In this document: one piece after another, positions 1 to 57,002 of the stretch | How the letters are laid out: each line of letters starts with the position of its first letter | Position numbering within the stretch: position 1 is the first letter of the stretch | Assembly (NCBI GenBank): GCA_947628065.1 | Contig: CANQYK010000002.1 | Coordinates: 1-57,002, forward strand | Direction of reading: 5' to 3' | DNA length: 57,002 nt | Source of the DNA: an uncultured Bacilli bacterium | GTDB lineage: Bacteria > Bacillota_I > Bacilli_A > RF39 > UBA660 | Position numbers and translations under genes: made by a program | The notes under the pieces: model-generated | What the model saw: only the letters and a program-made list of their open reading frames with translations | Databases searched by the model: none | What the model was told of the DNA's origin: nothing

Positions 1-57
1 ATTTGGACAATTATTTTTAATACAACCTTTGGTAAGATGCATTTTTAAAAAGGTTAT

Positions 58-86
58 AAAAAAAGAAAGTAGGTAAGGCCTACTTT
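58..86 (-). terminator. Rho-independent terminator downstream of the 98-661 minus-strand gene
   Basis: Perfect 8-bp stem AAAGTAGG (66-73) / CCTACTTT (79-86). On the minus strand it is followed by a T-run (plus-strand A-run 55-65). Confidence 0.6.
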
Positions 87-97
87 TCTTTGTGAAA

Positions 98-661
98 TTA
101 TTTTTTTATCTCTTTTAATATTTTTATAATTTCTTCATATATTTTAATTTTATCCTTATCTGTCCCATCGTTTTGATAAGGTGATACAAAATCATTAATT
201 TCTGATAAAACTAGATCAATATTATCCTTGTTAACCTTATCTTTAATAATTTCTAAGCATGTTTTTTTGTATCCTCTTATTGCACAACCAGCTAAAGATT
301 TATAATATGATTTTTCTGGTAATGTAGATTTTTTGTATAGATCTAGTGCCATCTCATCTGTTATGATTCTTGGATTATGAAGTATAATTTTATTGCTACG
401 AAATACTCCATGGGGTGCTGATTCACTTGGACAATCAATAACAGTCGCATCACTTGGTATTTCTACATCATAAAGAGTATCACCTCGAATTAACCATCTT
501 AAAATTTTATCCTCGGTACTAAAATTAAAACCACCCATTTCTTTTGGATTCTTACTATGTGGATTCCAATTCTTGGTAACATTTACTTCATCAATTTTAT
601 ACGTTACATCCTTTGCAGCAGAAGATGAAGTTTGAAACATAACTTTTAAATATTTTGGCAT
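98..661 (-). CDS. Hypothetical protein (187 aa)
   Basis: ORF 98-808 trimmed to the ATG at 661 (MPKYLKV...). The upstream part of the ORF overlaps a tRNA. RBS GAAAGGAGAAAG lies upstream of this ATG. Confidence 0.6.
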   Translation of the reverse strand: MPKYLKVMFQTSSSAAKDVTYKIDEVNVTKNWNPHSKNPKEMGGFNFSTEDKILRWLIRGDTLYDVEIPSDATVIDCPSESAPHGVFRSNKIILHNPRIITDEMALDLYKKSTLPEKSYYKSLAGCAIRGYKKTCLEIIKDKVNKDNIDLVLSEINDFVSPYQNDGTDKDKIKIYEEIIKILKEIKK

Positions 662-677
662 ATAACTTTCTCCTTTC

Positions 678-707
678 AAAAAATAAAAACCGTTGATAGC
701 AACGGTT
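678..707 (-). terminator. Terminator after tRNA-Ala
   Basis: 8-bp stem AACCGTTG (688-695) / CAACGGTT (700-707) with a 4-nt loop. A T-run follows on the minus strand. Confidence 0.6.
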
Positions 708-717
708 ACAATCAAAA

Positions 718-793
718 TGGTGGAGAATAGGAGGATCGAACTCCTGACCTTCACGGTGCAAACGTGACGCTCTCCCAGCTGAGCTAATTCCCC
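718..793 (-). tRNA. tRNA-Ala (anticodon UGC)
   Basis: The reverse complement GGGGAATTAGCTCAGCTGGGAGAGCGTCACGTTTGCACCGTGAAGGTCAGGAGTTCGATCCTCCTATTCTCCACCA folds as a cloverleaf. The anticodon loop is TTTGCAC, the G3:U70 Ala identity pair is present, and CCA is encoded. Confidence 0.93.
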
Positions 794-812
794 ATTAACG
801 GTCAACAATTAA

Positions 813-841
813 ATTATAACAGTAGGACAATATAATGTCAA
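813..841 (-). promoter_or_regulatory. Consensus sigma-A promoter for tRNA-Ala
   Basis: On the minus strand: TTGACA (841-836), a 17-nt spacer, then TATAAT (818-813). Confidence 0.7.
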
Positions 842-887
842 TACTTTTTTTCATAAAATTGTTATGCTACACTAAAATTATTAAGAG

Positions 888-1904
888 GTGACGAAGTTGA
901 AAGTATTACTATATGCAGAAGGATTAAAACAAATTGGAGTCAGTGGTTTAGGAAAAGCCATTGAACATCAAAAAAAAGCATTAGAATTAGTAGGAGTTCC
1001 TTATACAACAGATCCCAAAGATCATTATGATATTGTTCATATTAATACGTATTTTTTAAAATCTTATTTTCTTGCTCGAAAAGCAAAGAAAAAGAATATA
1101 AAAATTGTTTATCATGCCCATTCTACCGAAGAAGATTATGTTGATGGTTTTATTTTTGGTCATGCGACAAGAAAGCTTTTTCGATGGTGGATTACTAAAT
1201 GTTATCGCTATGGTGATATTATTGTAACACCAACACAATACTCAAAAAAATTACTCGATGGTTATAAAGAATTAAAAGGAAAAAAGATTGTTGCTATTTC
1301 GAATGGGTTAGAACTAGATTTTTTTAAGCCCGATAAAAAATATTATCAATCTTTTCGAGAACGTTATCATTATAAAAAAGAGGAAAAAGTAATTGTTGGA
1401 ATAGGTATTTATAGTAGAAGAAAAGGAATCGTTGATTTTGTAGAACTTGCGAAACGATTAAAAGAGTATCAATTTATTTGGTTTGGATCGAGTCCCTTGT
1501 CTCTTGCAACCCATGATGTAAAAGAAGCACTTTCAACCAAACTAGATAATTTAACTTTTGCAGGTCATGTCAAACAAGAACAAATAAGAGAAGCCCTTGG
1601 TGGATGTGATTTGTATTTGTTTCCAACGTTTGAAGAGACAGAAGGAATTCCTATTATCGAGGCTTGTTCTATGGAATGCCCTTCAATTATTCGAGATATT
1701 CCTATTTTTGAAGAATTTGAAGATAATGTGGTAGTTCATAAAGCCAAAGATGTAGATGATTTTGAGAAGAAAATTAAAGATTTCTTTCAAGGAAAATTAA
1801 AAGATGTCACGAAAGAAGCTAGAAAAATAGCAAAATCACGTGACATCAAGACCGTTGGAAAACAGTTAAAAGAAGTGTATCAAGAAGTATTAAAAGAAGA
1901 TTAA
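888..1904 (+). CDS. Glycosyltransferase family 4 (GT-B fold; diacylglycerol glucosyltransferase-like)
   Basis: C-terminal motif FPTFEETEGIPIIEA is typical of the GT4 E-x7-E region. GTG start follows the AAGAGG RBS. A start at the downstream TTG is possible. Confidence 0.75.
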   Translation: MTKLKVLLYAEGLKQIGVSGLGKAIEHQKKALELVGVPYTTDPKDHYDIVHINTYFLKSYFLARKAKKKNIKIVYHAHSTEEDYVDGFIFGHATRKLFRWWITKCYRYGDIIVTPTQYSKKLLDGYKELKGKKIVAISNGLELDFFKPDKKYYQSFRERYHYKKEEKVIVGIGIYSRRKGIVDFVELAKRLKEYQFIWFGSSPLSLATHDVKEALSTKLDNLTFAGHVKQEQIREALGGCDLYLFPTFEETEGIPIIEACSMECPSIIRDIPIFEEFEDNVVVHKAKDVDDFEKKIKDFFQGKLKDVTKEARKIAKSRDIKTVGKQLKEVYQEVLKED

Positions 1905-3031
1905 CGATATTTATAACTTTTGGTACCAACCGATTTAATATTTAAAACAATACCAACTAAAATCATATAAGACAAAAGACTACTACCACCATAACTAATA
2001 AAAGGAAGGGTAATCCCTGTAATTGGTAGAAGACCAATTGTCATTCCAATGTTTTGAACTTGTTGAAACAAAAGCATTGCAACAATACCAGAGAGAACAA
2101 ATTTATCGGTCTTTGGTATTTTTTTGGTTGCGAGATGGATAAGTTTAAAATCAAAGAAGAAAATAACAAGAAGAAGAAGAAGAGAGCCAATGAGTCCGAA
2201 ATTACTAGCAAAAACGGCAAAGATAAAATCCGTTCCTGATTCTGGAAAATAAATCGGTGTCTGATTATAACCGTGTCCAAAAACACCAGCAGAACCAATA
2301 GCTGCGAGGGCATTTTCTAACTGCATTCCACTTCCTGATTGCCAATTAAAAATACGTTCAAACCGGTAATAAAGATCGGTTCCAAAAATTTTAACAAATA
2401 GATTTTCTTGAAAGAAATAACAAAATAGAACGAATCCGGCAACAAGTGCGATCAAAAAGCCAAAGATAAAAAACCAACGAATGCGAATACCAGATACAAA
2501 CATCATAAAAAAGTAAATAATAAAATAAATAAGAACGGCTCCAGTATCTGGTTCTAAAAAGGTTAAGATACTAGGAATTAATACAATAAGAAAAGTCTTG
2601 ATCAGGAAGAAAAATTCTTCTTTTACACTAGGACTTTGATAAGTACTTCGAAATTTATTAATGGTAACGCCAAGGGTTAGCATGAGACTTACTTTCATAA
2701 ATTCACTTGGTTGAAAACTACCAATACCAGGAATTACAAACCAACACTTACTGTTGTTAATAGCCGGTGCGAACAGTAAAAGACAAAGAAGTAAAAGATT
2801 GCATATAAAATAGAAAATCCATGCATTTCGGTACAAATAATCATTTTTTAAATGTAGGAGGAGTAATACTAAAAGAATTCCAATCCCATACCAAATTGCC
2901 TGTTTTAAAGGAAGATTTCCAACATCTGGAGACAAATAGGTTAGGGCACTTTTAATGGTTACAATACTAACAATTGCAAAAATTAAAATTGGTATCATAA
3001 TTCCTAAATCAAGTTTTCGTTTTTGATACAT
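1901..3031 (-). CDS. FtsW/RodA/SpoVE (SEDS) family peptidoglycan glycosyltransferase
   Basis: Multi-TM protein with SEDS-type motifs (QPSEFMK, TGITLPFISYGGSS). Trimmed to the ATG at 3031, which follows a GAGGTG RBS. Confidence 0.88.
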   Translation of the reverse strand: MYQKRKLDLGIMIPILIFAIVSIVTIKSALTYLSPDVGNLPLKQAIWYGIGILLVLLLLHLKNDYLYRNAWIFYFICNLLLLCLLLFAPAINNSKCWFVIPGIGSFQPSEFMKVSLMLTLGVTINKFRSTYQSPSVKEEFFFLIKTFLIVLIPSILTFLEPDTGAVLIYFIIYFFMMFVSGIRIRWFFIFGFLIALVAGFVLFCYFFQENLFVKIFGTDLYYRFERIFNWQSGSGMQLENALAAIGSAGVFGHGYNQTPIYFPESGTDFIFAVFASNFGLIGSLLLLLVIFFFDFKLIHLATKKIPKTDKFVLSGIVAMLLFQQVQNIGMTIGLLPITGITLPFISYGGSSLLSYMILVGIVLNIKSVGTKSYKYR

Positions 3032-3118
3032 AAAGATACACCTCACAGTAATACTATTATACCAAATATTAGCAATTTTTATTATAAAAAACATAAAATA
3101 ATGTAGGAGGATAATAAG

Positions 3119-3454
3119 ATGGAGAAAAATTTACCACCTATTTTTAAGGTTTCTAGTGATAAAATACCAAACAACAATAAAAAATATTCTTATTCCAAAC
3201 AAAATGAGAGAAAAAAACAACCAAAACCAATCATAGAAGAGAACGAAAAAAATACAATCGAAGAAAAAATTGATCGTATTTTTCAAACAAGAGGGTATTC
3301 TTTTAATATTCCAGTAACCATTACTTTTGCTGGAAAGAAGATTGATACGTATCTTGCAACGAGAACAAATAATAGTATTATTACCTTAGACAATGAAACA
3401 ATACCGATTTCAACCATTACCGATTTTCAAATAAAAAACCCCATCGACTTTTGA
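3119..3454 (+). CDS. Hypothetical protein (111 aa, Lys-rich N-terminus)
   Basis: ORF with an AGGAGG RBS. No family recognised. Confidence 0.5.
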   Translation: MEKNLPPIFKVSSDKIPNNNKKYSYSKQNERKKQPKPIIEENEKNTIEEKIDRIFQTRGYSFNIPVTITFAGKKIDTYLATRTNNSIITLDNETIPISTITDFQIKNPIDF

Positions 3455-3465
3455 TGAGGTTTTCT

Positions 3466-3885
3466 TTATACTCCACTTACATAGGTATCGGCTAAACATT
3501 TTATGGCTGATACACAATCCAAGTTGATCGTAAAGAAGTTTGTTGTGGCAACATAAGGTTCTGCTACTTCTGTTGTATCAGGGTTTGGTGCTAAAATTCT
3601 ACAAGTACAACAATTTCCTTCTAAATTCTCAACTCTAAAAATACTTGATGTTCCCGTTGTTGTTCCTAAAGTATATGGAAAGGCCCAAAGAGTACCATTA
3701 AAACAGTTGTATAAGTTAAATGGTCTTGTGTTATAGCATACAAAGCTAGGATTTGGACCTAAAAATGGTTTATCACATCCACCATCATTGCAGCAGATTT
3801 CATCATTTTCTTGTAAGGCTAAGATAACACTTAAGATATCACTTAAGCAGCCTCCTTGATTTTCACATGAATTATTTGGCTTCAT
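3466..3885 (-). CDS. Spore coat/exosporium protein, CotY/CotZ/ExsY family
   Basis: Motifs C..GGC.KPFLG, NTRPF, FRVENLEG.CC and INLDC..AIKCL match the Bacillus CotY/CotZ pattern (FRVE...C, VDL.CFCAI.CL). Start ATG at 3885 follows a GGAGGAGAAAAGGA RBS. Confidence 0.78.
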   Translation of the reverse strand: MKPNNSCENQGGCLSDILSVILALQENDEICCNDGGCDKPFLGPNPSFVCYNTRPFNLYNCFNGTLWAFPYTLGTTTGTSSIFRVENLEGNCCTCRILAPNPDTTEVAEPYVATTNFFTINLDCVSAIKCLADTYVSGV

Positions 3886-3901
3886 TCCTTTTCTCCTCCT
3901 T

Positions 3902-4306
3902 TTAAAAACAATCGATAATGATATCATCAAGACAACTGATTACACAGATGCAGTCTAAGTTAATTGTAATGAATTGATTGGTTCCAATATAAGTCCTAGT
4001 AGGATCTGTTGTATCTGGGTTTTCTTCTAGGATTCTAAGTTTGACACAGCATCCTTTGACTTTCTCTACACGAAAGACGCTTGATGAAGAAATTCCTGTT
4101 GATGATTGATAGGTTGCTGTAAATAAGCTCCCATCACGCATATAGAATGTTACAGGTCTTGTATTAAAACAAACAATGTTTGGTGTTGTCCCTAAAAATG
4201 GTCTTGTACAAGACTCATCACAAGAACATTCTCCAGATGCATTTTTTTGAAGAATATCAATCACTTTCAACAGTTTTGCAAAACAGCAATTTTCCTTTGC
4301 ATTCAT
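3902..4306 (-). CDS. Spore coat/exosporium protein, CotY/CotZ/ExsY family (tandem paralogue)
   Basis: Same motif set as its neighbour (TRPFLG, NTRPV, FRVEKVKGCC, INLDCICVISCL). RBS is AAGAGGTGG. Confidence 0.78.
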   Translation of the reverse strand: MNAKENCCFAKLLKVIDILQKNASGECSCDESCTRPFLGTTPNIVCFNTRPVTFYMRDGSLFTATYQSSTGISSSSVFRVEKVKGCCVKLRILEENPDTTDPTRTYIGTNQFITINLDCICVISCLDDIIIDCF

Positions 4307-4415
4307 AATTCCACCTCTTATCTATTATCTACTATAAGGTATTCCTAATTTTCTTTTTGGTGTAGGTAGCTACCTATATTTTTAGTTTATGCCAAACAAG
4401 CAAAAATTTTCCATC

Positions 4416-4444
4416 TTGCAGGATATAGAAAAATAGAGTATAAT
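4416..4444 (+). promoter_or_regulatory. Sigma-A type promoter
   Basis: TTGCAG (4416-4421), a 17-nt spacer, then TATAAT (4439-4444), upstream of the 4462 gene. Confidence 0.55.
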
Positions 4445-4461
4445 GAACTCGGAGGATTATT

Positions 4462-4767
4462 ATGGAATATATCATTATTGGTGTCGTTCTTCTTGTTATC
4501 TTGCTTGCCGTTTTAAAAGCAAACAAAAAGGATGCTGAACTTGATCTTAATAAATTAGTAGAATATCTTGGTGGAAAAGATAACATTATTCAAACAGAAA
4601 GTAAGCTCTCAAGATTTATTGTGACGTTGAAAGATGTATCCAAAGCGAATAAGGATGCCATTCAAAAATTAGGAGCCAAAGGGATTGTGGAAATTAACAA
4701 TCAATTAAAAATAATTTTAGGACCAGACTCCAAACAATTAAAAAAGTATATTGATGAATTGAAGTAG
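4462..4767 (+). CDS. Membrane-anchored PTS EIIB(Glc)-like domain protein lacking the phospho-cysteine
   Basis: N-terminal TM helix. The rest aligns by eye to the EIIB core (L..LGG..NI......RL...LKDVSK.......KLGA.G.V). The C-(I/A)-T-R-L-R cysteine position reads S-K-L-S-R-F. The protein has no Cys at all. Confidence 0.6.
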   Translation: MEYIIIGVVLLVILLAVLKANKKDAELDLNKLVEYLGGKDNIIQTESKLSRFIVTLKDVSKANKDAIQKLGAKGIVEINNQLKIILGPDSKQLKKYIDELK

Positions 4768-4810
4768 AAATACTTCTTTTTTTGTGGTATCTTATTGATA
4801 GGAGGAGATT

Positions 4811-5485
4811 ATGAAATTAGTAACGTTTCAATCTATGGATGCCGTAAAAGATCTTTTTCAAAAAGGATATTTAGAGTGCAATCCTAAATTTATTGATTTA
4901 AAAAAATCAGGTCCAACCTATGATGTTATTTTATCAAAATTTTGTAATGCTGTGTATAACCCTGAAAAAGTAGATTATCCCATATGGTGTTGGGTAAAGT
5001 TTAAAAAAGGAATTTGTCCACCAAAACACAAAGGAAAGAAAGTATCTTCTTTTGATGTTAAAATAACTTTTCATAAAAAAGAAGAACAAGTATTAATTAC
5101 CGATTATCGAAGATTTTCTTTTCTTTTGAATAATCTTTATATTCCAACAAGTAAAAAAGACAAAGAAAGATTTGATAAAAAATTAGAAGAATATAAAATA
5201 ACCAAAGAAGAGTTAAAAGCTTATGTCCGAAAAGATAAATATGAAACACATCGAATGGATGATCTTTATCTAAGTGTTTGTAAGGAAATAAGGGATAGCT
5301 TTTCTCGTGTTTTTACGAAGGATAGTGATGTCTTACAAGGTTGTGTTTCAAGAGTTTATTTGGAAGAGATAGAGAAGATAGAGTTTTTAATGGATGAAGA
5401 TTATTGTTATGGTTCTTTTAACTATGTAAGATGGGATGGGAAGCGTTTTAATTGGAGAGAAGATTTTTATAGAAAGTTAAAATAG
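4811..5485 (+). CDS. Hypothetical protein, possibly DUF3841 family
   Basis: Strong GGAGGAG RBS. The N-terminus MKLVTFQS...KGYL resembles DUF3841 proteins, assigned from memory only. Confidence 0.4.
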   Translation: MKLVTFQSMDAVKDLFQKGYLECNPKFIDLKKSGPTYDVILSKFCNAVYNPEKVDYPIWCWVKFKKGICPPKHKGKKVSSFDVKITFHKKEEQVLITDYRRFSFLLNNLYIPTSKKDKERFDKKLEEYKITKEELKAYVRKDKYETHRMDDLYLSVCKEIRDSFSRVFTKDSDVLQGCVSRVYLEEIEKIEFLMDEDYCYGSFNYVRWDGKRFNWREDFYRKLK

Positions 5486-5498
5486 CCAAAAAAGTATA

Positions 5499-5527
5499 TT
5501 GACATCAATATTAATATGTGATATATT
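5499..5527 (+). promoter_or_regulatory. Consensus-like sigma-A promoter driving the hairpin element and the abi gene
   Basis: TTGACA (5499-5504), a 17-nt spacer, then TATATT (5522-5527). The predicted transcription start is about 5534, at the start of the conserved element. Confidence 0.65.
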
Positions 5528-5534
5528 TTATATC

Positions 5535-5580
5535 GATTAGTACTCAGGAAACTTATGAAGCCCTGAGTCAATTTTTATTT
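5535..5580 (+). ncRNA. Conserved hairpin element, copy 1 (candidate cis-encoded RNA partner or attenuator of the Abi_2 gene)
   Basis: 7-bp stem ACTCAGG (5542-5548) / CCTGAGT (5562-5568) with the 13-nt loop AAACTTATGAAGC, followed by AATTTTTATTT. Repeated at 6495-6532 with compensatory stem changes. Confidence 0.5.
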
Positions 5581-5596
5581 ATGGGGGGAATATTAT

Positions 5597-6466
5597 ATGA
5601 AAGAATATAAAAATAATGAAGAATTGTTAGAATCTTTGAAAAATAAAAATATAATTATTGATGATGAAAAAATGACTTTAAATATCATAGATAATTATTC
5701 TTATTATTCTGTTGTTAACACATATAAATATGTATTTAAAAAAGAAGATAATACATATTTTGAGAATGTTCATTTCGATGAAATATATTCTTTATATAAT
5801 TTTGATAAAAATATAAGAACTATATTTTTAAAATATGCTTTAGAATTTGAATTAAAAATAAGAGGAGTGATGGGAAATACTATTGCTAAAAATTATGGGA
5901 TTAAAGATTATCTTAACAAAATAAATTTTGATGAATTAGCAAATGAAGATGATATAAATAATGTAATAGATTCTATAAATGCAGAAATAGATAAAAATAA
6001 AGGCAAGCATCCAGCTATTACGCATTATGATCAAACTTATGGTTTTATACCTCCATTTGTTGTAATTAAAATATTATCTTTCGGACAAATAAGTAGATGG
6101 TATGGATTATTAAAACAATCAGATAGAAACGAAATAGCTAAAAAGTTTAATGTATCCCCAAAATTACTAAAACAAATTCTTATTAATATGACATTAGCAA
6201 GAAATATTTGTGCTCATTCTGATAGATTATTTTCTTTTCATAGTAAATTTTTTATGACTTTTCGTTTAATAGATAACACATATAAAACAAATAATAATTC
6301 AACTAATTTATATATGTTAATTAGAAGTATGGAAAAATTCTTAAGTGAACGAGATTACAAAGACTTAATAAATTTGATTAATAAAGAGTTTCATAATTTA
6401 AATGGATCTATTAAATCAATAGATACTAGAATAATTTTAGAAATCATGGGATATCCTAGTGTATAA
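5597..6466 (+). CDS. Abi_2 family (AbiD/AbiF-like) abortive-infection HEPN protein
   Basis: ARNICAHSDRLF matches the Abi_2 RN..AH..R motif (HEPN Rx4H). Size (289 aa) and the highly AT-rich composition fit the family. Confidence 0.75.
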   Translation: MKEYKNNEELLESLKNKNIIIDDEKMTLNIIDNYSYYSVVNTYKYVFKKEDNTYFENVHFDEIYSLYNFDKNIRTIFLKYALEFELKIRGVMGNTIAKNYGIKDYLNKINFDELANEDDINNVIDSINAEIDKNKGKHPAITHYDQTYGFIPPFVVIKILSFGQISRWYGLLKQSDRNEIAKKFNVSPKLLKQILINMTLARNICAHSDRLFSFHSKFFMTFRLIDNTYKTNNNSTNLYMLIRSMEKFLSERDYKDLINLINKEFHNLNGSIKSIDTRIILEIMGYPSV

Positions 6467-6494
6467 TTAATTTGATATTTCATATACTATTATT

Positions 6495-6532
6495 GATTAG
6501 TATTTAAGAAACTTACGAAGCCTTAAGTCAAT
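6495..6532 (+). ncRNA. Conserved hairpin element, copy 2
   Basis: Stem ATTTAAG (6502-6508) / CTTAAGT (6522-6528) with loop AAACTTACGAAGC. The flanks GATTAGTA and GTCAAT are identical to copy 1. Confidence 0.45.
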
Positions 6533-6534
6533 CT

Positions 6535-6569
6535 GCCTAATTTCTTTTTAAGAGATTAGGCATTTTGTT
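6535..6569 (+). terminator. Rho-independent terminator
   Basis: GCCTAATTTCTT / AAGAGATTAGGC form a 12-bp stem with one mismatch (6535-6561), followed by ATTTTGTT. Confidence 0.7.
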
Positions 6570-6703
6570 AATTGATTATTATAGTGCTGCTATGAAAGAA
6601 GAATAACTAGATCAATGTAGGATTAAAATTTCTTCTTTTTTTTCGTTTTAATTTTTGTTATACTTTTAATGGAATACATATATAGGAAAGGATGCGTGAT
6701 AAG

Positions 6704-9334
6704 ATGAAATATGTATATTCATTTAAAGAAGGAAATAAAGATATGCGTAACCTTCTTGGAGGAAAGGGAGCAAATCTTGCTGAAATGACAAGTTTAGGAC
6801 TACCTGTTCCAAGAGGATTTACCGTTACAACGGAAGCTTGTTTAAAGTATTATGAGGATAAAGAAGAATTAGCAAGTGACGTTGAAAAAGAAATTTTTGA
6901 GCAACTAAAAGCTTTAGAAGAATTAACAGGCAAAAAAATGGGAGATAAAGAAAATCCACTTTTGGTATCTGTTCGTAGTGGTGCGAGAGCATCTATGCCT
7001 GGAATGATGGATACCGTACTTAATCTTGGTATGAATGATGATGTTGCAGAAGGATTTAGTAAAGTAACCAACAATCCACGTTTTGTATATGATAGCTATC
7101 GTAGATTCATTCAAATGTTTGCAGATGTTGTTATGGGATTTCCAAAAAGTTCTTTTGAACGCTTATTTGATAAGATAAAAGAGGAGAAAAAAGTAGAATT
7201 TGATACAGAATTATCGGCAGAAGACTTGATGGAAGTTGTAGAAATTTATAAGAAAGAATATTTAAAACACGCAGGACGTGAATTTCCACAAGATCCAAAA
7301 GAACAATTATTAGAAGCAGTAAAAGCAGTATTCCGTAGTTGGAATAACGATAGAGCCATTACCTATCGAAGACTTAATAATATTCCATCTAGTTGGGGAA
7401 CGGCTGTTAATGTGCAAGAAATGGTTTATGGTAATCGTGGTGATACAAGTGGTACGGGTGTTGCATTTACAAGAAATCCTGCAACGGGTGAAAAACATCT
7501 ATATGGTGAATATTTAATGAATGCACAAGGAGAAGATGTAGTAGCAGGAATTCGTACTCCACAAGATATTAATACATTGAAAGAAGTTATGCCAGAATGT
7601 TATCAAGAATTTACAAAAATTTGTAAGATTTTAGAAGATCATTATTGTGATATGCAAGATATGGAATTTACCATTGAAGATGGAAAACTATTTATGCTTC
7701 AAACAAGAAATGGAAAAAGAACAGCCTCTGCTGCTTTAAAGATTGCAGTTGACCTTGTAGAAGAGGGAAAAATAACCAAAGAAGAAGCTTTATTAAAAGT
7801 AGAACCATCATCACTTGATCAACTATTACATCCAATGTTTGATATGGATGCTTTGAAGAAAGGCAAAGTTGTTGCGACAGGACTTGCTGCATCTCCTGGT
7901 GCTGCAACGGGTAAAATTTACTTTACGGCAGAAGATGTTATGAAGGCACATGAAGAAGGAGAGAAGGATTTACTTCTTGTAAGACTTGAAACATCTCCAG
8001 AAGATATTGAAGGAATGAGTCTTGCTCATGGTATTTTAACGGCTCGTGGTGGTATGACATCACACGCAGCTGTTGTAGCGCGTGGTATGGGAACTTGTTG
8101 TGTATCTGGTTGTGGTAGCATTGTAATTGATGAAGAAGCTAAGACGTTAAAAACAGAAGATGGAACGATTTATCATGAAGGAGATTACATGAGTTTAGAT
8201 GGTTCAACAGGAAACGTTTATGGAGAACAAATTAAAACAGTAGAACCAAAAATTAGTGGAAACTTTGAAACGTTCATGAATTGGGCTGATGAAGCACGTA
8301 CGTTAAAAGTAAGATGCAATGCGGATAATCCAAAAGATGCCGGTGTTGCACGAGACTTTGGAGCAGAAGGAATTGGACTTTGCAGAACAGAGCATATGTT
8401 CTTTGATAGTGAGAGAATCTTTAATTTTAGAAGAATGATTACTGCAGATACACTGGAAAAAAGAGAAGAAGCATTAGAGAAAATTCTTCCATATCAACGG
8501 GATGACTTTGAAGCACTTTTCCGTACTATGGAAGGTTATAATGTTGTAATTCGTTTCTTAGATCCACCACTTCATGAATTTTTACCACATACGGATGAAG
8601 AGATTAAACCACTTGCCGAAAGTCTTGATATTGCTTTTGAAGATTTAAAGAAGCGAATAGAGTCATTAAAAGAATTTAATCCAATGATGGGACATCGTGG
8701 TTGTCGTCTTGCAATTACATATCCTGAAATTGCTAAGATGCAAACAAGAGCAGTGATTGAAGCAGCGATAAAAGTAAACAAAGATGGTCTTAATGTGACA
8801 CCTGAGATTATGATTCCTCTTGTTGGAGATAAGAAGGAACTTGCTTATGTTAAGAATGTTGTTTGTGAAGTAGCAGATGAAATTATAAAGAAAGAAAAAG
8901 TTGATCTTACTTATAAAGTAGGTACGATGATTGAAATTCCACGTGCTGCATTAACTGCAGATCAACTCGCAGAAGAAGCAGAATTCTTCTCTTTTGGAAC
9001 CAATGATTTAACACAAATGACTTATGGATTTTCAAGAGATGATGCTTCTAAGTTCTTAAAAGATTATTACAGTAAGAAAATCTTTGAACAAGATCCATTC
9101 GCAACGCTTGATCAAGAAGGTGTTGGAAAACTTGTTAAGATGGCAAGTGAACTTGGAAGAAGTACAAGAAAAGATATGTCTATGGGAATCTGTGGAGAAC
9201 ATGGAGGAGATCCTAGAACGATTGAATTTTGTCATAACATAGGACTTACTTATGTATCTTGCAGCCCATACCGTATTCCAGTAGCAAGGCTTGCTGCCGC
9301 ACAAGCTGCTATTAAAGAAAAACAAGGAGAATAA
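6704..9334 (+). CDS. ppdK: Pyruvate, phosphate dikinase
   Basis: N-terminus MKYVYSFKEGNKDMRNLLGGKGANLAEM. Catalytic His region GGMTSHAAVVARGMG. C-terminal region RTEHMFF...GTNDLTQ. The ATG at 6692 is an alternative start. Confidence 0.95.
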   Translation: MKYVYSFKEGNKDMRNLLGGKGANLAEMTSLGLPVPRGFTVTTEACLKYYEDKEELASDVEKEIFEQLKALEELTGKKMGDKENPLLVSVRSGARASMPGMMDTVLNLGMNDDVAEGFSKVTNNPRFVYDSYRRFIQMFADVVMGFPKSSFERLFDKIKEEKKVEFDTELSAEDLMEVVEIYKKEYLKHAGREFPQDPKEQLLEAVKAVFRSWNNDRAITYRRLNNIPSSWGTAVNVQEMVYGNRGDTSGTGVAFTRNPATGEKHLYGEYLMNAQGEDVVAGIRTPQDINTLKEVMPECYQEFTKICKILEDHYCDMQDMEFTIEDGKLFMLQTRNGKRTASAALKIAVDLVEEGKITKEEALLKVEPSSLDQLLHPMFDMDALKKGKVVATGLAASPGAATGKIYFTAEDVMKAHEEGEKDLLLVRLETSPEDIEGMSLAHGILTARGGMTSHAAVVARGMGTCCVSGCGSIVIDEEAKTLKTEDGTIYHEGDYMSLDGSTGNVYGEQIKTVEPKISGNFETFMNWADEARTLKVRCNADNPKDAGVARDFGAEGIGLCRTEHMFFDSERIFNFRRMITADTLEKREEALEKILPYQRDDFEALFRTMEGYNVVIRFLDPPLHEFLPHTDEEIKPLAESLDIAFEDLKKRIESLKEFNPMMGHRGCRLAITYPEIAKMQTRAVIEAAIKVNKDGLNVTPEIMIPLVGDKKELAYVKNVVCEVADEIIKKEKVDLTYKVGTMIEIPRAALTADQLAEEAEFFSFGTNDLTQMTYGFSRDDASKFLKDYYSKKIFEQDPFATLDQEGVGKLVKMASELGRSTRKDMSMGICGEHGGDPRTIEFCHNIGLTYVSCSPYRIPVARLAAAQAAIKEKQGE

Positions 9335-9346
9335 CAAATGATTAAG

Positions 9347-9372
9347 GACTAAGGAACACTTAGTCTTTTTTT
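9347..9372 (+). terminator. Rho-independent terminator of ppdK
   Basis: Stem GACTAAG (9347-9353) / CTTAGTC (9359-9365), followed by T7. Confidence 0.75.
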
Positions 9373-9482
9373 CTAAACAAGAATAGTGTAATAATTTTTT
9401 AAAATAAAAAGTTATTACGGTTTAGAGTAATAACTTTACAAAACTATGGAAATAATATATAATGTAACTAGAGGTGATTATT

Positions 9483-10688
9483 ATGCTTTTAAGAGAAGAT
9501 TATTTATCAAAAATAAGAGGGTTTTATGACTCAAATTTAATTAAAATACTAGTAGGTATTAGAAGATGTGGCAAATCAGTTATTTTAAGTCAAATCATAA
9601 ATGAACTAAAAGAACAAAGAAAAATCGATGAGAATCATATAATTTTTATTAACTTTGAATTTATAGAATATGAGGACTTACTGGATTATAAAAAATTAAA
9701 TCAATATGTCAAAGATAAAGTTCAAGATAGCAAAATGTATTATTTATTTTTCGATGAAATTCAAAATGTAGATCAATTTGAAAAAGTGATTAATTCGTTA
9801 AGAGCATCCATAAAGAACATCAGCATCTTTTTAACTGGATCAAATAGTAAAATGTTATCCGATGAATTATCATCCGTTTTATCAGGCAGATATGTTTTAT
9901 TTAATATTAATCCATTATCTTATAAAGAATATATTGCTTTAACCAATAAAGATGGAAAAGATTTAAATACTTTTTGGGACTATGCTAAATGGGGAGGACT
10001 TCCTAATAGATGTGAATTTACAGATGAGTCAGATATAAAAAATTATCTTCATAGTGTATATGATTCTATTATCTTACGAGATGTTGTTAAAAGATTAAAT
10101 TTAAAAGATACTATTCTTTTTGACATGATATTACAATATTTGATTGAAACAACAGGTCGTGAATTTTCGGCAGATAATATTATAAAATATCTAAATAAAG
10201 AAAACAAAAATATATCAAATGAAACATTATATAATTATATTGATGCCTTATGTAAAGCTTTAATAGTAAAGAAGGTTTATCGATATGATATTGTTGGTAA
10301 AGGAGTATTAAAAACATTAAATAAATATTATGTAACTGATTTGGGTATTGCTCAAATAAAAAATAACAATCCTGAGTTTCGGAATTATGTTGTATTAGAA
10401 AATATTGTTTATAATGAGTTAATAAATAGAAATTATGAAGTCTATATTGGTAAAACTAAAAATGGTGAGGTTGACTTTTTAGCAAAAAAGGAAGGAAGTA
10501 TTAAATATTTTCAAGTAACTTATGAAATGAAAGATAACGAAAGTACTATCGAAAGAGAATTTAGTGCACTTAAATCTATTAAAGATAATTATCCAAAATA
10601 TGTTCTTTCTCTTGATAAGATAGATTTATCTCGGGATGGTATTATTCATTTAAATTTAATTGATTTCTTATTAAGTAATGAATTTTAG
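9483..10688 (+). CDS. AAA+ ATPase (AAA_14) with C-terminal DUF4143-like domain
   Basis: Walker A GIRRCGKS and Walker B LFFDEIQ. C-terminal region GEVDFLAKKEGSIKYFQV is typical of DUF4143. Start ATG at 9483 follows a GAGGTGA RBS. Confidence 0.75.
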   Translation: MLLREDYLSKIRGFYDSNLIKILVGIRRCGKSVILSQIINELKEQRKIDENHIIFINFEFIEYEDLLDYKKLNQYVKDKVQDSKMYYLFFDEIQNVDQFEKVINSLRASIKNISIFLTGSNSKMLSDELSSVLSGRYVLFNINPLSYKEYIALTNKDGKDLNTFWDYAKWGGLPNRCEFTDESDIKNYLHSVYDSIILRDVVKRLNLKDTILFDMILQYLIETTGREFSADNIIKYLNKENKNISNETLYNYIDALCKALIVKKVYRYDIVGKGVLKTLNKYYVTDLGIAQIKNNNPEFRNYVVLENIVYNELINRNYEVYIGKTKNGEVDFLAKKEGSIKYFQVTYEMKDNESTIEREFSALKSIKDNYPKYVLSLDKIDLSRDGIIHLNLIDFLLSNEF

Positions 10689-10818
10689 TAATAATTTAAA
10701 ATGTAAGTGAAATTTAACAAATTTTTTTATTGGGTATTAGTACAATGATATGAAAGAAAAAACGAATTATAAAATTATAATTTGATATTTCTTTGCATAT
10801 ACTAACATTGTATACTAT

Positions 10819-10847
10819 TTGACATTTTCTGAAAAATATAGTATATT
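10819..10847 (+). promoter_or_regulatory. Consensus-like sigma-A promoter of the type III TA module
   Basis: TTGACA (10819-10824), a 17-nt spacer, then TATATT (10842-10847). Confidence 0.7.
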
Positions 10848-10872
10848 ATTATTGCACTTGGAAAAGTGTGTA

Positions 10873-10980
10873 AATGTTTTTCGCTTCTGGATGGTGCGAA
10901 TAATAAATGATTCCAGGCGACAATGTTTTTCGCTTCCAGGTGGTGCGACTAATAAATGATCCTGGTTGAAAATGTAGAAT
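10873..10980 (+). ncRNA. Tandem 49-nt repeat array (2 full units plus a partial third): candidate type III antitoxin RNA
   Basis: The units at 10873-10921 and 10922-10970 are head-to-tail with no spacer. A third unit starts AATGT at 10971. Each unit carries a 5-bp stem: CTGGA/TCCAG in unit 1 and CCAGG/CCTGG in unit 2. Three base pairs covary. Confidence 0.75.
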
Positions 10981-11010
10981 AACTTCATCGTAAGGTGGAG
11001 TTTTCTTTTT
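10981..11010 (+). terminator. Intrinsic terminator/attenuator between the repeat array and the toxin gene
   Basis: Stem AACTTCA (10981-10987) / TGGAGTT (10996-11002) with one G-U pair, followed by TTCTTTTT. Confidence 0.6.
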
Positions 11011-11045
11011 CTTTGTGGTATTATGTACTTATGGAGTTGATGACA

Positions 11046-11519
11046 ATGAAAATAAAAACAGGTTATTTATATCATATAAAAGATGAATATTTTGATATTG
11101 TTAATGATGAAACTTTAATGCAAAACCATGAAAGAGGAAAGAAAAGACCAACTTATTTTACTATTAAAGATAAGAATATTCTATGGTTTATTCCGATTAG
11201 TTCTAAAGTAGATAAATATCAAAAAATCATTGATAAAAAAGTTAAAAAGTATGGATTTTGTAATACTATAATTATTAGAAAAATTGCTAATGAAGATGCT
11301 GCTATATTACTACAAAATGCGTTTCCAACATTAGAAAAATATATAGACCATGTTCATACTGTTGATGGTGTACCACTAAAAGTTCCAACAGATTTACAAA
11401 ATGAAATTAAAAGTTTATTTAAAAATATGATAGGATTAAAAAAGAGAGGTACAAATTTATTTTTTACAGATATCGATAAATTAAAAGATAAAATGTTAGA
11501 AGAAACGAAAAAAAATTAA
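11046..11519 (+). CDS. ToxN/AbiQ-like type III toxin (endoribonuclease), 157 aa
   Basis: The N-terminal pattern YLYHIKDEYFDIV...KKRPTYFTIKDKNILWFIPISSKVDKY resembles the ToxN/AbiQ signature (Y.I...Y..YL..D.KV ... RPY.G......YF.PLSSPK.K). The context of repeats plus a terminator supports the call. Confidence 0.7.
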   Translation: MKIKTGYLYHIKDEYFDIVNDETLMQNHERGKKRPTYFTIKDKNILWFIPISSKVDKYQKIIDKKVKKYGFCNTIIIRKIANEDAAILLQNAFPTLEKYIDHVHTVDGVPLKVPTDLQNEIKSLFKNMIGLKKRGTNLFFTDIDKLKDKMLEETKKN

Positions 11520-11555
11520 GACTAAGGTGAATGTATTATAAACCTTAGTCTTTTA
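11520..11555 (+). terminator. Rho-independent terminator
   Basis: Stem GACTAAGG (11520-11527) / CCTTAGTC (11543-11550), followed by TTTT. Confidence 0.65.
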
Positions 11556-11680
11556 CTGTAATATATAGATATAAACATTTGATAATGACTTATTAATATT
11601 TTGTACTAAAAATAAAAAAGAAAATAAATATGGTAATTTTTTCCAATTAATAGTATACTTACGTTAAGGAAGAGGAAGTT

Positions 11681-12414
11681 ATGAAGAAGTTTTTAGGAGT
11701 ATTTATTTTAATTATTTTTGTTATGCCTATATCAGTAGTAGGGCAAAGCGGTTGTTGTTCTCACCATGATGGAGTTGCTGGGTGTGGTGCGAATGGCAAG
11801 CAAATTTGCAATGATGGAACTTATAGTCCTACTTGTACTTGTAGTCCTAGTGTTGCACCAACACCAAATTATCGTTATGGATGTACGGATCCTAATGCTT
11901 ATAATTATGATAGTTCTGCTAATAAAGATAACGGAAGTTGCATCGCGAAAGTTTATGGTTGTATGGATAAAAATAGTATGAATTATAATGCTTCTGCTAA
12001 TATAGCTGATGGCAGTTGTCAATATCGAAAAGAAATAATACGGGAAGAAGATGTATCGTATTCTACAAAAACAGTAAAGGCGAAAAAAAAGCAATAAAAC
12101 AAAAAGGTGTGAATGGAAAAAAGCAGATAATAGAAGAACAAGTAGTGAATGAAAAAGGTGAAATAATATCCAGCAATATAAAAGAAGAAAAAGTGATAAC
12201 GGAACCAGTTGAAGAAATTGTAGTTGAAGTTCCAAATACCAGTACAAAGGAAAAGCAAGTAACAACATCAGAAAAAGAAAAACAATCAAAAAAGAATAAG
12301 ACAGAAAATAAGGCAGAAGAAAATTCAATTTTAGCTACGATATTTGGAATTGGTTTGATAGGTGGAATTGGATATATAATTTATAGAAAAAAAAAGAAAT
12401 TAATAAACTTATAG
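11681..12414 (+). pseudogene. Secreted Cys-rich / G5-domain / C-terminally anchored surface protein, interrupted by a frameshift at an A8 tract
   Basis: ORF 11681-12097 carries a signal peptide, CCSHHDGVAGC and two GC.D.NA.NY..SAN..DGSC repeats. ORF 12016-12414 carries the rest of the G5-like domain, a charged linker and the TM helix ILATIFGIGLIGGIGYIIY plus a KKKK stretch. The two ORFs join in frame if the A8 run (12083-12090) were A9. Confidence 0.7.
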
Positions 12415-13124
12415 TTACAATAATTAGTAGAAACAAAAAAGACTGTTGAAAAGGCCTTTTTTTATTTAAAGCTCAAATCATTTGAACAGAATTATCATTA
12501 TGGTGTGTTTGTAAAAAGGAGTATACATTATAACTTGATTCATCACATAATTATAATGTGATTTTTATTGAAACTGGATGTGTATAACGAAAAAAAGGAA
12601 CAGCGTTCCTTTTTCTCCCCCTCATAAGAAGGGCATTTCATTACATATTCATAATATCATATTTAATAATTGATGTAAATATGTAACACTAGTATTTTAT
12701 GTTTTTTTTAATTATTTATTCTTTAATTTATCAAAATATCTTTTATCTATACCAGTTATATTTGGTATATGCCTTATCAAATAAGAAATGAGTGTATTTT
12801 AAGCAATCATTATTTTTAGCATTATCATTTAATAATAGTTTCATTTCATTTTGCATATCTTTAATCTGTTTATTTAATGATATTAAATCCATTTTTATTT
12901 TTTCTTTATTATCATACTTTTCTTTTATACTATTTGTATTAAAATTATTAGTAAAATGTATAGCATATATTGTAATATAAACATATATACATGTCAATTA
13001 AAGAACTTATGTAAATTTGTTATAAAATTGCTAATGGCTAAAGTCTATTTATCATATAATCTATTTTCTTATTTTAAAAAGAAAAACGCACTCTTCTTAT
13101 GAAGTGTACGTGTTTTAACTTTAA

Positions 13125-13201
13125 TGGTGCGCTCGAAGGGATTCGAACCCCTGACCTTTTGGTTCGTAGCCAAACACTCTATCCAACTGAGCTACGAGCG
13201 C
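13125..13201 (-). tRNA. tRNA-Arg (anticodon ACG)
   Basis: The reverse complement GCGCTCGTAGCTCAGTTGGATAGAGTGTTTGGCTACGAACCAAAAGGTCAGGGGTTCGAATCCCTTCGAGCGCACCA folds as a cloverleaf. The anticodon loop is CTACGAA and CCA is encoded. Confidence 0.92.
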
Positions 13202-13269
13202 AATTTCTATTTCTTCTTGAAATACAACTATATTCTATCACAAAGCTAGGTTAACGTCAAGAAAAAATA

Positions 13270-13767
13270 TCAATCAAAATCCGTATATTCCCTTATTCTA
13301 GAATAAGAAGAAATCAGTTTTTCTTCAATTCCTTTCTGGCAATTAGCAGGGGAGGTACTTGGAAGTAGAATTGCTTCTATGTTTGTACTTTTATAACAAT
13401 ATTTTTGATAAAGTTGATAAGCTTTTGTACCTGTTGTAAAAATAGCTTTAATCTGTGCTTTTTCTAAAATAGGAGTAAAGTCATTTGGAACAGGGTTTTT
13501 AATAGAAGCATCACTAGATGATGCAATATCACAACTTTTTAAAACATCAAACAAAGCAATATGATGCTTTTTTAAAAACGCAATTTTATCTTCTTTCGTA
13601 TCTTTGATTTCTTCGTTATAAACCAAAGATAGTGTTTTCCAAAAACGATTTTTTGGATGGGCATAATAAAAGCCTAATTCTCTTGATTTAACAGAAGGCA
13701 TACTACCTAAAATTAAAACCTTTGAATTTTCATCATAAATAGCATCGAGTGTATGAAAAACTTGCAT
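13270..13767 (-). CDS. DNA-deoxyinosine (hypoxanthine) glycosylase, UDG superfamily
   Basis: VLILGSMPSVKSRELGFYYAHPKNRFW and LPSTSPAN are typical family motifs. Confidence 0.75.
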   Translation of the reverse strand: MQVFHTLDAIYDENSKVLILGSMPSVKSRELGFYYAHPKNRFWKTLSLVYNEEIKDTKEDKIAFLKKHHIALFDVLKSCDIASSSDASIKNPVPNDFTPILEKAQIKAIFTTGTKAYQLYQKYCYKSTNIEAILLPSTSPANCQKGIEEKLISSYSRIREYTDFD

Positions 13768-13852
13768 ATTATCACCAAAGTTACTATAGTATAATTTTTA
13801 TGTTTGGTCAAGTTTTTCTATGTTCTATCATATATTTAAAAAGGTGAATCAT

Positions 13853-14383
13853 ATGAACAATGGAATAAGAGTTCTATATCCTAGAACAAGTTATGGAAAA
13901 TTAAATCAAAAGTTTCAACAAATTCTTTTACCAAAAATAGAAGAGTTTATGGAAATTGCGAAAGAGCCAGTACAAGAAAATTTTCCTTATATGCTTGATA
14001 TTTCTCATGATGAATATCATTATCAAAACTATATTTCAACCGTTTTTTATATTTCAATGGAAATAGGAGGAGCCCATCCCGATCATCAAATTGTTACAGT
14101 TGTTTATGATAAAAAAGAGGATAACTTTATAACGATTGAAACCTTATATCAAAAAGATCCTAATGTTTTGAATTATGTATCCGAAGAGAGTAGAAGGATT
14201 CTTTTAAAAAATCCTAAAATTGAAAATAGAGAAATGTTATTTTCGGGAACTGAACCCAACCTTGATAACTTTAAATATTTTACTTTTACCGAAACAGGAA
14301 TTCTATTCTTTTTTCCACAATATCAAATTGCTCCTTATGCAGCCGGTATGTTTAAGATTAATATTCCATACAAAAAACATTGA
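13853..14383 (+). CDS. DUF4163/DUF3298 (RsiV/PdaC-like) domain protein
   Basis: The C-terminal sequence FPQYQIAPYAAGMFKINIPY is DUF3298-like. Start ATG at 13853 follows an AAGGTGA RBS. Confidence 0.55.
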   Translation: MNNGIRVLYPRTSYGKLNQKFQQILLPKIEEFMEIAKEPVQENFPYMLDISHDEYHYQNYISTVFYISMEIGGAHPDHQIVTVVYDKKEDNFITIETLYQKDPNVLNYVSEESRRILLKNPKIENREMLFSGTEPNLDNFKYFTFTETGILFFFPQYQIAPYAAGMFKINIPYKKH

Positions 14384-14399
14384 TTTTGGTATCAATGTT

Positions 14400-15416
14400 T
14401 TATTGTGTTGCGGTATTACTTGATTGTTCTGCTGTTTCAATTAAGTTATCCATATATTCTTCATAATCTTTTTTCAAAGCTTTGTCTTTAAATTCTACAC
14501 CTTTCTTTTCCCGATAATCCATTAAACTTTCATATCGTAGGGTTGTATCATTGGTTAATTTTTCTTCTGCTAATTTTTGAAGAATATCATCTTTTACTTC
14601 TTTTAATTTCTTTTTCTTCTTTTGATCTACCTTTAAAATAATGTGATAACCAAAACTTGATTTTACAGGCTCTTTTGTATATTTTCCTTTTTCTAGTTTG
14701 ATCGATGCTTCTGTAAAGGCTTCATCCATACCACTATCTGTATTGAAGTAATCAATTAAACCACCATCGTCTTTGCTTCCAGTATCATCACTATTTTCTT
14801 TGGCAAGTTTTTCAAAGTCCGCTCCATCATCTAATTTTTTAATTAATTCTTCTGCTTTCTTTTTTGCTTTTTCTTCTGCTTTTTCTTGTTCTTCTTCTGT
14901 CATATCATCCTTTGTTTCAGGTTTAATTAAAATGTGTCTTACTTTCATATCTCCAACAATTTCATCATCATAGTATTTTTGTATTTCATCATCTTTGATG
15001 GTACTTTTCACTTGTGATTCAATTGCTTGGTTTCTCTTGTATTCTAGTGATAACATCGCTCTTAAAGCATCTTCATCATCGACACCCAAATACTGTTTAA
15101 TCGCAGCATTAAAAGCTTCTTCATCATTTTGATATTGTGATTTCATTTGTTCTACTTGACTATTAATGTTTGCTTTTTCTTCCTCATCTGTTTTAAAGTC
15201 TTTTTCTAAAATTGCTTTGTCCATCATATCAAGTAATTCGGTAATACCATATTTTTCTCTTAATTGTTGATAAAGTTCATCTGCTTTAATTTTTCCCCCT
15301 TTATACTTTACGACAGTACTATCGTTTTCTAATTTTTTAGCTTTTCCACATCCTGTTATCAAAAGACATAAAACAAGAATAATAGCAAGAAGTGAAACTG
15401 TTTTTTTTCTTTGCAT
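14400..15416 (-). CDS. prsA: Foldase lipoprotein PrsA (parvulin-type peptidyl-prolyl isomerase)
   Basis: Lipobox LLITGCG. Parvulin core VRHILIK...SSFGYHIIL. Confidence 0.85.
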   Translation of the reverse strand: MQRKKTVSLLAIILVLCLLITGCGKAKKLENDSTVVKYKGGKIKADELYQQLREKYGITELLDMMDKAILEKDFKTDEEEKANINSQVEQMKSQYQNDEEAFNAAIKQYLGVDDEDALRAMLSLEYKRNQAIESQVKSTIKDDEIQKYYDDEIVGDMKVRHILIKPETKDDMTEEEQEKAEEKAKKKAEELIKKLDDGADFEKLAKENSDDTGSKDDGGLIDYFNTDSGMDEAFTEASIKLEKGKYTKEPVKSSFGYHIILKVDQKKKKKLKEVKDDILQKLAEEKLTNDTTLRYESLMDYREKKGVEFKDKALKKDYEEYMDNLIETAEQSSNTATQ

Positions 15417-15577
15417 ATTTTATCTCTCCTTTTCTTCATGCACCTTTATCATAACAAAAGTTAAGAAAATAAGCAATAAATTGCGTGAATATTTAAAAAA
15501 ATAGTTGAATACCACGCACCAATTTTTAAATTTTCCATAAAATAAGGTGAACACTAGAAAAAAGGAGGATAACTGTT

Positions 15578-15658
15578 ATGGGTAATTGTAATTCATCAAG
15601 CGCTATAATTTTAGTATTATTTATTCTACTTGTTATTATTATAGGTGCCTATATCTAA
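15578..15658 (+). CDS. Tiny TM peptide, YjcZ-family sporulation protein-like (26 aa)
   Basis: Absent from the ORF track. AAGGAGGA RBS, then ATG. Product is MGNCNSSSAIILVLFILLVIIIGAYI. The LVLFILLVIIIG core matches the tiny_TM_bacill/YjcZ pattern. Confidence 0.55.
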   Translation: MGNCNSSSAIILVLFILLVIIIGAYI

Positions 15659-15681
15659 AAAAAGAAAGGAAGGTGTTATAA

Positions 15682-15816
15682 GTGTCTTGTCAAAGTAATC
15701 AATCATCTGTCACAACTACAAGTTGTGGTGGATCTGGTTCTAGAAATAGCTTTGTAATTATAATTGTATTATATATCTTACTTGCTATTATTCTAGGTAG
15801 CGTATGTACTTGGTAA
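15682..15816 (+). CDS. Tiny TM peptide, YjcZ-family-like (44 aa)
   Basis: Absent from the ORF track. AAGGAAGGTG RBS, then GTG. Product is MSCQSNQSSVTTTSCGGSGSRNSFVIIIVLYILLAIILGSVCTW. A hairpin with a T-run follows at about 15830-15870. Confidence 0.5.
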   Translation: MSCQSNQSSVTTTSCGGSGSRNSFVIIIVLYILLAIILGSVCTW

Positions 15817-15898
15817 AATAAGTAGGAAAAAGCACAAATCTTTATTTTGTGTTTTTTTTTTCTTTCTTTTATCCATACTATAGATGGAGGGATGAAGA

Positions 15899-16399
15899 AT
15901 GTATTATTATATGAATAATTTTTTTCTTTTTTCCATGGTTGGTTATCTTTATGAAAATACCCTTCATTTTTTGATGCATCACCATATGACGGAAAATCCC
16001 TTTTTTGGGCCATGGATGCCAATTTATGGTTTTGGTGTTGTCATTATTCTTTTTTTAACGCACATAATCTTTCATTTTTTTAAAATGCCAACATGGGCAA
16101 AAATGATTTGTTTGTTTCTTTTGTCTTTGATTGTATTAACCGTCTTAGAAGAAATAGGGGGCATTTTAACAGAACAGGTTTTTCATAAAAGTTATTGGGA
16201 TTATCGTGAATTTCGGTTTAACCATGGAAAATATATTGCCCTTGAAGTATCCCTTGGTTGGGGCATTGCGTCTATTTTCTTTTTGTATTTGATAAAACCA
16301 TGGACCGATAAAATTGTTTCAAAAATACCCAAATTTTTAAGTCTTGTTTTTCTTGTTGTCTTCTTTCTTGATTTTCTTTTTTCTTTTTCGATTTTATGA
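15899..16399 (+). CDS. Membrane protein, putative ABC-transporter type IV (CmpB/PF06541-like)
   Basis: FSMVGYLYEN...FGPWMPIYGFG pattern. Multi-TM protein. Confidence 0.6.
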   Translation: MYYYMNNFFLFSMVGYLYENTLHFLMHHHMTENPFFGPWMPIYGFGVVIILFLTHIIFHFFKMPTWAKMICLFLLSLIVLTVLEEIGGILTEQVFHKSYWDYREFRFNHGKYIALEVSLGWGIASIFFLYLIKPWTDKIVSKIPKFLSLVFLVVFFLDFLFSFSIL

Positions 16400-16425
16400 T
16401 ATAGTAGAGTAAAGTTGGTGATATT

Positions 16426-17019
16426 ATGTTAACAAAAGAAGAAATAAAACATCTTATTATGGTACTAGAAAAGGATATCTTAACGGAAAAGGATGAAAAA
16501 AAAATTAACCAATTCTTTTTTTCTTACCCAACCAGTTTAGAAGAAGAAGTGGATCTTATTTTGGTTTTATCTAGTAGTGCGATGGAGCGAATTAAAAAAG
16601 CAGTGGAACTTTCCAAAAAGTGGAAAACGCCAATATTAATTAGTGGCTCTAACTATGTAGAAAAAGATCAAATGTTAGAAGATGAAAGATATTATTTGTA
16701 TGCAGTTTCTCATGGAATAGAAGATATCATATTAGAAAATAACAGTCATAATACCAAAGAAAATATGATAGAAAGTATTAAAATATTAAAGAAGAAAAAA
16801 GTAAAAAGAATAGCACTTGTTACTAGTAGTCAACATATGTTAAGAGCAATTCTAACCTTTCAAAAAGAACAAAAGAAAAGGAAACTAGAAATTTTACTTT
16901 TTCCTGTTTGTTGTTATGCTAGTAAAGTACCAAAAGGAAAGTGGATAGATCAAAAAGATGCGAAAGAAATTATCAAAGGAGAATTAAAACGTCTTTTAAA
17001 ATATCGATTAATAAAATAA
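16426..17019 (+). CDS. YdcF/ElyC/SanA (DUF218) family protein
   Basis: DLILVLSSS...PILISG...NSHNTKEN...ALVTSSQHMLRA pattern of DUF218. Confidence 0.7.
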   Translation: MLTKEEIKHLIMVLEKDILTEKDEKKINQFFFSYPTSLEEEVDLILVLSSSAMERIKKAVELSKKWKTPILISGSNYVEKDQMLEDERYYLYAVSHGIEDIILENNSHNTKENMIESIKILKKKKVKRIALVTSSQHMLRAILTFQKEQKKRKLEILLFPVCCYASKVPKGKWIDQKDAKEIIKGELKRLLKYRLIK

Positions 17020-17036
17020 AAAAATGTAAGGGATCC

Positions 17037-17420
17037 CTACATTTCTTTTTTGTATACTTTTCCTTTTTCCTCTTGTAATTGTTGATAATTGGTAAGATAT
17101 AAAACATAATTCGAAAAAAGAACGTCACCATTTTCTAGTATTTGCATTGGAAATCTTTCTTTTTCAAGCCGAAATTTACATCCGTTAAATGTAAGTTCAT
17201 GAAATTTGATAATATCTTTCTTTAAGTCATCATTTTCATCTAATACATATCCCCGAACAACTGCCCCATATTGCGATACAATCATGTGGTTTTCTCGATC
17301 TACTTGGAAAGAAGGATCCATTAAATCTTCTACCTTAACAAAGGTATCGAAAGTAATTTTTCCATCTTCTGTGGTTTTAAATTTTGGTAGTTTTTTAGAA
17401 TCTTCTATAACTGGTATCAT
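17037..17420 (-). CDS. Hypothetical protein (127 aa)
   Basis: ORF with a GGGAGGTGA RBS. No family recognised. Confidence 0.5.
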   Translation of the reverse strand: MIPVIEDSKKLPKFKTTEDGKITFDTFVKVEDLMDPSFQVDRENHMIVSQYGAVVRGYVLDENDDLKKDIIKFHELTFNGCKFRLEKERFPMQILENGDVLFSNYVLYLTNYQQLQEEKGKVYKKEM

Positions 17421-17482
17421 GATATCACCTCCCTTGTTTTTTTATTATAGTCGTTTTTTCTATTTTTGCAAAGAAAAAAGAA

Positions 17483-17875
17483 CTATTCGTTCTTCAAAAT
17501 ATCATAAATCGTTGAAACATCTCTCATACCTTCTTTTTTAAGAGGAAAGTTATCATTTTGATATCTTGGAATAACATGAATATGAAAATGTTTTACCTCT
17601 TGTCCATAATCATTGTTTTGAGAAATCGTAAGTCCATCGATATTTAACTTTTCCTTTAAAAGAGGATATAGTTTTTCTTTGATTACTTCTAACATATATT
17701 CTCTTATCTCTTTGTCTGTATCCAATAAGTTTTGATAATGCTTTTTTGGAACAATTAATAAATGCCCTTCGTTAACGGGACTAATATCCAAAAACACCTT
17801 TACTTTCTCATCTTCATAAACCGTATTTGATGGAATTTCACCCTTTATGATTTTGCAGAATAAACAATCTTCCAT
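17483..17875 (-). CDS. HIT family hydrolase
   Basis: CLFCKI at the N-terminus and the histidine triad HFHIHVIP. Confidence 0.9.
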   Translation of the reverse strand: MEDCLFCKIIKGEIPSNTVYEDEKVKVFLDISPVNEGHLLIVPKKHYQNLLDTDKEIREYMLEVIKEKLYPLLKEKLNIDGLTISQNNDYGQEVKHFHIHVIPRYQNDNFPLKKEGMRDVSTIYDILKNE

Positions 17876-18525
17876 ATATTATCTTCTCCTTTTCCTAACG
17901 TTATTGTACGACTTTCTTCTTTCGTTTTCAAGGTTAAACTTATTTTTTCGGGAACGATTTTTTCTTGTTCCAAAAGACTTGATAAAAGAAGTAGATCTGC
18001 ATCCGTCTTTAAAAAATCGTTTGTTTTTTTGTCGATCGAAAGCGTATAAAGACCACTTGCTTTTAAGTCTTTTTCTTTTATTATAATATCTTGTTCTTGT
18101 TTTACATATTTATTAAGAGGGTAAAAGGAAACTTCTTGTAAGGAAAAGTCAGTATCTTCGAAAATCGTTTGTACTTTTTTTTCGATTTCTTGTTTTTGCA
18201 TCGATAAAAGAGATTCTCCTTCTTGATAACTTTTCTTATAATTACTTTTTATTTTTTTCTTTTTATACGTAATTTGAAAATTTAATTCCTTCCTTTTGGA
18301 ATTGGAATACGTAATAAAATAACTTTTTTCTTTCTTGTTATATTCTAGTTTTCCTTTTTTTATTCCCGTAAGAGAAGAATAGTGTTCTTCATAATAAGAG
18401 GTTATTTTTTTTTCAATATAAGGATAAAATAGAATTCCTCCTTTTTCTTGTACTAAAATAACACTAAAAAACGTAACAACAGTTAAAAATAAGATTGCTT
18501 GCCCAAGCATTAATTTTGTTTTCAT
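17845..18525 (-). CDS. Membrane-anchored hypothetical protein
   Basis: Start ATG at 18525 follows a GAGGTG RBS. It has a single N-terminal TM. The 3' end overlaps the HIT gene start. Confidence 0.5.
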   Translation of the reverse strand: MKTKLMLGQAILFLTVVTFFSVILVQEKGGILFYPYIEKKITSYYEEHYSSLTGIKKGKLEYNKKEKSYFITYSNSKRKELNFQITYKKKKIKSNYKKSYQEGESLLSMQKQEIEKKVQTIFEDTDFSLQEVSFYPLNKYVKQEQDIIIKEKDLKASGLYTLSIDKKTNDFLKTDADLLLLSSLLEQEKIVPEKISLTLKTKEESRTITLGKGEDNIWKIVYSAKS

Positions 18526-18633
18526 CCTACACCTCACACTAAACATTGTAAACGATATTTTAAAAAATTGCAATTTTGTGTTATTGTGCTATAATATAGT
18601 TGTTTTAAAAAGCCGAAAAGGAATGGTGATAAA

Positions 18634-19398
18634 ATGCTTACAATTAAAGATTTAACCGTTACAATAAAAGAGGAAGAGAAAGTGATTTTAGATGATTTTT
18701 CTCTTACCATAAAGGATGGGGAAGTTCATGCGATTATGGGACCCAATGGGGTTGGAAAAACAACACTTTCTAAGGTTATTATGCGGGATAAAAAGTATGA
18801 AGTTATAAAAGGAGAACTTTCTTTTGATGGGGAAAATCTTCTTGATAAGAAAACCGATGAAGTTTCCCGTCTTGGTATTTATTATTTGATGCAAGATCCT
18901 ATTAGTATTGAAGGCGTTACCAATAGTGAATGCATTCGAACGGCTTTAAATGAACGGATGATGGAACCCGTTAATTTATATACGTTTATCAAAGAAATGA
19001 ACCAAAATATGGAAGAATTAAAGATGGATAAAAAGATGATGCATCGGTTTGTCAATCAAGGTTTTTCTGGTGGTGAGAAGAAAAAGAATGAGGTTTTACA
19101 GTTAAAAATGTTAAAACCAAAGTTTATTTTACTCGATGAACTAGATAGTGGACTTGATGTAGATAGCTTAAAAGTAGTCGCAGATAATATCAATCAATAC
19201 CGTAAGGAAAACAAAGATACTTCTATTTTAATCATTACCCACTATAGTAGAATTTTGGATTTGATAAAGCCAGATTATGTTCATCAAATGGTAAATGGTA
19301 AAATTGTAAAAACTGGTAGTTTATCGTTTGCGAAAGAAATTGAAAAGAGTGGATATTTTAGGTTAAATGAAATAGGTGAAGAAAAAGATGGAGAATAA
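18634..19398 (+). CDS. sufC: Fe-S cluster assembly ATPase SufC
   Basis: Walker A GPNGVGKTT, signature FSGGEKKK, Walker B ILLDELDSGLD. Confidence 0.92.
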   Translation: MLTIKDLTVTIKEEEKVILDDFSLTIKDGEVHAIMGPNGVGKTTLSKVIMRDKKYEVIKGELSFDGENLLDKKTDEVSRLGIYYLMQDPISIEGVTNSECIRTALNERMMEPVNLYTFIKEMNQNMEELKMDKKMMHRFVNQGFSGGEKKKNEVLQLKMLKPKFILLDELDSGLDVDSLKVVADNINQYRKENKDTSILIITHYSRILDLIKPDYVHQMVNGKIVKTGSLSFAKEIEKSGYFRLNEIGEEKDGE

Positions 19399-20005
19399 AA
19401 TAATAACAAAGGGTAGAAAGAAGATTTTTTGCAAGCAAGAAAACTATTTCTTTTGTTTGACGGAAGATAGTAGTATCGAACTTTTTGTAAACGATAAAGT
19501 ATCCATTACCATTTTTTCAAGTAACTATACCCTAGATCTTAAAATTCATTTAAGAGAACAAGGAGATGTTTCACTGTTTTTCGCATCGCTTACCGAGAGA
19601 AATTTAAAGCACAAAATAGCAGTCTATCATGAAGAAGAAAAAACAAAGAGTAATGTTATTTGTCATGGAGTAAGCATCAAAAATTATCGTCTTATTTTTG
19701 ATGTTCGTGGTTATATTCCAAAAGGAATAGTATCTTGTGTTTGCAATCAAGAAAGTATCATTCATACCTTAGATGATGGAGAAGGAGAGATTCATCCTAA
19801 TCTTTATATTGATGAATTTGATGTAGAAGCCAATCATTCTTCTTTTATTGGACCTTTTAAGGAAGATGTTATGTTTTATCTTGCTACCAAAGGAATCAAA
19901 AGAAAAACCAGTAAAAAACTACTGTTAGAAGCCTTTTTAATTCCGAAGGAAGATGTCAAAGAAGAATTAAAAAAAGCCATTGAGACGATTATTTTTAGGA
20001 GGTGA
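19388..20005 (+). CDS. sufD: Short SufB/SufD-family protein (about 205 aa)
   Basis: C-terminal pattern EANHSSFIGPFKEDVMFYLATKGIKRKTSKKLLLEAFL matches the SufB/D (UPF0051) C-terminus. The start is uncertain (GTG at 19376 or ATG at 19388). Confidence 0.7.
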   Translation: MENKIITKGRKKIFCKQENYFFCLTEDSSIELFVNDKVSITIFSSNYTLDLKIHLREQGDVSLFFASLTERNLKHKIAVYHEEEKTKSNVICHGVSIKNYRLIFDVRGYIPKGIVSCVCNQESIIHTLDDGEGEIHPNLYIDEFDVEANHSSFIGPFKEDVMFYLATKGIKRKTSKKLLLEAFLIPKEDVKEELKKAIETIIFRR

Positions 20006-20009
20006 TAAT

Positions 20010-21203
20010 GTGAATCGGGAAGATTTTCCTATTTTAAAAACAGATCTTATTTATTTTGATAATGCTGCAACAACACTAAAACCAAAGTGTGTCGTTGATA
20101 AAATGATGGAGTACTATCTTAATTATCCAGCAAATATTCATAGAGGGGATTATGAAATAAGTTTAAAGGCCAGTGAAGAATATGAAGATGCAAGAAATGT
20201 AGTGGCGTCATTTCTTCATGCCAAACCAAAAGAGATTGTCTTTACGAGTGGTACCACCGATGGAATGAATCAAATTGTCTTTGGTTTTATGGAAGATTAT
20301 TTAGAAGAGGGCGATGAAGTATTATTAACAAAGTCCGAACATGCATCGAATATGATTCCATGGTTTGAACTGAAAAAAAAGAAAAAAATAAAAATAACGT
20401 ATCTTCCTTTGAATGAAAATCATGAATTAGAACTTGAAAGTGTAGAGAAAACCATATCGGATCAAACGAAAGTAATTTCTATTGCTGCTATTACCAATGT
20501 AGTAGGGGATGTAAGACCGATTAAGGAAATTGGTAAAATAGCGAAAGAAAAAAATATTTTGTTTGTTGTTGATGGGGCACAAAGTGTACCACATAGTAAA
20601 ACCAATGTAGAAGAAGATAACATTGATTTTCTAGTGTTTTCTGCTCATAAAATGTTAGGTGGAACCGGACTTGGTGTTTTGTATGGAAAAGAACATCTCT
20701 TAGAAGCGTTAAGACCACTTTCTTATGGAGGGGGAATGAATCAGTCCTTTGATAGTGATGGCATGGTAGAGTATAAAAGTATTCCAACAAGACTAGAGGC
20801 AGGAACACCTCCTATTGCTGAAGTGATTGGATTAAAAGAAGCTATTCTTTATTTGGAAAAGATTGGAATGGATAATATTCGAAAAAAAGAGTTGGAACTA
20901 AAAAAATATTTGGTCGAAAAACTAGAAGAAAATGATAAAATTGTTTTGTATAATAAAACCAGTGAAAGTGGCATTCTTGCTTTTAATATTGATGGTGTCT
21001 TTAGTCAAGATACAGCAATTTATTTGGATCACTATCATATTTGTGTAAGAGCAGGAAACCATTGTGCGAAAGTATTAAAGGATGAGATTAATATCAAAAA
21101 TACGTGTCGTGTTAGTTTATACTTTTATAATACCAAAGAAGAAATCGATCGATTGGTAGAGGTGATATCTCATTGTGATGAATTATATAATATTGTATTG
21201 TAG
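20010..21203 (+). CDS. sufS: Cysteine desulfurase SufS
   Basis: PLP-lysine region FSAHKMLGGTGLG and catalytic region RAGNHCA. GTG start follows a GGAGGTGA RBS. Confidence 0.92.
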   Translation: MNREDFPILKTDLIYFDNAATTLKPKCVVDKMMEYYLNYPANIHRGDYEISLKASEEYEDARNVVASFLHAKPKEIVFTSGTTDGMNQIVFGFMEDYLEEGDEVLLTKSEHASNMIPWFELKKKKKIKITYLPLNENHELELESVEKTISDQTKVISIAAITNVVGDVRPIKEIGKIAKEKNILFVVDGAQSVPHSKTNVEEDNIDFLVFSAHKMLGGTGLGVLYGKEHLLEALRPLSYGGGMNQSFDSDGMVEYKSIPTRLEAGTPPIAEVIGLKEAILYLEKIGMDNIRKKELELKKYLVEKLEENDKIVLYNKTSESGILAFNIDGVFSQDTAIYLDHYHICVRAGNHCAKVLKDEINIKNTCRVSLYFYNTKEEIDRLVEVISHCDELYNIVL

Positions 21204-21214
21204 GTGATAAAAAA

Positions 21215-21640
21215 ATGGAAATGGATAGAGAATTAAGAAGAGAAATCATTGTAGAAAATTATCAAAACCCTTATCACAAAGGATTAAAAAAGGAAGAAGG
21301 GTATTTGTGTGCGAATACCAATAATGAAAGTTGTATTGATAATATTGATATAGAATTAAAAATAGAAGATGGAAAGGTTGTCGATGCTAATTTTGATGGG
21401 GAAGCTTGTGCGATCTCAACTTCTGCTACTTCGATCTTTTTACAAAAAGTAATGGGAAAGAACGTAGAAGAGGTGAAAAAACTTTTGGAAAATTATCAAA
21501 ATATGATCGATGAGAAAGAGTATGATAAAGATTTATTAGAAGAATTAATTGTTTATGATGAGGTCTATTTACAACCCAATCGGAAAAAATGTGCGCTTCT
21601 TCCGAAAGAGACAATAGAAAAAATATTAAAACAATTGTGA
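21215..21640 (+). CDS. sufU: SufU/IscU-like sulfur acceptor
   Basis: NPYHKG, NESCID, GEACAIS and RKKCALLP supply the three conserved Cys positions. Confidence 0.85.
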   Translation: MEMDRELRREIIVENYQNPYHKGLKKEEGYLCANTNNESCIDNIDIELKIEDGKVVDANFDGEACAISTSATSIFLQKVMGKNVEEVKKLLENYQNMIDEKEYDKDLLEELIVYDEVYLQPNRKKCALLPKETIEKILKQL

Positions 21641-21759
21641 TAATAAAAAGTATTAGTGTGGGTACTAATGCTTTTTTCTTGTGGAAATTTTAAAAAAAAG
21701 AAAAAAAATTAAAAAAAGTTCGATTTACTGTTTATATAGATAGTAGGAGGTGTTTTGTG

Positions 21760-23841
21760 ATGCGATTAAAAACAGTCCTACAGACACGAAAAAGTGATTG
21801 TGGTATTGCTTGTTTGGAATGTATTTTATCCTATTATCAAAACAATGTTCCCAAAGAATATCTTTATCAAAAAACATTCTTTGATGGAAATGGTACAACG
21901 ATGTATGGATTAAAACAAGCGCTTGATGGTTTAGGATTTGAAACGGAGGCGAAAAAAGGAAATCTTGAAGATGAGAAGCCCTTAGTGTTTCCTTTCATTG
22001 CTCACCTTAATTTAGAAAAAGAAAAGAAAAATTCCCATTATGTGGTCGTTTCTTCTTATCAAGAAAAAGAGGTTCGAGTAATGGATCCTGCTTGTGGAAA
22101 AAAGAAGATAGAAAAAAAGCAATTTTTAGATATGGCAAGTGGTTATTATTTGTTTGTAAGACCAACTTCTAGTTGTAAACAGATTGTATTAGAGAAAAGA
22201 ATCGAACGGGATATTAAGGCTTATTTTAAAAATCACAAACTTTTCTTTCAATTCTTTTTCATTCTTTCGTTTTTTTGTTTTTCTTTTGAGTTGCTTAGCC
22301 TTTTTGAATTGAAAGTTTTTGTGAATCAAGCAATCTTACCAAGAAGAATGGAAAATGTTTTCGTTTGTTTCTCTTTCTTTTTTCTCCTTCTTCTTTTAAA
22401 AGAGGTTAGTTCTTATCTTCTCCTAATCTATCAAGCACGATCAAATTATGAGTTAAATCTACAATTAAAGAATAAAGTTTTAAGACACATTATAACACTT
22501 CCTTTTCTTTACTATAAGACGACAGAAAAAGGAAAATTTATCTCGCTTTTACAAGATATTGAATTCCTTAGTTCGTTTTTGAGTTTTTCTCTACCTTCTT
22601 TGCTTCGAAGTATTTTTCTTTTTTCCTTTTTAACCATTTACTTTTTTCTAGTCTCGAAAACGTTCTTCTTACCTTTGTTATGTTCGAATCTTGTTTTCTT
22701 ACTTTTTGTTTTCTTAGAGAAAAAAGGATTAAATAGTGATCTTGTTCAAACGAAAAAAGCACAGGATGTTTTTCATAACCAAGTTCTTCTCTTGTTTCCC
22801 TATGTTGATGTTTTAAAAGGAAATCATTTGGAAACTATATTTATAAAACGTCTTAGAAATATCAATAAAAAGGTTTCCCAATCTACTTATCAATTAGAGA
22901 AAAGAAGAGCGAAAGAGAAGAATATCTTATCCTTTTTAGAACAAGGAATGTATCTTGTTTTGTTTAGTTTTTTATCTTATTTATTCATAAACGAAAAGAT
23001 AAAAAGCTTTGCTACCTTTCTTTTGTTAGAAGGATTCCTTGTTAGTATTTTAAAAGAAGAAGAAAATTTTATGCTCTTTCTTTTATCTTACAAAGAATAC
23101 AAAAATGCGAAAAAAAGACTAGATGAACTCTTTTATGTAAAAAAGGAACTCCTTCTTCCAAATAAAGACTTTCTACCACCTAGTAGTTATACCTTACAAT
23201 TTCATAACGTATCCTATGACTATGGATTAAGATGTGTATTAAAAAATATTACCTTAACAATCGAAGAAGGGAAACATATTTTCTTTTATGGTCAAAGTGG
23301 AAGTGGAAAAAGTACCTTCTTTCAATTAATTGGGCGTTATTTAGAACCAAAGTACGGTGAAATTTCTCTTGGTGGAAGGGATATTACCCATTATAACTTG
23401 GACCAGTTAAGAAAAATTGTAACGTATGTATCGCTTGATGTGTTAGTAGAAAGTGGTTCGATAAAGGACAATATAACACTAAAAGAAGAAAGAAAAGATA
23501 TCTCACTAGAGAAAATCGTATGGATTAGTGGACTAGATCAAGTATTAAAAAGAAAAAAGCAAAGTTTATATACTTTTGTATCCGAAGAAGGAAATAACTA
23601 TAGTTCTGGTGAAAAAGCAAGAATTGCGCTTGCAAGAGCACTTTACAAAGATAGTAAGATTTATCTTTTTGATGAATGTTTTAGTAGTTTGGATATGAAG
23701 AGTGAAAGAACGATTTTAAAGCGATTGTTTCAAGAATATAAGGGAAAAACCATTCTTTATATTTCCCATCGTCTTACCAGTAAAGATTTGTTTGATAAAG
23801 TATATTATGTGAAAAAAGGAGAGATGTATGAAAAAAAGTAA
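21760..23841 (+). CDS. Bacteriocin-processing ABC transporter with N-terminal C39 peptidase domain
   Basis: C39 motifs QTRKSDCGIACL and HYVVV...MDPACG. Six-TM region. Walker A GQSGSGKST, signature SSGEKARIA, Walker B LFDECFSSLD. Confidence 0.88.
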   Translation: MRLKTVLQTRKSDCGIACLECILSYYQNNVPKEYLYQKTFFDGNGTTMYGLKQALDGLGFETEAKKGNLEDEKPLVFPFIAHLNLEKEKKNSHYVVVSSYQEKEVRVMDPACGKKKIEKKQFLDMASGYYLFVRPTSSCKQIVLEKRIERDIKAYFKNHKLFFQFFFILSFFCFSFELLSLFELKVFVNQAILPRRMENVFVCFSFFFLLLLLKEVSSYLLLIYQARSNYELNLQLKNKVLRHIITLPFLYYKTTEKGKFISLLQDIEFLSSFLSFSLPSLLRSIFLFSFLTIYFFLVSKTFFLPLLCSNLVFLLFVFLEKKGLNSDLVQTKKAQDVFHNQVLLLFPYVDVLKGNHLETIFIKRLRNINKKVSQSTYQLEKRRAKEKNILSFLEQGMYLVLFSFLSYLFINEKIKSFATFLLLEGFLVSILKEEENFMLFLLSYKEYKNAKKRLDELFYVKKELLLPNKDFLPPSSYTLQFHNVSYDYGLRCVLKNITLTIEEGKHIFFYGQSGSGKSTFFQLIGRYLEPKYGEISLGGRDITHYNLDQLRKIVTYVSLDVLVESGSIKDNITLKEERKDISLEKIVWISGLDQVLKRKKQSLYTFVSEEGNNYSSGEKARIALARALYKDSKIYLFDECFSSLDMKSERTILKRLFQEYKGKTILYISHRLTSKDLFDKVYYVKKGEMYEKK

Positions 23842-24202
23842 AAATTCTTATCTTCTTTTTGGTGTTACCATTTTCTTTTTTCTCTTCGTATTTTTTGGTT
23901 TTCTTTTTTTAAACAAAGTAACCATTCGTACTTATTTCACGCTTACTGCAATCCCCTTAACAGAAAATGAGGTTGTAGTGGCAGCTGATCTTGATAAGAA
24001 AATAGAAAAAGGAAAATTCTTCTATCTTAAAAACAAAAAGATATTTTATGAGATTGAAGATATTACCAAAGAAGACAATTATCATTACTATGTATTATCG
24101 TTATCAAAAAAAATAGATAGAAGTAAGAATATGGATATTTCTATACCCTTAGAGAAAAAATCCTTACTTAAAATACTCTATCAGAATTGGAGGTTAGAAT
24201 GA
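23828..24202 (+). CDS. Small membrane-anchored protein (possible bacteriocin export accessory or immunity protein)
   Basis: It overlaps the ABC gene's stop and the first peptide gene's start (ATGA). It has one N-terminal TM. The function is inferred only from position. Confidence 0.45.
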   Translation: MKKSKNSYLLFGVTIFFFLFVFFGFLFLNKVTIRTYFTLTAIPLTENEVVVAADLDKKIEKGKFFYLKNKKIFYEIEDITKEDNYHYYVLSLSKKIDRSKNMDISIPLEKKSLLKILYQNWRLE

Positions 24203-24351
24203 AAAGAATAACAGAAGAAGAATTAAAAAGAATCAAAGGGGGAGAGTTTACCATTTGGATGGGACTTGGAATTGCAGCAGTGATCGTCTTTTTGTCTGGT
24301 GTGATTGATGGCTTTGTAAATCCGAAAACTTGTGGAGGTGATTTGAATTGA
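24199..24351 (+). CDS. Double-glycine-leader class II bacteriocin-like peptide (50 aa)
   Basis: Absent from the ORF track. GGAGG RBS. Product is MKRITEEELKRIKGG | EFTIWMGLGIAAVIVFLSGVIDGFVNPKTCGGDLN. The leader matches the ..EL..I.GG consensus. Confidence 0.75.
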   Translation: MKRITEEELKRIKGGEFTIWMGLGIAAVIVFLSGVIDGFVNPKTCGGDLN

Positions 24352-24518
24352 AAACAGTAGAAAAAAAAGAGTTATTAACCGTAAAAGGAGGCGTAACCTT
24401 AAGTGGTACCGTTTTAGAACAATTTAATATTTTAATGGAATTGTTATTAGAAGCAGGAAGACAGGTAGGATCTTCGATTCGAAGAATAGGAAGCAAAAGT
24501 ATATGTCCAATCGAATAA
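24348..24518 (+). CDS. Double-glycine-leader peptide (56 aa), second bacteriocin or pheromone-like peptide
   Basis: Absent from the ORF track. TTG start lies 6 nt after a GGAGGTGA RBS. Product is MKTVEKKELLTVKGG | VTLSGTVLEQFNILMELLLEAGRQVGSSIRRIGSKSICPIE. Confidence 0.65.
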   Translation: MKTVEKKELLTVKGGVTLSGTVLEQFNILMELLLEAGRQVGSSIRRIGSKSICPIE

Positions 24519-24639
24519 GAAAGCTTTTTTTCATCGCTTTTCTTCTCTTTCTTTTTCTTATCTTGTTCCTTTTTGGACGCTTTTTTGGAGAATTTTTGGC
24601 TAGAATTCTTTGAAAAATGTAAAAAGTTGTAAAAATTTG

Positions 24640-24669
24640 TTGTCATAATAGGTAAAATGGTGTTATAAT
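24640..24669 (+). promoter_or_regulatory. Sigma-A promoter of rpsU
   Basis: TTGTCA (24640-24645), an 18-nt spacer, then TATAAT (24664-24669). Confidence 0.55.
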
Positions 24670-24699
24670 CAGTGTTAGAAAAAAACGAAGGGAGGGATA

Positions 24700-24897
24700 A
24701 TGATGACACAAGTGCAAGTGAAGAATGGTAATTTGGATTACGCTATTAAGAAATACAAACAAAAACTTGCTCGAAACGGGGTCCCTTCCGAAGCCAAAAA
24801 ACACGACGCTTATGACAAACCAGGAGTACGAAGAAGAAAAGCCAAAAAAGAAGCAATGAAAAATGCGCGCCGAAACGAAAGAAAAAACAATCGTTAA
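24700..24897 (+). CDS. rpsU: 30S ribosomal protein S21
   Basis: VKNGNLDYAIKKYKQKLARNGV...RRRKAKKEA is typical of S21. Confidence 0.9.
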   Translation: MMTQVQVKNGNLDYAIKKYKQKLARNGVPSEAKKHDAYDKPGVRRRKAKKEAMKNARRNERKNNR

Positions 24898-34543: not shown

Positions 34544-36364
34544 GTGTTAGGTGAAATTAGAGAGATTTTAGAAAATAATGTTTATGTAGATTTAACAATA
34601 GATCTTACCAAACAAGTAAACTTAGTAGACTTACATGTTGTTTTTGAAGACAGTGATAAAAAGGTTGTAGGTCAAATATTAAGTACTACAAAAACAACAT
34701 TAAAGGCAAGTATTGTAGGGGAAATAAAAAACAATACTTTTTTACCCGGTGTTAGTGTAAAACCTTCTTTTCGATCTAAAATTCGTCTTATTACGATGCC
34801 AGAATTAGAGCTTATTTTTGGACCTCAAATACCGGGAAAAACAGAAGTAACGTTTGGTTATTCTAATATTTATGAGAATTATCCAATTAATGTTAATATT
34901 AATGGATTTTTCAGTAATCATTTTGCTATTCTTGGAAATAGTGGAAGTGGAAAAAGTTTTACCGTAAGTCGTATTTTACAAAATATATTCTTAGATCGAA
35001 CGAAAGCCCCTGTGAATGCGCGTATTATATTGTTTGATGCTTATGGAGAATATACGCAAGCGTTACAAGATGTTACAAAAGTAAACAATAATATGCACTA
35101 TAAAACCTATACTAGTAATACAGAAATAAAAGAAGAAACCATTAAAATTCCAATATGGTTATTAGGAGTTGATGATTTAGCGCTCCTACTTGATGTTACT
35201 ACCCCCAATCAATTACCAATTATCGAAAAAGCACTTTCTTTGGTTCCTATTTTATCAGGAGAAGAAGAAAAAGTATTAACCTATAAAAATGATATTATAG
35301 CAAGGGCCTTGGAAGATATTTTGTTAAGTGGTCATCAATCAACGAAAATAAGAGATCAAGTAACTGCAGTTTTAACAAAATTTAATACAAAAGATTTGAA
35401 TCTTGATAGTCAAATTGTTCAACCAGGTTATGTAAGGACTTTAAAACAGTGTCTTTTTATTGATAAAACAGGTAAACTTCAAGAAATGGAATTGGTTGTT
35501 AATTTTGTAAAACAATTTATTTTAGAGGAAGAGAGGATTCCTAATGTATCCGATCAAATGATAGCTTATAGTCTAACAAATTTGGAAGAAGCTATGGATT
35601 TTGCATTAATTAGTGAAGGTATTTTAAAAAGTGATAAAGTTTATGATTATGCGAATGTATTAAGTGTTCGTCTTCATTCTCTTGCCAATAGTAAAAATCA
35701 TGTGTTCTTTGAATATCCATCTTATGTAGATCGAAATACATATGTTAATAATTTATTTACCTCCGTTGGTGGAAGCGATTGTCAAATTATTAATTTTAAT
35801 ATTAGTTATATTGATGATCGTCTTGCGAAAGTATTAACCAAAATAATTTCTAAAATTGTTTTTGATTATACAGTAGAAAATCCAACAAGAGGAAGCATGC
35901 CATTTCATATCATTATTGAAGAAGCTCATCGTTATGTTCAAGAAGATACGGATACTGAAATTTTAGGATATAATATTTTTGATCGTATTACAAAAGAGGG
36001 AAGAAAATATGGCACGCTTTTAGGCCTTATTACACAAAGACCAAGTGAATTATCCGATACAGCAATTTCACAGTGTTCTAATTTTATTATTTTAAGAACC
36101 CTTCATCCAAAAGATTTGAATTATATCAAAGAAATGGTTCCCAATATTTCAAGTGAAATGATTGGAACCCTTAAAAACTTAAAGCCAGGAAATTGTATTG
36201 CTTTTGGTAGTGCTTTTAAGGTACCAATTAGTATGGTGTTTAAAAAGCCAGATCCAATTCCACTTTCCAGTAATGTTGATGTTAGTAGTATTTGGTATCA
36301 AGAAAGTGTATCAAGTACAAGTACAATGAGTCAAATACAAGAAATCAGTACAAATACAAATTAA
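34544..36364 (+). CDS. HerA/DUF87-type (FtsK-HerA superfamily) ATPase
   Basis: N-terminal barrel-like region. HFAILGNSGSGKSF (Walker A), FHIIIEEAHRYV (Walker B) and GLITQRPSEL. GTG start follows an AAGGTGA RBS. Confidence 0.8.
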   Translation: MLGEIREILENNVYVDLTIDLTKQVNLVDLHVVFEDSDKKVVGQILSTTKTTLKASIVGEIKNNTFLPGVSVKPSFRSKIRLITMPELELIFGPQIPGKTEVTFGYSNIYENYPINVNINGFFSNHFAILGNSGSGKSFTVSRILQNIFLDRTKAPVNARIILFDAYGEYTQALQDVTKVNNNMHYKTYTSNTEIKEETIKIPIWLLGVDDLALLLDVTTPNQLPIIEKALSLVPILSGEEEKVLTYKNDIIARALEDILLSGHQSTKIRDQVTAVLTKFNTKDLNLDSQIVQPGYVRTLKQCLFIDKTGKLQEMELVVNFVKQFILEEERIPNVSDQMIAYSLTNLEEAMDFALISEGILKSDKVYDYANVLSVRLHSLANSKNHVFFEYPSYVDRNTYVNNLFTSVGGSDCQIINFNISYIDDRLAKVLTKIISKIVFDYTVENPTRGSMPFHIIIEEAHRYVQEDTDTEILGYNIFDRITKEGRKYGTLLGLITQRPSELSDTAISQCSNFIILRTLHPKDLNYIKEMVPNISSEMIGTLKNLKPGNCIAFGSAFKVPISMVFKKPDPIPLSSNVDVSSIWYQESVSSTSTMSQIQEISTNTN

Positions 36365-36425
36365 AGACTTTTCCTTTTTTAAAATTTATGATATTATAAT
36401 TAATAGTTAGGTAGGAGGATAGAAT

Positions 36426-36857
36426 ATGGCATTAAATATTAATAAAATTTTAGGTAGACAAAATGATGATGATAGAGATGAAGAAATAAAAGAGGAGGAA
36501 TTTTATAAAGTGTCAAGAGAAGAATATGAAGATGAGAATGGTGTTGCTGGCAGTAAAATGTTACTTTTAGAACCACGTGCTTATTCGGAAAGTCAACAAA
36601 TCGCCGATCATTTAAAGGATCGTAATTCTGTTGTTGTAAATTTAAAAAGAGTAACACCCGATCAAGCCAAAAGAATTGTAGATTTCTTATCTGGTACCAT
36701 ATATGCAATTGGGGGAGATTTACAAAAATTAGGGGGAGGAATTTTTCTTTGTACTCCAAATAATGTGAATGTAGAAGGAAAAATTTCGGATGATAATGCA
36801 CCAAGTAAACCAGTAAAGAAAACCAAAAAAGAAGAAGAAGACGAATTTGATTGGTAA
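36426..36857 (+). CDS. sepF: Cell division protein SepF
   Basis: The core [28 protein letters not shown]...DFLSG..YA.GG....L matches SepF. Confidence 0.85.
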
Positions 36858-36885
36858 AGAAGACCCGAAAAGGGGTGAATAGAGA

Positions 36886-37323
36886 ATGGATAAATTTCAT
36901 TATGAGGAAAATGGATATAATCGAAGCGAAGTTCATGCTTTTATTGAAAATGTTATCAAAGAAACAGAAGACCTTATAAAAAAATATCAGGAACAAAAAA
37001 ATAGTATTAAACAGTTAGAGAATAGAATAAAAAGTTATGAACAGTTAGAAGAGACCATTAAACAATCTTTAATTAATGCTGAAAAAACAAGTGATAATTT
37101 AAAACGTCTTGCAAGAGAAGAAGCAGATGTTATCGTTCATGATGCGAAAAGTAATGCTTCTCGTATTGTAAATGAAGCACTCATCAAAGCAGAAAGAATC
37201 GAACAACGAGCAGATACGTTAGAGAGAAATATGAAAATTTTTAAACGAAAATTAAAGATTATTGTAGAACAACAAATGGCAGTAGTAGAGGAAATAGAGG
37301 TGTTGGACTTAAAAGATGATTAA
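36886..37323 (+). CDS. divIVA: DivIVA domain protein
   Basis: N-terminal F....NGYNRSEVHAFIENV followed by a coiled coil. Confidence 0.75.
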   Translation: MDKFHYEENGYNRSEVHAFIENVIKETEDLIKKYQEQKNSIKQLENRIKSYEQLEETIKQSLINAEKTSDNLKRLAREEADVIVHDAKSNASRIVNEALIKAERIEQRADTLERNMKIFKRKLKIIVEQQMAVVEEIEVLDLKDD

Positions 37324-37351
37324 GTCTCTTTTTCCTTATGAAAGGAGAAAT

Positions 37352-37993
37352 ATGTTAGAAGATTTAAATGAAGAATTTGAAATTTTAAAACATGAATATA
37401 CCGCTGCGTTAAAAACATTAGAGACCGAAATATCAATTTTACTTAAGGATTTTGAATTTCAGTATAAGTATAATCCTGTAGAGCATATCAAAAGTAGAAT
37501 CAAAAAGTATGATAGTGTTGTAAACAAGTTAGTTAGTAGAAATTATGAATTAACGGTTCAAAATGTGAAAGAACATGTTCATGATATGGTAGGAATTCGA
37601 ATTGTTTGTTCTTTTTTACCAGATGTATATACTATTGTTCATTTGCTGGAGTCAAGTAAACAGCTTGTTATTCATAAAAAGAAAGATTATATTTCGCATC
37701 CAAAGGATACAGGGTATTCTAGCTATCATTTATTGGTATATGTTCCAGTTCATTTGATTAATGGTGTCAAAATGGTAGAAGCAGAAATTCAAATACGAAC
37801 GCTTGCAATGGATTTTTGGGCTAGTTTGGATCATAAAATTCGTTATAAATTTCAAGGTGATATTCCAAAAGAGATTAAGGATAATATGTATAAGTGTGCT
37901 CTTGACATTAGTGATTTGGACCATAAAATGTTAATTATGAATGATAAGATGCAATCCTTTGCAGAAATAAATAAAATGGATGAAATGATATAA
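37352..37993 (+). CDS. Small alarmone synthetase (RelQ/RelP-type GTP pyrophosphokinase)
   Basis: GIRIVCSF, GYSSYHLLV and EIQIRTLAMDFWASLDHKIRYK. Start ATG at 37352 follows an AAAGGAG RBS. Confidence 0.85.
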   Translation: MLEDLNEEFEILKHEYTAALKTLETEISILLKDFEFQYKYNPVEHIKSRIKKYDSVVNKLVSRNYELTVQNVKEHVHDMVGIRIVCSFLPDVYTIVHLLESSKQLVIHKKKDYISHPKDTGYSSYHLLVYVPVHLINGVKMVEAEIQIRTLAMDFWASLDHKIRYKFQGDIPKEIKDNMYKCALDISDLDHKMLIMNDKMQSFAEINKMDEMI

Positions 37994-38009
37994 AAAGTAG
38001 TGGTGTAGG

Positions 38010-38747
38010 ATGAGTAAAAGAGAAAAGAAAAAATTAATAAAATTAGGTTATTCTATTTTCTTACTTTTGGTATTAACTCTTTGTGTTTATTATCAAGATG
38101 ATATAAAGAAGATGATTAGTTATGCTATGCCAGAAGAAGAAAGAATTACTTACGATTTAAGTGAGGTACCAGAGTATTCTTCTAGTCCTTATGTCATATT
38201 AAACGATAACAAACCAGAGTTTGAAGAAAAAGATTTAACAACAAAATCGTTTGAAAAATATAGTAATTTAGATTCTCTTGGTCGTTGTGGTGTAGCATAT
38301 GCCAATGTATCGGTTGATACGATGCCAACAGAGAAACGTGGAAGTATTGGTATGGTAAAACCATCGGGATGGCATACTGTAAAATATGATATTGTAGATG
38401 GAAAGTATCTTTATAATCGTTGTCACTTAATTGGATATCAATTAACAGGAGAAAACGCCAATACTAAGAATTTAATTACTTGTACAAGATATATGAATAC
38501 CGTTGGTATGTTAGAGTTTGAAAACCAAGTAGCAGACTATGTAAAAAAGACAAACAATCATGTTTTATACCGCGTAACTCCAATTTATGAAGGAAATAAT
38601 TTACTAGCAAGTGGTGTTACGATGGAAGCAAAGTCAGTAGAAGATCATGGAGAAGGGTTACAGTTTTTTGTTTACGTTTATAATGTACAAGATGGTATAA
38701 AAATAGATTATCAAACAGGAGAGAGTGTATTAAAGACAGAAAGTTAA
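38010..38747 (+). CDS. Secreted or membrane-anchored DNA/RNA non-specific endonuclease (EndA/NucA-like)
   Basis: N-terminal TM. LGRCGVA...PSGW...YNRCHLIGYQLTGENAN..NL.T.TR.MN pattern. Confidence 0.75.
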   Translation: MSKREKKKLIKLGYSIFLLLVLTLCVYYQDDIKKMISYAMPEEERITYDLSEVPEYSSSPYVILNDNKPEFEEKDLTTKSFEKYSNLDSLGRCGVAYANVSVDTMPTEKRGSIGMVKPSGWHTVKYDIVDGKYLYNRCHLIGYQLTGENANTKNLITCTRYMNTVGMLEFENQVADYVKKTNNHVLYRVTPIYEGNNLLASGVTMEAKSVEDHGEGLQFFVYVYNVQDGIKIDYQTGESVLKTES

Positions 38748-38817
38748 AAAAATTGTCTTTTTTTCTTTCTATATTTTTCCATTTTCTTATGGTATACTTC
38801 TAATAGGATGTGATAAG

Positions 38818-40056
38818 ATGAAACAAAAAATAATTATTATTGCAAGTATTATTCTTGTTCTTTTATCGTTACTTTTTTATTACAATGGAAAGGAAGTTGA
38901 AAACCAAAAACAATTAGAATCCAAAGAGGAAGAAGAGAGAAAAATAGAAGAAAAGATGAAGAAGAATTATGGGGAGAAAGTAAGAACGGAAGGTAAAGTA
39001 AACTTGTTTCAAAAAGAAGAGAAAAAATATAAGAAAATAGGAACTATGAATGAAAATATTATTTTATCCTTAGAAGAACAAAAAGATTTTGATGCAAAGA
39101 ATCCTTATTTTAAGATAAAAGATACCAATTATTATATTTCTTATCAAGATCTGATGAAAACAGAAGAGACGCCATCTCTTCGTTATCAAGACTATATTTC
39201 CTTTCCAATTAAGATAACGACAAAAGAAAATACTAAATTTTATCAAGAAGAAAAAGAAGCTTTTTCTCTCAAAGAAAGCCTAACTCTTGATGTTATTGTA
39301 AAAAAAGAAGATTCTTACGGTATATCTTATTTTAATCAATTGTTCTTTGTGAAAAAGGAAGATGTTTTAAAAGAAGAAGAGATGGAAGTAGTAGAAGAAG
39401 TAGCAGAACAGATTCCTGTTTTAAATTATCACTTTATTTATTTAAATGGTGATACGAGTTGTAAGGAACAAATTTGTCATAGTGAAGATCAAATCAATTC
39501 TCATTTTTCTTATTTCCAAGAAAATAAGGTATTAACAATCACAACAAGTGAATTGGAACAATTTATAGACGATGAAATAAGACTTCCCAAAAAAAGTGTT
39601 TTGCTTACCATTGATGATGGGGCAAGAGCAGAAAAATTTATTCCTTTCTTAGAGAAGTATCAGGTAAGAGCGACTTTATTTTTAGTATCTTCTTGGTATG
39701 ATAAAAATACATTCTCATCCCCTTATATGGAACTTGCAAGTCATACGCATGATATGCATACAACAGGAGTTTGTCCTAGCGGACAAGGTGGTGGAATTCG
39801 TTGTTTGGAGGAAGAAAAAATACAAGAAGATTTAAAGAAAAGTAGAGAAACACTTAATAATACAACCGCTTTTTGTTACCCTTTTTATGAATACAATGAT
39901 TATGCAATTGAACAAGTAAAAAAAGCAGGGTTTACCATTGCTTTTGTTGGGGGAAATCGAAAAGTAACACATGATACTGATAAATACAAAGTACCAAGAT
40001 ATCCAATACATAGTTATCATGATGTATCTTATGTAAAACAAATTGTAGAAAGTTAG
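38818..40056 (+). CDS. Polysaccharide deacetylase (NodB domain) with N-terminal anchor
   Basis: LLTIDDGARAE, ATLFLVS and HTHDMH are NodB motifs. Confidence 0.8.
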   Translation: MKQKIIIIASIILVLLSLLFYYNGKEVENQKQLESKEEEERKIEEKMKKNYGEKVRTEGKVNLFQKEEKKYKKIGTMNENIILSLEEQKDFDAKNPYFKIKDTNYYISYQDLMKTEETPSLRYQDYISFPIKITTKENTKFYQEEKEAFSLKESLTLDVIVKKEDSYGISYFNQLFFVKKEDVLKEEEMEVVEEVAEQIPVLNYHFIYLNGDTSCKEQICHSEDQINSHFSYFQENKVLTITTSELEQFIDDEIRLPKKSVLLTIDDGARAEKFIPFLEKYQVRATLFLVSSWYDKNTFSSPYMELASHTHDMHTTGVCPSGQGGGIRCLEEEKIQEDLKKSRETLNNTTAFCYPFYEYNDYAIEQVKKAGFTIAFVGGNRKVTHDTDKYKVPRYPIHSYHDVSYVKQIVES

Positions 40057-40059
40057 CTT

Positions 40060-41322
40060 TTAAATATATTCAATAGGGACATAATAATTGTGATCATCAA
40101 TTGCCATAATTTCTTTTGTAAGGCATAAAACGATTCCATTTTCTATTTCCATATTGAATTTTTTTACTACCTCAAAATTTTTAATGGCTTCCTGTCCAGG
40201 ATTACTACTTTTTTTAATTTCAATTGGATAGACTTTATTGTTGTATAAAATTAATAAATCAATTTCTTTTTGATTGCTATCACGATAAAAATAGATATGT
40301 TTTCTAGGATCCATTCCTTTGTTTGTAAAAGTCTTAATAATTTCACTCACTATAAAGGTTTCAAAAATTGCACCACTATAAGTTGTTTTTTCTAATACTT
40401 TTGCATCGTTATATCCAGTTAAATAACAAGCAAGACCAGTATCCATAAAATAAATTTTTGGTCTTTTGATTGCTTTTTTTACATTGTTGTTTGCATATGG
40501 TTGTAACAAATAAAGAATACCTGTGTTTTTTAAAATCGATAACCATTCTTCTACTGTTTTATTGTCAATGCCAATTTCTGATCCTACTTTACTTGCATTC
40601 CATTCTTGACCTGTTCTAGCTGCAATAGAAGAGAGAAATTTTACAAACTTATTTTCATCTTTTACATTAATAATTTCTCTTATATCTCTTTCAATGTAAG
40701 TCCGAATATAGGAACTATAGTAATGTTCTACTGGAATGTTAGTATCATTATAAACTTCAGGGTAACTGCCTTTTATGATGCGTTCAAAAATTTTTGTGGT
40801 TGAAAGTCGTTTTTGTGGCGTTTTCTTTTTTAATTCTGAAATGTTTGGAATAAAAGCTTCTTCCTCTAAATTTTCAAGTTCTCGATTCGAAAAAGCAAAC
40901 AAATCAAAAATACCAACACGACCGGCAAGAGATTCCGAAACATTTTTCATTGTTTGAAACACTTGACTACCTGTAAGATAATATAAAGTTCCAACTTCTT
41001 TTTTATTTTCAAACAAAGCGTTTTTTCTTGCTTCATCCACTGTTATTTTAAGATAAGAAAGAAGTTTTGGGGCATACTGAAATTCATCAATAACAAGTGG
41101 TGTTTCATAGTTTCGTAAAAATAATTCTGGATCTTCATTCGCTTGGGTACGAAGTAACATATCACCAAGACTGACAAAATTAATTTTTTGTTTTGTTGTA
41201 TTTGTTAAATGATGTAGTAATGTTTTTTTCCCAACTTGTCTAGGACCCGTAATCATAAGAATAGGATATTTTCCAATAAAATTTTTTATCGTATTTTCTA
41301 ACACTCTATTTTTATATTCCAT
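40060..41322 (-). CDS. AAA+ ATPase (AAA_14) with DUF4143-like C-terminal domain
   Basis: Walker A GPRQVGKKT and Walker B VIDEFQ. C-terminal KEIDLLILYNNKVYPIEIKKS. Second member of this family in the window. Confidence 0.75.
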   Translation of the reverse strand: MEYKNRVLENTIKNFIGKYPILMITGPRQVGKKTLLHHLTNTTKQKINFVSLGDMLLRTQANEDPELFLRNYETPLVIDEFQYAPKLLSYLKITVDEARKNALFENKKEVGTLYYLTGSQVFQTMKNVSESLAGRVGIFDLFAFSNRELENLEEEAFIPNISELKKKTPQKRLSTTKIFERIIKGSYPEVYNDTNIPVEHYYSSYIRTYIERDIREIINVKDENKFVKFLSSIAARTGQEWNASKVGSEIGIDNKTVEEWLSILKNTGILYLLQPYANNNVKKAIKRPKIYFMDTGLACYLTGYNDAKVLEKTTYSGAIFETFIVSEIIKTFTNKGMDPRKHIYFYRDSNQKEIDLLILYNNKVYPIEIKKSSNPGQEAIKNFEVVKKFNMEIENGIVLCLTKEIMAIDDHNYYVPIEYI

Positions 41323-41524
41323 AGAATATCACCTCGGTAATAGTATAATATATTTTTATTGAAAAAAATACGTAAAATTAGATAAATTAGGACTACAATT
41401 CCAAATTTCTCTAAAAAAGTTATTTATGTTGTTTTTATTTGTCTGTAAATTAATTTTGAAAAAAAGTGGATAAAAGAGTTTTCCTGTTATATAATGTTAA
41501 TAGTAAATAGAAAAGAGTGATACA

Positions 41525-44500
41525 ATGAAAAAAATAATGGATGGAAATGAAGCTTGTAGTTATGTCGCATATAATTTTACGGAGGTTGCAGGAATTTATC
41601 CAATCACACCTGCATCTCCTATGGCTGAGTTGGTAGATGCTTGGTCGAGTGAAGGAAAAGAAAACTTTTTCAACCAAAAAGTAAAAGTAATAGAGATGCA
41701 AAGTGAAGCAGGTGCAGCTGGTCTTGTTCATGGAAGCTTAGAAGCAGGATGTCTTACGACGACCTTTACTGCAAGTCAAGGACTACTACTTATGATTCCT
41801 AATATGTATAAAATAGCAGGAGAACTCCTACCTTGTGTTATCCATGTCGCATCGCGTTCTTTGTCAACCCATGCCCTTTCTATTTTTGGCGATCATCAAG
41901 ATATTTATGCAGCAAGAAGCACAGGTTTTGCGATGCTTGCTTCTAGTTCTCCACAACAAGTAATGGATCTTACCTCAGTAAGTCATCTTGCAGCGATCAA
42001 AGGAAGAGTACCTTTTCTTAACTTTTTTGATGGTTTCAGGACCAGTCATGAGTTACAAAAAATAGATGTTATTGATTTGAATAAAGTAAAGCGCTTAGTG
42101 GATAAGAAAGCCTTAGACTCTTTTCGGAAAAATTCTTTAACGCTTGAAAGTAATATAACAAGAGGAGAAAGTGAAAACGATGATATCTATTTTCAAGCAA
42201 CCGAGGTTCGAAATCCTTATTATGAAAAGCTTCCAGATATTGTAAATGATTATATGCAAGAAATTAATAAAATAACAGGAAGAAATTATGCTCCATTTAA
42301 TTATTATGGATCCAAAACAGCAAAAAAAGTTATTATTGCCATGGGAAGTGTTTGTGAAACCATTAAGGAAACCATTGATTATTTAATCGCTCAGAAAGAA
42401 GAAGTAGGACTTGTTGAGGTCCATTTGTATCGACCATTTTCGGCAAAATATTTCTTAAAAAGTATTCCTAAAACAGTATCGAAAATAGCAGTTCTTGATC
42501 GAACCAAAGAAATAGGAAGTAGTGGGGAACCTCTTTATCTTGATGTTTGTAGTGTTATAAAAAATGTAAAAAAAGAAATTACAGTTGTAGGAGGACGTTA
42601 TGGATTGTCGAGTAAAAATACCACTCCTAGTATGATAAAGGCAGTCTTTGATTCTCTTGATCAACCAAAAAATAACTTTACCATTGGAATTGAAGATGAC
42701 GTTACCAAGTTAAGTTTGGATTATGATAAATCTTTTCATCTTCCAAAAAAGAATGAGACCTCTTTTAAAGTTTTTGGTTATGGAAGCGATGGAATGGTAT
42801 CGGCTTGTAAAGATTTAATGAAGATAACAGGAAATGCCACCGATGCTTATGTACAAGGTTACTTTCAATACGATTCTAAAAAAAGTGGTGGTGTTACCAT
42901 TAGTCACTTACGGTTTGGAAAACAAGAGATCAGATCTACTTACTATGTAGAAGAAGCCCATCTCGTTGTATGTACCCAAGATGTTTATTTAAAGAAATTT
43001 GATGTTTTATCGTCGTTAGAAGAAAACGGTATTTTCTTACTTAATACAACCCGCTCCAAAGAAGAATTAGGAGATTTGTTTACCGAAGAACAAGTAGAAT
43101 TTTTAAAAAAGAAAAAAATCAAATTTTATCTTGTTGATGCTTCTAAGATTGCCAAAAAGAATGGACTTGGAAATAAAATCAGTGCCATTATGGAAAGTTT
43201 AATGTTCCAGTTTGGTCATATCATTGATAGTAAGTATGCGATGAAAAAAATGGAAGAAAATTTAACGACTCGTTTTGAAAAGAAAGGAAATACCTTAGCA
43301 AAGAAAAACATAAAAGCAATCAAAGAAGCAATGGATGCTTGTGTGTTTGTTGATTCTATTACACCAAGTGATCAGACATCGATTAAAGATATTTCCAATC
43401 ATGTTTTTGAATTAATTGATAAAAGAGAAGGAAACAATCTTCCTGTCAGTGCCTTTCAAGATCGCCCCGATGGAACAGTAGAAGGTGGGCTTAGCCATTT
43501 AGAAAAAAGAGATATTAGTGAAGTAGTTCCAAAGTATAAAAAAGAAAACTGTATTACTTGTAATATGTGTTCTCTTGTTTGTCCTCATGCTGTCATAAGA
43601 CCAAGATTATTAACAGAAGAAGAAGTAGAAAAAGGGGGACAAGAGGTAAAAGATTCGGTAATAAAAACATCTTTAGGAGACAACTTATCCTTTACGATTA
43701 CGGTTAGTTTAAAAGATTGTACGGGTTGTGGATTATGTGCATCTGTTTGTCCTGGTAAAAAGGGAGAAAAAGCACTTGAGATGGTATCGAAGAAAAAATT
43801 GATGAGTGAAAGTAATTTAAGAAAAGAAGATTATTTATGGAATGAAGTAAGTGAAAAAGATGTCATGAATAAAAATACTGTAAAGGGAAGCCAATTTCGA
43901 AATCCACGCTTTGCGTTTAGTGGTGCTTGTGCAGGGTGCGGAGAAACGCCTTATTTAAAGCTTTTAACACAGTTGTTTGGTGATCGTTTGGTAATTGCCA
44001 ATGCGACTGGTTGTTCTTCTATTTATTCATCGAGTAGTCCATCAACGACCTATACGGTTCCATGGGCAAGTTCTTTGTTTGAAGATAATGCAGAGTTTGG
44101 AATGGGAATGAAAGTGGCAGATACTGTTAAGAAGAATCAAATTAAAAAGATCATAGAAGAAAATCTTTCAAAAGTAGAAAAAGAGGAAAAGAAAATCTAT
44201 CAAGATTATCTTGATCATGTAGATGAAGAAACAGGAAAAGCTCTTCTTGCTGTTATTCCGCATACAAAAATAAAACCTTTAAAATCACTCAAACGTTATA
44301 TTTTACCAATTTCTCTTTGGAGTATTGGAGGCGATGGTTGGGCTTATGATATTGGCTATAGTGGAATTGATCATGTTTTAGCAAGCAATATCAATATGAA
44401 TATTTTAGTTCTTGATACAGAGGTGTATTCCAATACCGGAGGACAAGCGAGTAAATCAACAAGAGTAGGTGCGGTATCGAAGTTTGCTGCCAATGGAAAG

Positions 44501-44950
44501 AAAACCATGAAAAAGGATTTAGCAAAAATTGCTTTGACGTATCCCAATGTCTATGTAGCGTGTATTTCTTTAGGAGCCAATCCACAAGCTACCATCAAAG
44601 TATTAGAAGAAGCAGAAAAATACGATGGACCAAGTCTTATTATTGCTTATTCTCCATGTATTGCCCAAGGTATTTTAAAAGGAATGCATAATTCCGTCGA
44701 AGAGATGCGTCTTGCGACAAAATCAGGTTATTTCCCAATTTTCCATTACAATCCAGAAACCAAAGAGTTCAAGATGGATTCGAAATCGGATTTTAGTCGT
44801 TATCAAGACTTTTTACAAGGAGAAGATCGCTATCATTCTTTGGAAAAAATTGATAAAAAAGAAAGCAAAAGGTTATTAAAAGAAAATGAAGAAAATGCCA
44901 AAGCAAGATATGACTATTATAAACAACTAGAAAAGAAGAAAGAAGAGTAA
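41525..44950 (+). CDS. nifJ: Pyruvate:ferredoxin (flavodoxin) oxidoreductase
   Basis: MDGNEA...YPITPAS. Two ferredoxin-type motifs, CITCNMCSLVCPH and CTGCGLCASVCP. TPP region GGDGWAYDIG. Confidence 0.95.
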   Translation: MKKIMDGNEACSYVAYNFTEVAGIYPITPASPMAELVDAWSSEGKENFFNQKVKVIEMQSEAGAAGLVHGSLEAGCLTTTFTASQGLLLMIPNMYKIAGELLPCVIHVASRSLSTHALSIFGDHQDIYAARSTGFAMLASSSPQQVMDLTSVSHLAAIKGRVPFLNFFDGFRTSHELQKIDVIDLNKVKRLVDKKALDSFRKNSLTLESNITRGESENDDIYFQATEVRNPYYEKLPDIVNDYMQEINKITGRNYAPFNYYGSKTAKKVIIAMGSVCETIKETIDYLIAQKEEVGLVEVHLYRPFSAKYFLKSIPKTVSKIAVLDRTKEIGSSGEPLYLDVCSVIKNVKKEITVVGGRYGLSSKNTTPSMIKAVFDSLDQPKNNFTIGIEDDVTKLSLDYDKSFHLPKKNETSFKVFGYGSDGMVSACKDLMKITGNATDAYVQGYFQYDSKKSGGVTISHLRFGKQEIRSTYYVEEAHLVVCTQDVYLKKFDVLSSLEENGIFLLNTTRSKEELGDLFTEEQVEFLKKKKIKFYLVDASKIAKKNGLGNKISAIMESLMFQFGHIIDSKYAMKKMEENLTTRFEKKGNTLAKKNIKAIKEAMDACVFVDSITPSDQTSIKDISNHVFELIDKREGNNLPVSAFQDRPDGTVEGGLSHLEKRDISEVVPKYKKENCITCNMCSLVCPHAVIRPRLLTEEEVEKGGQEVKDSVIKTSLGDNLSFTITVSLKDCTGCGLCASVCPGKKGEKALEMVSKKKLMSESNLRKEDYLWNEVSEKDVMNKNTVKGSQFRNPRFAFSGACAGCGETPYLKLLTQLFGDRLVIANATGCSSIYSSSSPSTTYTVPWASSLFEDNAEFGMGMKVADTVKKNQIKKIIEENLSKVEKEEKKIYQDYLDHVDEETGKALLAVIPHTKIKPLKSLKRYILPISLWSIGGDGWAYDIGYSGIDHVLASNINMNILVLDTEVYSNTGGQASKSTRVGAVSKFAANGKKTMKKDLAKIALTYPNVYVACISLGANPQATIKVLEEAEKYDGPSLIIAYSPCIAQGILKGMHNSVEEMRLATKSGYFPIFHYNPETKEFKMDSKSDFSRYQDFLQGEDRYHSLEKIDKKESKRLLKENEENAKARYDYYKQLEKKKEE

Positions 44951-45006
44951 AAAGACTTGTTCTTCTTCTTTTTTCTTGTTATAGTAAGTATGGAAGTAGG
45001 TGTAGT

Positions 45007-45699
45007 ATGAGAAATGAGAAAGTACCCAATCATTTAGGGATCATTGTAGATGGAAATGGTAGATGGGCTGAGAAAAGGGGATTAAATCGCAGTTTAGGGC
45101 ATAAAGAAGGGGCTGATAATTTAAAGAAATTACTTCTTTATATTTATGATAAAAAAGTACCGTATGTTAGTATTTATGCTTTTTCAACAGAAAACTTTAA
45201 AAGAGAGAAAAGTGAAGTAGATTTTTTAATGAATTTATTTGTAACTCTTTTTACAAAGGAATTTTTAACATTAAAGGAAAAAGGTGTGAAAGTAGTTTTT
45301 TCTGGAAGACGGGATCCGCTTCCTAAGAAAGTTCTTAAAAGTATGGATTTCTTAGAAGAAGAGACCAAAGAGCAGAAAAATGGGGTATTAAATATTTGTC
45401 TTAATTATGGAGGACAATATGAGTTAGTGGATGCCGTAAAGAAAATAGTAGAAAAAGGAATCAAACAAGAAGAGATTACAAAAGAAGTTTTAGAAGAAAA
45501 TCTTTATCAAACGCTACCACCACTTGACTTTATTATTCGGACAAGTGGTGAGATGCGAAGTAGTAATTTTATGATTTATCAAAGTGCTTATGCAGAATAT
45601 TATTTTCCGGATACTTTGTTTCCTGATTTTCATGAGGAAGACTTTGATCGGGCAATGGATGTATACAATAAAAGAAATAGACGATTTGGTGGAAACTAA
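45007..45699 (+). CDS. uppS: Undecaprenyl diphosphate synthase (isoprenyl transferase)
   Basis: HLGIIVDGNGRWA, YAFSTENFKR and IRTSGEMRSSNF. Confidence 0.93.
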   Translation: MRNEKVPNHLGIIVDGNGRWAEKRGLNRSLGHKEGADNLKKLLLYIYDKKVPYVSIYAFSTENFKREKSEVDFLMNLFVTLFTKEFLTLKEKGVKVVFSGRRDPLPKKVLKSMDFLEEETKEQKNGVLNICLNYGGQYELVDAVKKIVEKGIKQEEITKEVLEENLYQTLPPLDFIIRTSGEMRSSNFMIYQSAYAEYYFPDTLFPDFHEEDFDRAMDVYNKRNRRFGGN

Positions 45700-45790
45700 G
45701 TCGTTTTCTTTACATACTTGACAAAAAAGAAAGGAAAAAAAAGAATAATCTTTTCTTTTTATGATATACTTAAGGAAATAGGAGGAGATT

Positions 45791-46657
45791 ATGGTAGAAG
45801 AAAAGAAAAAAAATGGGAGTGTTGTCGTTACTATTTTTTTGGTATTAATCATTATTGGACTTATCTTTTATATTTGTTATGATAAAGGACTTATTTTAAA
45901 ACAAGAAAATAAGAAGAATAGGGAAGAGACAAAAGAAGAAGTAGTAGATAAAGAAAAAGAAGAAGTGGAAAAGGAAGAAGAACTTGATATTCATTCTATT
46001 TTGGTACAGGAATTATATAATAAAGTATCTGATACAACGGATGAAATATCATGGAATCGTTATCATTACTTTTATGATGGTTCTATTAATAACAATTATG
46101 GACTTGCTGATTTTATTTCAAAAACAGGAAGTGAAATTATTAAAATGCGTTTGGTAGGAAAAAATCTTCGAAAAAGTAATGATGCATCTGTAGATTGTAC
46201 AAAGGTTCCAGATGAATTTGTAGAAGGTGTAACCTATGAAAGTGTATGTAAAAAAGATGAAATAACATTGTTTAGTATAAATGGTTATAAAAAAGAGGTT
46301 GTAGAGAGAACTTATCAAGAATTGTTTGGTAGTGATCAGAAAGTTGATACTTCTATTCCTATTGGTACCATAAATGATTTATCAAAATTTGTATATGTAC
46401 CTTCTCTTGACATATATGTAAAATATCTATCCGATAATGCTGGTGTTACAAATGCTGGAGGATATAAAGGCACATTATCAAAAGCAATAAAAAATGGGAA
46501 AGAAATAAAAATTTATGAAACAGTAGAAGAGTATGAATCTATTGATTTTACTCCTAATAATTTACAAAAAAAGGACACTTTCACATTTGTTTATACCTTT
46601 GAACAAGAAAATACTGGTAATTATAAGTTTGTAAGTAGAATAAAAGAAAAGGCATAG
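45791..46657 (+). CDS. Membrane-anchored paralogue family protein, copy 1
   Basis: MVEEKKKNGSVVVTIFLVLIIIGLIFYICYDKG (TM anchor), an acidic linker, a variable core, and the conserved tail DTFTFVYTFEQE..GNYKFVSRIKEKA. Confidence 0.75.
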   Translation: MVEEKKKNGSVVVTIFLVLIIIGLIFYICYDKGLILKQENKKNREETKEEVVDKEKEEVEKEEELDIHSILVQELYNKVSDTTDEISWNRYHYFYDGSINNNYGLADFISKTGSEIIKMRLVGKNLRKSNDASVDCTKVPDEFVEGVTYESVCKKDEITLFSINGYKKEVVERTYQELFGSDQKVDTSIPIGTINDLSKFVYVPSLDIYVKYLSDNAGVTNAGGYKGTLSKAIKNGKEIKIYETVEEYESIDFTPNNLQKKDTFTFVYTFEQENTGNYKFVSRIKEKA

Positions 46658-46865
46658 ATTGGAGGAAATTATGGTAGAAGAAAAGAAAAAAAGTGGGAGT
46701 GTTGTTGTTACTATTTTCTTGATATTAATCATTGTTGGACTGATCTTTTATATTTGTTATGATAAAGGACTTATTTTAAAACAAGAAAATAAGAAGAATA
46801 GTGAAGAGACAAAAGAAGAAGTAGAAAAGGAAGAAGAGAAAGAGGAAGAACTTGATATTCATTCT
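46614..46865 (+). repeat. Roughly 250-nt block that appears identical to 47479-47730
   Basis: Read side by side, no difference was seen from CTGGTAATTATAAG through GATATTCATTCT. The block spans a gene 3' end, the intergenic RBS and about 195 nt of the next gene. Confidence 0.8.
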
Positions 46866-47522
46866 GTTTTGGTACAGGAATTATATAATAAAGTATCTGA
46901 TACAACGGATGAAATATCATGGGATCGTTATCGTTATTATAATTATGGTAGTAAGAATTATGGGATAGATGATTTTGTTTCCCAATCTGCAAGTGAAATT
47001 TTAAAAATGCGATTGGTAGAGAAAAATTTTCGTATTGGTGATGAAGTATCTGTAGATTGTACGAAAGTCCCAGATGAGTTTGTAGAAGAAGGGTTAACCT
47101 ATGAAAGTTTCTGTAAACGTAATAAAACAAAAGGGGTTGGAACAAACGGTTATAAAAAAGAGACAGTGGAAAGAATTTATCAAGAATTGTTTGGTATGAA
47201 TCAAAAAATTGATACTTCTGTCTCTATTATAACTTTATATAACTTATCAAAATTTGTATATATACCTTCCCTTGATATGTATGTGGAATATGTGGTAACT
47301 GTTGGTGATTCGATTACAGGTCCTGGAGGATATAAAGGAACATTATCGAAAGCAATAAAAAACGAGAAAAAAATAAAACTTTATGAGAAAGTAGAAAAAT
47401 ATGAAATTGCTAATAACTCTACAGATTTTAAAGTAACAGATACCTTTACATTTGTTTATACCTTTGAACAAGAAAGTGCTGGTAATTATAAGTTTGTAAG
47501 TAGAATAAAAGAAAAGGCATAG
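46671..47522 (+). CDS. Membrane-anchored paralogue family protein, copy 2
   Basis: Same architecture as copy 1. Start ATG follows a GGAGGA RBS. The ORF-track start at 46659 is an in-frame upstream extension. Confidence 0.75.
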   Translation: MVEEKKKSGSVVVTIFLILIIVGLIFYICYDKGLILKQENKKNSEETKEEVEKEEEKEEELDIHSVLVQELYNKVSDTTDEISWDRYRYYNYGSKNYGIDDFVSQSASEILKMRLVEKNFRIGDEVSVDCTKVPDEFVEEGLTYESFCKRNKTKGVGTNGYKKETVERIYQELFGMNQKIDTSVSIITLYNLSKFVYIPSLDMYVEYVVTVGDSITGPGGYKGTLSKAIKNEKKIKLYEKVEKYEIANNSTDFKVTDTFTFVYTFEQESAGNYKFVSRIKEKA

Positions 47523-47730
47523 ATTGGAGGAAATTATGGTAGAAGAAAAGAAAAAAAGTGGGAGTGTTGTTGTTACTATTTTCTTGATATTAATCATTGT
47601 TGGACTGATCTTTTATATTTGTTATGATAAAGGACTTATTTTAAAACAAGAAAATAAGAAGAATAGTGAAGAGACAAAAGAAGAAGTAGAAAAGGAAGAA
47701 GAGAAAGAGGAAGAACTTGATATTCATTCT
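47479..47730 (+). repeat. Second copy of the roughly 250-nt identical block
   Basis: See 46614-46865. The offset is 865 nt. Confidence 0.8.
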
Positions 47731-48726
47731 AGTTTGGTACAAGAGTTATATAATAAAGTAGCAGATGAGAGTGATGAGGTTTCACCATTCCACTTTACTC
47801 CTTATGTTTATGGTGATAATGATGGATTAGAAGACTTTACATCGAATGGTGGTAATGAAATCATAAAGATGAAATTAGTTCGAAAAAACTTGCGTAAAAG
47901 TGATGAGGATATAATCGATTGTAGTAAAGTTCCAGATAAGTTAGAAAGTGATCCGACTTATTCAAGTTATTGCTCTTATCCTGATTTTCAAGCCTATGGT
48001 TATAAAAGAAAGACTATAGAAAGAGTTTATAAAGACTTGTTTGGAAATGATAGTAAGCTTGATACTTCTATTGATTTGTTAAATGATTCTAGTTTTATGG
48101 TAGCAGATAAATTTGTTTATATAAATTCTATTGATATGTATGCAGAATATGTAATAGAAAGTGGAGGTATGCTTGGTGGCAGTGGTTATAAAACAAAATT
48201 GTCAAAAGCAACAAAAAAAGGAAATAGAGTAGATATTTATGAAACGGTAGAATTTTATGGTTTAGAAGAAAATAATACAACAGATATGAAATTACAAGAT
48301 ACCTTTACATTTGTTTATACCTTTGAACAAGAAAGTTCTGGTAATTATAAGTTTGTAAGTAGAATAAAAGATAAAAGTTCTAAAATAAGACTTGTTGAAA
48401 ATAAAGATTATTTTGTAAAGGATGAATTTCCTGTTGAGAATTTTGATATTACAAAAAGAGGTTATTACGTAGATACCTATAATGAGCCTAATGCTCCATA
48501 TTTCTATATTATATGTATGGGTAAAAAAGATACGAAAGGATATAGCTTAAAAATAAAAGAAGTAAATAAAGTTGATAAGAAAACAGAAATTATAGTAGAA
48601 GAAGTTACTTCTACGAAAAATACGGAACTTAGTCCTACAATTGTTGTAGAATTTCCAAATTATCAAGATGGTATTATAATAAAAAATACAAAAGGTAAAG
48701 AGTTTACGGAATTAAAAGATTATTAA
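47536..48726 (+). CDS. Membrane-anchored paralogue family protein, copy 3, with an extra C-terminal PrcB-like domain
   Basis: Same N-terminus and FVYTFEQESSGNYKFVSRIKDK motif, then about 110 extra residues (...CMGKKDTKGYSLKIKEV...). Similarity to the PrcB C-terminal domain is a by-eye impression. Confidence 0.7.
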   Translation: MVEEKKKSGSVVVTIFLILIIVGLIFYICYDKGLILKQENKKNSEETKEEVEKEEEKEEELDIHSSLVQELYNKVADESDEVSPFHFTPYVYGDNDGLEDFTSNGGNEIIKMKLVRKNLRKSDEDIIDCSKVPDKLESDPTYSSYCSYPDFQAYGYKRKTIERVYKDLFGNDSKLDTSIDLLNDSSFMVADKFVYINSIDMYAEYVIESGGMLGGSGYKTKLSKATKKGNRVDIYETVEFYGLEENNTTDMKLQDTFTFVYTFEQESSGNYKFVSRIKDKSSKIRLVENKDYFVKDEFPVENFDITKRGYYVDTYNEPNAPYFYIICMGKKDTKGYSLKIKEVNKVDKKTEIIVEEVTSTKNTELSPTIVVEFPNYQDGIIIKNTKGKEFTELKDY

Positions 48727-48761
48727 TCAATTTTCATATCAAGAAAGAACAAAATTTAAAA

Positions 48762-48797
48762 GGACTGTAATGAAATAAATTTATTACAGTCCTTTTT
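48762..48797 (+). terminator. Rho-independent terminator of the paralogue array
   Basis: Stem GGACTGTAAT (48762-48771) / ATTACAGTCC (48783-48792), followed by TTTTT. Confidence 0.75.
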
Positions 48798-48973
48798 GTC
48801 AAAAAAAGAAGCTGTACCCCCTGAGGAACAGCTTCAAAAAAGAATAAAAAGGGGTTGGCTAGTGTGATACTAGCGACCAATTCGCCTAATTTCCGAATTG
48901 GTGCTTTTTATAATAATCATAAATGAAGATTTTGTCAACACTTTTTGACAAAAAAAGAAGGAAAATTTTTCCC

Positions 48974-49435
48974 TTATTCTTTACATGTTGTTCCAAGTTG
49001 TTCATATAAGCTTTTAATGTCTTGTACTTTTATTTTACCATTTTTAATGATGTTTCCATTTGATGAGTCAATCTCAATTAATTTTTTTGTATCAATTTTT
49101 GAATAATCAATATCAACGATGGAAGTAAGACGATTTTCATTTACTTTTATATCATAGTTATAATACTTAATTCCTTTATAAGCCTTATACATATTTTCTA
49201 CTTGTTTTTTATAGTTTTCTAAAATTTCACCTGCTTCTGTTTCAACTACTTCTTCACTATGTACCTTATTTACATAATTATTTTGATAGATGACTTTATA
49301 AGTAAGATTTGTTTTAATTCCATTTTTATTCATTGACCTGGTGCAAGTCATTGTTTTTTCTTTTGTAGTCCCACAACCGGTTATAAAAAGTAGAAAAAAT
49401 AAAACAATCCCCAAAGTAAAATATTTTCTTTTCAT
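48974..49435 (-). CDS. Lipoprotein, YehR/DUF1307-like
   Basis: Lipobox LFITGCG. Size and the early 'MTCT..' pattern resemble DUF1307 lipoproteins. Confidence 0.6.
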   Translation of the reverse strand: MKRKYFTLGIVLFFLLFITGCGTTKEKTMTCTRSMNKNGIKTNLTYKVIYQNNYVNKVHSEEVVETEAGEILENYKKQVENMYKAYKGIKYYNYDIKVNENRLTSIVDIDYSKIDTKKLIEIDSSNGNIIKNGKIKVQDIKSLYEQLGTTCKE

Positions 49436-49537
49436 AGATTCCTCCTTTTTATTACTGTATCATAAAATTAATTTTTTTCCTACAGCTTTCGACATTTTTT
49501 TAAATCTTTTTTTGGTACGCTAATGAGGGTGATAAAA

Positions 49538-49984
49538 ATGCAAAAAAAATTCCTTCTTTCACTTGTTGTTGCAGTTCTTTGTGGTTCTTTTTTAGGTCAT
49601 ACGTTATTTCAAAAAGTAAAAGAAGAAGAAAAAACAGTCTTCAAAGAAGATGTTCTATATTTTTTAGAAGAAGGTGTTTATGATAATGTAGAACGTGCAG
49701 AAAACGCTACCAAAGACATTGATACAAAGGTAATTGTAAAAGAAGACAATAACTATTATGTCTATCTTGCGATTACCTCCAAAAAAAGTCATATCGAACG
49801 ATTAAAAGAATTATATCCAAAAAAAGACATTACTGTAAAAGAGATGCAGGTGGAAAACAAAAGCTTTAAAACCATTTTAGAACAGATGGATGGTTTGGTA
49901 GAGAAGACAACCACAAAGGAAGAATTAGAAACCATTAACAAAGTTATTTTAGCAAATTATGAAGAAATTATTTTAAAATCTTAA
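49538..49984 (+). CDS. Membrane-anchored protein with SPOR-like domain
   Basis: N-terminal TM. YFLEEGVYDNVERAENATKDI...YYVYLAITSKK resembles a SPOR fold pattern. Start ATG follows a GAGGGTGA RBS. Confidence 0.45.
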   Translation: MQKKFLLSLVVAVLCGSFLGHTLFQKVKEEEKTVFKEDVLYFLEEGVYDNVERAENATKDIDTKVIVKEDNNYYVYLAITSKKSHIERLKELYPKKDITVKEMQVENKSFKTILEQMDGLVEKTTTKEELETINKVILANYEEIILKS

Positions 49985-50027
49985 AAAAAGTAATTTTATT
50001 TGATTATAATAAATTGAGGTGATGAAG

Positions 50028-50708
50028 TTGAAAGTAAAAGAAATACCAGAATTAGAACGACCAAGGGAAAAATTAATGCATTTAGGATGTGAAAATGTAT
50101 CGACAAGTGAACTTCTTTCCATTCTTTTATCAAGTGGTGTCAAAGATAAAAATGTAATGGAGTTATCTTTTGAACTCTTAGCGAAACTAGATTCCATTCA
50201 TGATTTAGCGATCATTGGAAAAGATGAGTTATGTTCCATCAAAGGAATAGGAGAAGCGAAAGCTGCTGTGATTCTTGCGGCGATTGAACTTGGCAAACGT
50301 ATCTTTTTAACCAAAAATGAGAAGAAAGTAAAATTAAACACAGCCCAAGATGTATTTGAGTATAGTAAATATTTGTTTCAAGATAAAAAGCAAGAACTCT
50401 TTTATTGTTTTTATGTAGATCAAACAAGAACTTTAATTACAAGTAAATTACTCTTTAAAGGAACGATGGACCGAAGTAGTGTTCATCCAAGAGAGGTCTT
50501 TAAAGAGGCATATAAAGTATCAGCTTGTGGAATCATTTGTGTTCATAACCATCCATCCGGAAATGTCATGCCAAGTGGAAAAGATATTGAATTTACCAAA
50601 GATTTGATTAAAATTGGAAAATTACAAGGTGTTTATATCTTGGATCATTTGATTGTTAGTGAGCATAAATACTATAGTTTTGGAGAAAATAGTAACAGAT
50701 GTAGTTGA
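50028..50708 (+). CDS. radC: RadC-family JAB domain protein
   Basis: ELERPREKL, an HhH-like GIGEAKA, and the JAMM motif HNHPSG. The start is uncertain (GTG 50019, ATG 50022 or TTG 50028). Confidence 0.9.
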   Translation: MKVKEIPELERPREKLMHLGCENVSTSELLSILLSSGVKDKNVMELSFELLAKLDSIHDLAIIGKDELCSIKGIGEAKAAVILAAIELGKRIFLTKNEKKVKLNTAQDVFEYSKYLFQDKKQELFYCFYVDQTRTLITSKLLFKGTMDRSSVHPREVFKEAYKVSACGIICVHNHPSGNVMPSGKDIEFTKDLIKIGKLQGVYILDHLIVSEHKYYSFGENSNRCS

Positions 50709-50759
50709 AAAATTTGAAAGATATCGGTATACTTATAAGAGAAAGGCCTGGTGATACTT

Positions 50760-51560
50760 ATGTATCGTAAGAAAAAGAAAGCAAGAAAATTGATTTTAAT
50801 TGGTTGTATTCTTTTTGTATCTTTTTTTCTTCTTTTCTATTCGCTTTCTTCGAGTCGTAAACTAGGTCCTGTAGAAAGTGTTTTAAAGGATGGGGCAACC
50901 TTAATAAGTAAAGTATTTATGGCACCTTTTACGAGTTTAAATGGAGAAAAGGGAGAAGATGCTAGTAAAAGTTATACCATTCAAAAAAATTTAAATGTTC
51001 ATTTACAAGAGGAAATTGAAGAGTTACGAAAAACATTGGAATTAAACAAAACATTAACAGACTATAGTGTTGTAAATGCTACTGTATTAAATCGAAATCG
51101 TAGTTATTGGTACCAAATCTTAACCATTGACAAAGGAAAAAAGGCAGGATTAAAAGAAAATATGGTTGCAATTACCAAGGATGGTTTAATTGGAAAATTA
51201 GAGCAAGTAACGGCATATTCTGCGACAGTAAAACTAATTACTGCCAATGATGTTAATCATAAAGTATCTGTATCCATTGCAACAGGAGAAGAAGAAGCCC
51301 ATGCTATTTTATCAGGATATGACAAAGAAAAAGATGTAGTGTTAATAACAGGAATTGATAACAATGTAGAACTTCATGAGGGAGATGTTGTAACAACCAG
51401 TGGACTTGGTGGAATGTTTCCAAGAGGAATCTATATTGGTGTTGTAAAATCAATCGAAGAAGATAAGTATGGAATCAGTCGAACCATTGGGGTAAAAACG
51501 GCTCAAGATTTTAATAAAATTCACTATGTTACGGTATTAAAAGAAAGGAGTAAAAAGTAA
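50760..51560 (+). CDS. mreC: Rod shape-determining protein MreC
   Basis: N-terminal TM, a coiled coil (LQEEIEELRK), and the C-terminal TSGLGGMFPRGIYIG motif. Confidence 0.88.
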   Translation: MYRKKKKARKLILIGCILFVSFFLLFYSLSSSRKLGPVESVLKDGATLISKVFMAPFTSLNGEKGEDASKSYTIQKNLNVHLQEEIEELRKTLELNKTLTDYSVVNATVLNRNRSYWYQILTIDKGKKAGLKENMVAITKDGLIGKLEQVTAYSATVKLITANDVNHKVSVSIATGEEEAHAILSGYDKEKDVVLITGIDNNVELHEGDVVTTSGLGGMFPRGIYIGVVKSIEEDKYGISRTIGVKTAQDFNKIHYVTVLKERSKK

Positions 51561-52057
51561 TGTTTGTATGGATTTCTTTGATTGCTTCTTTTTGGTTGGA
51601 TGGCGTCTTGTCTAATTTTTTCCCTTATATGGTAGGAAATCTTTCTCCTTTTACTAGTTTTTTTACTTTAATATCGTTAATTGTTATTTATCCTTTTTTT
51701 CAAAAAAGAGAAAAAAAATATTATCTGATCGTTTTCTTTACTGGTTATCTTTATGATTTGTTTTATACCAATTTGTTTTTTACCCATGCCATTATCTTTA
51801 CTTTTCTTGCTTTTATCCTTTCTTGGTACTATAAAAAAATAGAGATCAATATGGGAACTTTTTTCCTACTTTTAATTCTCTTACTTTTCCTTTATCAATC
51901 GTTTTATGCTTTCCTTTTGTTCTTATTTAATATTGTACCAATTACAATCTCTTCCGTTCTTTATTTATTTTCATCCAGTCTTATTTTAAATCTTTTTTAT
52001 GGAGAAGCCTTATATTTACTAGCAAACTTATCAAAGCGAAAAAGACATGTTAATTAG
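51560..52057 (+). CDS. mreD: Rod shape-determining protein MreD
   Basis: Small polytopic membrane protein translationally coupled to mreC (TAATG). Confidence 0.7.
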   Translation: MFVWISLIASFWLDGVLSNFFPYMVGNLSPFTSFFTLISLIVIYPFFQKREKKYYLIVFFTGYLYDLFYTNLFFTHAIIFTFLAFILSWYYKKIEINMGTFFLLLILLLFLYQSFYAFLLFLFNIVPITISSVLYLFSSSLILNLFYGEALYLLANLSKRKRHVN

Positions 52058-52101
52058 TCTTTTTCTTTTTCTTTCGGCATAAACTAGGTTAGGTGACGAA
52101 T

Positions 52102-52701
52102 ATGGTAGAATCGAAATTTATGAAGAAAAAGAAAAAGCAAAAACAAGACAAAATGATAAATTTTATCCATCATTACATTACAAAAGTTTTAGTAACCATT
52201 ATTGTCCTTCTTCTACTATTGATTGCTTTCAAATGGAATATAACTTTCAAACAACAATTTAATCAGTATGTCTATCATACGAATTTTCCTTTTAGTCGTG
52301 TAAAGGAATTTTTTAAAAAATATATAAAAAGTGATGCTGCACTTCAAAAAATAGAGAAAGAAGAAACCCCTGTTTTTGAAGAAAAACTATCCTATAGCAA
52401 AGAAAGTTTATATCAAGATGGGGTAGCGCTTACTGTTTCTAAAAATTATATGATTCCATCTCTTGAAAGTGGAATTATTGTATTTATTGGAGAAAAAGAG
52501 CAATATAACCAAACCATTATTGTACAAGGGATGAATGGCGTTGATGTTTGGTATGGAAATGTTCAAAATGTAAGTGTTAAATTATATGACTATGTAGAAA
52601 AAGGATCTTTTCTTGGTGAAACCAAGGAAAAAACACTATATCTAGCATTTCAAAAGGATGGAAAATTTGCAAATTATAAAGACTATCTTAAACAAAATTA
52701 A
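52102..52701 (+). CDS. spoIVFA: SpoIVFA-like protein (TM plus degenerate LytM/M23 domain)
   Basis: TM anchor. C-terminal G.IVFIGEKEQYNQTIIVQGMNGVDVWYGNV..V.VKLYDYVEKGSFLGE lacks the metal ligands. Positioned immediately upstream of spoIVFB. Confidence 0.65.
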   Translation: MVESKFMKKKKKQKQDKMINFIHHYITKVLVTIIVLLLLLIAFKWNITFKQQFNQYVYHTNFPFSRVKEFFKKYIKSDAALQKIEKEETPVFEEKLSYSKESLYQDGVALTVSKNYMIPSLESGIIVFIGEKEQYNQTIIVQGMNGVDVWYGNVQNVSVKLYDYVEKGSFLGETKEKTLYLAFQKDGKFANYKDYLKQN

Positions 52702-53425
52702 AATTCATAAAAGTTGTTATCTTATTCTTTTTCTTGCTTTTTTAATGGGAGAGTTTCATGCTGTTTTCTTTTGTTCCCTTTTTTTACTGGTGCATGAGTG
52801 TGGACATTTTTTTACGGCTCTTCTTTTTGGGTGGGAAGCAGACTCCATTACCTTTTATCCTTTTGGTGGAATATCCAAATTTACGACTGATGTCAATTGT
52901 CCAATTTATCAAGAAGCTCTTGTTTTAATGATGGGACCCGTTACTCAGTGCATTTTGTTTCTTTTTTTAAAGACTTTACCCTTTCCATCCTATCAAGCTT
53001 TTTTATTCAAACAAATTCACTATAGCCTTCTTTTTTTTAACCTTCTTCCTTTTTACCCTTTGGATGGAGGTAGAATCTTACAAGTTTTTTCTTGTTATTT
53101 TTTATCGTATCAAAAAAGTTATACTTTTATTTTAACAGTATCCTATAGTATTCTTTTCCTTCTTTTATTATTGCTATTCTTTCTTCCATCTATTTTTCTT
53201 CTTTTGCTCTTTTTTCTTTTGCTTTTTCGTTTTATCTCAGAAAAGAAGAATATAAAGTACTACAAAGAAAGATTCTTTTTAGAACGGTATTTGAAAAAAT
53301 ATCCCTTTAAAAAAAGAAAAATAGTAAAAAATGAGAAAGATTTTTTTCGCTCTTACAATCATATTATAAAAAAAGGTGTGTGGTACCAAACAGAAGAAGA
53401 ATATTTAAAAGAAAAATACAAATAA
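52658..53425 (+). CDS. spoIVFB: Site-2 (M50) intramembrane metalloprotease SpoIVFB
   Basis: HECGHF (HExxH) and NLLPFYPLDGGRIL motifs. Polytopic membrane protein. Confidence 0.8.
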   Translation: MENLQIIKTILNKIKIHKSCYLILFLAFLMGEFHAVFFCSLFLLVHECGHFFTALLFGWEADSITFYPFGGISKFTTDVNCPIYQEALVLMMGPVTQCILFLFLKTLPFPSYQAFLFKQIHYSLLFFNLLPFYPLDGGRILQVFSCYFLSYQKSYTFILTVSYSILFLLLLLLFFLPSIFLLLLFFLLLFRFISEKKNIKYYKERFFLERYLKKYPFKKRKIVKNEKDFFRSYNHIIKKGVWYQTEEEYLKEKYK

Positions 53426-53478
53426 TAGTAGAAAAGATAAGAAAAATATGATAGGGTAATAGTATTAATGGAGGTCTT

Positions 53479-53772
53479 ATGGAAACATTAAAAGATACTT
53501 TTCGTTATTTGGTTGGTGGCTATTATGGTGTGTTAGAACTAGATTCTTATGAATTAAAAGAATATGTTTTAAAAGATATTGAAAACTATATTATTTCGTT
53601 TATAGAAAAAAATAAAATCGCAGATTTTAACTATCAAGAAGAAGCAGAAAAAGTAAAAGAGCAACTGGATCTTAAAACAAAATTACAAGATAGTCTTTTG
53701 GTACTTTATAAAATTGATGCACCGATGGATTTAATTTGGATGATCAAACAAAAATTAAAAGAATGGAAATAA
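53479..53772 (+). CDS. Hypothetical protein (97 aa)
   Basis: ORF with a GGAGG RBS. No family recognised. Confidence 0.45.
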   Translation: METLKDTFRYLVGGYYGVLELDSYELKEYVLKDIENYIISFIEKNKIADFNYQEEAEKVKEQLDLKTKLQDSLLVLYKIDAPMDLIWMIKQKLKEWK

Positions 53773-53813
53773 TTTACAAAATAAAACAAATCTTTTGAAG
53801 CATCCTATAAAGG

Positions 53814-54260
53814 GTGATGAACGTGAAAAAGGTTGTTTTTTTTCTTTTTTTGTTTTTGCTTTTCTCTTTTCCAAAAATAAGAGCAAAAGAAGTAACCATC
53901 GAAAAAGAAGAAAAGGTAAGGGTTAAAATTTCCTTTTTAGAAACGAGTGTTACGACAAGAAATTTAAGTGCGAAATTACTTAATATTCCTTATACTTTAA
54001 AACATGCAAATACAAAGATAAAATTAAGCTATCTTGATGATACCATAAAAAATAAAATAGAGAATTTACCTTTTTATAATCTTTCTCAATTAGAAAGTGA
54101 TTATGAAAAAGTATTAAAAGAGTATGGTCTTTATACTGATATAGAAAAGATAAATGTTTATGGTGTTTTATTAAGTGAAGTTGTAATTGATACGGAAGAA
54201 AAGTATTTGGAAACATTAAAGAATTTGTCATATGAAGTAAAAAAAATAAATCTATCTTGA
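53814..54260 (+). CDS. Secreted hypothetical protein
   Basis: Signal-peptide-like N-terminus KKVVFFLFLFLLFSFPKIRA. The GTG at 53823 has the best RBS spacing. Confidence 0.5.
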   Translation: MMNVKKVVFFLFLFLLFSFPKIRAKEVTIEKEEKVRVKISFLETSVTTRNLSAKLLNIPYTLKHANTKIKLSYLDDTIKNKIENLPFYNLSQLESDYEKVLKEYGLYTDIEKINVYGVLLSEVVIDTEEKYLETLKNLSYEVKKINLS

Positions 54261-54334
54261 TGTTTTATTTAATTGGTGATATATTTATATTGTAAATACG
54301 AAAGATATGTATAGGAAGGAGAATGGAGAAGTAA

Positions 54335-57002: not shown

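Follow-up and report, generated by a model that had tools for sequence, protein, structure and literature searches.

The 1.07-kb module at 5499–6572 most probably comprises an AbiD/AbiF-family toxin and a structured RNA partner, arranged as a split type III-like toxin–antitoxin cassette (probability roughly 0.68). A 39-nt element occurs at two sites in the window, by which we mean the whole 57-kb stretch of DNA that was analysed, at 5535–5573 and 6495–6533 of the forward strand, and its copies flank a gene for a 289-aa Abi_2/AbiD-F HEPN protein (5597–6466) on both sides. The hairpin formed by the element is probably the RNA antidote of the Abi RNase, and on our best reading, in which function is proposed by analogy, the locus is a new variant, in RNA motif and in architecture, of the AbiF type III-like toxin–RNA antitoxin system. 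The features are as follows.

5499–5527, + strand: promoter P1 (TTGACA, 17 nt, TG-n-TATATT), with a predicted start at about G5535.
5535–5573, + strand: hairpin U, the 5′ copy of the element, recognised by covariance model (62.6 bits), fold and covariation.
5572–5580, + strand: U-run UUUUUAUUU directly 3′ of hairpin U; a T-run follows 74 of 74 upstream copies.
5583–5589, + strand: ribosome-binding site GGGGGGA, 7 nt before the ATG, read directly; relatives have a purine-rich site in the same place.
5597–6466, + strand: abi gene for the 289-aa Abi_2/AbiD-F HEPN protein with an RNICAH motif, a predicted toxin RNase, identified by Pfam, PADLOC, PDB and alignment.
6460–6488, + strand: candidate promoter P2 (−35-like TGTATA, 17 nt, −10 TATACT at 6483–6488).
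6495–6533, + strand: hairpin D, the 3′ copy of the element, recognised by covariance model (58.5 bits) and fold, and kept in every complete relative.
6534–6572, + strand: intrinsic terminator (13-pair stem plus T tail) closing the abi mRNA and the hairpin-D unit, kept in relatives.

Read directly, hairpin U is GATTAGTACTCAGGAAACTTATGAAGCCCTGAGTCAAT (5535–5572) and hairpin D is GATTAGTATTTAAGAAACTTACGAAGCCTTAAGTCAAT (6495–6532), their starts lying 960 nt apart with the abi ORF between them. According to a repeat finder, no direct repeat in the region is longer than this pair (42 nt, 83% identity). A degenerate pattern allowing up to three mismatches hit both hairpin sites and no others in the 57 kb, where none would be expected by chance (0 of 100 shuffled sequences had any match), and a covariance model built from relatives likewise gave exactly two matches, to hairpin U (E ~1e-15) and hairpin D (E ~1e-14). 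The first-pass annotation had described a 38-nt element recurring after the abi stop codon; the recurrence holds, while the length becomes 39 nt with an outer helix, GAKU/AWUY. Repeat finder, pattern scan and covariance model showed no tandem antitoxin-repeat array at the locus, with one copy lying on each side of abi.

Pfam, PADLOC, PDB and alignment agree in assigning the abi product to the Abi_2/AbiD-F family of HEPN proteins, as its motif had initially suggested. The protein matched Pfam PF07751 (Abi_2) with 147.9 bits against a cut-off of 25.6 (E 5.4e-43) over profile positions 2–183 of 184, and also the PADLOC AbiD model (E 3.5e-51), and the sole match in a PDB search was 8vz6_A, an AbiF (E 2.8e-16, query residues 2–214). 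The HEPN R-phi-xxx-H motif is present as RNICAH, with R202, N203, H207 and R210 invariant in an alignment with the phiC2, IME197, phiARI0131-1 and PbAbiF proteins. This intact motif suggests that the protein would be toxic as an RNase when the RNA is lacking.

Hairpin U consists of the helices P1 (GAUU/AAUU), P2 (ACUCAGG/CCUGAGU) and P3 (CUU/AAG) with an AAA/C internal loop; hairpin D has AUUUAAG/CUUAAGU as its P2 helix and the remaining parts in common. The three P2 differences from U to D (C-G to U.G, C-G to U-A and G-C to A-U) are those first noted from the letters, as is the 7-bp stem, while the supposed 13-nt loop resolves into the internal loop, the 3-bp CUU/AAG helix and an NNG triloop. 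The minimum-energy fold of hairpin U contains P2 and P3 (−9.1 kcal/mol) and that of hairpin D is the proposed P1–P2–P3 structure. Alone, hairpin D is thermodynamically marginal (−3.3 kcal/mol, z −0.5); folded together with its terminator it reaches −20.4 kcal/mol (z −4.05).

The hairpin structure is under selection, with strong covariation among relatives. A pattern scan blind to pairing gave 150 distinct matches, 133 of which had all seven stem positions paired, in 32 stem combinations; this is the unbiased count, the alignment of 87 sequences having been filtered for stem pairing. Within that filtered alignment 96.8% of cells were paired against at most 53% in slid controls, both sides had changed in 9 of 15 pairs, and the covariation score of 0.409 (versus 0.222) was reached by none of 500 shuffles. 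The P3 helix and most loop positions do not vary in the alignment, hence covariation cannot test their pairing. G.U pairs are frequent among the stems and folding found no structure for the minus strand of copy 2, which together argue for an RNA on the plus strand. The G.U pairs and the strand asymmetry speak against a DNA cruciform, an idea we reject.

The signals around the two copies differ. P1, proposed at the outset as a strong promoter starting transcription at the element, matched 11 of 12 consensus positions in a promoter scan, with a TG before the −10 that makes it an extended −10; its −35, spacing and −10 are kept in position in all relatives, 6–7 nt before the element, and upstream copies had a mean promoter score of 9.87 versus 7.2 in shuffles. 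The U-run TTTTTATTT (5572–5580) comes right after copy 1, and a T-run, by its sequence a putative signal for ending transcription before the toxin ORF, follows all 74 upstream copies that adjoin an abi footprint but only 1 of 70 downstream copies. Since hairpin U begins at the predicted transcription start and always has the U-run next to it, the two together look like a leaky intrinsic terminator or attenuator, as the first-pass annotation had supposed.

Before hairpin D, the −35-like TGTATA of P2 is weak and overlaps the abi stop codon, and G6495, the first base of the hairpin, lies 6 nt after the −10. Among 59 distinct flanks preceding hairpin D, conservation is 92% or more in columns −13 to −6 and −4 versus about 50% elsewhere, the exception being column −10, a T/A position at 69%, and an exact TATAAT is found in 40 of the 59 versus 0.56% of shuffles. 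We therefore treat P2 as a candidate promoter, a processing site being the alternative reading of the conserved box. This box also accounts for most of what had been taken for a partly duplicated upstream flank; there is no general flank duplication. The strong terminator expected after copy 2 is borne out by its fold, a stem of 13 pairs (6534–6562) plus a T tail. With no U-run in 69 of 70 downstream copies, a TATAAT box 6 nt before the hairpin and a strong terminator after it, hairpin D is probably an sRNA unit of its own of about 75 nt.

Every complete homologue fetched by protein similarity (~52–91% identity, from gut Bacilli and Clostridia MAGs) has one copy of the element upstream and one downstream, so that both the presence of the element beside homologous abi genes and its covariation, put forward earlier as checks, were observed. 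This structured RNA, with its covariation support, lies on the same strand as the toxin gene in all of them. Both copies are carried by 61 loci from different MAGs, and within a locus the U and D stems were identical in none of 32 cases. A simple local duplication limited to one genome is rejected by the occurrence of the layout in more than 60 loci from different MAGs.

The RNA motif associated with AbiF genes, RF03085 (the abiF RNA motif), reportedly stems from Weinberg et al. 2017. It was unmatched in 4500–7500 at E up to 10, in the whole window at the gathering score and in the 61 nt of 5525–5585 at E up to 10; the gathering score is 37 bits, and the positive controls scored 37.6 bits (phiC2) and 58.5 bits (PbAbiF clade). 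Rfam scans of the window gave no meaningful family, with weak snoRNA noise alone. RF03085 is also a short hairpin tied to abiF/Abi_2 genes, similar in size and of two-helix shape, but its conserved nucleotides and loop asymmetry are unlike those of the 39-nt element and no alignment was possible. As the element neither matches nor aligns with RF03085, the RNA–protein analogy draws on where the RNA lies and on its overall shape.

In AbiF systems an ncRNA encoded beside the gene neutralises the protein, and the family has a link to Cas13 (PMC12373285, PMC12737573), in agreement with what the first-pass annotation had stated. [quoted passage not shown] One characterised system is PbAbiF with its AbiFr ncRNA from Prevotellaceae (PDB 8VZ6, Zilberzwige-Tal et al. 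2025, via PMC12737573 and PMC12373285). PbAbiF is, like our protein, an Abi_2 HEPN protein (E 2.8e-16 to 8vz6_A) with R and H residues that align with ours, although the two are only ~25% identical. Loci of its clade share the order of promoter, hairpin of ~37–39 nt with an asymmetric internal loop, T-run and ATG. They differ in that their RNA is RF03085 (58.5 bits), which has no match here, in that the internal loop is on the 3′ side rather than on the 5′ side as in our element, and in that copies are upstream only, a downstream copy being present in 0 of 77 assessable loci but always in our clade.

Distant Abi_2 clades were sampled via three phage records and the PbAbiF clade. Similarity between upstream and downstream flanks was absent in phiC2, IME197, phiARI0131-1 and 18 of 20 PbAbiF-clade loci. 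One of the two high scorers (L199) has duplicated flanking sequence rather than an RNA motif, and the other (L213, score 78) has no downstream abiF motif.

AbiFCd/RCd22 of the Clostridioides difficile phi027/phiC2 prophages (PMC12373285) resembles our locus in having two hairpin motifs per toxin gene, a number that matches a homodimer with two RNA sites, and in premature termination between RNA and toxin, which is predicted here; its RNA acts in cis and in trans (PMC12373285). There, however, both motifs are RF03085 and stand in tandem upstream, within one ~100-nt RNA, with a separate terminator hairpin, whereas here the upstream motif would itself form the terminator stem and the second motif is downstream with its own −10 box; the proteins are ~27% identical. 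Set beside the PbAbiF and AbiFCd loci, the flanking arrangement is indeed unusual, as was first remarked. The type III systems ToxIN/AbiQ also pair an RNase toxin with a neutralising adjacent RNA, with a terminator between them setting the ratio (PMC13064643), but ToxN has a fold unrelated to HEPN and the antitoxin consists of 36-nt repeats arrayed in tandem, which the toxin cleaves, where our locus has single copies on each side.

The chief rival to an RNA antitoxin is that the hairpins are purely cis-acting, U as an attenuator and D as a 3′ stabiliser or part of the terminator, with no binding or neutralisation of the protein. Hairpin U with its U-run does look like a terminator at every upstream copy, and a terminator directly follows hairpin D. 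Yet separate cis jobs would need neither the common invariant AAACUUNNGAAGC core nor the same type of outer helix across proteins ~50% identical, stems remain compensated in lone units without abi and in lone phage copies, and an equivalent hairpin binds the protein in two characterised clades (PMC12373285, PMC12737573). We regard this explanation as improbable, though the best placed of the alternatives.

A poorer account takes the copies as DNA-level direct repeats, the recombination sites of a mobile or excisable cassette, with the hairpin incidental. The module boundaries are sharp and genomic contexts differ between loci. Furthermore, lone promoter–hairpin–terminator units without an abi gene exist in bacteria; these look as if recombination between the repeats had joined the P1 promoter to a D-type hairpin with its terminator, and the stems of some lone copies are chimeric and include wobble pairs. 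Against this, the many G.U pairs would turn into C.A mismatches in the complementary strand or in a DNA cruciform, and several features belong to the transcript, namely the element's orientation to the gene, its beginning where transcription is predicted to start and the unequal distribution of the U-run. U and D stems that are never identical within a locus lower rather than favour recombination, no recombinase gene is linked to the module, and deletion between repeats can be a by-product of an RNA-based design. It appears quite unlikely that the repeats serve recombination.

In CRISPR–Cas13, whose HEPN effector is related to AbiF, the effector binds a hairpin into which the direct repeats fold (PMC12737573), but array, variable spacers and adaptation genes are missing here and what stands between the repeats is the effector's own gene; with two repeats only, enclosing a gene for a 289-aa single-HEPN Abi_2 protein, the locus is not a type VI CRISPR–Cas system. 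That the protein instead cleaves its own transcript at two CRISPR-repeat-like hairpins and keeps the hairpin RNA as a guide-like or sensor RNA is very improbable: AbiF is reported to process its own ncRNA and to be ancestral to Cas13 (PMC12737573), two folding direct repeats enclose the gene and cleavage could take place at the conserved AU-rich box just 5′ of hairpin D, but the covariance model finds two copies only, with no variable spacer-like segments or arrays, the box fits the −10 consensus perfectly and has the spacing of a promoter, and nothing points to target complementarity.

If the module is a toxin with an RNA antitoxin, transcription from P1 would begin at the first base of hairpin U, and hairpin U with its U-run would halt most transcripts, giving an RNA of ~45 nt, with a minority reading into abi. 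Hairpin D, 28 nt after the stop codon, would form the 3′ end of the full-length mRNA and would probably also be made from its own −10 box, as a ~75-nt sRNA ending at the terminator, should P2 be used. If PbAbiF and AbiFCd are a guide, the HEPN protein would form a homodimer in which each monomer binds one hairpin and the RNase site is blocked; a collapse of the RNA supply in phage infection would then leave free protein to degrade RNA and arrest the cell. The two copies may divide the labour, with stems that always differ, U being stronger and more G-C-rich, which suits a terminator role, and D weaker.

Four phage contigs also carry lone hairpins with no abi gene, the neighbours of the four copies being phage tRNAs, an endolysin gene and a major tail protein gene. 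In bacteria and phages alike the stems of lone hairpins are intact and compensated. Cultured phages searched with the 39-nt element and plasmids searched with the whole module gave chance-level matches or none, and a search reaching close relatives of the Abi protein found none in phage contigs. Phage capture of an antitoxin RNA is a known escape route, as with the pseudo-ToxI of PhiTE. More tentatively, and with rather less than even odds, this clade may have split the AbiF RNA antitoxin into a separately transcribed 5′ attenuator hairpin and a 3′ stand-alone sRNA, and gut-community phages may have captured lone hairpins as decoy antitoxins that disarm the Abi protein, a form of anti-defence by RNA mimicry. 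A bolder extension would see the repeat–gene–repeat layout as an intermediate towards repeat arrays.

AbiF and its ncRNA have recently been established as a toxin–RNA antitoxin pair and a likely ancestor of Cas13, and the two layouts described so far both have the RNA upstream and the RF03085 motif. Our locus adds a second RNA motif, unrelated in sequence to RF03085, with strong covariation and absent from Rfam. It also adds a layout in which two differentiated hairpins per toxin gene lie on opposite sides, fitting the two RNA sites of the dimer, and a natural set of toxin-less lone hairpin units. Should the lone phage hairpins act as decoys, they would show phages evading an AbiF-family defence through antitoxin mimicry, an anti-defence aimed at the family from which Cas13 arose.

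The abi gene of the window lies between two copies of a hairpin-forming RNA element of 39 nt, hairpin U on its 5' side and hairpin D on its 3' side, and this module is best read as an AbiF-type cassette of toxin and RNA antitoxin in split form. The first-pass annotation had placed the two copies on either side of a gene for a 289-aa protein, with a strong promoter in front and a strong terminator behind, and had described three differences between the stems. The sequence bears out this layout, with both copies on the + strand and the ORF at 5597-6466, and the stem differences, which are C-G to U.G, C-G to U-A and G-C to A-U.

Features of the cassette in the window
5499-5527, +, promoter before hairpin U (P1 promoter): TTGACA, 17 nt, TG-n-TATATT, score 11/12
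5535-5572, +, hairpin U (copy 1): GATTAGTACTCAGGAAACTTATGAAGCCCTGAGTCAAT
6483-6488, +, -10-like box TATACT before hairpin D, preceded by a weak -35-like TGTATA that overlaps the stop codon
6495-6532, +, hairpin D (copy 2): GATTAGTATTTAAGAAACTTACGAAGCCTTAAGTCAAT
6534-6562, +, intrinsic terminator after hairpin D: 13 pairs and a T tail

The element pair was the longest direct repeat of the region in a repeat search, and a degenerate pattern allowing up to 3 mismatches found only these two sites in 57 kb, with none in any of 100 shuffles. A covariance model built from relatives likewise gave exactly two matches in the window (62.6 bits for copy 1, 58.5 bits for copy 2). The repeat is not due to chance. 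The enclosed ORF encodes an Abi_2 protein (Pfam PF07751, E 5.4e-43) matching the PADLOC AbiD model (E 3.5e-51), and its sole relative among solved structures was the AbiF of 8VZ6 (PbAbiF; E 2.8e-16). The HEPN motif residues R202, N203, H207 and R210 were invariant when the protein was aligned to PbAbiF and to Abi proteins from three phages.

A protein-based homologue search, taking one genome per species, returned 27 loci, which comprised 78-91% identical proteins in MAGs of gut Bacilli, Tenericutes and Erysipelotrichaceae and about 52% identical proteins in Clostridia MAGs. Wherever the gene was complete and both of its flanks were present, one element lay ~25 nt 5' of the start codon and another ~35 nt 3' of the stop; seeming exceptions were over-extended or truncated ORF calls. 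A genome scan with a pairing-blind pattern (GT-N7-AAACTT-NN-GAAGC-N5-GTCA) recovered at least 119 stretches. Among 150 distinct pattern matches, 133 were paired at all 7 stem positions and five at 6/7, with 32 different stem combinations, while the 12 poorly paired matches came from unrelated taxa, as chance matches would.

Covariation was measured on 87 distinct 39-nt elements aligned to the structure ((((.(.(((((((...(((...))).)))))))))))). In this alignment 96.8% of cells were paired and 9 of 15 pairs showed changes on both sides (144 cells), although it had been filtered for stem pairing, so the pairing-blind scan (133/150) is the cleaner evidence. The covariation score was 0.409 vs 0.222 in shuffles, a value reached by none of 500 shuffles, and slid-structure controls were at most 53% paired. 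The 7-bp helix P2 is strongly supported and the outer helix P1, one pair of which alternates among G.U, U-A and A-U, moderately so; the 3-bp helix (CUU/AAG) is invariant, hence covariation says nothing about its pairing. Thermodynamic support alone is weak (copy 1, -9.1 kcal/mol, z -1.9; copy 2, -3.3 kcal/mol, z -0.5). G.U pairs are frequent and copy 2 did not fold on the minus strand, which places the structure in RNA from the gene's strand.

The two copies differ consistently in their surroundings and stems. Among copies adjoining abi genes, a T-run follows 74/74 upstream copies vs 1/70 downstream copies, the latter being followed by an intrinsic terminator. The conserved promoter (TTGACA, 17 nt, extended -10) ends 6-7 nt before upstream copies, so RNA should start at the element's first base. 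Across 59 distinct flanks preceding downstream copies, columns -13 to -6 and -4 were at least 92% conserved vs ~50% elsewhere, except for column -10, a T/A position at 69%, and an exact TATAAT ended 6 nt before the element in 40 flanks vs 0.56% of shuffles. The box resembles a second promoter, from which D would begin at the same first base as U; alternatively, it may be a processing site. A CRISPR-like processing role for the hairpins themselves fits less well than the antitoxin reading. U and D stems were identical within a locus in none of 32 combinations. One stem pair was C-G in 26/32 U copies and U-A in 31/32 D copies, and the loop-closing pair was G-C in all U copies and A-U in 22/32 D copies; with these biases U is the stronger of the two hairpins, as would suit a terminator.

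The anatomy of the module, its conservation, its covariation and its strand are shown by these results; beyond them, we infer that the Abi protein would be toxic and would be bound and neutralised by the hairpin RNA. Hairpin U would serve as leader and leaky terminator at once, and D, with the candidate P2 promoter before it probably in use, would supply more of the RNA that binds the protein, the two together filling the two RNA sites of a dimer. A reading of the hairpins as cis-only elements fits less well, though it keeps some probability. PbAbiF is described as a homodimer binding two ncRNAs (PMC12737573). For AbiFCd of Clostridioides difficile the neutralising RNA is RCd22, which is ~100 nt long, lies upstream, carries two abiF motifs (RF03085) in tandem plus a separate terminator, and is active in cis and in trans (PMC12373285), and a 2026 review mentions upstream ncRNAs only (PMC13064643).

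RF03085 did not match the window element, not even when a scan was narrowed to 61 nt with E values up to 10 allowed, and positive controls did match (phiC2, 37.6 bits; PbAbiF clade, 58.5 bits). Its consensus carries a large internal loop on the 3' side, whereas that of the window element is on the 5' side. Among 80 PbAbiF-clade loci, both flanks could be assessed in 74, and 70 of these had the motif upstream only (one copy in 66, two in 4); the downstream flank could be assessed in 77, of which 0 held a downstream copy. In that clade, as here, the motif is followed by a T-run and then ATG, hence the 5' half of the design is common to known systems; what sets the window's clade apart is its RNA motif and its 3' copy. 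Upstream and downstream flanks of three distant phage-borne homologues showed no similarity when compared. In four PbAbiF-clade loci (L153, 985-1021 and 1123-1159; L154, L157, L186) the RF03085 motif occurs twice upstream, at a spacing of 138-245 nt, and the promoter region is duplicated along with it, so that either motif has one to itself; this is a third copy-number layout of the family. In another locus of that clade, L199, a ~60-nt direct duplication of host sequence including a promoter-like TTTG box flanks the whole abiF cassette (about 970-1030 and about 2110-2170) and looks like a footprint of cassette insertion.

Hairpins also occur without an intact abi gene. Many bacterial loci hold a lone unit in which a D-type hairpin stands between a strong promoter and a terminator; in others a U-type hairpin precedes the decayed start of an abi gene. 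Four uncultivated phage contigs from IMG/VR contain a single element apiece (42.6-64.2 bits, compensated stems).

Lone hairpins and decayed cassettes
Lone units without abi gene, bacterial MAGs: L094 2645-2720; L001 4291-4360; L068, L082, L087, L104, L123, L135, L138, L140, L143, L146
Decayed cassettes, U-type hairpin, T-run and first few abi codons (e.g. MKEYK...): L046; L003 5043-5130; L009 2056-2130; L085
Phage contig L231, 11429-11467, -, 23 nt after phage tRNA-Cys
Phage contig L232, 2654-2692, -, after endolysin gene
Phage contig L233, 9272-9310, -, 52 nt after phage tRNA-Met
Phage contig L239, 1726-1763, -, between major tail protein gene and next gene

Over ~135 nt the L094 unit matches what a simulated deletion between the two repeats of an intact cassette would leave, with hairpin D and the terminator joined directly to the P1 promoter; the sequence around the unit and its genomic site are unrelated. 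Recombination between U and D would drop the toxin and keep an expressed hairpin, and a reading of the hairpins as recombination sites fits less well than that of an antitoxin RNA. The four hairpin-bearing phage contigs showed no Abi homology, and a search of phage contigs found no close relatives of the Abi protein. An antitoxin RNA that a phage has acquired and uses as a decoy is known from the case of ToxIN and phage PhiTE, and by analogy the phage hairpins fit as candidate decoys.

L002 holds a pair of complete, paralogous cassettes in head-to-tail order (128-1118 and 1517-2560), both equipped with U and D hairpins of their own that differ in stem type, and L109 has two D-type hairpins of different types 83 nt apart (423-449 and 506-532). 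A pyruvate phosphate dikinase gene (6692-9334 in the window) adjoins the cassette in the window and the cassette or lone remnants in L087, L094, L104, L126, L003 and L010; the cassette is upstream of that gene in the window, cassette or remnants downstream of it elsewhere, and these surroundings may be a recurrent insertion neighbourhood. Past this gene, 3 kb 3' of the abi module, a 404-aa AAA_14/DUF4143 ATPase that matches the PADLOC candidate defence family PDC-S01 (9474-10688, +; E 4e-138) suggests a small defence islet. Elsewhere in the window, two neighbouring Cys-rich ORFs (154 aa, 3466-3930; 134 aa, 3902-4306; both -) overlap and are paralogous, with common motifs such as FLG..P..VC(Y/F)NTRP. 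The proposed split cassette bears on research into Abi systems, toxin-antitoxin systems and the origin of Cas13.

Follow-up and report, generated by a model that had tools for sequence, protein, structure and literature searches.

[quoted passage not shown] 2012, PMC3401426), and a crystal structure followed in 2015 (Rao et al. 2015, PMC4627078). Families of this type are delimited by similarity between toxin sequences. The Eubacterium rectale (E. rectale) complex solved in that study (CptIN-Er, PDB 4RMO) is a closed heterotetramer of two proteins and two RNAs, an assembly known for CptIN-Er only. Its operon comprises a promoter, about two tandem repeats, a terminator and a gene for a toxin of about 155 residues; loop 2 of its antitoxin RNA CptI-Er (AUAUAAAUG) is functionally required, and processing of this RNA required a 3'-AAG. 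In the 2012 survey, cptI repeats measured 40–48 nt (mean 44.8) in 1.9–3.4 copies (n = 33; Table 2), and CptN relatives were found on chromosomes only (PMC3401426). The literature describes cptI repeats as almost identical. The ToxIN systems of P. atrosepticum and B. thuringiensis and AbiQ/antiQ of L. lactis have the common type III logic, the toxin superfamily fold and a processed, pseudoknotted repeat RNA as antitoxin. However, their toxins form another family, their repeats are shorter (34–36 nt, family mean 38) and more numerous (2.8–5.5 copies), and both ToxIN complexes are heterohexamers with triplex-containing pseudoknots. TenpIN systems (Photorhabdus luminescens; 2025 survey, PMC12283969) have about two long repeats of 39–57 nt, often non-identical and with an A-rich stretch, and a toxin that probably belongs to a different family from the one described here.

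The locus described here lies in a 57,002-nt stretch of DNA from an uncultured Bacilli bacterium (contig CANQYK010000002.1), referred to below as the window. It has the same order of elements as CptIN-Er, and we consider it very likely (probability roughly 0.88) to be a chromosomal CptIN-family type III toxin-antitoxin module working by the mechanism proposed below. The analysis established the family membership of the toxin, its fold (as a predicted structure), a conserved operon layout, an antitoxin pseudoknot supported by covariation, and purifying selection. The locus is a well-preserved copy of a known pair of RNA antitoxin and protein toxin, not a new kind of system. Re-reading of the sequence recovered every feature listed in the initial annotation, i.e. 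the promoter, two 49-nt units with 5 nt of a third, the terminator and the 157-residue open reading frame, at the positions given below.

10819–10847, + strand: sigma-70-type promoter of the cptIN operon (TTGACA at 10819–10824, 17-nt spacer, TATATT at 10842–10847)
10854–10869, + strand: small leader hairpin between the -10 box and unit 1, GCACUU-GGAA-AAGUGU
10873–10921, + strand: CptI antitoxin unit 1, 49 nt (TRF, sequence and pair counts over 54 distinct units)
10880–10884 with 10896–10900, + strand: predicted stem 1 of unit 1, TTCGC/GCGAA
10887–10891 with 10912–10916, + strand: predicted stem 2 of unit 1, CTGGA/TCCAG
10901–10911, + strand: predicted A-rich loop 2 of unit 1, UAAUAAAUGAU
End of unit 1, + strand: 3' tail, GCGAC
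10922–10970, + strand: CptI antitoxin unit 2, 49 nt (TRF, sequence and pair counts over 54 distinct units)
10930–10933 with 10945–10948, + strand: predicted stem 1 of unit 2, TCGC/GCGA
10936–10940 with 10961–10965, + strand: predicted stem 2 of unit 2, CCAGG/CCTGG
End of unit 2, + strand: 3' tail, UUGAA
10971–10975, + strand: start of a third unit, AATGT (the TRF array ends at 10975)
10981–11012, + strand: intrinsic terminator separating the CptI repeats from cptN (terminator scan; 9-bp stem at 10981–11002, then the U-run TTCTTTTTCT)
11014–11024, + strand: possible extended -10 element TGTGGTATTAT between terminator and ribosome-binding site, fitting TRTGnTATAnT, with no -35 box
11033–11036, + strand: ribosome-binding site GGAG, spaced 9 nt from the ATG and conserved in relatives
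11046–11519, + strand: cptN, CptN-family endoribonuclease toxin of 157 residues (NCBIfam, PDB 4RMO, AF2/Foldseek)
11518–11554, + strand: 3' hairpin and short U-run after cptN (folded hairpin 11518–11552)

The assignment of the toxin is the clearest part of the analysis. The protein matches the NCBIfam equivalog 'CptIN' (NF047359) with 161 bits (cut-off 90; E 1.7e-47), residues 6–150 covering all 150 profile positions. The initial annotation had rightly included CptIN among the candidate families, but the resemblance to ToxN/AbiQ that it pointed out does not hold at the family level. The Pfam family ToxN_toxin (PF13958) aligns over nearly the full length with only 15.9 bits against a gathering threshold of 25 (E 0.016), a relationship at the superfamily level only. 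CptIN was the sole relevant NCBIfam match at E ≤ 1, besides one irrelevant weak match, and among the type III toxin models of that library it alone matched this protein; no PADLOC model matches the locus. The best PDB match by sequence is CptN-Er in 4RMO (phmmer, E 4.9e-21, residues 4–147), the closest solved homologue, with 35% identity. An AF2 model built from an input alignment without the 4RMO sequence (pLDDT 94.6, pTM 0.88) gave 4RMO_A as its top Foldseek match (E 6.8e-14, TM 0.82), followed by AbiQ (TM 0.74) and then MazF/CcdB.

All near-invariant residues of an alignment of 34 diverse members including 4RMO are present in the window protein (Y9, P35, W47, P50, S52, K57, L88, Q90 and P94), and in its SSK motif and His104 it agrees with the majority of the family. 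The active-site core is conserved (Ser-Ser-Arg/Lys triad region, IPxSSK..KY and FLIQN.FP), whereas Asp81, Ser85 and Tyr104, which determine the scissile adenine in CptN-Er, correspond here to a gap, Ala and His and are unconserved across the family. The toxin gene is under purifying selection, with dN/dS values of 0.03–0.28 at dS 0.4–2. A longer reading frame from a GTG at 10995 was rejected, since this codon sits inside the terminator and the homologues begin at the ATG at 11046 with its well-spaced GGAG.

The promoter agrees with the consensus at 11 of 12 positions, is the best promoter-like site in a 1.2-kb scan, and is nearly invariant among 60 distinct related upstream sequences. Both the leader hairpin (-6.0 kcal/mol, z -3.7) and the intrinsic terminator (-11.8 kcal/mol, z -4.6) have compensatory stem variants in relatives (for the former GCTACTT/AAGTGGT, GCCATT/AATGGT and GTCACTT/AGTGAT), the terminator being conserved. 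The candidate extended -10 element has counterparts in most related loci, in the form TATGGTATACT or TATGATATATT. As for the terminator that had been annotated after cptN, a hairpin is indeed present (-14.2 kcal/mol, z -4.1, with a 13-nt loop as folded), but it is weaker than that label implies: its core stem has 8 bp (11520–11527/11543–11550), the loop is 15 nt if the core is counted alone, and only four U follow. It is a probable weak terminator, and the long loop and short U-run explain why it is not in the output of the consensus terminator scan.

TRF describes the array at 10872–10975 as 2.1 copies of period 49 with 82% matches (score 143). A two-unit array precedes the toxin homologue in 76 loci including the window, i.e. 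wherever a related locus has sufficient sequence on that side, and its presence is beyond chance. The canonical type III order of promoter, repeats, terminator and toxin gene had been read correctly. The period had been called unusually long, and taken as a possible sign of a divergent or new subfamily, because the comparison was made with the wrong family (ToxI, 36 nt). Repeats of close relatives measure 49–51 nt and those of distant relatives 44–49 nt, so that a period of 49 nt is normal for the CptIN family and 1 nt above the range of the 2012 survey; with this continuity and the equivalog score given above, a new subfamily is unsupported. The window array falls outside the ToxIN/AbiQ range in both length and copy number, and resembles TenpIN arrays in its two non-identical units. 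The window units are longer than the 45-nt repeats of CptI-Er, and most of the added bases belong to loop 2, the 5' tail and the junction of stem 2 with stem 1'.

Of the 49 positions, nine differ between the two units, and six of these nine make up the three compensatory pairs named in the initial annotation. They can be told apart by CUGGA/UCCAG and GCGAC in unit 1, and by CCAGG/CCUGG and UUGAA in unit 2. An AATG after unit 2 is retained in nearly all related loci and, as in CptIN-Er, the last junction is supplied by a partial third repeat. By analogy with the 3'-AAG needed for processing of CptI-Er, AATGT probably supplies the downstream half of the site at which unit 2 is released. The last base is C in unit 1 but A in unit 2, and no single simple cleavage rule therefore fits all three junctions.

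In silico, each unit is predicted to form an H-type pseudoknot whose loop 2 is rich in A. Over the 54 distinct units from the 76 related loci, 96.1% of cells are paired and six of the ten pairs show double-sided changes, and the earlier proposal that the compensatory differences reflect a selected RNA helix is thereby upheld; the covarying stem is, however, stem 2 of a pseudoknot rather than a simple hairpin. None of 500 shuffles equalled this count, a result that is not a probability because the units share ancestry, and slid registers gave 26–53% pairing. The same topology was recovered by an anchor-free search in distant relatives and in the solved CptI-Er. The window units and CptI-Er alike have a 5' tail AAxGUUU, a stem 1 of 4–6 bp, a loop 1 of 1–2 nt, a stem 2 of 5–7 bp, an A-rich loop 2 with AUAAAUG (AUAAUAAAUGAU in the window, resembling that of CptI-Er), and a short 3' tail ending in GA(A/C). 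A single-sequence pseudoknot search was weakly discriminating, as 133 of 200 shuffles of the window array contained one or more pseudoknots of comparable score and 22 contained two or more, and units were mis-assigned or missed in four loci (L083, L088, L104 and L115); we therefore rely on covariation and positional homology. The minimum free energy fold of the precursor pairs CCAGG of unit 1 (10913–10917) with CCUGG of unit 2 (10961–10965), but over 26 related loci carry T instead of G at position 45 of the unit, and the pairing was rejected as a conserved feature for this reason. No Rfam family matches the repeat RNA in a permissive search (best E > 2, unrelated families), and at gathering thresholds only tRNAs were found in the whole window.

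We propose that transcription from the one promoter (10819–10847) would produce a short leader followed by the two 49-nt CptI units and the beginning of a third. Most transcripts would end at the terminator at 10981–11012 and a minority read through into cptN, and the terminator would in this way determine by how much antitoxin RNA outnumbers toxin mRNA. CptN, an endoribonuclease with a ToxN/Kid-like fold, would cleave the precursor where one unit meets the next, probably within GA[A/C]–AAUG (the dash marking the junction). Each released 49-nt unit would adopt the H-type pseudoknot, with a CGC/GCG core in stem 1, a variable stem 2 and AUAAAUG in the A-rich loop 2, and the single-stranded CptI tails would fill the active sites of CptN to give a closed, inactive RNA-protein ring. 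Should the supply of CptI RNA fail, free CptN would cut cellular RNA and cause growth arrest. The locus is probably functional; toxicity, RNA processing, neutralization, stoichiometry and trigger are extrapolated from characterized homologues with at most 35% identity to the window toxin.

Three other views of what the locus is fare poorly against this assignment. Membership in ToxIN/AbiQ, or the founding of a new type III subfamily with long repeats, could draw on the weak but nearly full-length ToxN_toxin match, on AbiQ as second-best structural match and on the 1-nt excess over the 2012 repeat range. It is essentially refuted by the contrast between a sub-threshold Pfam score and a strong equivalog score, by CptN as the best PDB match in both sequence and fold, by the continuum of repeat lengths among relatives (44–51 nt), and by an RNA topology and loop-2 motif matching CptI-Er. 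That the repeats act as DNA, as iterons or protein-binding sites, is even less credible: a regulator might in principle recognize tandem direct repeats just 3' of a promoter, but the compensatory changes preserve base-pairing and not sequence in two interleaved helices, the array lies on the coding strand between a promoter and a terminator, and it is homologous to an RNA of solved structure, so that the covariation pattern essentially refutes this reading as well. Decay into a non-functional remnant, in which repeats and reading frame no longer form a toxin-antitoxin pair, is very improbable. Several cptIN loci in the 2012 survey carry truncated toxins (PMC3401426) and the units here are only 82% identical, but the reading frame is full-length with all family-invariant residues and a low dN/dS, the promoter, terminator and ribosome-binding site are conserved, the differences between the units are compensatory, and unit 2 is 98.6% conserved between loci.

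The biological role of this CptIN module is a separate matter. ToxIN, AbiQ and TenpIN act in abortive infection (published), and here phage would deplete CptI, CptN would be set free and the cell would die before phage are released. Relatives occur on plasmids and on 74 IMG/VR viral contigs, as is typical of mobile defence genes, and the divergence of the cassette is incongruent with that of the neighbouring ppdK, which suggests cassette exchange. On the other hand, abortive infection has been demonstrated for ToxIN-Pa and AbiQ and for no CptIN, and the two phage-tested CptIN loci (E. rectale and R. torques) gave no resistance in E. coli (published). The locus is also without a PADLOC match, lies among housekeeping genes and not in a defence island, and its toxin has no protein-level match in the GenBank phage collection. 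A defence role appears rather unlikely, and the abortive-infection part of the initial annotation was overstated. A selfish addiction or stabilization element, or a domesticated growth regulator, at a fixed chromosomal site beside ppdK can be suggested tentatively. CptIN-Er stabilizes plasmids (published), a toxin relative is encoded in at least 370 species-level genomes, 32 of 80 related loci have the cassette immediately downstream of ppdK, and when both genes are compared over the same pairs of genomes, dN of the toxin is 5–10 times lower than dN of ppdK (leaving out L035, whose dN of 1.01 is an alignment artefact). Against this, a defence gene that passes between species should be just as strongly conserved, and the flank downstream of the cassette is variable.

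Family assignment alone is of little importance, as CptIN has been known since 2012, its structure has been solved and an NCBI annotation HMM recognizes the protein. The diverse set of CptI RNAs (units of 44–51 nt) provides, within the dataset used, comparative covariation support for both pseudoknot stems, and CptN relatives are now seen on viral contigs and plasmids, in contrast to chromosomes only in the 2012 survey. Unlike CptIN-Er, the window clade has two non-identical units, each separately conserved across about 50 species, and 45 of the units taken from related loci match unit 2 exactly; this is modestly unusual and contrary to the generalization of near-identical cptI repeats. For the CptIN clade of hundreds of gut 'uncultured Bacilli' species, one might speculate, though we hold it to be improbable, that the units are two conserved RNA isoforms with distinct roles, or parts of an obligately asymmetric ring with two CptN, in a cassette domesticated for a host function and not a selfish or defence element, a possibility raised because it is kept beside ppdK and its protein is more conserved than this housekeeping enzyme. 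The diversity of CptI, its isoforms and the relatives on mobile elements could inform laboratory work on how specific the antitoxins are and how the complex assembles.

Judged by its sequence, the locus is an ordinary member of the known, structurally characterised CptIN family; it is real, well preserved and very probably functional. The 157-aa ORF scores 161 bits (cut-off 90) in an end-to-end match to NF047359, an NCBIfam equivalog model for the 'type III toxin-antitoxin system CptIN family toxin', and its sole relative by sequence in the PDB is CptN of Eubacterium rectale (4RMO, E 4.9e-21). An AlphaFold model of the ORF (pLDDT 94.6) structurally matches, in this order, 4RMO_A (TM 0.82), AbiQ (0.74) and the MazF/Kid/CcdB toxins. 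The initial annotation had recognised a type III toxin-antitoxin module, which is upheld by the CptIN match, the full layout and the conserved array, but its likening of the toxin to ToxN/AbiQ has to be given up. Membership of ToxIN/AbiQ is ruled out by a Pfam ToxN_toxin (PF13958) score of 15.9 bits, under the gathering score of 25, together with the CptIN match and with 4RMO as the best PDB relative. The PADLOC models had no match to the ORF. An exhaustive search (E<=1e-3) yielded 1013 clusters at 50% identity, and the family is therefore large. When 34 diverse members (4RMO among them) were aligned, all near-invariant residues proved to be present in the window protein, whose SSK motif and His104 represent the majority states of the family; the E. 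rectale protein has SSR and Tyr104. The cptN gene is under strong purifying selection, with dN/dS of 0.03–0.28 at dS of 0.4–2 (27 relatives).

The promoter, repeats, terminator-like hairpin, 157-aa ORF and 3' hairpin originally described for 10819-11555 are all present. The features of the locus, preceded by the adjacent ATPase gene, are:

9474-10688, + strand: AAA_14/DUF4143 ATPase gene, 404 aa, inserted between ppdK (pyruvate phosphate dikinase gene) and cptIN in the window
10819-10847, + strand: promoter TTGACA-17-TATATT; 11/12 consensus positions, top site of the promoter scan
10854-10869, + strand: small, conserved leader hairpin between -10 box and first repeat; compensatory variants in relatives
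10872-10975, + strand: repeat array; Tandem Repeats Finder period 49, 2.1 copies, 82% matches
10873-10921, + strand: unit 1, from the sequence
10922-10970, + strand: unit 2, from the sequence
10971-10975, + strand: AATGT, start of a third unit, from the sequence
10981-11002, + strand: terminator-like hairpin, then U-run; terminator scan, -11.8 kcal/mol, z -4.6
11033-11036, + strand: GGAG (ribosome-binding site), from the sequence
11046-11519, + strand: cptN ORF, 157 aa; ORF call
11518-11552, + strand: 3' hairpin, -14.2 kcal/mol, z -4.1

The order of promoter, repeats, terminator and toxin is the canonical type III arrangement, generally read as yielding antitoxin RNA in excess over toxin mRNA (reviewed in PMC5086642). 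The promoter is near-invariant among 60 distinct upstream sequences of relatives, and the terminator between repeats and cptN is kept in relatives, with compensatory stem changes. The leader hairpin may help to define or shield the precursor's 5' end, or to place the first cleavage. The 3' hairpin is missing from the consensus terminator scan because its loop is long and its U-run short. Repeat array and cptN ORF are each present once in the window, without a second copy. A TRTGnTATAnT element (11014-11024, + strand), a possible extended -10 box that recurs in relatives, is located after the terminator and before the ribosome-binding site of cptN; a subgroup of these relatives (L019, L039-L042, L046, L056, L057, L060) has about 65 extra bases there, among them a further complete promoter-like copy, TTGACG...TAGTATATT. 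On account of these two elements, cptN may be driven by a weak promoter of its own in addition to terminator read-through.

In the solved structure, the 45 nt of the E. rectale CptI unit form an H-type pseudoknot in which loop 1 has a single base and loop 2 (A27-G35) is A-rich; this loop 2 is required for function (PMC4627078). The window units follow the same plan. Each runs from a 5' tail AAUGUUU(U) through stem 1 (U)UCGC/GCGA(A), 1-2 nt, stem 2, UGGU, the stem 1 partner, loop 2 (A/C)UAAUAAAUGAU and the stem 2 partner to a tail GCGAC or UUGAA. Stem 2 is the helix for which covariation had initially been noted, and homologues support it: in alignment A1, comprising 54 distinct units, 96.1% of cells are paired in the pseudoknot, with both-sided changes at 6 of the 10 pairs. 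This support was attained by 0/500 shuffles, and only 26-53% of cells pair in a control in which the 3' partners were slid by 1-3 columns. At least seven Watson-Crick helices are seen for stem 2 (CTGGA/TCCAG, CCAGG/CCTGG, CCGGG/CCCGG, CTGAA/TTCAG, CTAGA/TCTAG, CTGGG/CCCAG, CCTGG/CCAGG), and in stem 1 two pairs switch from U-A to C-G among the 54 units. An anchor-free pseudoknot search, weak as a single-sequence statistic, recovered the known E. rectale stems; of the 20 distant arrays covered, 16 gave two pseudoknots in the same register, as did the window. No Rfam family matches the repeat RNA. In the MFE structure of the unprocessed precursor, unit 1 pairs through a CCAGG at its end (10913-10917) with CCUGG of unit 2 (10961-10965), in rivalry with both native stem 2 helices; this pairing is not conserved, since many relatives have T at position 45. 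The GC content is 40.8% in the array, 22.2% in cptN and 29.7% in the window, and such a GC-rich array in AT-rich surroundings is what a structured RNA usually looks like in an AT-rich genome.

The 49-nt period had been regarded as unusually long and as a possible sign of a divergent or new subfamily. Published cptI repeats measure 40-48 nt (mean 44.8) in 1.9-3.4 copies, and toxI repeats 31-62 nt (Blower et al. 2012, PMC3401426). The same array is present in every one of the best 80 related loci from species-level genomes that has enough upstream sequence; two-unit arrays number 76, window included, with two 49-nt units in 55, two 51-nt units in 15, and mixed or 50-nt units in 6. Distant relatives (27-46% identity; viral contigs, plasmids) have array periods of 44-49 nt in about two copies. 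Given these ranges, 49 nt lies at the upper end of the normal range for CptI, long only beside ToxI, and with a toxin that matches the CptIN model nothing supports a new subfamily. The 51-nt units (L006, L062-L080) accompany toxins about 75-79% identical to that of the window, carry an extra CTA that lengthens the junction and stem 1 (CTCGC/GCGAG), and are nearly identical to one another within an array. In three hybrid arrays (L002, L003, L009), unit 1 measures 51 nt and unit 2 measures 49 nt; they look like products of recombination.

By homology with the solved E. rectale complex (Rao et al. 2015, PMC4627078), CptN would cleave the transcribed repeats where two units join, the 49-nt products would fold as pseudoknots, and their tails would block the active sites of the toxin within a closed ring; loss of the RNA would free the RNase. 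The junctions in related loci are always GA(A/C)|AAUG, unit 1 ending in C and unit 2 in A. The E. rectale residues reading the scissile adenine (Asp81, Ser85, Tyr104) are not conserved in the window CptN. The E. rectale system stabilised plasmids, and the two CptIN loci assayed against phages (E. rectale, R. torques) gave no resistance in E. coli.

CptN relatives are found on 74 IMG/VR viral contigs (L081-L154), most with two-copy arrays, and on six plasmids (H1-H6; 30-40% identity), with an upstream array of 47 and 49 nt in two of the three plasmid loci examined (L155-L157, from H1-H3). The GenBank phage collection holds no match to CptN, and the 2012 survey had placed cptIN on chromosomes only (Blower et al. 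2012, PMC3401426).

Units 1 and 2 of the window differ at 9/49 positions, six of which are the three compensatory stem pairs (CTGGA/TCCAG versus CCAGG/CCTGG) that the initial annotation had correctly named. In the 49-nt clade, the mean identity of the two units within an array is 79%, whereas conservation between loci is 93% for unit 1 and 98.6% for unit 2. The window's exact stem-2 pair recurs in 48 of the 76 loci, and related loci always have GAC at the end of unit 1 and GAA at that of unit 2. Since identity is high between loci and lower within arrays, the 'covariation' is an old, maintained isoform difference and not a recent event; on these alignments, the two units are distinct isoforms, each conserved across species. 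A 2025 survey reported toxI and cptI repeats as nearly identical and non-identical repeats as a tenpI trait (PMC12283969), and repeat identity is the one respect in which this locus departs from published cptI descriptions. In the distant arrays L081, L087 and L093, too, the two units are set apart by compensatory changes. The joint reading that the two-isoform array is functionally significant and the cassette possibly domesticated is, in our estimation, unlikely.

The window is an AT-rich housekeeping chromosome segment from a group whose gut metagenome-assembled genomes bear the labels 'uncultured Bacilli', Tenericutes or Erysipelotrichaceae. Directly downstream of ppdK is where cptIN lies in 32 of the best 80 related loci; the ATPase gene is absent from this position in the related loci, with two weak matches elsewhere. 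The downstream flank of the window cptIN is common to no related locus. At 11681-12414 (+ strand) it holds two overlapping ORFs, one of 138 aa with many cysteines, an N-terminus resembling a signal peptide and no Pfam match, the other of 132 aa with a sub-threshold G5-domain match; no related locus has a counterpart of either, so this flank is variable. When window 6692-11519 was compared with L003, L005, L006, L071, L074 and other related loci, CptN identity did not follow PPDK identity (96% versus 65% in L003, 76% versus 82% in L074). In several genome pairs, pS was 0.33-0.42 for cptN versus 0.60-0.62 for ppdK, and dN of cptN was 5-10 times lower. This suggests that cptN is strongly constrained and that species have to some extent exchanged the cassette, at a fixed site by ppdK.

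What the first reader, a model, noticed from the sequence alone, without database searches (positions are those of the whole stretch)
21760..24518. Bacteriocin export locus with two double-glycine-leader peptides absent from the ORF track
**Seen directly:**
- A C39-peptidase ABC exporter, with catalytic Cys in QTRKSDCGIACL and His in HYVVV.
- A translationally coupled 124-aa membrane protein.
- Two overlapping small genes with strong RBSs, absent from the ORF track:
  - MKRITEEELKRIKGG|EFTIWMGLGIAAVIVFLSGVIDGFVNPKTCGGDLN
  - MKTVEKKELLTVKGG|VTLSGTVLEQFNILMELLLEAGRQVGSSIRRIGSKSICPIE, which uses a TTG start
- The first mature peptide is hydrophobic. The second is amphipathic and cationic. Each has exactly one Cys near its C-terminus.

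**Established knowledge:** GG-leaders are cleaved by C39 ABC exporters of class II bacteriocins and peptide pheromones.

**Inference:** This is a two-peptide bacteriocin, or a bacteriocin paired with a pheromone. The single Cys in each peptide makes an intermolecular disulfide possible, which is speculative.

No obvious immunity gene or two-component regulator is adjacent. The locus sits between the suf operon and rpsU.
Basis: partly seen in the sequence, partly recalled or inferred. Interest (0 to 1): 0.6.

Follow-up and report, generated by a model that had tools for sequence, protein, structure and literature searches.

The report
Core two-peptide export cassette beside rpsU
A five-gene operon that trims and exports a pair of small membrane-active peptides looks like a two-peptide bacteriocin, but nearly every member of a whole order of uncultured small-genome gut bacteria keeps it at the same chromosomal spot, so it is probably more central to their biology than an ordinary bacterial weapon.

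Summary
Window 21757-24613 (+) is one translationally coupled operon with five genes:
- a C39-peptidase/ABC exporter with intact catalytic residues;
- a 124-aa membrane-anchored beta-barrel accessory protein;
- two double-glycine-leader prepeptides (50 and 56 aa);
Its outer half is a paralogue of the second peptide (hhalign 92.6%, E 4.5e-7), which makes it the likely self-protection gene.

Both peptides carry an invariant GxxxG and one invariant Cys (143/145 and 144/145 genus-level loci), with dN/dS about 0.1. Most sequence-testable features of class IIb two-peptide bacteriocins are met. Activity is untested.

The distribution is unusual. The pair occurs in 230/250 high-quality genomes of the order (49/49 of its main family with a broader profile), beside rpsU in most loci. 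It is therefore an old, vertically inherited core trait of reduced (0.5-1.6 Mb) gut Bacilli. Half the genera lack the putative immunity gene.

- The window's peptides are not cationic (net -2 and 0).
- No pheromone sensor is linked.
- No disulfide machinery was found.

This scan had already met the same cassette in at least 65 other genomes, with similar conclusions. I rate it a new variant of a known kind. Whether it is a weapon or serves another conserved function remains open.

The parts
21757..23841 (+). PCAT-type exporter (694 aa): an N-terminal C39 cysteine peptidase domain (Q9, C15, H94, D110), six-helix ABC membrane domain, and C-terminal ATPase
   Evidence: Pfam PF03412 2.3e-32, PF00005, PF00664. 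Full-length matches to PCAT1 4ry2 and ComA 8hf4. Catalytic residues align to the ComA peptidase domain. It is the only true C39 domain in the genome. AGGAGG lies 7-10 nt upstream of the start.
23828..24202 (+). Accessory protein (124 aa): N-terminal transmembrane helix (about residues 5-30), a small extracytoplasmic beta-barrel (32-112) and a C-terminal helix. It is probably a minimal LcnD/ComB/HlyD-like adaptor.
   Evidence: AlphaFold2 gives pLDDT 91.9. VIA-align gives Z 5.3-6.6 to the beta-barrel domains of many periplasmic adaptor proteins, mixed with generic barrels. The nearest named Atlas clusters are LcnD_C/AprE-barrel/ComB at 0.81-0.83. No Pfam or NCBIfam hit. dN/dS is 0.24-0.38. It overlaps the exporter's stop by 14 nt.
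24199..24351 (+). pepA prepeptide (50 aa): 15-residue double-glycine leader (24199-24243) and a 35-residue hydrophobic mature peptide. The mature part has a conserved F...G...G...P..C helix face, including a GxxxG with an embedded acidic residue.
   Evidence: NF038034 31 bits and TIGR03949 19.2 bits, both just under cutoff. At least 6 orthologues pass the TIGR03949 cutoff. Across 145 loci: Cys 143, Pro 142, GxxxG 141. dN/dS is 0.10. ATGA overlap with the accessory gene's stop.
24348..24518 (+). pepB prepeptide (56 aa, TTG start): 15-residue double-glycine leader (24348-24392) and a 41-residue mature peptide. The mature part is an amphipathic helix, then a GxxxG with an embedded basic residue, an RR motif and a C-terminal Cys.
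   Evidence: Across 145 loci: GxxxG 145, RR 130, Cys 144. dN/dS is 0.09-0.18. The family has 470 clusters among 1.84 billion representatives, all about 52-60 aa. No curated family. GGAGGTGA lies 6 nt upstream of the start.
24503..24613 (+). tm3 (36 aa; new here): a basic N-terminus, one transmembrane helix, and a C-terminal GxxxG segment homologous to the last 30 residues of mature pepB. It is the candidate immunity or decoy protein.
   Evidence: Profile-profile comparison of tm3 with pepB gives probability 92.6%, E 4.5e-7 over 30 columns. The control against pepA gives 0.2%. The pepB profile picks up tm3 as a second hit in several genomes. The ORF starts 6-15 nt before the pepB stop in 16/26 loci. 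It is present in 71/146 loci. dN/dS is 0.29-0.45.

Best explanation
Window 21757-24613 is a lactococcin-G-style, class IIb-like two-peptide export operon.

**Proposed mechanism, step by step**
1. The exporter's C39 domain recognises the two 15-residue leaders, which are hydrophobic at -4, -7 and -12 with Glu at -8. It cuts after Gly-Gly, and the ABC part expels the 35-residue hydrophobic pepA and the 41-residue amphipathic pepB. The domains and motifs are shown; cleavage and export are inferred from the family.
2. The 124-aa anchored beta-barrel protein acts as a minimal adaptor of the exporter (inferred, weak).
3. Outside the cell, the two peptides insert into a membrane as a helix-helix pair. 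They pack through their invariant GxxxG motifs. A buried acid (pepA) / base (pepB) pair sits inside the two motifs, and the two invariant C-terminal Cys lie at the same end. The result is a membrane-perturbing complex (inferred).
4. tm3 is an N-in anchored paralogue of the C-terminal half of pepB. It sits in the producer's membrane and most likely occupies the pepB-binding face of pepA, acting as a decoy for self-protection (inferred).

**Biological role**
The role is most likely killing or lysis of other cells. However, the cassette is an ancient, vertically inherited core trait of a whole order of reduced-genome gut Bacilli, not a mobile competition island.
For: **Architecture**
- Five overlapping genes, each with a Shine-Dalgarno sequence; rpsU downstream has its own promoter.
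- PCAT with an intact catalytic triad. It is the only C39 domain in the genome, and pepA gave the genome's only GG-leader model match.

**Leaders**
- Canonical across 145 loci: GG in 136 and 143; I/V at -4, L/M at -7, E at -8, L/I at -12.

**Motifs in the mature peptides**
- GxxxG in 141/145 pepA and 145/145 pepB. This is the hallmark of class IIb peptides (PMC2850506).
- An acidic residue inside the pepA motif faces a basic residue inside the pepB motif in 109/145 loci, with one charge swap (L056).
- That column pair has the highest mature-mature MI-APC score, 0.164 against a shuffled-pairing maximum of 0.155.

**Family matches**
- pepA orthologues pass the curated cutoff of TIGR03949, a class IIb family.

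**Selection**
- dN/dS is about 0.1 for both peptides.

**tm3**
- Homologous to pepB.
- Its size and position match experimentally proven small one-helix immunity proteins of two-peptide bacteriocins: CbnZ 42 aa, BrcI 53, EnkIaz 52, AbpIM 55 (PMC6957408).

**Functional linkage**
- A natural pepA-pepB fusion ORF exists (P0134).
Against: - No activity, processing or expression data exist, and no RNA run holds the locus.
- Near-universal conservation is atypical of bacteriocins: 188/200 genera, 230/250 high-quality genomes, and 49/49 with the broader profile. So is purifying rather than diversifying selection on the mature parts.
- tm3 is missing in about half of the genus-level loci and the accessory protein in about a third, while exporter, pepA and pepB persist. 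Either producers are intrinsically insensitive or the peptides are not self-toxic.
- The window's peptides are anionic or neutral, unlike typical cationic class II bacteriocins.
- The covariation signal is marginal, and its null does not preserve phylogeny.
- The accessory protein's fold matches are below Z 8.
Confidence: 0.55

Rival explanations
1. The peptide pair is exported by the same mechanism but is not an antagonistic bacteriocin. It would serve a conserved physiological function of this lineage. Examples are a surface- or membrane-resident heteromeric peptide complex (pepA, pepB and anchored tm3) involved in envelope or ion homeostasis, attachment, or nutrient scavenging from neighbouring or host cells.
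For: - Order-wide, syntenic, single-copy conservation in genomes reduced to 0.5-1.6 Mb.
- dN/dS about 0.1, with the mature parts more conserved than the leaders.
- Persistence of exporter, pepA and pepB where tm3 and the accessory protein are lost.
- Weak or absent net positive charge.
- tm3 shares the pepB motif and often its C-terminal Cys (43/71), as expected for alternative subunits of one complex.
Against: - Most sequence features match class IIb bacteriocins, and pepA orthologues pass a class IIb family cutoff.
- No known housekeeping system uses a PCAT to deliver two GG-leader peptides.
- Species-wide conserved two-peptide bacteriocins exist. An example from my own knowledge, not checked here, is pneumococcal CibAB with its small immunity protein CibC.
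- No partner genes suggesting another pathway are conserved next to the cassette.
Confidence: 0.3
2. One or both peptides are quorum-sensing pheromones of the ComC/BlpC type, exported by the PCAT.
For: - GG leaders give weak ComC/EntF/BlpC-like model or feature hits.
- The genome has LytTR regulators and an HPK10-type kinase.
Against: - Those hits cover only the leader.
- No kinase or regulator is conserved near the cassette in any of the loci read.
- The LytTR/HPK10 pair on contig C11 sits beside its own AgrB (PF04647, 1.7e-33), so it has its own Agr-type signal.
- A 35-residue transmembrane-like peptide with GxxxG is not pheromone-like.
Confidence: 0.06
3. Add-on hypothesis from the first reader: the active species is a covalent heterodimer, pepA-S-S-pepB. 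In the producer, pepA would instead be captured by the C-terminal Cys of tm3.
For: - There is exactly one conserved Cys near the C-terminus of each peptide, in 143/145 and 144/145 loci. The exceptions are truncated sequences.
- Each Cys lies on the same helix face as that peptide's GxxxG.
- 43/71 tm3 proteins also end in Cys.
Against: - No DsbA-like, DsbB or VKOR gene was found in the 93%-complete genome.
- The habitat is the anoxic gut (rabbit gut metagenome).
- The window's own tm3 has no Cys.
- The Cys could serve packing, metal binding or another chemistry.
- No class IIb bacteriocin with an intermolecular disulfide turned up in the literature search.
Confidence: 0.3

Closest known systems
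Lactococcin G-type class IIb two-peptide bacteriocin operons (two peptide genes, immunity gene, ABC transporter and accessory gene in one operon; review PMC2850506)
   Same: - Two adjacent GG-leader peptide genes
- A dedicated C39-ABC exporter and an accessory gene in the same operon
- A small membrane protein gene next to the peptide genes
- GxxxG in both peptides
- A predicted helical, membrane-inserting pair
   Different: - Gene order: the exporter comes first.
- The accessory protein is 124 aa, much shorter than typical LcnD/ComB-type accessory proteins (several hundred residues, from my own knowledge).
- The candidate immunity protein has 36 aa and one helix, and is a paralogue of one peptide. 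LagC has four helices (PMC6957408).
- Both peptides carry one invariant Cys.
- The peptides are not cationic in this genome.
- The cassette is a chromosomal core trait of a whole order, not a strain- or plasmid-level trait.
- There is no sequence homology of the mature parts beyond near-threshold model hits.
Carnobacteriocin XY with its 42-residue immunity protein CbnZ; also BrcI, EnkIaz and AbpIM (PMC6957408)
   Same: A very small single-transmembrane protein encoded immediately downstream of the two peptide genes. In those systems it is experimentally shown to confer immunity.
   Different: - tm3 at 36 aa would be shorter than CbnZ, called there the shortest known.
- Homology between the immunity protein and one of the peptides is not mentioned in what I read of that paper.
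- tm3 is absent from about half of the related loci.
NCBIfam TIGR03949 (class IIb bacteriocin, lactobin A/cerein 7B family)
   Same: 17/25 pepA orthologues hit the model, and at least 6 score above its cutoff of 21.5 bits. The shared pattern is a leader followed by a Gly-rich hydrophobic N-terminal part.
   Different: - The window's pepA scores 19.2 bits, below the cutoff.
- The conserved C-terminal D-G-x-x-x-P-x-x-C tail lies outside the matched part.
- pepB has no family at all.
PCAT1 of Clostridium thermocellum and ComA of streptococci (solved PCAT exporters: 4ry2, 8hf4, 3k8u)
   Same: Full-length collinear match, with a conserved Gln/Cys/His/Asp peptidase site and ABC motifs.
   Different: It is highly diverged. 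It scores 259 bits on TIGR01193 against a cutoff of 524. Identity is only 35-42% even within the genus.
Caulobacter CdzC/CdzD contact-dependent two-protein bacteriocin with small membrane immunity protein CdzI (PMC5380434)
   Same: - Two glycine-zipper/GxxxG-type secreted proteins
- A dedicated ABC-type secretion system with an adaptor
- A small transmembrane immunity protein
- Toxins retained on the producer surface, a model that would suit very hydrophobic pepA
   Different: It is a Gram-negative type I secretion system with larger proteins that form aggregates. No homology was shown. It has no conserved Cys pair.

Membership tests
Class IIb two-peptide bacteriocins (definition in PMC2850506) | Two different peptide genes next to each other in one operon | tested here: met
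   pepA 24199-24351 and pepB 24348-24518 overlap by 4 nt. They are adjacent in 144/146 related loci.
Class IIb two-peptide bacteriocins (definition in PMC2850506) | [quoted passage not shown] | tested here: met
   Both leaders are 15 residues long. They have GG, I/V at -4, L at -7, E at -8 and I/V/L at -12 in the window, and the same pattern across 145 loci.
Class IIb two-peptide bacteriocins (definition in PMC2850506) | Dedicated ABC transporter that cleaves the leader, with an accessory protein | tested here: met
   A C39-ABC exporter with an intact catalytic site is in the same operon. The accessory gene is present, but its family assignment is inconclusive.
Class IIb two-peptide bacteriocins (definition in PMC2850506) | GxxxG (or GxxxG-like) motif in both peptides | tested here: met
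   pepA 141/145 and pepB 145/145 at fixed alignment columns.
Class IIb two-peptide bacteriocins (definition in PMC2850506) | Immunity gene in the operon with the peptide genes | tested here: inconclusive
   The candidate tm3 (24503-24613) has the right place and size (compare CbnZ, PMC6957408) and is a pepB paralogue. It is absent in 75/146 loci, and its function is untested.
Class IIb two-peptide bacteriocins (definition in PMC2850506) | [quoted passage not shown] | not testable with these tools
   The organism is uncultured (rabbit gut MAG). No expression or activity data exist.
Class IIb two-peptide bacteriocins (typical property, from my own knowledge) | Cationic mature peptides | tested here: not met
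   In the window, pepA has net -2 (pI 4.05) and pepB net 0 (pI 6.3). Family means are +0.24 and +2.4.
NCBIfam TIGR03949, lactobin A/cerein 7B class IIb family | Score at or above the curated cutoff (21.5 bits) | tested here: inconclusive
   The window's pepA scores 19.2 bits, below the cutoff. Six orthologues score 22.3-27.8 bits, above it.
Peptidase-containing ABC transporters (PCAT; PCAT1/ComA type) | N-terminal C39 domain with catalytic Cys/His/Asp and oxyanion Gln, ABC membrane domain, ATPase | tested here: met
   PF03412, PF00664 and PF00005. C15/H94/D110/Q9 align to ComA C17/H96/D112/Q11. The TIGR01193 score of 259 is below its cutoff of 524, so this is a divergent member.
HlyD/LcnD/ComB-type accessory (adaptor) proteins | Membrane anchor plus beta-barrel, lipoyl and alpha-hairpin domains | tested here: inconclusive
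   The model has only an anchor, one small beta-barrel and a helix. The barrel resembles adaptor barrels at Z 5.3-6.6. The Atlas gives LcnD_C leads at 0.81-0.83. There is no Pfam hit, and 124 aa leaves no room for hairpin or lipoyl domains.
GG-leader peptide pheromones (ComC/BlpC type) | Cognate histidine kinase and response regulator linked to the peptide and exporter genes | tested here: not met
   None is present in the operon or its conserved flanks. The LytTR/HPK10 pair elsewhere in the genome is next to AgrB.

The most novel reading that the evidence does not exclude
The cassette is not a competition weapon. It is an ancient, lineage-defining membrane module of an order of reduced-genome, partly wall-deficient gut Bacilli. 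Two PCAT-exported peptides and a membrane-anchored paralogue of one of them would assemble through GxxxG packing, a buried ion pair and terminal cysteines. The resulting surface or membrane complex would be one these organisms cannot do without, for example to extract nutrients from neighbouring cells or to manage their own envelope. The anchored paralogue would then represent a previously undescribed 'self-decoy' principle: immunity or regulation derived from the toxin peptide itself.
Probability: 0.3. Interest if true: 0.8.

Novelty: new variant of a known kind. Interest (0 to 1): 0.6.

Why it matters
Bacteriocin loci are normally patchy, mobile and fast-changing. Here a class IIb-like peptide pair and its exporter have been kept under strong purifying selection. 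They sit at one chromosomal site in essentially every genus of an uncultured order whose genomes have shrunk to about 1 Mb. That implies the pair does something these bacteria depend on.

The finding offers several things:
- a testable handle on the ecology of an abundant but uncultured gut lineage;
- a new subfamily of two-peptide systems, with an invariant Cys in each peptide and an apparent intramembrane acid-base pair inside the two GxxxG motifs;
- a candidate immunity protein that is a membrane-anchored paralogue of the toxin peptide, a mechanism I did not find described in the literature searched here;
- another example of conserved genes below 60 aa that ordinary ORF tracks miss.

Tried and rejected
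- **Complex prediction.** pepA with pepB (mature parts, own alignments) gave no verdict: score 0.07 against a mark of 0.32. This is not evidence either way.
- **Foldseek, accessory model vs PDB.** Nothing at E <= 0.001.
- **Pfam and NCBIfam.** No family for the accessory protein, pepB or tm3.
- **Sequencing runs.** Only DNA holders were found (rabbit gut metagenomes). No RNA holder is listed, so expression could not be examined and read laying was not used.
- **Pheromone reading.** Rejected for lack of a linked sensor.
- **Disulfide machinery.** DsbA-like, DsbB and VKOR were not found in a 93%-complete genome. This does not prove absence.
- **Literature.** Searches on RFN20 plus bacteriocin, on an intermolecular disulfide in two-peptide bacteriocins, and on decoy-type immunity found nothing relevant.
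- **GTDB order name.** It could not be established. The tools give only MAG labels: Clostridium sp. CAG:451, Candidatus Onthousia, uncultured Tenericutes/Bacilli. RF39/RFN20-type lineages (PMC10868615) are the likely neighbourhood, but this is unverified.
- **MPN313-family hits of some pepA orthologues.** They score 20-23 bits against a cutoff of 100 and cover the leader and helix start only. I treated them as a lead and did not follow it.
- **Covariation beyond the one pair.** The other top inter-peptide pairs are leader-leader columns. These may reflect shared recognition by the one peptidase, or common descent.


Full report
**1. What is there**

Between sufU and rpsU (flanks confirmed by Pfam), the + strand carries five genes. 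They overlap or abut one another:

| Gene | Coordinates | Length |
|---|---|---|
| Exporter | 21757-23841 | 694 aa |
| Accessory membrane protein | 23828-24202 | 124 aa |
| pepA | 24199-24351 | 50 aa |
| pepB | 24348-24518 | 56 aa, TTG start |

- The overlaps run 14 nt, ATGA, TTGA and 16 nt. Each start has a Shine-Dalgarno sequence.
- A near-consensus promoter (TTGTCA-18-TATAAT, 24640-24669) then serves rpsU. The operon therefore ends at 24613.
- In this genus the pepA tail codons for Cys-Gly-Gly-Asp/Glu double as the Shine-Dalgarno sequence of pepB.

**2. The exporter**

- It has Peptidase_C39 (2.3e-32), ABC_membrane and ABC_tran domains.
- It matches the solved PCATs collinearly over the full length: PCAT1 4ry2 at 5e-58, and ComA 8hf4.
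- Q9, C15, H94 and D110 align with the catalytic Q11, C17, H96 and D112 of the ComA peptidase domain.
- It is divergent: 259 bits on TIGR01193 against a cutoff of 524.
- It is the only genuine C39 domain in the 1.55-Mb, 93%-complete genome. The only GG-leader model match in the genome is pepA. pepA and pepB are therefore its evident cargo.

**3. The peptides**

*Leaders.* Both have textbook 15-residue double-glycine leaders. Over 145 roughly genus-level loci:

| Position | Residue |
|---|---|
| -1/-2 | GG in 136 (pepA) and 143 (pepB) |
| -4 | I/V |
| -7 | L/M |
| -8 | E |
| -12 | L/I |

*Mature pepA* (35 residues, 3655 Da, pI 4.05, net -2) is one hydrophobic helix. It ends in a conserved acid-Gly-x-x-x-Pro-x-x-Cys tail.

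*Mature pepB* (41 residues, 4459 Da, pI 6.3, net 0) is an amphipathic helix, followed by Gly-basic-x-x-Gly, then Ser-x-Ile-Arg-Arg and a C-terminal Cys. Family-wide the mean charges are only +0.24 and +2.4.

*Conservation over the 145 loci:*

| Feature | pepA | pepB |
|---|---|---|
| GxxxG | 141 | 145 |
| Pro | 142 | - |
| Cys | 143 | 144 |
| RR | - | 130 |

- The loci lacking a Cys are truncated sequences.
- In pepA the invariant residues are spaced i, i+3, i+7, i+11, i+14, which places them on one helix face.

*Selection.* Within the genus, dN/dS is 0.10 for pepA and 0.09-0.18 for pepB, against 0.03-0.05 for rpsU. These are real genes under strong purifying selection. The mature parts are at least as conserved as the leaders.

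*Start codon.* The TTG start of pepB is confirmed by orthologues, which use ATG at the same codon in 22/25 cases.

**4. Family assignment**

- *pepA:* it scores just under two class IIb models, NF038034 (31 bits against 37) and TIGR03949 (19.2 against 21.5).
  - 17/25 orthologues hit TIGR03949, and at least six pass its cutoff at 22.3-27.8 bits.
- *pepB:* it has no curated family.
  - Its own family comprises 470 clusters at 50% identity among 1.84 billion representatives. Nearly all are 52-60 aa.
  - One member is a natural pepA-pepB fusion ORF (P0134).

**5. The fifth gene, tm3**

- In 16 of 26 loci read in detail, an ORF of 36-59 aa starts 6-15 nt before the pepB stop. It has a basic N-terminus, one transmembrane helix and a C-terminal Gly-x-x-x-Gly-x-x-(Ile/Leu)-Arg segment.
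- Profile-profile comparison aligns its last 30 columns with the last 30 columns of pepB at probability 92.6%, E 4.5e-7. The same profile against pepA gives 0.2%.
- The pepB profile independently picks up tm3 as a second hit in several genomes (E 8e-7 to 3e-4).
- By the positive-inside rule the pepB-like segment faces outward, where exported pepA arrives.
- 70/71 tm3 proteins carry GxxxG in the last 30 residues. 43/71 carry a Cys in the last 8. The window's own tm3 has none.
- Its place and size match experimentally proven small immunity proteins of two-peptide bacteriocins: CbnZ at 42 aa with one helix, directly downstream of cbnXY; also BrcI, EnkIaz and AbpIM (PMC6957408).
- I therefore read tm3 as a self-protection decoy derived from pepB. 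This is inference.
- tm3 evolves faster than the peptides, at dN/dS 0.29-0.45.

**6. The accessory protein**

- AlphaFold2 (pLDDT 91.9) gives a transmembrane helix, a seven-stranded small barrel and a terminal helix.
- Foldseek finds nothing.
- An exhaustive structural scan gives Z 5.3-6.6 to the beta-barrel domains of many periplasmic adaptor proteins: BesA, ZneB, MexA, EmrA, CusB, MacA, AcrA and Spr0693. Generic small barrels score alongside them.
- The protein-language-model atlas independently points to LcnD_C/AprE-barrel/ComB clusters at 0.81-0.83.
- Both signals are below the level that proves kinship. Together they suggest a stripped-down LcnD/ComB-type adaptor.

**7. Distribution**

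*How widely it occurs:*
- The exporter has an orthologue in 23/24 further genomes of the genus.
- All loci read there show the same five genes in the same order, upstream of rpsU and yqfC.
- A pepB profile finds the gene in 188/200 genera of the GTDB family (151/158 high-quality genomes).
- It also finds it in 230/250 high-quality genomes of the order.
- A broader profile finds it in 49/49 family members drawn in a class-level search. It also finds one genome of another order, with the same synteny.
- Elsewhere in the class only leader-level hits appear.

*The organisms:* they are uncultured gut MAGs of 0.5-1.6 Mb, labelled Clostridium sp. CAG:451, Candidatus Onthousia, or uncultured Tenericutes/Bacilli. 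This window comes from rabbit gut.

*Components over 146 roughly genus-level loci:*

| Component | Loci |
|---|---|
| pepB | 146 |
| pepA adjacent | 144 |
| Accessory protein (by profile) | 94 |
| tm3 | 71 |

- tm3 and the accessory protein tend to occur together: 59 loci have both, 40 neither, 35 the accessory only, and 12 tm3 only. These counts are not phylogenetically independent.
- The invariant core is therefore exporter plus pepA plus pepB, beside rpsU in most of the loci read in detail. This is vertical inheritance from the ancestor of the order, not a mobile island.

**8. How the pair probably works**

- Class IIb peptides are thought to form a membrane-spanning helix-helix pair through their GxxxG motifs (PMC2850506). 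Here both motifs are invariant.
- The residue inside the pepA motif is acidic and the one inside the pepB motif is basic in 109/145 loci. One locus has a Lys/Glu swap and two are acid/acid exceptions.
- That column pair has the highest mature-mature mutual information: 0.164 after APC, against a maximum of 0.155 in 30 shuffled pairings.
- This is suggestive, not proof. The shuffle does not preserve relatedness.
- An acid in the middle of a hydrophobic helix needs a partner. A buried ion pair at the GxxxG crossing is the simplest reading.
- The strongest inter-peptide couplings are between equivalent leader positions (0.20-0.22). That fits two leaders tracking one peptidase, or shared descent.

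**9. The cysteines**

- Their invariance argues for a role. An inter-chain disulfide is possible.
- The genome shows no DsbA-like, DsbB or VKOR gene, and the habitat is anoxic.
- I give the disulfide about 0.3.

**10. Rival readings**

- A pheromone role lacks a linked sensor. The LytTR/HPK10 pair on contig C11 sits next to its own AgrB.
- The serious rival is a non-weapon function, supported by:
  - universal conservation in shrunken genomes;
  - purifying selection;
  - loss of the putative immunity gene in half the genera without loss of the peptides;
  - weak charge.
- I put the toxin-type reading at about 0.55 and a different conserved function at about 0.3.

**11. Earlier notes of this scan**

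- A word search, made after my own analysis, shows the same cassette was flagged in at least 65 other genomes.
- Follow-up agents reached similar verdicts:
  - conserved beside rpsU (e1-3329400, e1-1162527);
  - an anchored copy of one peptide as the likely self-protection gene (e1-960795);
  - a 'cysteine-tagged' pair (e1-2848653);
  - loci without immunity or accessory genes (e1-4496814).
- I re-derived each of these points here from this window and its relatives.

**12. Verdict**

- It is a new variant of a known kind: a class IIb-like two-peptide system. Its distinguishing features are order-wide core status, an invariant Cys pair, an apparent intramembrane ion pair, a miniature adaptor and a peptide-derived anchored paralogue.
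- Function is untested.

Noticed in passing
G000 contig C11, locus L086:3849-6654: An Agr-type quorum-sensing locus elsewhere in the same genome. It has a LytTR response regulator (255 aa), an HPK10-type histidine kinase (431 aa) and, on the opposite strand, an AgrB homologue (PF04647, 1.7e-33). A small AgrD-like gene was not looked for.
   Followed up: partly
window 24336-24347: In this genus the last codons of pepA (Cys-Gly-Gly-Asp/Glu, TGTGGAGGTGA) are also the Shine-Dalgarno sequence of pepB. This may explain the genus-specific acidic tail of pepA.
   Followed up: partly
protein P0134: A 102-aa ORF in public data is a natural fusion of a complete pepA prepeptide with a complete pepB prepeptide, and the second GG leader is kept internally. 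It could be a real fusion or a sequencing or assembly error.
   Followed up: no
L064 (G210:C1), between pepA and pepB: In one complete 1.49-Mb genome, a 216-aa ORF (unidentified) is inserted between pepA and pepB. This is the only locus of 146 where the pair is split, and tm3 is absent there.
   Followed up: no
L080 (G030:C9), a genome of a different order in the same class: The same exporter, accessory (162 aa), pepA, pepB, rpsU and yqfC arrangement occurs outside the order. The cassette therefore predates the order, or the order boundary is artificial.
   Followed up: partly
G035, G484, G505, G607, G691 (family f12, complete 0.8-1.0 Mb genomes): Mycoplasma-sized genomes hold 139-160-aa ORFs whose first 30 residues match the GG-leader part of the pepB profile (E 1e-4 to 1e-3). 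Some pepA orthologues weakly hit the NCBIfam 'MPN313 family' model (20-23 bits). These may be GG-leader cargo proteins in Mollicutes.
   Followed up: no
window 24964-26387: YqfC (YabP family) and YqfD (stage IV sporulation, 5e-71) are intact in a 1.55-Mb genome. This is of interest given the reported mixed sporulation status of these reduced Bacilli orders (PMC10868615).
   Followed up: no
L004, L006, L007, L009-L011, upstream of the exporter on the opposite strand: In several same-genus genomes a 155-158-aa XRE-type helix-turn-helix gene lies divergently upstream of the exporter, where this window has the suf operon. It may be a lineage-specific regulator. It is not conserved across the family.
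   Followed up: no
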